Source: a virus
Taxonomy: Duplodnaviria > Heunggongvirae > Uroviricota > Caudoviricetes
IMG/VR virus record: IMGVR_UViG_3300023214_000389
Strand: one strand, 5' to 3'
DNA length: 17,570 nucleotides
The notes below the pieces were generated by a model. That model was not told the DNA's origin and made no database searches. It saw only the letters and a list, made by a program, of their open reading frames with translations. Shown piece after piece: positions 1 through 17,570 of this stretch. Made by a program: the position numbers and the translations under genes. The first letter of the stretch is position 1, and every line of letters starts with the position of its first letter.

Positions 1-1266
1 GTCTTCAAACCGACAGGCATCCAGATAAAAGATCGCCGGGTTTGTCCTCCTATGACGCATCCTATTTCGATGCGTACAACCTTGTTCACTCCCGAAACTG
101 ATATTTATGGTAGAAATCAGCAGCAAGTTTCCAGTGAATGGAGAAAAAAAGGCTATGGACAACTTTGTTGCCCTGCAAGGTTTGGAAAAACCGTTACGGT
201 AACTGACATTGTATGTAAAACTGGCACCAAGGCATTAATACTTTCCCACCAATGGGATATTTTAGAGCAATTTCATAGAACTATACGAGAGCACACAGAT
301 ATTGATGATGTAGAGAAAATGGCTGGTCGTAAACTAGTTGCTCTTTTGAGAGATCATAGCTGGGACGACATTGAAAATCTGGAAATAGTTCTCTCGTCTT
401 GGCAATCATGGTGGCACCCCTCCAAGCAACATTACCTAAAAAAGCATAGAGATACTTTTGGCATTGTCTTGGTAGATGAAAGTCATTTGTCGCAAGCTTC
501 GTGTTATAGTAAGGTAGTAAATTCTTTTAATTCCAAGTATCGTTGCGGTAATACTGCTACCCCCTTCAAAATGAATGAACTTCATGTCATAATTGAGAAT
601 ATTATCGGTCCTGTTGTAACTGAAGGCTACAGTAAGCAAATGAAGTGTGCGGTTGAATATACTCACACTGGCTACGTAGTTGAAAAATTTCCTAAGGGAA
701 AATGGACCACTATGATCTCTAGAATTGTAGAAGACGAAAAAAGAAATCAACTCATAGTTGATAAAGCTATCGAGGATGCAGAGAATGGCCGTCACGTTCT
801 AATTACCACGGAACGGACTGAACATGCAAAAAAATTGGCTTCTATGATAGATGAGAAAGGGATTCCTGCAATTCACGTAATAGGCTCAACTGCGGAAAGA
901 GATGCCGTTTGGGAGAAGGCCCGCAATGGAGAAGTTAAAGTGGTAGTTGCTATGAGGAGAATAACTCGTCTAGGAATTGATGTTCCTCTATGGGATACTT
1001 TCTATAACATCATTCCTACCTCCGATCCCTACAATTATTATCAAGAATTATCAAGAATTAGAACCTTTTACGAAGGTAAGCCTTTACCTTTGATTCGTGA
1101 TTTTATCGACGACCCTGAAGAGGAAGTTCGTGGGGCTATATTTGGAACCATGAAAAAAAGAAACTCTGTATATCTAGATCAAGGGTTTGAAGTCAGAAAT
1201 GCATCCTTCCGGAAGAAGACCCCTAGCAAGCGTTTTAGTTGGGGTAAGCGAACTTGTAAAGAATGA
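1..1266 (+). CDS. Superfamily 2 (DExH) helicase, UvsW/type III restriction Res-like; probably 5'-truncated by the window edge
   Basis: Walker A CPARFGKT, Walker B LVDESH, motif III NTAT, motif V RLGIDVP and a motif VI-like QELSRIR. The frame is open with no stop from base 1 to the ATG at 52, so the true start is probably upstream. Confidence 0.85.
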   Translation, partial: VFKPTGIQIKDRRVCPPMTHPISMRTTLFTPETDIYGRNQQQVSSEWRKKGYGQLCCPARFGKTVTVTDIVCKTGTKALILSHQWDILEQFHRTIREHTDIDDVEKMAGRKLVALLRDHSWDDIENLEIVLSSWQSWWHPSKQHYLKKHRDTFGIVLVDESHLSQASCYSKVVNSFNSKYRCGNTATPFKMNELHVIIENIIGPVVTEGYSKQMKCAVEYTHTGYVVEKFPKGKWTTMISRIVEDEKRNQLIVDKAIEDAENGRHVLITTERTEHAKKLASMIDEKGIPAIHVIGSTAERDAVWEKARNGEVKVVVAMRRITRLGIDVPLWDTFYNIIPTSDPYNYYQELSRIRTFYEGKPLPLIRDFIDDPEEEVRGAIFGTMKKRNSVYLDQGFEVRNASFRKKTPSKRFSWGKRTCKE

Positions 1267-1293
1267 GATTATCTATTTTAGGGAAGGTGATGT

Positions 1294-2163
1294 ATGAGAG
1301 CTTTGGTGATTTCCGGCGGGGGAGCAAAGTTTTGGTTTGGTTCTGGTGCTTTAGCCTGCTTAAAAAAGCAAGGGCAATATTTTGATCATGTTTACGGAAC
1401 TAGTACCGGAGCCATATGTACCTTACTTTGGATGCAGGGTAATCCTTCTATAGCCTGGGATATGGCGGAACAAATAAAACCAACCGAATTTGTTCGCGCC
1501 ACACACAATGTTGCTAAGATAAGTAGATTTGCTCAAGGTAAACCTATCGCAGATAATTCACCTATGCTCGAAAGCTTACAGAATCTTTTCCCCAGGCATA
1601 CTTTGGATTTTTCTTTTAAGTCTCACTCGATAGCAAGTAATCTTATAACTCAGAAAAGAAAAGTCTTTGATTTGCTAGAGAATGACCCCGATATTTATAG
1701 ATACGTTGTTGCTTCATGTTCTATACCTGCTCTTTTCCCTCCCGTTAGGTTTAACGATGATTTAGTGTGTGTCGATGGAGGTGCCATCGATAACACATTG
1801 CTTGATCCAGCTATTTCAGCCGGGTGTGACGAGATTGTTCTAATACTGTTAACTGAAAAAGAGATATATCGTTGTAATACCAATGATGTTTTTGATGTCA
1901 TCAGTGCATTAACAGATGGAACGCTAGCTAACTCTGCCATTAAAGACTTGAAACTTTGTGAAGCTAGAAACTTTGTGCCTGGATTCAAGCGTGTTAAGGT
2001 AAGTCTAATTCGCCCACAGCAGAGAGTTCCTGTTGAGTTGTTTGATTGGAGTAGTAAGCAAGCGAGGATGGCCTTTGATATGGGCTATACAGACGCCCTG
2101 AATATGGAATTGGTAATTGACCCAAAGAAACTTGACAAGTCAACAGAAAACACAGAACTTTAG
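1294..2163 (+). CDS. Patatin-like phospholipase
   Basis: Gly-rich oxyanion motif SGGGAK, nucleophile elbow GTSTG (GxSxG) and catalytic DGG. RBS-like GGAAGGTGAT lies just upstream. Confidence 0.9.
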   Translation: MRALVISGGGAKFWFGSGALACLKKQGQYFDHVYGTSTGAICTLLWMQGNPSIAWDMAEQIKPTEFVRATHNVAKISRFAQGKPIADNSPMLESLQNLFPRHTLDFSFKSHSIASNLITQKRKVFDLLENDPDIYRYVVASCSIPALFPPVRFNDDLVCVDGGAIDNTLLDPAISAGCDEIVLILLTEKEIYRCNTNDVFDVISALTDGTLANSAIKDLKLCEARNFVPGFKRVKVSLIRPQQRVPVELFDWSSKQARMAFDMGYTDALNMELVIDPKKLDKSTENTEL

Positions 2164-2815
2164 GTCTTTAAAAGAAGTAACTCCTAGAAACCCTTCCCAG
2201 AAAAACTATCTCGAAGCAATTGACGAAAACGTGGTCACATTTGGAATTGGTCCTGCGGGCACAGGAAAAACATTTCTTGCAATGTATAAGGCTTTATGTT
2301 ACCTTTGGAGCAAAAAAACTACTGGAATAAATAGAATCATTTTAACTAGGCCAGCGGTAGAAGCAGGGGAACGTTTAGGATTTCTTCCGGGAATTATAGA
2401 GGAAAAAATGGATCCGTTTATGCGTCCTCTATATGATGCTCTATACAACATTGCAGGGTATTCAGACGGTACAAATAAAATCAAAAAGGGTGTGATTGAA
2501 ATTGCGCCAGTAGCCTTCATGAGAGGGCGTACATTAGATGATGCTTTCATAATTTTGGATGAGGCACAAAATTGTAGCTGGGAGCAGTTAAAAATGATTC
2601 TCACAAGATTGGGAGAAAACGTTAAGCTTGTGATAAGTGGAGATCCTAATCAATCTGATCTTAAAGGATCTGGTTTAAATAATATTATTGATGCTGTAGA
2701 TCGTACAAATAATGTAGAAGTAATCAGATTCCAAGCTAGAGATGTGGAGAGAAGCAAAATTGTCAAAGATATATTAACCTCTCTAGAAAAGTATGAGAAT
2801 ATAAGACAAGCTTAA
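2117..2815 (+). CDS. phoH: PhoH-family ATPase
   Basis: GPAGTGKT, RPAVEAGERLGFLPG, FMRGRT, ILDEAQN, KMILTRLG and GDPNQSDL are all PhoH hallmarks. The start is a TTG overlapping the patatin end and its exact position is uncertain. Confidence 0.95.
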   Translation: MTQRNLTSQQKTQNFRSLKEVTPRNPSQKNYLEAIDENVVTFGIGPAGTGKTFLAMYKALCYLWSKKTTGINRIILTRPAVEAGERLGFLPGIIEEKMDPFMRPLYDALYNIAGYSDGTNKIKKGVIEIAPVAFMRGRTLDDAFIILDEAQNCSWEQLKMILTRLGENVKLVISGDPNQSDLKGSGLNNIIDAVDRTNNVEVIRFQARDVERSKIVKDILTSLEKYENIRQA

Positions 2816-2830
2816 ATTGGTACTGCACTG

Positions 2831-2846
2831 TGTAAGTTACAGTAAC
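2831..2846. promoter_or_regulatory. Overlapping palindromes (possible operator) just upstream of the glycan cluster
   Basis: TGTAA-G-TTACA (2831-2841) and GTTAC-A-GTAAC (2836-2846) lie in the 41-bp gap between phoH and the cluster. Function is inferred only. Confidence 0.3.
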
Positions 2847-2856
2847 CCTATATCAA

Positions 2857-3495
2857 ATGAATAGATTTCTTATCACAGCTTGTGGCCGGTCCGGCACTAA
2901 ATTTTTAGCTGATCTTATGAATCAGTCTAAAATATGGACGGTAAACCATGAACCCGATGCTCAATGGTATCAGAGAAAAAGAATTACACAAGAAACAAGA
3001 CCTCTATTACAACTAGCTTCTTACAGTAGATTCGCTAATACTATTTACTATGGAGAAGTTAATAGTTTAATGAGGCTTCTTATAATACCAAAAAAAAATT
3101 CTAATGTAAAAAGAGTTAATGATTTTCCTGTTGATAAAAAGGGTATAATTCTTAGGAACCCTTACGAACTTTTTTTATCTACTATAAACAGACGAAATTC
3201 AGAAAAGTGGGATGAGTGCCTTTATAATCTTGAAAACGATCTTGATATTATTGAATGGTGTGTAAAGCAAAAATTTAGGAAAATACGATTCAGTAAAATG
3301 GTATCAGATACTGTATACACTCAAGAACTATTAAGAGATTTTGGTATTAATGATGTTGAGATAACTTCTAAAATGTTACAAGTTAAGAAGAACCATACAG
3401 AAGAAAAAATAGTAACTATAGATGATCTTAACTCCACGCAGAAGGGGATTTTGAATTCGATAAGCTCAAGATTTTTAGAGAGACACGAAGTATGA
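2857..3495 (+). CDS. PAPS-dependent sulfotransferase-like protein
   Basis: N-terminal ITACGRSGTKFL (5'-phosphosulfate-binding RSGT loop), then HEP, and IILRNPYELFLS (3'-phosphate-binding R-x-P...S). Confidence 0.7.
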   Translation: MNRFLITACGRSGTKFLADLMNQSKIWTVNHEPDAQWYQRKRITQETRPLLQLASYSRFANTIYYGEVNSLMRLLIIPKKNSNVKRVNDFPVDKKGIILRNPYELFLSTINRRNSEKWDECLYNLENDLDIIEWCVKQKFRKIRFSKMVSDTVYTQELLRDFGINDVEITSKMLQVKKNHTEEKIVTIDDLNSTQKGILNSISSRFLERHEV

Positions 3496-4289
3496 AGATT
3501 TTATATGCTGGTCCATGGGCAGGGGAATTTGGCTGGGAGCTTTGTTCGTGGAACCCTAGAATTCGCAAGCTAGCAGAGGGCTACAATCGAGTTATTGTAG
3601 AAGGACCATCTACATCAGAATATTTGTATGAATTTGCTGACGAATATATTATTAACAATACAAAACCTAATACTTCAGATGGTTATAAAGGAGAGACTAC
3701 AAAGTCTGCTGGATCGAGAGAAAATGCTACTATAGTTCGACCAAACTGGGAACTTATGGGTAAGCCAGAGATGAAACTTCTCAAAGGCTCTTATCAGGCT
3801 AACTCAGAGAAAAAATGGCGCTGTTTAGCTCCAGAAAATCCCATTGAAGTAGCAGAAGTTCTATGTTCTTTTCGCCCAGTGAAAAGATATCGTGGCAGGG
3901 TCTTAAACGACAAAGAGTATCCTAAAAAATTATGCACTCAGTTGGTAGGGGAACTAATGATTAGAGGATTCTCTGTAGCATGCATCGGAGGGTCCTCTAA
4001 TTACTATATCCCTGGAACTATTGACCTTCGAGGCAAGCCTCTCGAAGAACAATGCAGTGCAATAGCGGCGAGCAAGGTTGTGCTTGGGCCTAGTAGTGGG
4101 CCATTGCACCTAGCCGCTCTATGCAATACTCCTCATGTTGTGTGGTACAACAGACCCAATCAAGTTACTTCCTACGCCCGCTACCGAGACCATTGGAACC
4201 CATTTAACACTCCCCACACCTACCTAAAGCAGCAAATTCCTACACCTCAGCAGATTGCGGACGCGGCATCGGAGTACGGAAATGCTTAG
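3492..4289 (+). CDS. Divergent GT-B glycosyltransferase, GT9 (heptosyltransferase)-like
   Basis: The C-terminal IDLRGKPLEEQCSAIAASKVVLGPSSGPLHLAALCNTPHVV matches the GT9 D/S-SG-x-x-H-L-A motif. The N-terminus (GPWAGEFGWEL) is atypical. Confidence 0.65.
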   Translation: MKILYAGPWAGEFGWELCSWNPRIRKLAEGYNRVIVEGPSTSEYLYEFADEYIINNTKPNTSDGYKGETTKSAGSRENATIVRPNWELMGKPEMKLLKGSYQANSEKKWRCLAPENPIEVAEVLCSFRPVKRYRGRVLNDKEYPKKLCTQLVGELMIRGFSVACIGGSSNYYIPGTIDLRGKPLEEQCSAIAASKVVLGPSSGPLHLAALCNTPHVVWYNRPNQVTSYARYRDHWNPFNTPHTYLKQQIPTPQQIADAASEYGNA

Positions 4290-4779
4290 CTTAAACGTAG
4301 GATGCGGAACTGATTACAGAGAGGGTTTCGTCAATATAGACGGTAGTGATGTTTTACCGCGCGTGGACCAAGTGATAGATTTCAACTCAGCTAAGCTCAG
4401 TGATCACTTCGGAGAGATTGACCACATTCTATGCAATGACTTCATAGAGCATTTCTTTCACTGGGAGGCTGTATCTTTGCTAGAAGATTTCTACAGAGTT
4501 CTACGAGGAGGAGGTACCTTAGAGTTGCGGGTTCCTGATAGCGAGTGGATTATCAACTCTGACAAACCTACAGAGTGGAAACTTCGTCAGATGTACGGGG
4601 GACAAGATCTTTATCAAGGCAAGATGGATTTTTCTAGAGAAGAATACCCTCAATTCTTCTGCCATAAATATGGATGGACTAGAGAAAGGATTCGTAAGGA
4701 TCTAGAGAATATTGGCTTTCGAAACCTTAGATTTGAACAAGTTAATGCCAATTTCGTGACGCACGGAAGAAAGCCATGA
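4282..4779 (+). CDS. Class I SAM-dependent methyltransferase
   Basis: LNVGCG motif I, FVNID, and IEH...FYRVLRGGGTL. Start moved from 4255 to the ATG at 4282, which follows GGAG and overlaps the upstream stop. Confidence 0.8.
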   Translation: MLSLNVGCGTDYREGFVNIDGSDVLPRVDQVIDFNSAKLSDHFGEIDHILCNDFIEHFFHWEAVSLLEDFYRVLRGGGTLELRVPDSEWIINSDKPTEWKLRQMYGGQDLYQGKMDFSREEYPQFFCHKYGWTRERIRKDLENIGFRNLRFEQVNANFVTHGRKP

Positions 4780-5552
4780 AGATTTATCCCGATCTACACG
4801 ATGGTATTGTTCGCATTCGTAACAATAATGTCTGCCTAGCCCGAGGGTTCCTACAACATAAGGGTTTCTTCGATAAGGTGGTAGAAAAAGTACAGCAAGT
4901 TGCTAGATATAAAGCTGGATGTAGGGTAGAGTGGCCGTTCGAGAAGATTCACGAGCACATATCTGCGGAGAAAATAAAACTTCTGTGTACCAATCTTGCC
5001 AGAGAGTCAGGACCTAACTCTCTGCGGATGATGATGGCCAAATTTACCCACGATGTAGTAAGGGAAGATCTAGGAGTCACAAACAAGTTCTGGCTAGACT
5101 TCCAGCCTGTGGTGCGCTTCTACACACCTCATGACTTCTGGGTAGCAAACAAAAGTCAACTAAATCTTGGGGGTCACCTCAGAATACAGGGGCCTCATCA
5201 CGATACTTGGTTCGGTCACGCAACCGAGGGCATGAATCTATGGATGGCTATAGGCCCTGTCCGGCCCGGCAATGGTCTATCTTTGTACCCCGAAGCTACC
5301 GAATCAGGGTATATTAACCACGATGGGAATTACGGTATGCCTCGTGACCAGAAGCTTGGCATTCCTGTAAACTTTAACATGGATCCGGGAGATATGCTTC
5401 TCTTCCATGGAGAAACAGTTCATTCGTCAGAGTTGAATCAAACACAAGATACTCGTTTTGTTTTGACCACGAGATTTTCGCTAGTCCCTCCTGTTTTTAA
5501 AAAGGGTGCTCACGGTGGTAACAGTCCGTGGATCACATCGGAGGAAATATGA
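4776..5552 (+). CDS. Fe(II)/2-oxoglutarate dioxygenase, PhyH-like
   Basis: HxD in PHHDTW, NLWMAI strand, GDMLLFH, distal His in TVHSS, and a putative 2OG-binding Arg 11 residues later (DTRF). Confidence 0.8.
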   Translation: MKIYPDLHDGIVRIRNNNVCLARGFLQHKGFFDKVVEKVQQVARYKAGCRVEWPFEKIHEHISAEKIKLLCTNLARESGPNSLRMMMAKFTHDVVREDLGVTNKFWLDFQPVVRFYTPHDFWVANKSQLNLGGHLRIQGPHHDTWFGHATEGMNLWMAIGPVRPGNGLSLYPEATESGYINHDGNYGMPRDQKLGIPVNFNMDPGDMLLFHGETVHSSELNQTQDTRFVLTTRFSLVPPVFKKGAHGGNSPWITSEEI

Positions 5553-5794
5553 GCGAGATCAAGGTCGTAAAGTCTGGAATCATCTCCGTAGAGATCGAAG
5601 GTGAGGTACATTACTTATCTAGATACTGTACTCATGAGGGTGCTGATTTGTCTCTCGGGTATTTGGACGAATATGGTTGTCTTCGGTGCCCGTGGCACAA
5701 TCTAGCGTTCGATAAGGATGGAAAGCAAATTTGCAAGAGCCTAAAGAATTTGAAGAAATATCGAAAAGAGGGTGACGAATATGTGGTTGATTAA
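5549..5794 (+). CDS. Small Rieske [2Fe-2S] ferredoxin-like protein
   Basis: CTH...CPWH Rieske ligands. Start taken at the ATG at 5549 (GGAGG RBS, ATGA overlap with the dioxygenase stop). Confidence 0.9.
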   Translation: MSEIKVVKSGIISVEIEGEVHYLSRYCTHEGADLSLGYLDEYGCLRCPWHNLAFDKDGKQICKSLKNLKKYRKEGDEYVVD

Positions 5795-6731
5795 TACCTC
5801 TTACGGGTGGAACCCCGGAGATGACCTAATTAGGGAGGGGGTATTCAATCTCTTAAGGTTAAGCCAAGTTACTCCCAAGGTTTTTGTTAATAGAGGGCAG
5901 ACAAAGGTAAATGATAAAACTGTTCCTATCTGGAAGATTCTTCGTAATTTCGAGTCTACGGAACATCTGGTATCTCAAGCAACAGGCATAATTATGGCAG
6001 GAAGTCCGGAATGGGTAGATTTCTTTGAAGATTTCTATATACAAGCGTCTGCATACAATGTTCCAATATACATGGTTGGTATTGGGATGAGATCGGTATC
6101 TAAAGATGCTAACAATCTAGTAAACAGTGTTAAACACTTGATAAAAGGGGCCACTGTAAGGGATAAACATGCTTCTGCTGCTCTAAAAAGTTGCGGAATT
6201 GAGTCTCAATGGTTTCCTGATCCAGCTTTCTCTGCATCGTATACCATTCCTACATCGAAACGTTACGGGTTGGTTGTTAATTATAGATCTCATGGAGGTA
6301 ACGGGACATTCAAGGATACTTATGATGATAAATGGAGAGAAATAGCTAAAAAATATGAAAGCGATATAGAGATTGTAACAGTGCATGAACAAGGTGAATA
6401 CAAAAAAGCAAAAAAGATTTTTAGTTCTCCTGTTTTCTATAGTTCTGATTACACAGATTACAAGTACATATACTCTAACACAAAGTTATACATAGGAGGA
6501 AGAATTCACGGGGCTACACCTGTTTTGTCTACAGGAGGTACAGCTTACTTGATTTACAATTCTCCTAAAATAGATGCTCTTCAGAAAGTATCTAAATTTA
6601 TGGATACTTTAAAAGTGTTGAACTTTAATTCCCCAGTACCCGATATAAGTTACATAGATTCTACATTGGCTATTAAAAGACTTCAAGAATACATTCAACA
6701 ACACAAGAGATATTGGGAACTTCGTTTATGA
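5781..6731 (+). CDS. Polysaccharide pyruvyl transferase family protein
   Basis: WNPGDDLI (NxGD), TVRD..S, PDPAF and GGRIHG motifs in family order. Start taken at the ATG at 5781. Confidence 0.8.
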   Translation: MWLINTSYGWNPGDDLIREGVFNLLRLSQVTPKVFVNRGQTKVNDKTVPIWKILRNFESTEHLVSQATGIIMAGSPEWVDFFEDFYIQASAYNVPIYMVGIGMRSVSKDANNLVNSVKHLIKGATVRDKHASAALKSCGIESQWFPDPAFSASYTIPTSKRYGLVVNYRSHGGNGTFKDTYDDKWREIAKKYESDIEIVTVHEQGEYKKAKKIFSSPVFYSSDYTDYKYIYSNTKLYIGGRIHGATPVLSTGGTAYLIYNSPKIDALQKVSKFMDTLKVLNFNSPVPDISYIDSTLAIKRLQEYIQQHKRYWELRL

Positions 6732-7648
6732 AATTTCTCTTGCTTTGTTCTTCAAACCCCATTGGGACTGCATTTGGGATGCAGCACGGCCTAAAACAAG
6801 GAGGGCACGTAGCTGATATGTTCTTTGCAGATAAGTGGAAAGCAAGAGAAATTATTTCAATGTCTGATAGATACGACAGTATAATTGTGTGTAAGGGTAC
6901 CATGATTAGGAACTTAGATGAATACCAAATGGTATTTAGTAAAGTTGCAGATTCAACTTACTTCATCCCTGATGTGGTTAATAGGGGCAAAAGAGCAGAT
7001 TCAGTAGGACCTAGAGGTATGATTTGTACTCGAATAGTATGCACTGGCACGGAAGCGGCCAAGTGGTATAGGGATAATGGCTATTCTGGTAGAATAGCAC
7101 AAATATATCAAGGATACAGGCCACATATATGGCAGCCAGGAGAGGGTCCGGGAGGCACGCAAGATAGAGTATCTTTTTTGGGGTCTTTCTACAAAGATGA
7201 CGGAGGCAGAGAATTCAAGTTAAAATCACTCCAAAATAAAGGCTATAAGATCTTAGTACGGAATAATATTTTTCATAAAGAAGCAGCTAGTATTTATTGG
7301 ACTAGCGCTATAAATATAAATTTTTCTGCCTGGGATTGCACCTCTAACAGAGCTATTAGAGTGATGGCATCTGGGGGCTTTCTTTTAACAGAATGGAACA
7401 GAGATATTGAAGCTACATTTGAACCCGGAAACCAATTGGACTGGTTTAAAACAGAGAAAGAAATGCAAGAAAAGGTTAAATTTTATATTAATAATCCAGA
7501 TGTAAGGAGAAAAATAGCGAAAAGAGGAAGAGATTGGGCTAAAGAAAGAGACTGGACATCGCAAATGAACAAAATTGTAAAATTCATCCAAGGGGAAGAA
7601 GATTTTTGTGATGGAGATGCTAGGGAGTATACTAGTGAAACATTATGA
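6728..7648 (+). CDS. CgeB-like (Glyco_trans_1_2) GT-B glycosyltransferase, paralogue 1
   Basis: FLGS, SAININF, SNRAIRVMASGGFLLTE, and FEPGNQL...YINNPDVRRKIAKRG, a typical CgeB-family C-terminus. ATGA overlap at 6728-6731. Confidence 0.8.
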   Translation: MKFLLLCSSNPIGTAFGMQHGLKQGGHVADMFFADKWKAREIISMSDRYDSIIVCKGTMIRNLDEYQMVFSKVADSTYFIPDVVNRGKRADSVGPRGMICTRIVCTGTEAAKWYRDNGYSGRIAQIYQGYRPHIWQPGEGPGGTQDRVSFLGSFYKDDGGREFKLKSLQNKGYKILVRNNIFHKEAASIYWTSAININFSAWDCTSNRAIRVMASGGFLLTEWNRDIEATFEPGNQLDWFKTEKEMQEKVKFYINNPDVRRKIAKRGRDWAKERDWTSQMNKIVKFIQGEEDFCDGDAREYTSETL

Positions 7649-8228
7649 ACCAAGAAAATACTGGCCCGAAAGACTAAAAAAGCAGGGAAAAAATTATGTT
7701 GCCTGGAGAAACGAGGCTAAAGCTTTTAGCAAGCAAGAAAGAGTATTCTGGAATGCTATACAACCATTGCTTCCATCAGGCGGACGTGTTTTGGATTTTG
7801 GGTGTGGGGTGGGTAGGTTTACAACTGTAATATCTTCAATAGTAGATCAATACGACGGAGTTGATCTGAATAAAGAAGCTCTAGAGTTTGCGCCTTCTGT
7901 AGATAATGCGACATTTACATACCTTCTAGAAGATAATTTGCCATTTGATGAAAATACTTTTGATGGGGCATTAGCTTTAACTGTTTTGCAACACATAGTA
8001 GATCCCCAATCATTTGAACTTTGGACGAATGAACTAGCTAGAGTAATAAAGCCGGGAGGGTTTTTTATAGGTATCGAAACTCCTTCTCTCAAGGTAAAGC
8101 CAGCTCCTCACATGAGGTGGAGAACTTCAAAAATTATTGCCGAAGCCCTAGGAGGGCGTGTAGAAACGGTTCACAATATTTCTGCTGAGTTTCAAAATTC
8201 CCATTATTGTTTTCTAGCTAGATTGTAA
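7635..8228 (+). CDS. Class I SAM-dependent methyltransferase
   Basis: N-terminal YWxxR, VLDFGCGVGRF, YDGVD, LPFDENTFD and LARVIKPGG. GTG start at 7635, 7 nt after AGGGAG. Confidence 0.88.
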   Translation: MKHYEPRKYWPERLKKQGKNYVAWRNEAKAFSKQERVFWNAIQPLLPSGGRVLDFGCGVGRFTTVISSIVDQYDGVDLNKEALEFAPSVDNATFTYLLEDNLPFDENTFDGALALTVLQHIVDPQSFELWTNELARVIKPGGFFIGIETPSLKVKPAPHMRWRTSKIIAEALGGRVETVHNISAEFQNSHYCFLARL

Positions 8229-8237
8229 GAAGTAATA

Positions 8238-9212
8238 ATGAAAATCGCTTGGCTTACGAAATTTAAAGGGATAGAGTCCACTAATGTTGGCATGATAGCT
8301 GCTTTGGAAGAACTAGGTCACCAAGTAATGGTTACCAATTCTCAGAAGTATGCTACCAGGGGACACCATGAAGAGGCTTTAAGGTCGTTCTTAGAGGATT
8401 GCCAAAAAGCAGATGCATGCGTAGTTACCAAGGGGAATTGGATTCCTAAAAATAGATTTCAATGGTTAGCTAATCAAGTTGATTTAACTATGTTTATCCC
8501 GGACTCTATAAGTGTTGGGCCCCCTGGTAGAGATATCGAACACGGACATAGGGCTCTAATGTGTAATAGAGTTATACTTACTGGAACTGAAGGGGCTAGG
8601 TGGTTAAGAGAAAACGGATATAGAAATAGGATAGCTCAGATTTATCAAGGATATCGCCCCGATGTATGGAGAAGAAAAGAAAAGTACACTACTAACACTC
8701 AGATCGTGTTTTTAGGAAGTGTGTACAAAGGGGATGGAAATAGAAGAGCAAAAATGAATGCCATAACTAGAGCTGGCTTTACAATGCATTACCATCGTAG
8801 AACTTTTATGGAGAAGGCAGCTAAACTGTACTACAATACTCCTATATCAATTAATTTTAATTGTGGGGATATAACGTCAAATAGAGTTATGAGAATTATG
8901 GCATCTAGGGGATTCTGTTTATCACAATCCAATGCAGATATCAAACACTCTTTCAGCAATGGAACTGAACTGGCGTGGTGGGATGAACCAGAAGGGGACA
9001 GCATAAGCGAAAAAGCTATGCTAGATTCCATAAGGTATTGGCTAGATCATGAAAACGCTAGAAACCTAGTAGCAGAAACAGGATACGAGTGGGCTAAAAA
9101 TAAGACTTGGGTGGACCAAATGGAAAAGCATATAAGATTCATCCAGGGAGAAATAGTACCTGCGGACGGGGCAGCTAGTCCTTATGTCGAAGACCAGAAT
9201 ACTCCTAACTAG
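8238..9212 (+). CDS. CgeB-like GT-B glycosyltransferase, paralogue 2
   Basis: Shares FIPD, TGTE, RIAQIYQGYRP, FLGSxYKxDGxR, TSNRxxRxMASxGF and FIQGE with 6728-7648. Confidence 0.8.
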   Translation: MKIAWLTKFKGIESTNVGMIAALEELGHQVMVTNSQKYATRGHHEEALRSFLEDCQKADACVVTKGNWIPKNRFQWLANQVDLTMFIPDSISVGPPGRDIEHGHRALMCNRVILTGTEGARWLRENGYRNRIAQIYQGYRPDVWRRKEKYTTNTQIVFLGSVYKGDGNRRAKMNAITRAGFTMHYHRRTFMEKAAKLYYNTPISINFNCGDITSNRVMRIMASRGFCLSQSNADIKHSFSNGTELAWWDEPEGDSISEKAMLDSIRYWLDHENARNLVAETGYEWAKNKTWVDQMEKHIRFIQGEIVPADGAASPYVEDQNTPN

Positions 9213-9984
9213 GCTAGGCGGAGCTGGCGATATGATAATGACGGAACCTGTACTACAGGCTCTTTATGATAAATATTATCCATGTCACATAACTTATAGA
9301 ACCCACAGACATTATTATGATTTACTTTTGTTTCATCCTTTGATAGATGAAATTTTATGTACTAGAACAGGATGCTGGACCCCCACACCTGAGGGGTATG
9401 ATATCCATGTAAATTTACATGAAGTTATAGAGAAAGCACCTTTTGGGGTTCATGGAATTGACGCTTTTGCGTTAGCAGCCGGAGTAAAGCTACCCAGAAG
9501 GATACCCAGATTGGCATTAGACGGCGTGAGTCGCCGCGTGAGGACAGAAGACGATAGGTACCCCGTGGTAACCCACCCTCCTGTAAAAATACCCCCAAAA
9601 AGCGATATATCTTTTCACATTCCTCACGAAACGAGAAATCTATCTTGGAAAGATGGAATGGGTGTTTTGAAAAAGTTTATGGATTACTTTAATTCTCGGG
9701 GGGAAAAACCTTCCATTAGACTGGTGGGACAAGACCCTATGGAGCCCGGAAAAAGTCATATGTTAAAAATGGCTTGGGAGATAAAACAATCAAAAATGTT
9801 TGTTGGGCCCGACAGTGGGGGGTTTCATATATCTGTTGCCTTAGACGTTCCCACCATAGTTTCTTTGACTTCGAAGTTTCCAGCTTCCATGAGAGGTTAC
9901 TCTAAAGCAGTAGCTGTAGAAGATGATTTGAACCAAGTGTTCCCCACGGCATTGGCGCTATATAGAAAGATTAAAAATGGGTAG
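9184..9984 (+). CDS. GT9-family glycosyltransferase-like protein
   Basis: N-terminal LLTRLGGAGDMIMTEPVLQAL and C-terminal FVGPDSGGFHISVALDVPTI. Confidence 0.8.
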   Translation: MSKTRILLTRLGGAGDMIMTEPVLQALYDKYYPCHITYRTHRHYYDLLLFHPLIDEILCTRTGCWTPTPEGYDIHVNLHEVIEKAPFGVHGIDAFALAAGVKLPRRIPRLALDGVSRRVRTEDDRYPVVTHPPVKIPPKSDISFHIPHETRNLSWKDGMGVLKKFMDYFNSRGEKPSIRLVGQDPMEPGKSHMLKMAWEIKQSKMFVGPDSGGFHISVALDVPTIVSLTSKFPASMRGYSKAVAVEDDLNQVFPTALALYRKIKNG

Positions 9985-10918
9985 AGTTATACGACCTTCT
10001 CCAGGGAATCCAGTGCAACCTCCTTCATCTAATAAGGCTACTATCCCTACGTCCGGAATACCTCCATTTGATGCTGAAGAATATTTCAAAAATTATGATC
10101 ACGAGGCTGTTTGGGATCTATCTTCTCGTACTATGATTACTCCGGCTTGTTACAACAGAAAAGAGACAGTTAAGCATTGTGTTGGCGCGACAAACAGATA
10201 CAAATTGGGGGCAAAAGTATACATCCATGATGACGGTTCAGACGAATATGATGTAGAATGGTTAAGCCAATTCGGAGATAGGGTTTTTAGGCATCCCCGC
10301 AGTGAAGGTGGAAGGAAAGGTGTAAAGAACATTCGATCTAATATCACCAAAAGTGTTTTAGGGGAATTTGAACCGGATATATTTCTAGAATGGATAAAGC
10401 AGGATTATGGGACAGACGGCCCCGAATACCTGTACCACGTAGATAGTGATGGGTACCACGATCCGCACTTCTTCTACAGGATTCACGAAATAATGAATCT
10501 ATATCCAAACTGGGGAGTAATTTGTCTGTACAATGCTAAATTCCACTCCCCTAGAAGGAACAAATCAGAAAATAATGTCATAAATTACCATACAGTGGTA
10601 AGAGGGATGTCCGCTGGCATATCTATGTTTTTTCGAGTAGAAAGTTTTAGAAAAAATCCAAAGTATGTTCAGGTCCCTGATGGAAGAGGGTGGGATGGGT
10701 TTTACTCTCAGACCATAGGAAATCGTAGAGTTGTTACATCTTTGGTCAGCTATGTTGAACATTTTGGTAAGTGGGGATTCCATAACAAAGGTAGTTTTGA
10801 TAGAGACAGAGCTTTAAATCCTACTTCTTACTTGGCTAGCATTCGGGGTGATGTTATTCGCGATATTGAAGAACAATTTAATTTAACTCAAAATGAGTCC
10901 AAGGTTTTGGAAAAATAG
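9977..10918 (+). CDS. GT2-family (GT-A) glycosyltransferase with a Pro-rich N-terminal extension
   Basis: ITPACYNR, IHDDGS and YHVDSD (DxD) motifs. Confidence 0.8.
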   Translation: MGRVIRPSPGNPVQPPSSNKATIPTSGIPPFDAEEYFKNYDHEAVWDLSSRTMITPACYNRKETVKHCVGATNRYKLGAKVYIHDDGSDEYDVEWLSQFGDRVFRHPRSEGGRKGVKNIRSNITKSVLGEFEPDIFLEWIKQDYGTDGPEYLYHVDSDGYHDPHFFYRIHEIMNLYPNWGVICLYNAKFHSPRRNKSENNVINYHTVVRGMSAGISMFFRVESFRKNPKYVQVPDGRGWDGFYSQTIGNRRVVTSLVSYVEHFGKWGFHNKGSFDRDRALNPTSYLASIRGDVIRDIEEQFNLTQNESKVLEK

Positions 10919-10926
10919 GAAAACAG

Positions 10927-11218
10927 ATGTCTATAGAGATAAAATATGTAGTGCAATATCGTAGGGAAGGTGATAAAAAGTGGATAGATTCCCACATCGA
11001 GGCTTTCCCCTTGAGACCAAGTAAAGCTTTGATAAATGATAAATGATGAATTCATGGAAACCGCTAGAGATCTAGTACACTACTCTTGGAAGGATGATAT
11101 TCCACATCTTAGGGGGGATTTTGAGGTAAGGGTGGTGAGAAGGGAGCTAATAAAGAAGGAGATCCCCCTCAAAGGGATTAAACGGTTCAAGAACAAAGAT
11201 ATAATTGCAGGCATATAA
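10927..11218 (+). pseudogene. Small hypothetical gene (94 aa if repaired) split into two frames by a 7-bp duplication
   Basis: ORF 10927-11046 (MSIEIKYVVQYRREGDKKWIDSHIEAFPLRPSKALINDK*, AGGA RBS) and ORF 11036-11218 overlap at TGATAAA-TGATAAA-TGAT. Deleting one unit joins them as ...ALINDEFMETARD... Confidence 0.65.
11030..11047 (+). repeat. 7-bp tandem duplication TGATAAA x2 (plus TGAT)
   Basis: Read directly from the sequence: TGATAAATGATAAATGAT. Confidence 0.85.
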
Positions 11219-11319
11219 TTGAAAGAACTACATCAAGAGGACAAACGGGAGCATACCAAAGGCCCTGGAAGCCCTGTGGAGCGAGGCTTGGAAAATATAT
11301 CCCGTCTCGGACTTTAGAA

Positions 11320-11432
11320 TGGCGGCGAGGGTTGGATTCGAACCCACGAGGATGAAGGTGCTGGTTTGACCGCCCTCCCCTTCTCCTACCGGCTTCTAAG
11401 GCCGGCGCAATAAGCCTCTCTGATACTCTAAA
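11320..11432 (-). tRNA. Aberrant tRNA or tRNA pseudogene: anticodon UAG (Leu), Ser-type body, 41-nt variable region, 5' acceptor strand not complementary
   Basis: On the minus strand: D-loop-like GAGAGGCTTA, anticodon arm CCGGC-CTTAGAA-GCCGG, long variable hairpin, T arm GTGGG-TTCGAAT-CCAAC (one mismatch), and 3' end CCTCGCC-G-CCA. The expected positions 1-7 (TTTAGAG) do not pair with the 3' strand. Confidence 0.75.
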
Positions 11433-11458
11433 AGAAATTAGAGGAAGAGTATTCGCAT

Positions 11459-11944
11459 ATGATTGAAAAAATTATCTCAGGAGGGCAAACAGGGGCAGAT
11501 CAAGGGGGCTTGGAAGCCGCTGTAGTATTGGGGATTGAAACAGGAGGAAAGGTTCCCAGAGGGTTTAAAACTGAAAAAGGGCCTCAACCAGAGTTGAGTA
11601 ATTTATATGGTCTAGAGGAATTATCTTCAGATGAGTACCCTCCTAGAACACGGTACAATATTTTAGATTCTGACGGAACGGTTATATTCGGGCTTGTTAG
11701 TTCAGTAGGCTCTCGTATGACTCGGGAAATGTGCAAACAAAATGGAAAACCTTGGTTAGTAATAGAATCGTTTGACGAGACTTATTTTCGTCTTTTTGGA
11801 GAATGGGTCTTGATAAACCAAATCAAAGTGCTAAATGTAGCCGGTAATCGGGAATCTAAGTCTCCCGGTATTCAAAACAAGGTACGAAACTTTTTAATAG
11901 AAGTAATAGGAGATGATGAAAGTGAAGTCGTTAAAAGATATTGA
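11459..11944 (+). CDS. Putative molybdenum-carrier-like / SLOG superfamily protein
   Basis: IISGGQTGAD, RTxxNxxDSDGT, GSxxT and LNVAGNRES signature motifs. Confidence 0.85.
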   Translation: MIEKIISGGQTGADQGGLEAAVVLGIETGGKVPRGFKTEKGPQPELSNLYGLEELSSDEYPPRTRYNILDSDGTVIFGLVSSVGSRMTREMCKQNGKPWLVIESFDETYFRLFGEWVLINQIKVLNVAGNRESKSPGIQNKVRNFLIEVIGDDESEVVKRY

Positions 11945-12194
11945 GAATGATGTTCATGAGTTTCTTATTAATTTAGCCAATGTCAGGAGAGTCGATGTGA
12001 AATCGTCTGTAGATTCTGACAACAAAAATAAAGTAGTAGCTACTACGTTTATACTTTCGGACACTAAAGAGAATAGACACAGGGTTTATTTGACTGAACA
12101 GATACTTATGGAACGACATAAGAATGTCCTTTTTGACTTTTCCATCTCCACACTAAAGGAAGGGCATGAGCAGAGGTCCGTGGAATCGCCGTAA
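11913..12194 (+). CDS. Hypothetical protein
   Basis: 93-aa ORF overlapping both neighbours, with AGGAG upstream. The start could be the GTG at 11922. Confidence 0.65.
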   Translation: MMKVKSLKDIENDVHEFLINLANVRRVDVKSSVDSDNKNKVVATTFILSDTKENRHRVYLTEQILMERHKNVLFDFSISTLKEGHEQRSVESP

Positions 12195-12798
12195 ACCGAG
12201 AGAATACTATACAGCCTCAAAATGGAATAGGGTACAATGGGCTTGCGGTATTCCCCAGAGATTTTGGGGAATTAAGCAGGATTCTGTTGTTCCTTCCTCA
12301 TTTCAATATGAAAATAAAGATGGATCCATTCAAAGGATAGCCTCCTCTACACAACAGGAATATCTAAATGCTCGAATAGAGCACCCTGAGCTATTAACTG
12401 AAAATAGGCTTATATGTATAACTTCGTACCCATCTGACGAGCATGGACTAGCTGCGGCATGTTTACTAGCGAGTAAACTAGTTGAAAAGCAATGGGCAGC
12501 TAACAAAGCTCCAAAAGTCAGGATAGACGATATTCAGGATTACGAACAAGCTAGAAAGTTACAGGTTCCGTTCTTTTCAGTAGAACCTGACATGTTATTG
12601 ATTCATAATTTGAATGATAACACATCCAGAGAACGCCTCTCATTAGTGAGGGATATTCTTCTGTCCTTCGAGGGGACTTACCGTGGGGTAGTTGCTGCGG
12701 CAGATAACCCACTCAAATTCGCCAGAGAAACATTGCGAATTGAGCCACATGAGTCCTACCATTTCGAAGGACGACCCAGGAAAATTATTGTTAAATGA
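12166..12798 (+). CDS. DnaC/IstB-like helicase-loader homologue with degenerate Walker motifs
   Basis: GIPQRF N-terminal signature. ICITSYPSDEHGLAAA sits at the Walker A position and PDMLLIHNL at the Walker B position. It overlaps the dnaB-like start. Confidence 0.5.
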   Translation: MSRGPWNRRKPREYYTASKWNRVQWACGIPQRFWGIKQDSVVPSSFQYENKDGSIQRIASSTQQEYLNARIEHPELLTENRLICITSYPSDEHGLAAACLLASKLVEKQWAANKAPKVRIDDIQDYEQARKLQVPFFSVEPDMLLIHNLNDNTSRERLSLVRDILLSFEGTYRGVVAAADNPLKFARETLRIEPHESYHFEGRPRKIIVK

Positions 12799-14168
12799 AA
12801 CTTAGGGACCTAGCAAACGAAATAACCTCTGTTATGACGTTGCTTAGCAAGCACCAAGAGCCTGCCGCGCTTTTGGCTACGTCACTTACAGATGATCATT
12901 TTGCAGATCCTAGAACTAGGGAGGTATATTCTCTTGTTTTAGCTCTCGCTAGACGCCGTAAGAAGATGCCTAGCTACAAGTTAGTTAGGCAGGATCCTAG
13001 GCTTAGCGACGAAGCAAAGGAGTTATTAGATGATAGATCATATCCTCCTTGTCGATCGTTGGGAGATGCTGAGCAAGTAATTGAGGTTCTTGAAAAGCTC
13101 CGTCAAGGGCGTGTCATTCTTGACATGTTTGATAAGACGATGGAGAAGATGCAAGCTGATACAGCAGACCCCGAAGAAGCTTTTTCTATAATAGAAACAG
13201 GAATGCTGGCAGCACGTTCGTTTGATACGGATGAATGCTTAAAAATCGCTAAAAATGGAAATCTCGATGAAGCTGTCGAGGCGATGCTTAGCAGAGAGAA
13301 GCCTAATACAATCCCTACAGGGTTTAGAGATTTTGATTCAGAAGCTGGTGGTCTTCCCCGAGGAGGTTTAACTACTATTGCAGCAAGCTCTGGGGGAGGT
13401 AAATCATGCATGGCACTGCAAATAGCTGTTAACAATTTTTGGGAAAAGAACAGTGTTGCTATAGTTACCTTGGAAATGGGTAAGGATCAAATGACTGGTC
13501 GGTTAATGTCCAACCAATCAGGAGTCTCGTATAAAGACATAAATTTATCCAATTTGAATGATATGCAAAAGCAGCGAATTAGAAAAGCTAAAGATAGAAT
13601 GCTTAAGCATACTGATAAGACTGGTGCAAGACTGGATATATTTTCTATGACTGACACTACCTTGAGTGAGATTGCTTTGCAAATTAGGGCATTCAATTAT
13701 GACTTAATAATAATTGATTACATAAATCTCCTTAACAAAGATGACTCAAGTCAAAAAAGTGAAGCTTCTATATTAGGCGAAATGGCAAGAATAGCCAAAG
13801 TTCAAGCTTCTGCCAGCAATGCTGCATGGGTAATTCTTGCCCAGCTTAATGAGCAAGGAATAGTTAAATACTCTAGAGCTATTAAAGAACATTCAGATTA
13901 CATGTTAACGTGGACTTATGGGGACTCCGAACGAGAGAGTCACCTAATAGAAATAGATCAACAAAAAAGTAGAAATAGTGAGGCTTTTAAGTTCAACCTA
14001 CGGGAAAATTTTCGAGTTCAAAGATTTGAAGATGCTGGGGGTGGAGATAATAACGTAGATGCTTCCATACAAAAAAGTAAAAAGAAAAGAAAATATGAAA
14101 AACACCCTACAGCATCACCTATGCCTGGAATGAACTTAGAAGAAGAAGGAGATAGCGATGAGCTTTGA
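12795..14168 (+). CDS. dnaB: DnaB-like replicative helicase (SF4)
   Basis: IPTGFRDFD, TIAASSGGGKS (Walker A), VTLEM, IIIDYINLL (Walker B), LAQLN and KSRN. Confidence 0.92.
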   Translation: MKLRDLANEITSVMTLLSKHQEPAALLATSLTDDHFADPRTREVYSLVLALARRRKKMPSYKLVRQDPRLSDEAKELLDDRSYPPCRSLGDAEQVIEVLEKLRQGRVILDMFDKTMEKMQADTADPEEAFSIIETGMLAARSFDTDECLKIAKNGNLDEAVEAMLSREKPNTIPTGFRDFDSEAGGLPRGGLTTIAASSGGGKSCMALQIAVNNFWEKNSVAIVTLEMGKDQMTGRLMSNQSGVSYKDINLSNLNDMQKQRIRKAKDRMLKHTDKTGARLDIFSMTDTTLSEIALQIRAFNYDLIIIDYINLLNKDDSSQKSEASILGEMARIAKVQASASNAAWVILAQLNEQGIVKYSRAIKEHSDYMLTWTYGDSERESHLIEIDQQKSRNSEAFKFNLRENFRVQRFEDAGGGDNNVDASIQKSKKKRKYEKHPTASPMPGMNLEEEGDSDEL

Positions 14169-14307
14169 GGATCTACAAAACAAAAAGGCAGATGAGTTAA
14201 CAGACAAAATTATACAAATCATAGGGGAAATGTGGCTAGAAAAACAAGTAGGCATAGTTGACCCATTTAAAGTATATTCGGACAAACCTAGGGAAAGATT
14301 AAATTAG
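14158..14307 (+). CDS. Small hypothetical protein, 49 aa (not in the ORF track)
   Basis: MSFEDLQNKKADELTDKIIQIIGEMWLEKQVGIVDPFKVYSDKPRERLN*. It has an AGGAG RBS, overlaps the dnaB stop and fills the gap before 14341. Confidence 0.65.
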   Translation: MSFEDLQNKKADELTDKIIQIIGEMWLEKQVGIVDPFKVYSDKPRERLN

Positions 14308-14340
14308 TTATCTTAAATTGGTTAACTGAGGAGTAACTAA

Positions 14341-14655
14341 ATGGCAGACATAAATAGAGCTGAAGATTATTTTCGTAGATCTAGAGATAGAGGGGGAGAT
14401 ACAAAATTATTAGCTAGGGGTCTGTTGCACTTACTGAAACATCTTGAGATGGATGGAGGAAGAGATTTCAATAGGGCTCAAGATCTTCTTGACAGGGCTT
14501 GGAAAAAATCCGGAAGCGAGAGAATTATAGCAGATGCTATGTTTCTTGTTTCCAGAGAATTAAAAAAGGATTCTAAACAGAACAAGAAAAAGATTACTTC
14601 CAAAGTAAATCGTAATGAATATGGGTTAATAGTTGGAGAGGAGCTGGAAGACTAA
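14341..14655 (+). CDS. Hypothetical helical protein with two 39-aa repeats
   Basis: GAGGAG RBS. DINRAED and DFNRAQD recur at a 39-residue offset with further matched positions. Confidence 0.75.
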   Translation: MADINRAEDYFRRSRDRGGDTKLLARGLLHLLKHLEMDGGRDFNRAQDLLDRAWKKSGSERIIADAMFLVSRELKKDSKQNKKKITSKVNRNEYGLIVGEELED

Positions 14656-15611
14656 TGAAAATTAAGGCAGCATTTGGGACACCTAAGAGGTTCAATGAGA
14701 TTGGTAAATCGCAAACTGTTCTTGTGTATGATTCGTTGAATTTGTTCTTTTCTTGTGTTTTAAGTAAAGCCTATGGGTCATTTGCAACTAGTTCTGGAAA
14801 GCCATCTGCTCATATTTATGGAACCTTCAGTAGAATTCGTGGTCATATAAAAAAGCTTACCAAGCCGGGTCAAAGAGTTGCTCTGGTATTCGCTTGGGAC
14901 AATGAACCCAAGAGAGCTATGGAAATACTTCCATCCTACAAAATGAATAGGGATGAGACTCAACAACTAGAGGAAGATGACCTAAATTGGAGACTTAGTG
15001 AGTACAGAAAATTTCTATCAACATTCCCCTGTACATTTGTTGATTCCCACTATGAAGAAGCTGACGATGTAATAGCCACGTTAGTAAGTCAATACCAAAA
15101 GAAAAGGTGCTATATCCTTTCTTCCGATAAGGACTTATGGCAACTTTTAACTAAGCCAAACGTAAGAATCATAAGCTTACGTAAATCAGAACCGGTAACA
15201 GAAGCAGATCTGCTTAAAAAATATGATATTAGGTCAAGAAAAGAAGCTTATAAGGTAGATTTGTACAAAGCTGTAATGGGGGATTCTAGTGATAACATAC
15301 CCAAAGTACCTAGGATTCCAACAAAAGATTTTCATGAAGCTATGCAAGGTCTTAAGTACACCAGAGAAGACGACTGTATAGAACTGCTCCTGAAAAGAAC
15401 TTCTAAATTAGAAAAGCCTCGGTGCCACAAGCTTATTTCTGAAAACTTAGATGTTGTGAAAAGAAATTTACTATTAACTAGACTAAAGGAAGATTTGGAT
15501 CTTAGATTGGAATACCACCCCGGCAATAAAGCCAATCTAGAAGAGTTTTTAGCTACTTACGAATGCAATAGCATCTTGCACGGAAATGGATATGATTTCC
15601 TCTTCAGTTAA
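14655..15611 (+). CDS. Stand-alone 5'-3' exonuclease / flap endonuclease (PolA N-terminal domain, T4 RNase H/T5 D15-like)
   Basis: VYDSLN, FAWD, EEADDVIAT, SSDKDLWQL and the GDSSDNIP helix-turn-helix region. Confidence 0.92.
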   Translation: MKIKAAFGTPKRFNEIGKSQTVLVYDSLNLFFSCVLSKAYGSFATSSGKPSAHIYGTFSRIRGHIKKLTKPGQRVALVFAWDNEPKRAMEILPSYKMNRDETQQLEEDDLNWRLSEYRKFLSTFPCTFVDSHYEEADDVIATLVSQYQKKRCYILSSDKDLWQLLTKPNVRIISLRKSEPVTEADLLKKYDIRSRKEAYKVDLYKAVMGDSSDNIPKVPRIPTKDFHEAMQGLKYTREDDCIELLLKRTSKLEKPRCHKLISENLDVVKRNLLLTRLKEDLDLRLEYHPGNKANLEEFLATYECNSILHGNGYDFLFS

Positions 15612-17481
15612 TTTGAATACAGAACAGCAACAAGCTGTTGATCATTTTAAAGGTCCATGCTTGGTTACTGCTGTTCCCGGATCTGGGAAAACAAGCACTT
15701 TAACCTCTAGAGTAATTAAGCTAATAGAAAAAGGTGTCTCCCCTAGAGCTATTTGTTGTATTACCTTTACCAACAAAGCTGCCCAAGAGATGAAAGAAAG
15801 AGTACGGACATTAGATCCTAATGCCCGTAAGGTTTGGGTCAGCACTTTCCACAGACTGTGTGTGCGGATCCTGCGCAAGTATGGAACGGAAGTTGGCCTG
15901 AAAGAAGGATTTTCAATCTACGACGATGAGGACTCCAATGGAGTTATGACTAAAGTTCATCGTATGTGGGCCGCTACACGAGAAGAAAACTCTACCCTTG
16001 AGCCCCATCTTCGCAGATTGCTATTGTCCAGAGTTGACGATCTGAGAGAATCTGCTAAACCTTTCGATTTGGACAATGAGGATGAACGTCTAAGTATGTA
16101 TCTGAGTGAGCTGAAAACGGCTAACGCAGTCGATTTTAGTGGTATGCTACACCTGACATGGAAAATACTTTCTAAGAACCCAGAGATTTGTGCTAATCTA
16201 ACCAAGCGATTTCAATTCGTTCTAGTGGATGAGGCTCAGGACACCAACGATATACAGTATGCAATTGCTAGACTAATCGCGTCCCATGGGAATATCTTCA
16301 TGGTAGGGGATTACCAACAAAGTGTATACTCATTTAGGGGAGCTAATCCCGAAAATCTGAACAAATTCCTAACGGATTATCCGACTGCCAAGAATATTGT
16401 ACTCCCTAGGAATTATAGATCGCGATCAGAAATACTAGAAAAAGCTAGGAACGTTATCGTCCACAACGATGATGCAGCTAATGTGCAGTTAGTATCCGAA
16501 CGTGGTGCCGGTGGTTCTGTGCATATAGATTCATATGATACGGAGTGGGAGGAAACTGAGAACGTCGTTCACTTAATGAGGGATTATCATAACCAGGGTT
16601 ACAAGTGGAGCGATATAGCGGTTATTTACCGCCTCAACAAGCTGTCGCAAGCATTTGAGATTGGTCTTTCCCAGGCTGGTATTCCGTATCAGACACGAGG
16701 TGGGCAGAGTTTCTTTTCCCGGAGGGAAATCAAAACTTCTCTGGCGTACCTAAGACTTTTGACGAATCCTTCTGACAGTACGGCCTTTGCTCAGGCTATT
16801 AGTAATCCTAAACGAGGAATTGGAGATAGCCTGATAGGAAAGATCGATATTCTAGCGAGAGATGAAGATATTTCGGTGTCCGAAGCAGCAGCCAGAGTAA
16901 AGGCTAGGACGAAGATCGCTCGTAGCGGCCTAGATGAGTTTCTGGCTCTCTTGGATCGGAAGAGAGCAGATTTGCGTACTGACCGCAGTCTTATGGTTAT
17001 TGCGGATGAATTGATGAAAGAGAGCGGATACCATGCACAGCTTTGTCAAGATGTAGAAGACGAGAAGGAAGGTCCCCGCAGTCTAATGAGGCTAGAGAAT
17101 ATGGAAAAGTTTGTAGAGGGGATTGGAGATTTTGAAGAAGGGGGCTCCAAACCAACCCTAGAGAAGTTTTTGCAACAAATTGCTTTAGTGCAGGATGGGG
17201 ACAACAAAAATCCAGACTCTGTATCACTTTTGACAATGCACGCAGCTAAGGGGTTAGAATTTCCCGTAGTTTTTGTTGTGGGAGCTAATCATGAAATTGT
17301 ACCTCACATAAAGAGTGTAGAGGAAAATAGGGAACCCGAAGAAAGGCGACTATTTTATGTCGCGTTAACTAGAGCTAAGGATCAATTGCGCATAAGCTTC
17401 CCTATAATGAGGAGGAAGTGGAACAGAATGATTGAAATGGGGCCAAGCCCTTATCTTCGTGATATGTTAGATATAGAGTGA
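15586..17481 (+). CDS. uvrD: UvrD/PcrA/Rep-family SF1 helicase
   Basis: AVPGSGKT, TFTNKAA, VDEAQDT, VGDYQQSVYSFRGA, NYRS, TMHAAKGLEF and EERRLFYVALTRAK. Confidence 0.96.
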   Translation: MDMISSSVNLNTEQQQAVDHFKGPCLVTAVPGSGKTSTLTSRVIKLIEKGVSPRAICCITFTNKAAQEMKERVRTLDPNARKVWVSTFHRLCVRILRKYGTEVGLKEGFSIYDDEDSNGVMTKVHRMWAATREENSTLEPHLRRLLLSRVDDLRESAKPFDLDNEDERLSMYLSELKTANAVDFSGMLHLTWKILSKNPEICANLTKRFQFVLVDEAQDTNDIQYAIARLIASHGNIFMVGDYQQSVYSFRGANPENLNKFLTDYPTAKNIVLPRNYRSRSEILEKARNVIVHNDDAANVQLVSERGAGGSVHIDSYDTEWEETENVVHLMRDYHNQGYKWSDIAVIYRLNKLSQAFEIGLSQAGIPYQTRGGQSFFSRREIKTSLAYLRLLTNPSDSTAFAQAISNPKRGIGDSLIGKIDILARDEDISVSEAAARVKARTKIARSGLDEFLALLDRKRADLRTDRSLMVIADELMKESGYHAQLCQDVEDEKEGPRSLMRLENMEKFVEGIGDFEEGGSKPTLEKFLQQIALVQDGDNKNPDSVSLLTMHAAKGLEFPVVFVVGANHEIVPHIKSVEENREPEERRLFYVALTRAKDQLRISFPIMRRKWNRMIEMGPSPYLRDMLDIE

Positions 17482-17559
17482 AAGTTGTAGTACCTATGAT
17501 TGTAGATTAGTAAATTATTGTTTTCTCACAAGAACTAAGGTACTAGGAGATTCAGTTAA

Positions 17560-17570
17560 ATGCAGTGGAA
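17560..17570 (+). CDS. Probable start of the next gene (runs off the window)
   Basis: AGGAG at 17545-17549, then ATG CAG TGG at 17560. Confidence 0.4.

Follow-up and report, generated by a model that had tools for sequence, protein, structure and literature searches.

A compact operon for soluble glycan-building and tailoring enzymes in an uncultured jumbo-type phage, with the virion surface as a possible acceptor

Besides glycosyltransferases, the fibril gene clusters of the Megavirinae contain a pyruvyl transferase (mg538), methyltransferases for sugars and the sulfate-metabolism genes Ma457, Ma461 and R499; collagen-like proteins are encoded by these viruses as well, and one of them becomes glucosylated by L230 after hydroxylation (PMC9614988). 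The jumbo cyanophage P-SSM2 carries a 15-gene cluster for "LPS-like" or capsular polysaccharide modification (Iyer et al., 2021, PMC7824862). In the mycobacteriophages Che8, Corndog and Myrna phage glycosyltransferases glycosylate the virions (Freeman et al., 2023, PMC10527164, cited through PMC12619734); these soluble enzymes act in the cytoplasm on capsid and tail-tube proteins of the phage itself and thereby shield the particle. CgeB, after which the family PF13524 is named, is a putative protein-threonine O-glycosyltransferase for Thr112 of CgeA in the spore crust of Bacillus subtilis, and its activity itself has been only weakly shown (PMC13577073).

Here we describe an operon of about 8 kb that codes for soluble enzymes only, on the contig IMGVR_UViG_3300023214_000389 of an uncultured, very large (jumbo-type) tailed phage. 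The window, i.e., the whole stretch of 17,570 nt that was analysed, contains eleven consecutive open reading frames at 2857-10918, all on the plus strand, in agreement with independent gene calls for the same contig. Nine of the ten junctions overlap, as the initial annotation had stated, eight of them by 4-14 nt and the CgeB2/GT9b junction by 29 nt if GT9b starts at 9184, a start that restores the GT9 N-terminal motif; the sole gap, between 8228 and 8238, comprises 9 nt. The products are five glycosyltransferases, a PAPS-type sulfotransferase, a PEP-dependent pyruvyl transferase, two SAM methyltransferases and a PhyH oxygenase with a Rieske protein, and the identities proposed initially (two GT9-like, two CgeB-like, one GT2, six tailoring or redox proteins) were borne out by Pfam/NCBIfam, profile, motif and AF2 evidence. 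The phage context was verified by a gp5-like spike encoded on the contig and by TerL and a baseplate wedge encoded by the closest relative, the 184-kb IMG/VR record IMGVR_UViG_3300037755_000305 (G001). In a crude hydropathy scan, not TMHMM or SignalP, no window protein reached a Kyte-Doolittle value of 1.6 or more over 19 residues, and the maximum within the cluster proteins was 1.39 (19-residue windows), in line with the reported lack of transmembrane segments. Equally, none of the 21 scanned window ORFs had a Pfam match to Wzx, Wzy, Gtr or a nucleotide-sugar synthase, and membrane export genes were found neither in the window nor across the 184 kb of G001, where MgtC is the only protein with at least three hydrophobic segments. 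The soluble multi-enzyme pathway for glycan building and tailoring that had been postulated for this phage is supported.

The likeness to the Megavirinae (Mimivirus, Megavirus, Moumouvirus, Tupanvirus) is one of gene content, namely virus-encoded, cytoplasmic, soluble glycosyltransferases together with pyruvyl and methyl transferases. However, these are giant viruses of eukaryotes and their clusters hold full nucleotide-sugar synthesis, whereas none is present in the window and a single epimerase in G001; no sulfotransferase product has been shown for them, they have no Rieske-coupled oxygenase, and their glycan structures have been solved, whereas the glycan of the cassette is a predicted one. 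The mycobacteriophage systems reportedly consist of one to a few glycosyltransferases that adjoin structural genes, to which Corndog adds an O-methyltransferase. In contrast, the cassette comprises eleven enzymes, including sulfation, pyruvylation and oxygenation, among replication genes, and no homology was found, since tblastn searches with five cluster proteins against GenBank phages were essentially empty. The P-SSM2-type clusters resemble the cassette in that multiple glycosyltransferases are accompanied by epimerases, methyltransferases and 2OG oxygenases, and in their location in the genomes of large myoviruses; among relatives they are polymorphic, and sequence has likewise been the only basis for their assumed function. 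They differ in that they center on nucleotide-sugar production (kinase, nucleotidyltransferase, epimerases), and a term search of the article retrieved no mention of a sulfotransferase, pyruvyl transferase, CgeB-like glycosyltransferase or Rieske partner (PMC7824862).

The two GT9-like enzymes are about 60-140 residues shorter than WaaC, WaaF, TibC and Aah, and both fall below the Pfam cut-off. The sequence of GT9a (3492..4289, 265 aa) alone has no Pfam match, but its family comprises 933 representative clusters (E<=1e-3), PF01075 is matched by 33 of the 57 members that were aligned, and GT9 structures are the only PDB matches of the family profile. The AF2 model (pLDDT 95) matches WaaF, 3tov, WaaC and TibC best, and TibC, a GT9-like protein heptosyltransferase, about as well as WaaC/WaaF. 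GT9a shares the GT-B fold, the C-terminal donor-binding motif GPxSGxxH and the cytoplasmic location with the heptosyltransferases of the LPS core (WaaC/WaaF) and of autotransporter protein O-heptosylation (TibC/Aah), while its N-terminal GEFGWE motif departs from the GT9 consensus. GT9a adjoins a sulfotransferase gene in locus L018 and lies at most 1 kb from one in L032, and domains of its family are fused to sulfotransferase, methyltransferase and other glycosyltransferase domains. GT9b (9184..9984, 266 aa from this start; PF01075 8e-4, below cut-off) contains N-terminal heptosyltransferase III and C-terminal heptosyltransferase I motifs of NCBIfam, has the DSGxxH motif region in common with the GT9a profile, and has mostly viral Atlas neighbors. 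The CgeB-like GT-B enzymes 1 (6728..7648, 306 aa; PF13524, Glyco_trans_1_2, E 1.7e-18) and 2 (8238..9212, 324 aa; E 1.3e-8) are paralogues with 36% identity. Like the spore-crust protein they are soluble members of this family, which there serves a proteinaceous particle assembled inside the cytoplasm, but the likeness is at the family level only (Pfam E 1e-18 and 1e-8) and no CgeA homologue was found. The GT2 enzyme (9977..10918, 313 aa, GT-A fold, Pro-rich N-terminus) scores 24.3 bits for PF00535 against a cut-off of 23.3, contains the motifs DDG85 and DSD156, and resembles Atlas GT2 clusters with a feature score of 0.98 and TM values of 0.68/0.83.

The sulfotransferase (2857..3495, 212 aa) has no Pfam match and was identified by its GRSGTK (5'-PSB) and R100-x7-S108 (3'-PB) motifs, which are kept across 26 homologues, and by its AF2 model (pLDDT 88), with TPST2 3ap3 (E 5.7e-5), 3rnl and Teg14 as best PDB matches; PF00685 or PF13469 was detected on two distant homologues. 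The pyruvyl transferase (5781..6731, 316 aa; PF04230, PS_pyruv_trans, E 5e-18) has a weak CsaB match in NCBIfam, and it adjoins the PhyH-Rieske pair in L064, L067, L069 and the P0191 context. The methyltransferase MT1 (4282..4779, 165 aa; PF13489, Methyltransf_23, E 9e-7) contains a GCG motif, and MT2 (7635..8228, 197 aa) belongs to PF08241 (Methyltransf_11, E 1.2e-14).

In the PhyH-type Fe(II)/2OG dioxygenase (4776..5552, 258 aa; PF05721 E 3e-9), which is 82% identical in G001, H141, D143 and H216 are fully conserved among 14 homologues, R227 almost fully, and in the Rieske [2Fe-2S] protein (5549..5794, 81 aa; PF00355 E 2e-12) C27, H29, C47 and H50 are invariant. Because both are fused as one protein in the cellular homologues P0190-P0197, and because a model of the complex supports binding, they can be regarded as one unit. 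The complex scored 0.88 and the best control 0.00, with a mark that 58 of 80 solved complexes but only 2 of 110 mismatched pairs reach; contact agreement between model runs was at least 98% and the partner pLDDT at least 91. These results support a role of the Rieske protein as a dedicated partner of PhyH in a predicted two-component oxygenase. The pair also occurs by itself, with no recognizable glycosyltransferases nearby, in a 52-kb phage-like contig, and its fused form adjoins regulators in cellular-looking contigs, as might be expected if the product were a free or lipid-anchored small glycoconjugate, that is, a sulfated, methylated oligosaccharide or glycolipid serving as signal, antibiotic or metabolite. 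MT2, whose PDB sequence matches are small-molecule and sugar O-methyltransferases, has small-molecule enzymes as closest solved relatives, related islands contain carbamoyltransferases and TylF-type methyltransferases typical of natural-product tailoring, and a secondary-metabolite reading was raised for a second cyanophage cluster (PMC7824862). We nevertheless regard such a product as improbable, given that the window encodes five glycosyltransferases yet no PKS, NRPS, terpene or acyltransferase enzyme for an aglycone and no exporter, and that both the CgeB-like enzymes and the pyruvyl transferase belong to families linked to surface glycans.

The whole cluster is present in the same order in G001, with 55-82% amino acid identity and with a second sulfotransferase, an epimerase, MgtC and a lectin-fold protein as additional genes. 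This long form is also found on a 110-kb contig. In the long form the GT2 gene overlaps at its end with a gene for a 772-aa protein that contains three LamG domains; neither the window nor any other locus checked encodes this protein. On the unrelated 23-kb contig L064 (GC 70%) eight of the eleven families (GT2-like, GT9a, PhyH, Rieske, MT1 with 49% identity, pyruvyl transferase, CgeB-like, sulfotransferase; 21-54% identity) are nearly collinear within 5 kb, and they are the only genes that L064 and G001 have in common. This compact recurrence indicates that the cassette is an enzyme-only mobile module. A candidate acceptor protein that travels with it between lineages was not found. The sulfotransferase, the pyruvyl transferase and GT9a have no tblastn match in 50,697 GenBank phage records, and the chemistry of the cluster thus appears to be rare among sequenced phages. 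The former view that it is unusual for a phage is upheld by this result but tempered by the P-SSM2 cluster and by several analogous glycan islands in uncultured phages. New here are the full conservation in G001, the recurrence in L064, the PhyH-Rieske unit and the absence of three families from GenBank phages.

The native substrates of GT9 and PS_pyruv_trans enzymes are lipid-linked glycans, which argues against a virion acceptor. The enzymes might instead work on the cytoplasmic side of the inner membrane and modify lipid-linked intermediates of the host, namely the LPS inner core, Und-PP-linked O-antigen or the repeat units of capsule or EPS, and the altered product would be exported by MsbA, Wzx or ABC transporters of the host; the changed cell surface would block superinfection or keep progeny from re-adsorbing to debris. 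GT9 is the family of the LPS-core heptosyltransferases, WaaF and WaaC lead the structural matches, and members of PS_pyruv_trans modify polysaccharides. The initial label "all-cytoplasmic" holds for the lack of transmembrane segments, but it would be compatible with host LPS or Und-PP-linked acceptors because such enzymes are normally peripheral and without such segments, so that the observed solubility fits equally well. Co-transcription with replication genes would be consistent with an early function, and in L064 the cassette follows tail host-specificity genes near one contig end, a position at which temperate phages often carry accessory genes. The sulfotransferase family, small and mostly viral, is also found in genomes of Planctomycetota, Verrucomicrobiales and Gemmatimonadales, cellular PhyH-Rieske homologues occur in the vicinity of a pyruvyl transferase and a PIG-L deacetylase on a contig that looks cellular and has housekeeping neighbors, and host surface modification is the published reading of P-SSM2-type clusters (PMC7824862). 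We consider envelope remodeling unlikely, if a serious contender, because an initiating phosphoglycosyltransferase, flippase, polymerase and ligase are missing in the window and in the 184 kb of G001, and the cellular loci in which the homologues occur are not of the classical O-antigen or capsule type. Furthermore, phages with GC contents of 40%, 49% and 70% have retained the same enzymes; their hosts are probably very different, and dependence on a host-specific lipid-linked acceptor and exporter is hard to reconcile with this.

In the lineage of the window the operon is surrounded by genes for replication and nucleotide metabolism, including one for a dCMP deaminase upstream, although "replication region" is a loose label because baseplate genes start about 4 kb past the window end. 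This placement would agree with hypermodification of DNA, i.e., transfer of the decorated glycan to a modified base, which would shield phage DNA from host nucleases. Phage glycosyltransferases related to LPS enzymes can add mono- to trisaccharides, including heptose, to 5hmC (bioRxiv 10.1101/2023.12.21.572611), and T4 beta-GT is found at rank 30 among the distant structural matches of GT9a. However, the defining partners of such pathways are a cytosine methyltransferase with a TET-like 5mYOX, or a dCMP hydroxymethylase, and G001 had no match to PF00145 (C5-cytosine methyltransferase) or PF00303 (ThyA-like hydroxymethylase), while controls worked; its thymidylate-synthase match is to a PHROG only (phrog_85) and is interrupted by an HNH domain. 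In addition, the dioxygenase is of the PhyH and not the TET/JBP type and has a pyruvyl transferase as partner in cellular genomes, and the L064 cassette stands behind tail genes. We know of no precedent for sulfated or pyruvylated DNA glycans. DNA, the alternative acceptor named at the outset, has therefore become highly improbable.

We tentatively favor the virion surface over host envelope glycans as acceptor, most plausibly threonine-rich, collagen-like G-X-T fibers. In G001 five collagen-like proteins are encoded side by side; they are rich in GAT, GST, GPT and GNT triplets, and one of them has 2024 aa and 248 such triplets. These proteins, the LamG protein beside the long-form cluster, the location of the L064 cassette and the similarity of GT9a to TibC are circumstantial support, as are the possible parallels to CgeB, giant-virus fibril clusters and mycobacteriophage virions. 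On the other side, the collagen-like genes of G001 are more than 75 kb away from the operon, which in the window lineage does not lie beside fiber genes, no acceptor candidate moves with the cassette, and collagen-like fibers are common in phages without glycosyltransferases. Overlapping junctions, synteny with G001, recurrence in L064, fusions in the GT9a family, and the PhyH-Rieske fusions and model speak for a coherent pathway. It would work in the cytoplasm of the infected cell on nucleotide sugars of the host, with ADP-heptose possibly among them, and on PAPS, PEP and SAM. A CgeB-like enzyme may start O-glycosylation on threonine, as has been proposed for CgeB on CgeA, and the glycosyltransferases would join up to about five sugars into a short hetero-oligosaccharide, which would then be capped with sulfate, a pyruvate ketal, O-methyl groups and a hydroxyl, resulting in an anionic, unusual glycan. 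On the phage's own particle surface, most plausibly on collagen-like G-X-T fibers, this glycan coat may serve as a shield or as an adhesion layer.

The gene content of the closest relative, a 184-kb contig (G001; IMGVR_UViG_3300037755_000305; GC 49%, about 69% complete), places the window in a large tailed phage. PHROGs profiles recognized a TerL (phrog_17415, E 6e-143), a baseplate wedge protein, a DNA polymerase and a Dda helicase in G001; Pfam searches of the same contig for Terminase_6N and the HK97 capsid gave nothing useful. The wider genome context was taken from this IMG/VR relative and from a 66-kb Logan contig on which the window could be placed; the first gene is also present on a 210-kb contig. 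A megablast of the whole window against the GenBank phages yielded no match, and its DnaB-like helicase is about 32% identical to the DnaB proteins of the jumbo phages Vibrio GR7B, BcepSaruman and phiRSL1. The glycan cluster (2857-10918) is preceded by genes for an SF2 helicase, a patatin and PhoH, and followed by genes for cpYpsA, the DnaB-like helicase, a 5'-3' exonuclease and UvrD. Further upstream, the Logan contig encodes a dCMP deaminase fused to Endo VII, an ATP-dependent ligase and MazG, and about 4 kb past the window end it encodes a 1137-aa M23-peptidase protein and a gp5-like spike, the spike gene lying about 7 kb downstream of the window end. The initial annotation had assigned the cluster to a phage replication region. 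The phage context has been corroborated by TerL and the baseplate wedge in G001 and by the spike on the window's own contig, and replication genes do flank the cluster, but baseplate genes are interspersed with them along a single long transcription strand. An ordinary bacterial LPS or capsule locus was rejected in view of the phage replication and baseplate flanks and the absence of export genes.

Several neighboring genes deserve mention in their own right. Just ahead of the cluster, at 1294-2815, the gene of the patatin-like phospholipase (E 7e-31) overlaps phoH, which puts a patatin into a phage replication module; this pair is kept in the 184-kb relative and in a 110-kb relative. The cpYpsA gene (11459-11944, E 6e-41), which encodes a circularly permuted SLOG protein, lies between the glycan cluster and dnaB in the relatives as well. 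Elsewhere in G001 (70318-72117; 11418-13217 of locus L010), a thymidylate-synthase-like phrog_85 gene contains an interrupting HNH endonuclease domain, perhaps an intein or else an insertion.

All 22 ORFs of the window are on the plus strand, and the 11 that fall in the cluster agree with gene calls made independently for this contig. When the best-supported starts are used, eight cluster junctions overlap by 4-14 nt and one has a gap of 9 nt. If GT9b, the second GT9-like gene, begins at position 9184, its protein regains a GT9-type N-terminus (MSKTRILLTRLGGAGD), the start falls within an NCBIfam heptosyltransferase III match, and a ninth junction overlaps, by 29 nt, confirming the previous description of 11 consecutive genes with nine of ten junctions overlapping. 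The proposed lack of transmembrane segments and of Wzx, Wzy or Gtr proteins also holds: the maximal Kyte-Doolittle value over 19-residue windows stays below 1.6 in every protein of the window, and a Pfam scan of 21 window ORFs found no GtrA/B/C, initiating phosphoglycosyltransferase, flippase, polymerase or ABC exporter. Serotype-converting Gtr and Wzx-Wzy loci, in contrast, have membrane components. A promoter and terminator scan of the window gave no usable operon boundary, promoter-like sites being fewer than in shuffled sequences, and ARAGORN detected no tRNA in the window. The GC content within the operon is a mosaic, with 31% for the first gene, 43-46% for the next four (GT9a, MT1, PhyH, Rieske) and 37-42% for the remainder, which suggests that the cassette was built from parts of different origin. 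The gap of 540 bp behind the GT2 gene (10919-11458) holds only a 60-aa ORF (11036-11218). At the equivalent position G001 encodes a 772-aa protein with three LamG domains, the gene for which overlaps the end of the GT2 gene, and the gap may thus be a deletion scar.

The enzyme families proposed initially are supported by Pfam, by sequence motifs and by AF2 models. Pfam scores well above cut-off were obtained for the pyruvyl transferase (PyrT), two CgeB-type GT-B glycosyltransferases, two SAM methyltransferases (MT1, MT2), PhyH and the Rieske protein. PyrT reaches 66.4 bits with PS_pyruv_trans (PF04230; cut-off 25.3) and covers profile positions 1-278 of 280, and CgeB1 and CgeB2, paralogues with 36% identity, reach 67.4 and 35.3 bits with Glyco_trans_1_2 (PF13524; cut-off 25). 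The GT2 score is marginal (24.3 bits versus a cut-off of 23.3); the protein contains the DDG and DSD motifs, and its ESM Atlas neighbors by features and by structure are GT2 enzymes. The cluster proteins had almost no matches in PHROGs or NCBIfam, and PDB sequence searches with PhyH, PyrT and GT2 gave nothing significant.

The first gene is predicted to encode a PAPS-type sulfotransferase (ST). In 26 homologues, residues G10, R11, S12, G13, T14 and K15 are nearly invariant and R100 and S108 are invariant; the conserved GRSGTK and R100-x7-S108 represent the two PAPS-binding motifs, i.e., the 5'-phosphosulfate loop and the R...S pair for the 3'-phosphate. No Pfam match was found for ST even at E 10, and its family profile had no match in the PDB. 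The AF2 model (pLDDT 88) is most similar to TPST2, 3rnl, Teg14 and 2-OST, at a modest TM of about 0.5 and with P-loop kinases close behind. GT9a and GT9b, with 13.6 and 19.2 bits, both stay below the PF01075 gathering cut-off of 22 bits. The GT9a family comprises at least 933 representative clusters, and 33 of 57 aligned members match PF01075 at E<=0.01. Its profile retrieved only GT9 chains from the PDB, the top 11 PDB matches of the GT9a model (pLDDT 95) are all GT9 enzymes (1psw, 3tov, 2h1h, 4rb4), and the model resembles WaaF, WaaC and TibC; the predicted GT-B fold is thus nearest to solved GT9 enzymes. Fusion proteins join domains of this family to GT2, GT8, GT64 or GT92, to methyltransferases of the FkbM and GXM types, or to a Sulfotransfer_2 domain. 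L025, a 245-kb phage contig in IMG/VR, encodes at 4947-6377 a fusion of an HldE-like PfkB kinase with a cytidylyltransferase-like domain, of the type that synthesizes ADP-heptose, in the neighborhood of GT17, GT2, methyltransferases, an ST-family gene, PrkA and DUF444. The presence of this enzyme in a jumbo-phage island with an ST-family gene is a lead, and only that, to ADP-heptose as a possible donor.

The PhyH and Rieske proteins appear to form a unit. PhyH (37.8 bits; Pfam cut-off 22) has an invariant HxD...H triad (H141, D143, H216) and an arginine, R227, conserved to at least 90%; it is thus a probable Fe(II)/2OG dioxygenase of the PhyH family with predicted 2OG dependence. The Rieske protein (47.1 bits; cut-off 20.3) contains C27-T-H29 and C47-P-W-H50, invariant in nine homologues, and the catalytic motifs of both window proteins are unbroken. 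PhyH homologues with 39-41% identity are proteins of 380-430 aa with an additional C-terminal Rieske domain. In one of them, P0191, residues 21-255 align to the window PhyH and residues 355-403 to the window Rieske protein (49% identity). Seven closer metagenomic loci were inspected (39-62% identity), and in each a Rieske match comes after PhyH, either fused to it or as a separate protein. Cellular-looking contigs and short unclassified ones have the fused form, phage contigs the split form, and a PyrT gene is found near the two in four independent contexts. A PhyH profile search of IMG/VR returned G001 as the sole match. One stand-alone PhyH and Rieske pair is located in a 52-kb, phage-like contig of 32% GC (L062), which also carries a TnpB/Cas12f-like gene (3302-4405).

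Complex prediction supports binding of the Rieske protein by PhyH. The score was 0.88, compared to 0.00 for the best of three controls; 58 of 80 complexes of solved structure and 2 of 110 mismatched pairs score this high (rough counts, own alignments having been used). The runs share at least 98% of their contacts, with a partner pLDDT of at least 91. In the models, Rieske residues 29-33 and 46-53, including H29, C47 and H50, contact PhyH residues 139-140 and 217-222, which adjoin the iron ligands H141, D143 and H216; the Rieske ligands H29 and H50 face PhyH residues 217-220, beside H216. We infer from the modelled geometry that the interface may resemble the Rieske-to-iron electron path of Rieske oxygenases. 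Literature searches turned up no description of a Rieske-PhyH pairing or fusion, and the unit points to an unstudied electron supply for a 2OG-type iron enzyme.

All 11 cluster genes are present in G001 in the same order, with 55-82% amino acid identity and conserved flanks. This long form contains additional genes, which encode a Sulfotransfer_1 protein (inserted between the PhyH and Rieske genes), an NAD epimerase/dehydratase and MgtC, and it was also found on the 110-kb contig from a different sample. The MgtC-family protein (G001 22093-22578; 4137-4622 of locus L001) is the sole multi-TM protein in the 184 kb. A reduced version is carried by L064, a 23-kb phage contig of 70% GC whose tail genes are RcGTA-like (Phage_BR0599; a 1210-aa Phage-tail_3/Rcc01698_C protein). 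Here the cassette fits within 5 kb directly behind the tail genes and two small ORFs, and comprises GT9a (39% identity), PhyH (44%), Rieske (54%), MT1 (49%), PyrT (32%), a CgeB-like gene (25%), a GT2-like gene and an ST gene (41%) cut by the contig end. A 175-aa protein of L064 was considered as an M15 peptidase and dropped, as Pfam did not confirm it. Since the cassette genes are the sole genes shared by L064 and G001, eight of the 11 families evidently move as one cassette, made up of enzymes only, between phages that differ widely.

Looser associations occur elsewhere: GT9a directly follows ST in L018 and lies within 1 kb of it in L032, accompanies CgeB, a carbamoyltransferase and TylF in L019, and L017 combines one GT2, four sulfotransferases, a methyltransferase and a GT9. 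An ST homologue on a Verrucomicrobiales chromosome (L037) precedes a gene for a 1430-aa Ser/Thr kinase, STAND NTPase and FGE-sulfatase protein (10610-14902), a context that is not that of a polysaccharide locus. Tblastn against 50,697 GenBank phage records yielded no match for ST, PyrT or GT9a and one for CgeB1 (28% coverage), an IMG/VR single-protein scan with PyrT found none, and literature searches for phage sulfotransferase clusters gave nothing relevant. The chemistry had been called unusual for a bacteriophage; the lack of ST, PyrT and GT9a in the GenBank phages agrees with this, but phage glycan clusters as a kind are already known. New are this cassette of eight families and its passage from one phage lineage to an unrelated one, the joint occurrence of sulfation and pyruvylation with a PhyH oxygenase coupled to a Rieske protein, and a short GT9-like family typical of phages.

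Five glycosyltransferases together with sulfate-, pyruvate-, methyl- and oxygen-adding enzymes form a coherent, conserved and soluble set in phages. The soluble pathway postulated earlier is borne out in its enzymes; its product would be a short, anionic, methylated oligosaccharide assembled from host precursors. Virion proteins are our tentative choice of acceptor, at somewhat less than an even chance. G001 encodes five adjacent, Pfam-confirmed collagen-like proteins in which G-X-T triplets dominate. In Bacillus BclA, such G-X-T repeats are the O-glycosylated motif, and TibC is a GT9-type enzyme that can glycosylate protein. CgeB, the namesake of PF13524, has been proposed to glycosylate Thr112 of the spore-crust protein CgeA in the mother-cell cytoplasm (PMC13577073), and the chemically nearest analogue is found in giant-virus fibril clusters (PMC9614988). 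The virion reading draws on all of these and on the position of the L064 cassette beside tail genes. In mycobacteriophage-type virion-glycosylation cassettes the glycosyltransferase genes lie in or beside the glycosylated structural genes, whereas the clusters of the window and G001 are not adjacent to spike or fibre genes, the collagen-like genes of G001 being more than 75 kb away. The LamG protein was dropped as a general acceptor, as relatives beyond the long form were found neither in GenBank phages nor in the other loci examined nor in the window's contig pieces.

Host envelope glycans are a doubtful but still appreciable candidate for the acceptor. The enzymes that build the LPS core and Und-PP-linked units are likewise soluble, the clusters of jumbo cyanophages have been interpreted in this way (PMC7824862), and cellular homologues of the cassette proteins exist. 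However, the 184 kb of G001 contain no initiating or export gene, and the cassette is portable across 40-70% GC. If host LPS or EPS were the target, a jumbo phage of lytic type would possess a surface-conversion system of unusual complexity. A small glycoconjugate as the product is improbable. DNA, the alternative acceptor of the initial annotation, has become very improbable: phage glycosyltransferases can place heptose on 5hmC (bioRxiv 10.1101/2023.12.21.572611), but the DNA-hypermodification clusters of Pyle et al. combine a glycosyltransferase with a cytosine C5-methyltransferase and a TET-like 5mYOX (or a dCMP hydroxymethylase), and such partners were not found in G001 at about 69% completeness. 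Searches of G001 for PF00145 and PF00303 gave no match, the positive controls having worked, and neither did one for Tet_JBP, with an uninformative control.

Returning to virion proteins, the two lines can be joined in a speculative and rather unlikely scenario, a portable and self-contained phage "proteoglycan kit" that includes a new class of oxygenase. In the cytoplasm, its soluble enzymes would attach O-glycans to the collagen-like, Thr-rich fibres of the virion and then cap the chain with sulfate, a pyruvate ketal and methyl groups, and a double-stranded beta-helix iron enzyme, PhyH, would be fed electrons by a Rieske cluster of its own. Compact, soluble and apparently able to move among hosts of 40-70% GC, the cassette lends itself to direct tests by heterologous expression, and it is a source of enzymes for glycoengineering, i.e., the sulfotransferase, the pyruvyl transferase and the short GT9-like enzymes. 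If the scenario is true, bacterial viruses would possess an anionic coat that recalls that of giant viruses or mucin. Should the virion be coated with the product, tailed phages would be added to the giant viruses and mycobacteriophages as makers of a glycan coat of their own, and the sulfate and pyruvate charges of this coat could govern adsorption, adherence to mucus or EPS, and recognition by grazers or immune systems.
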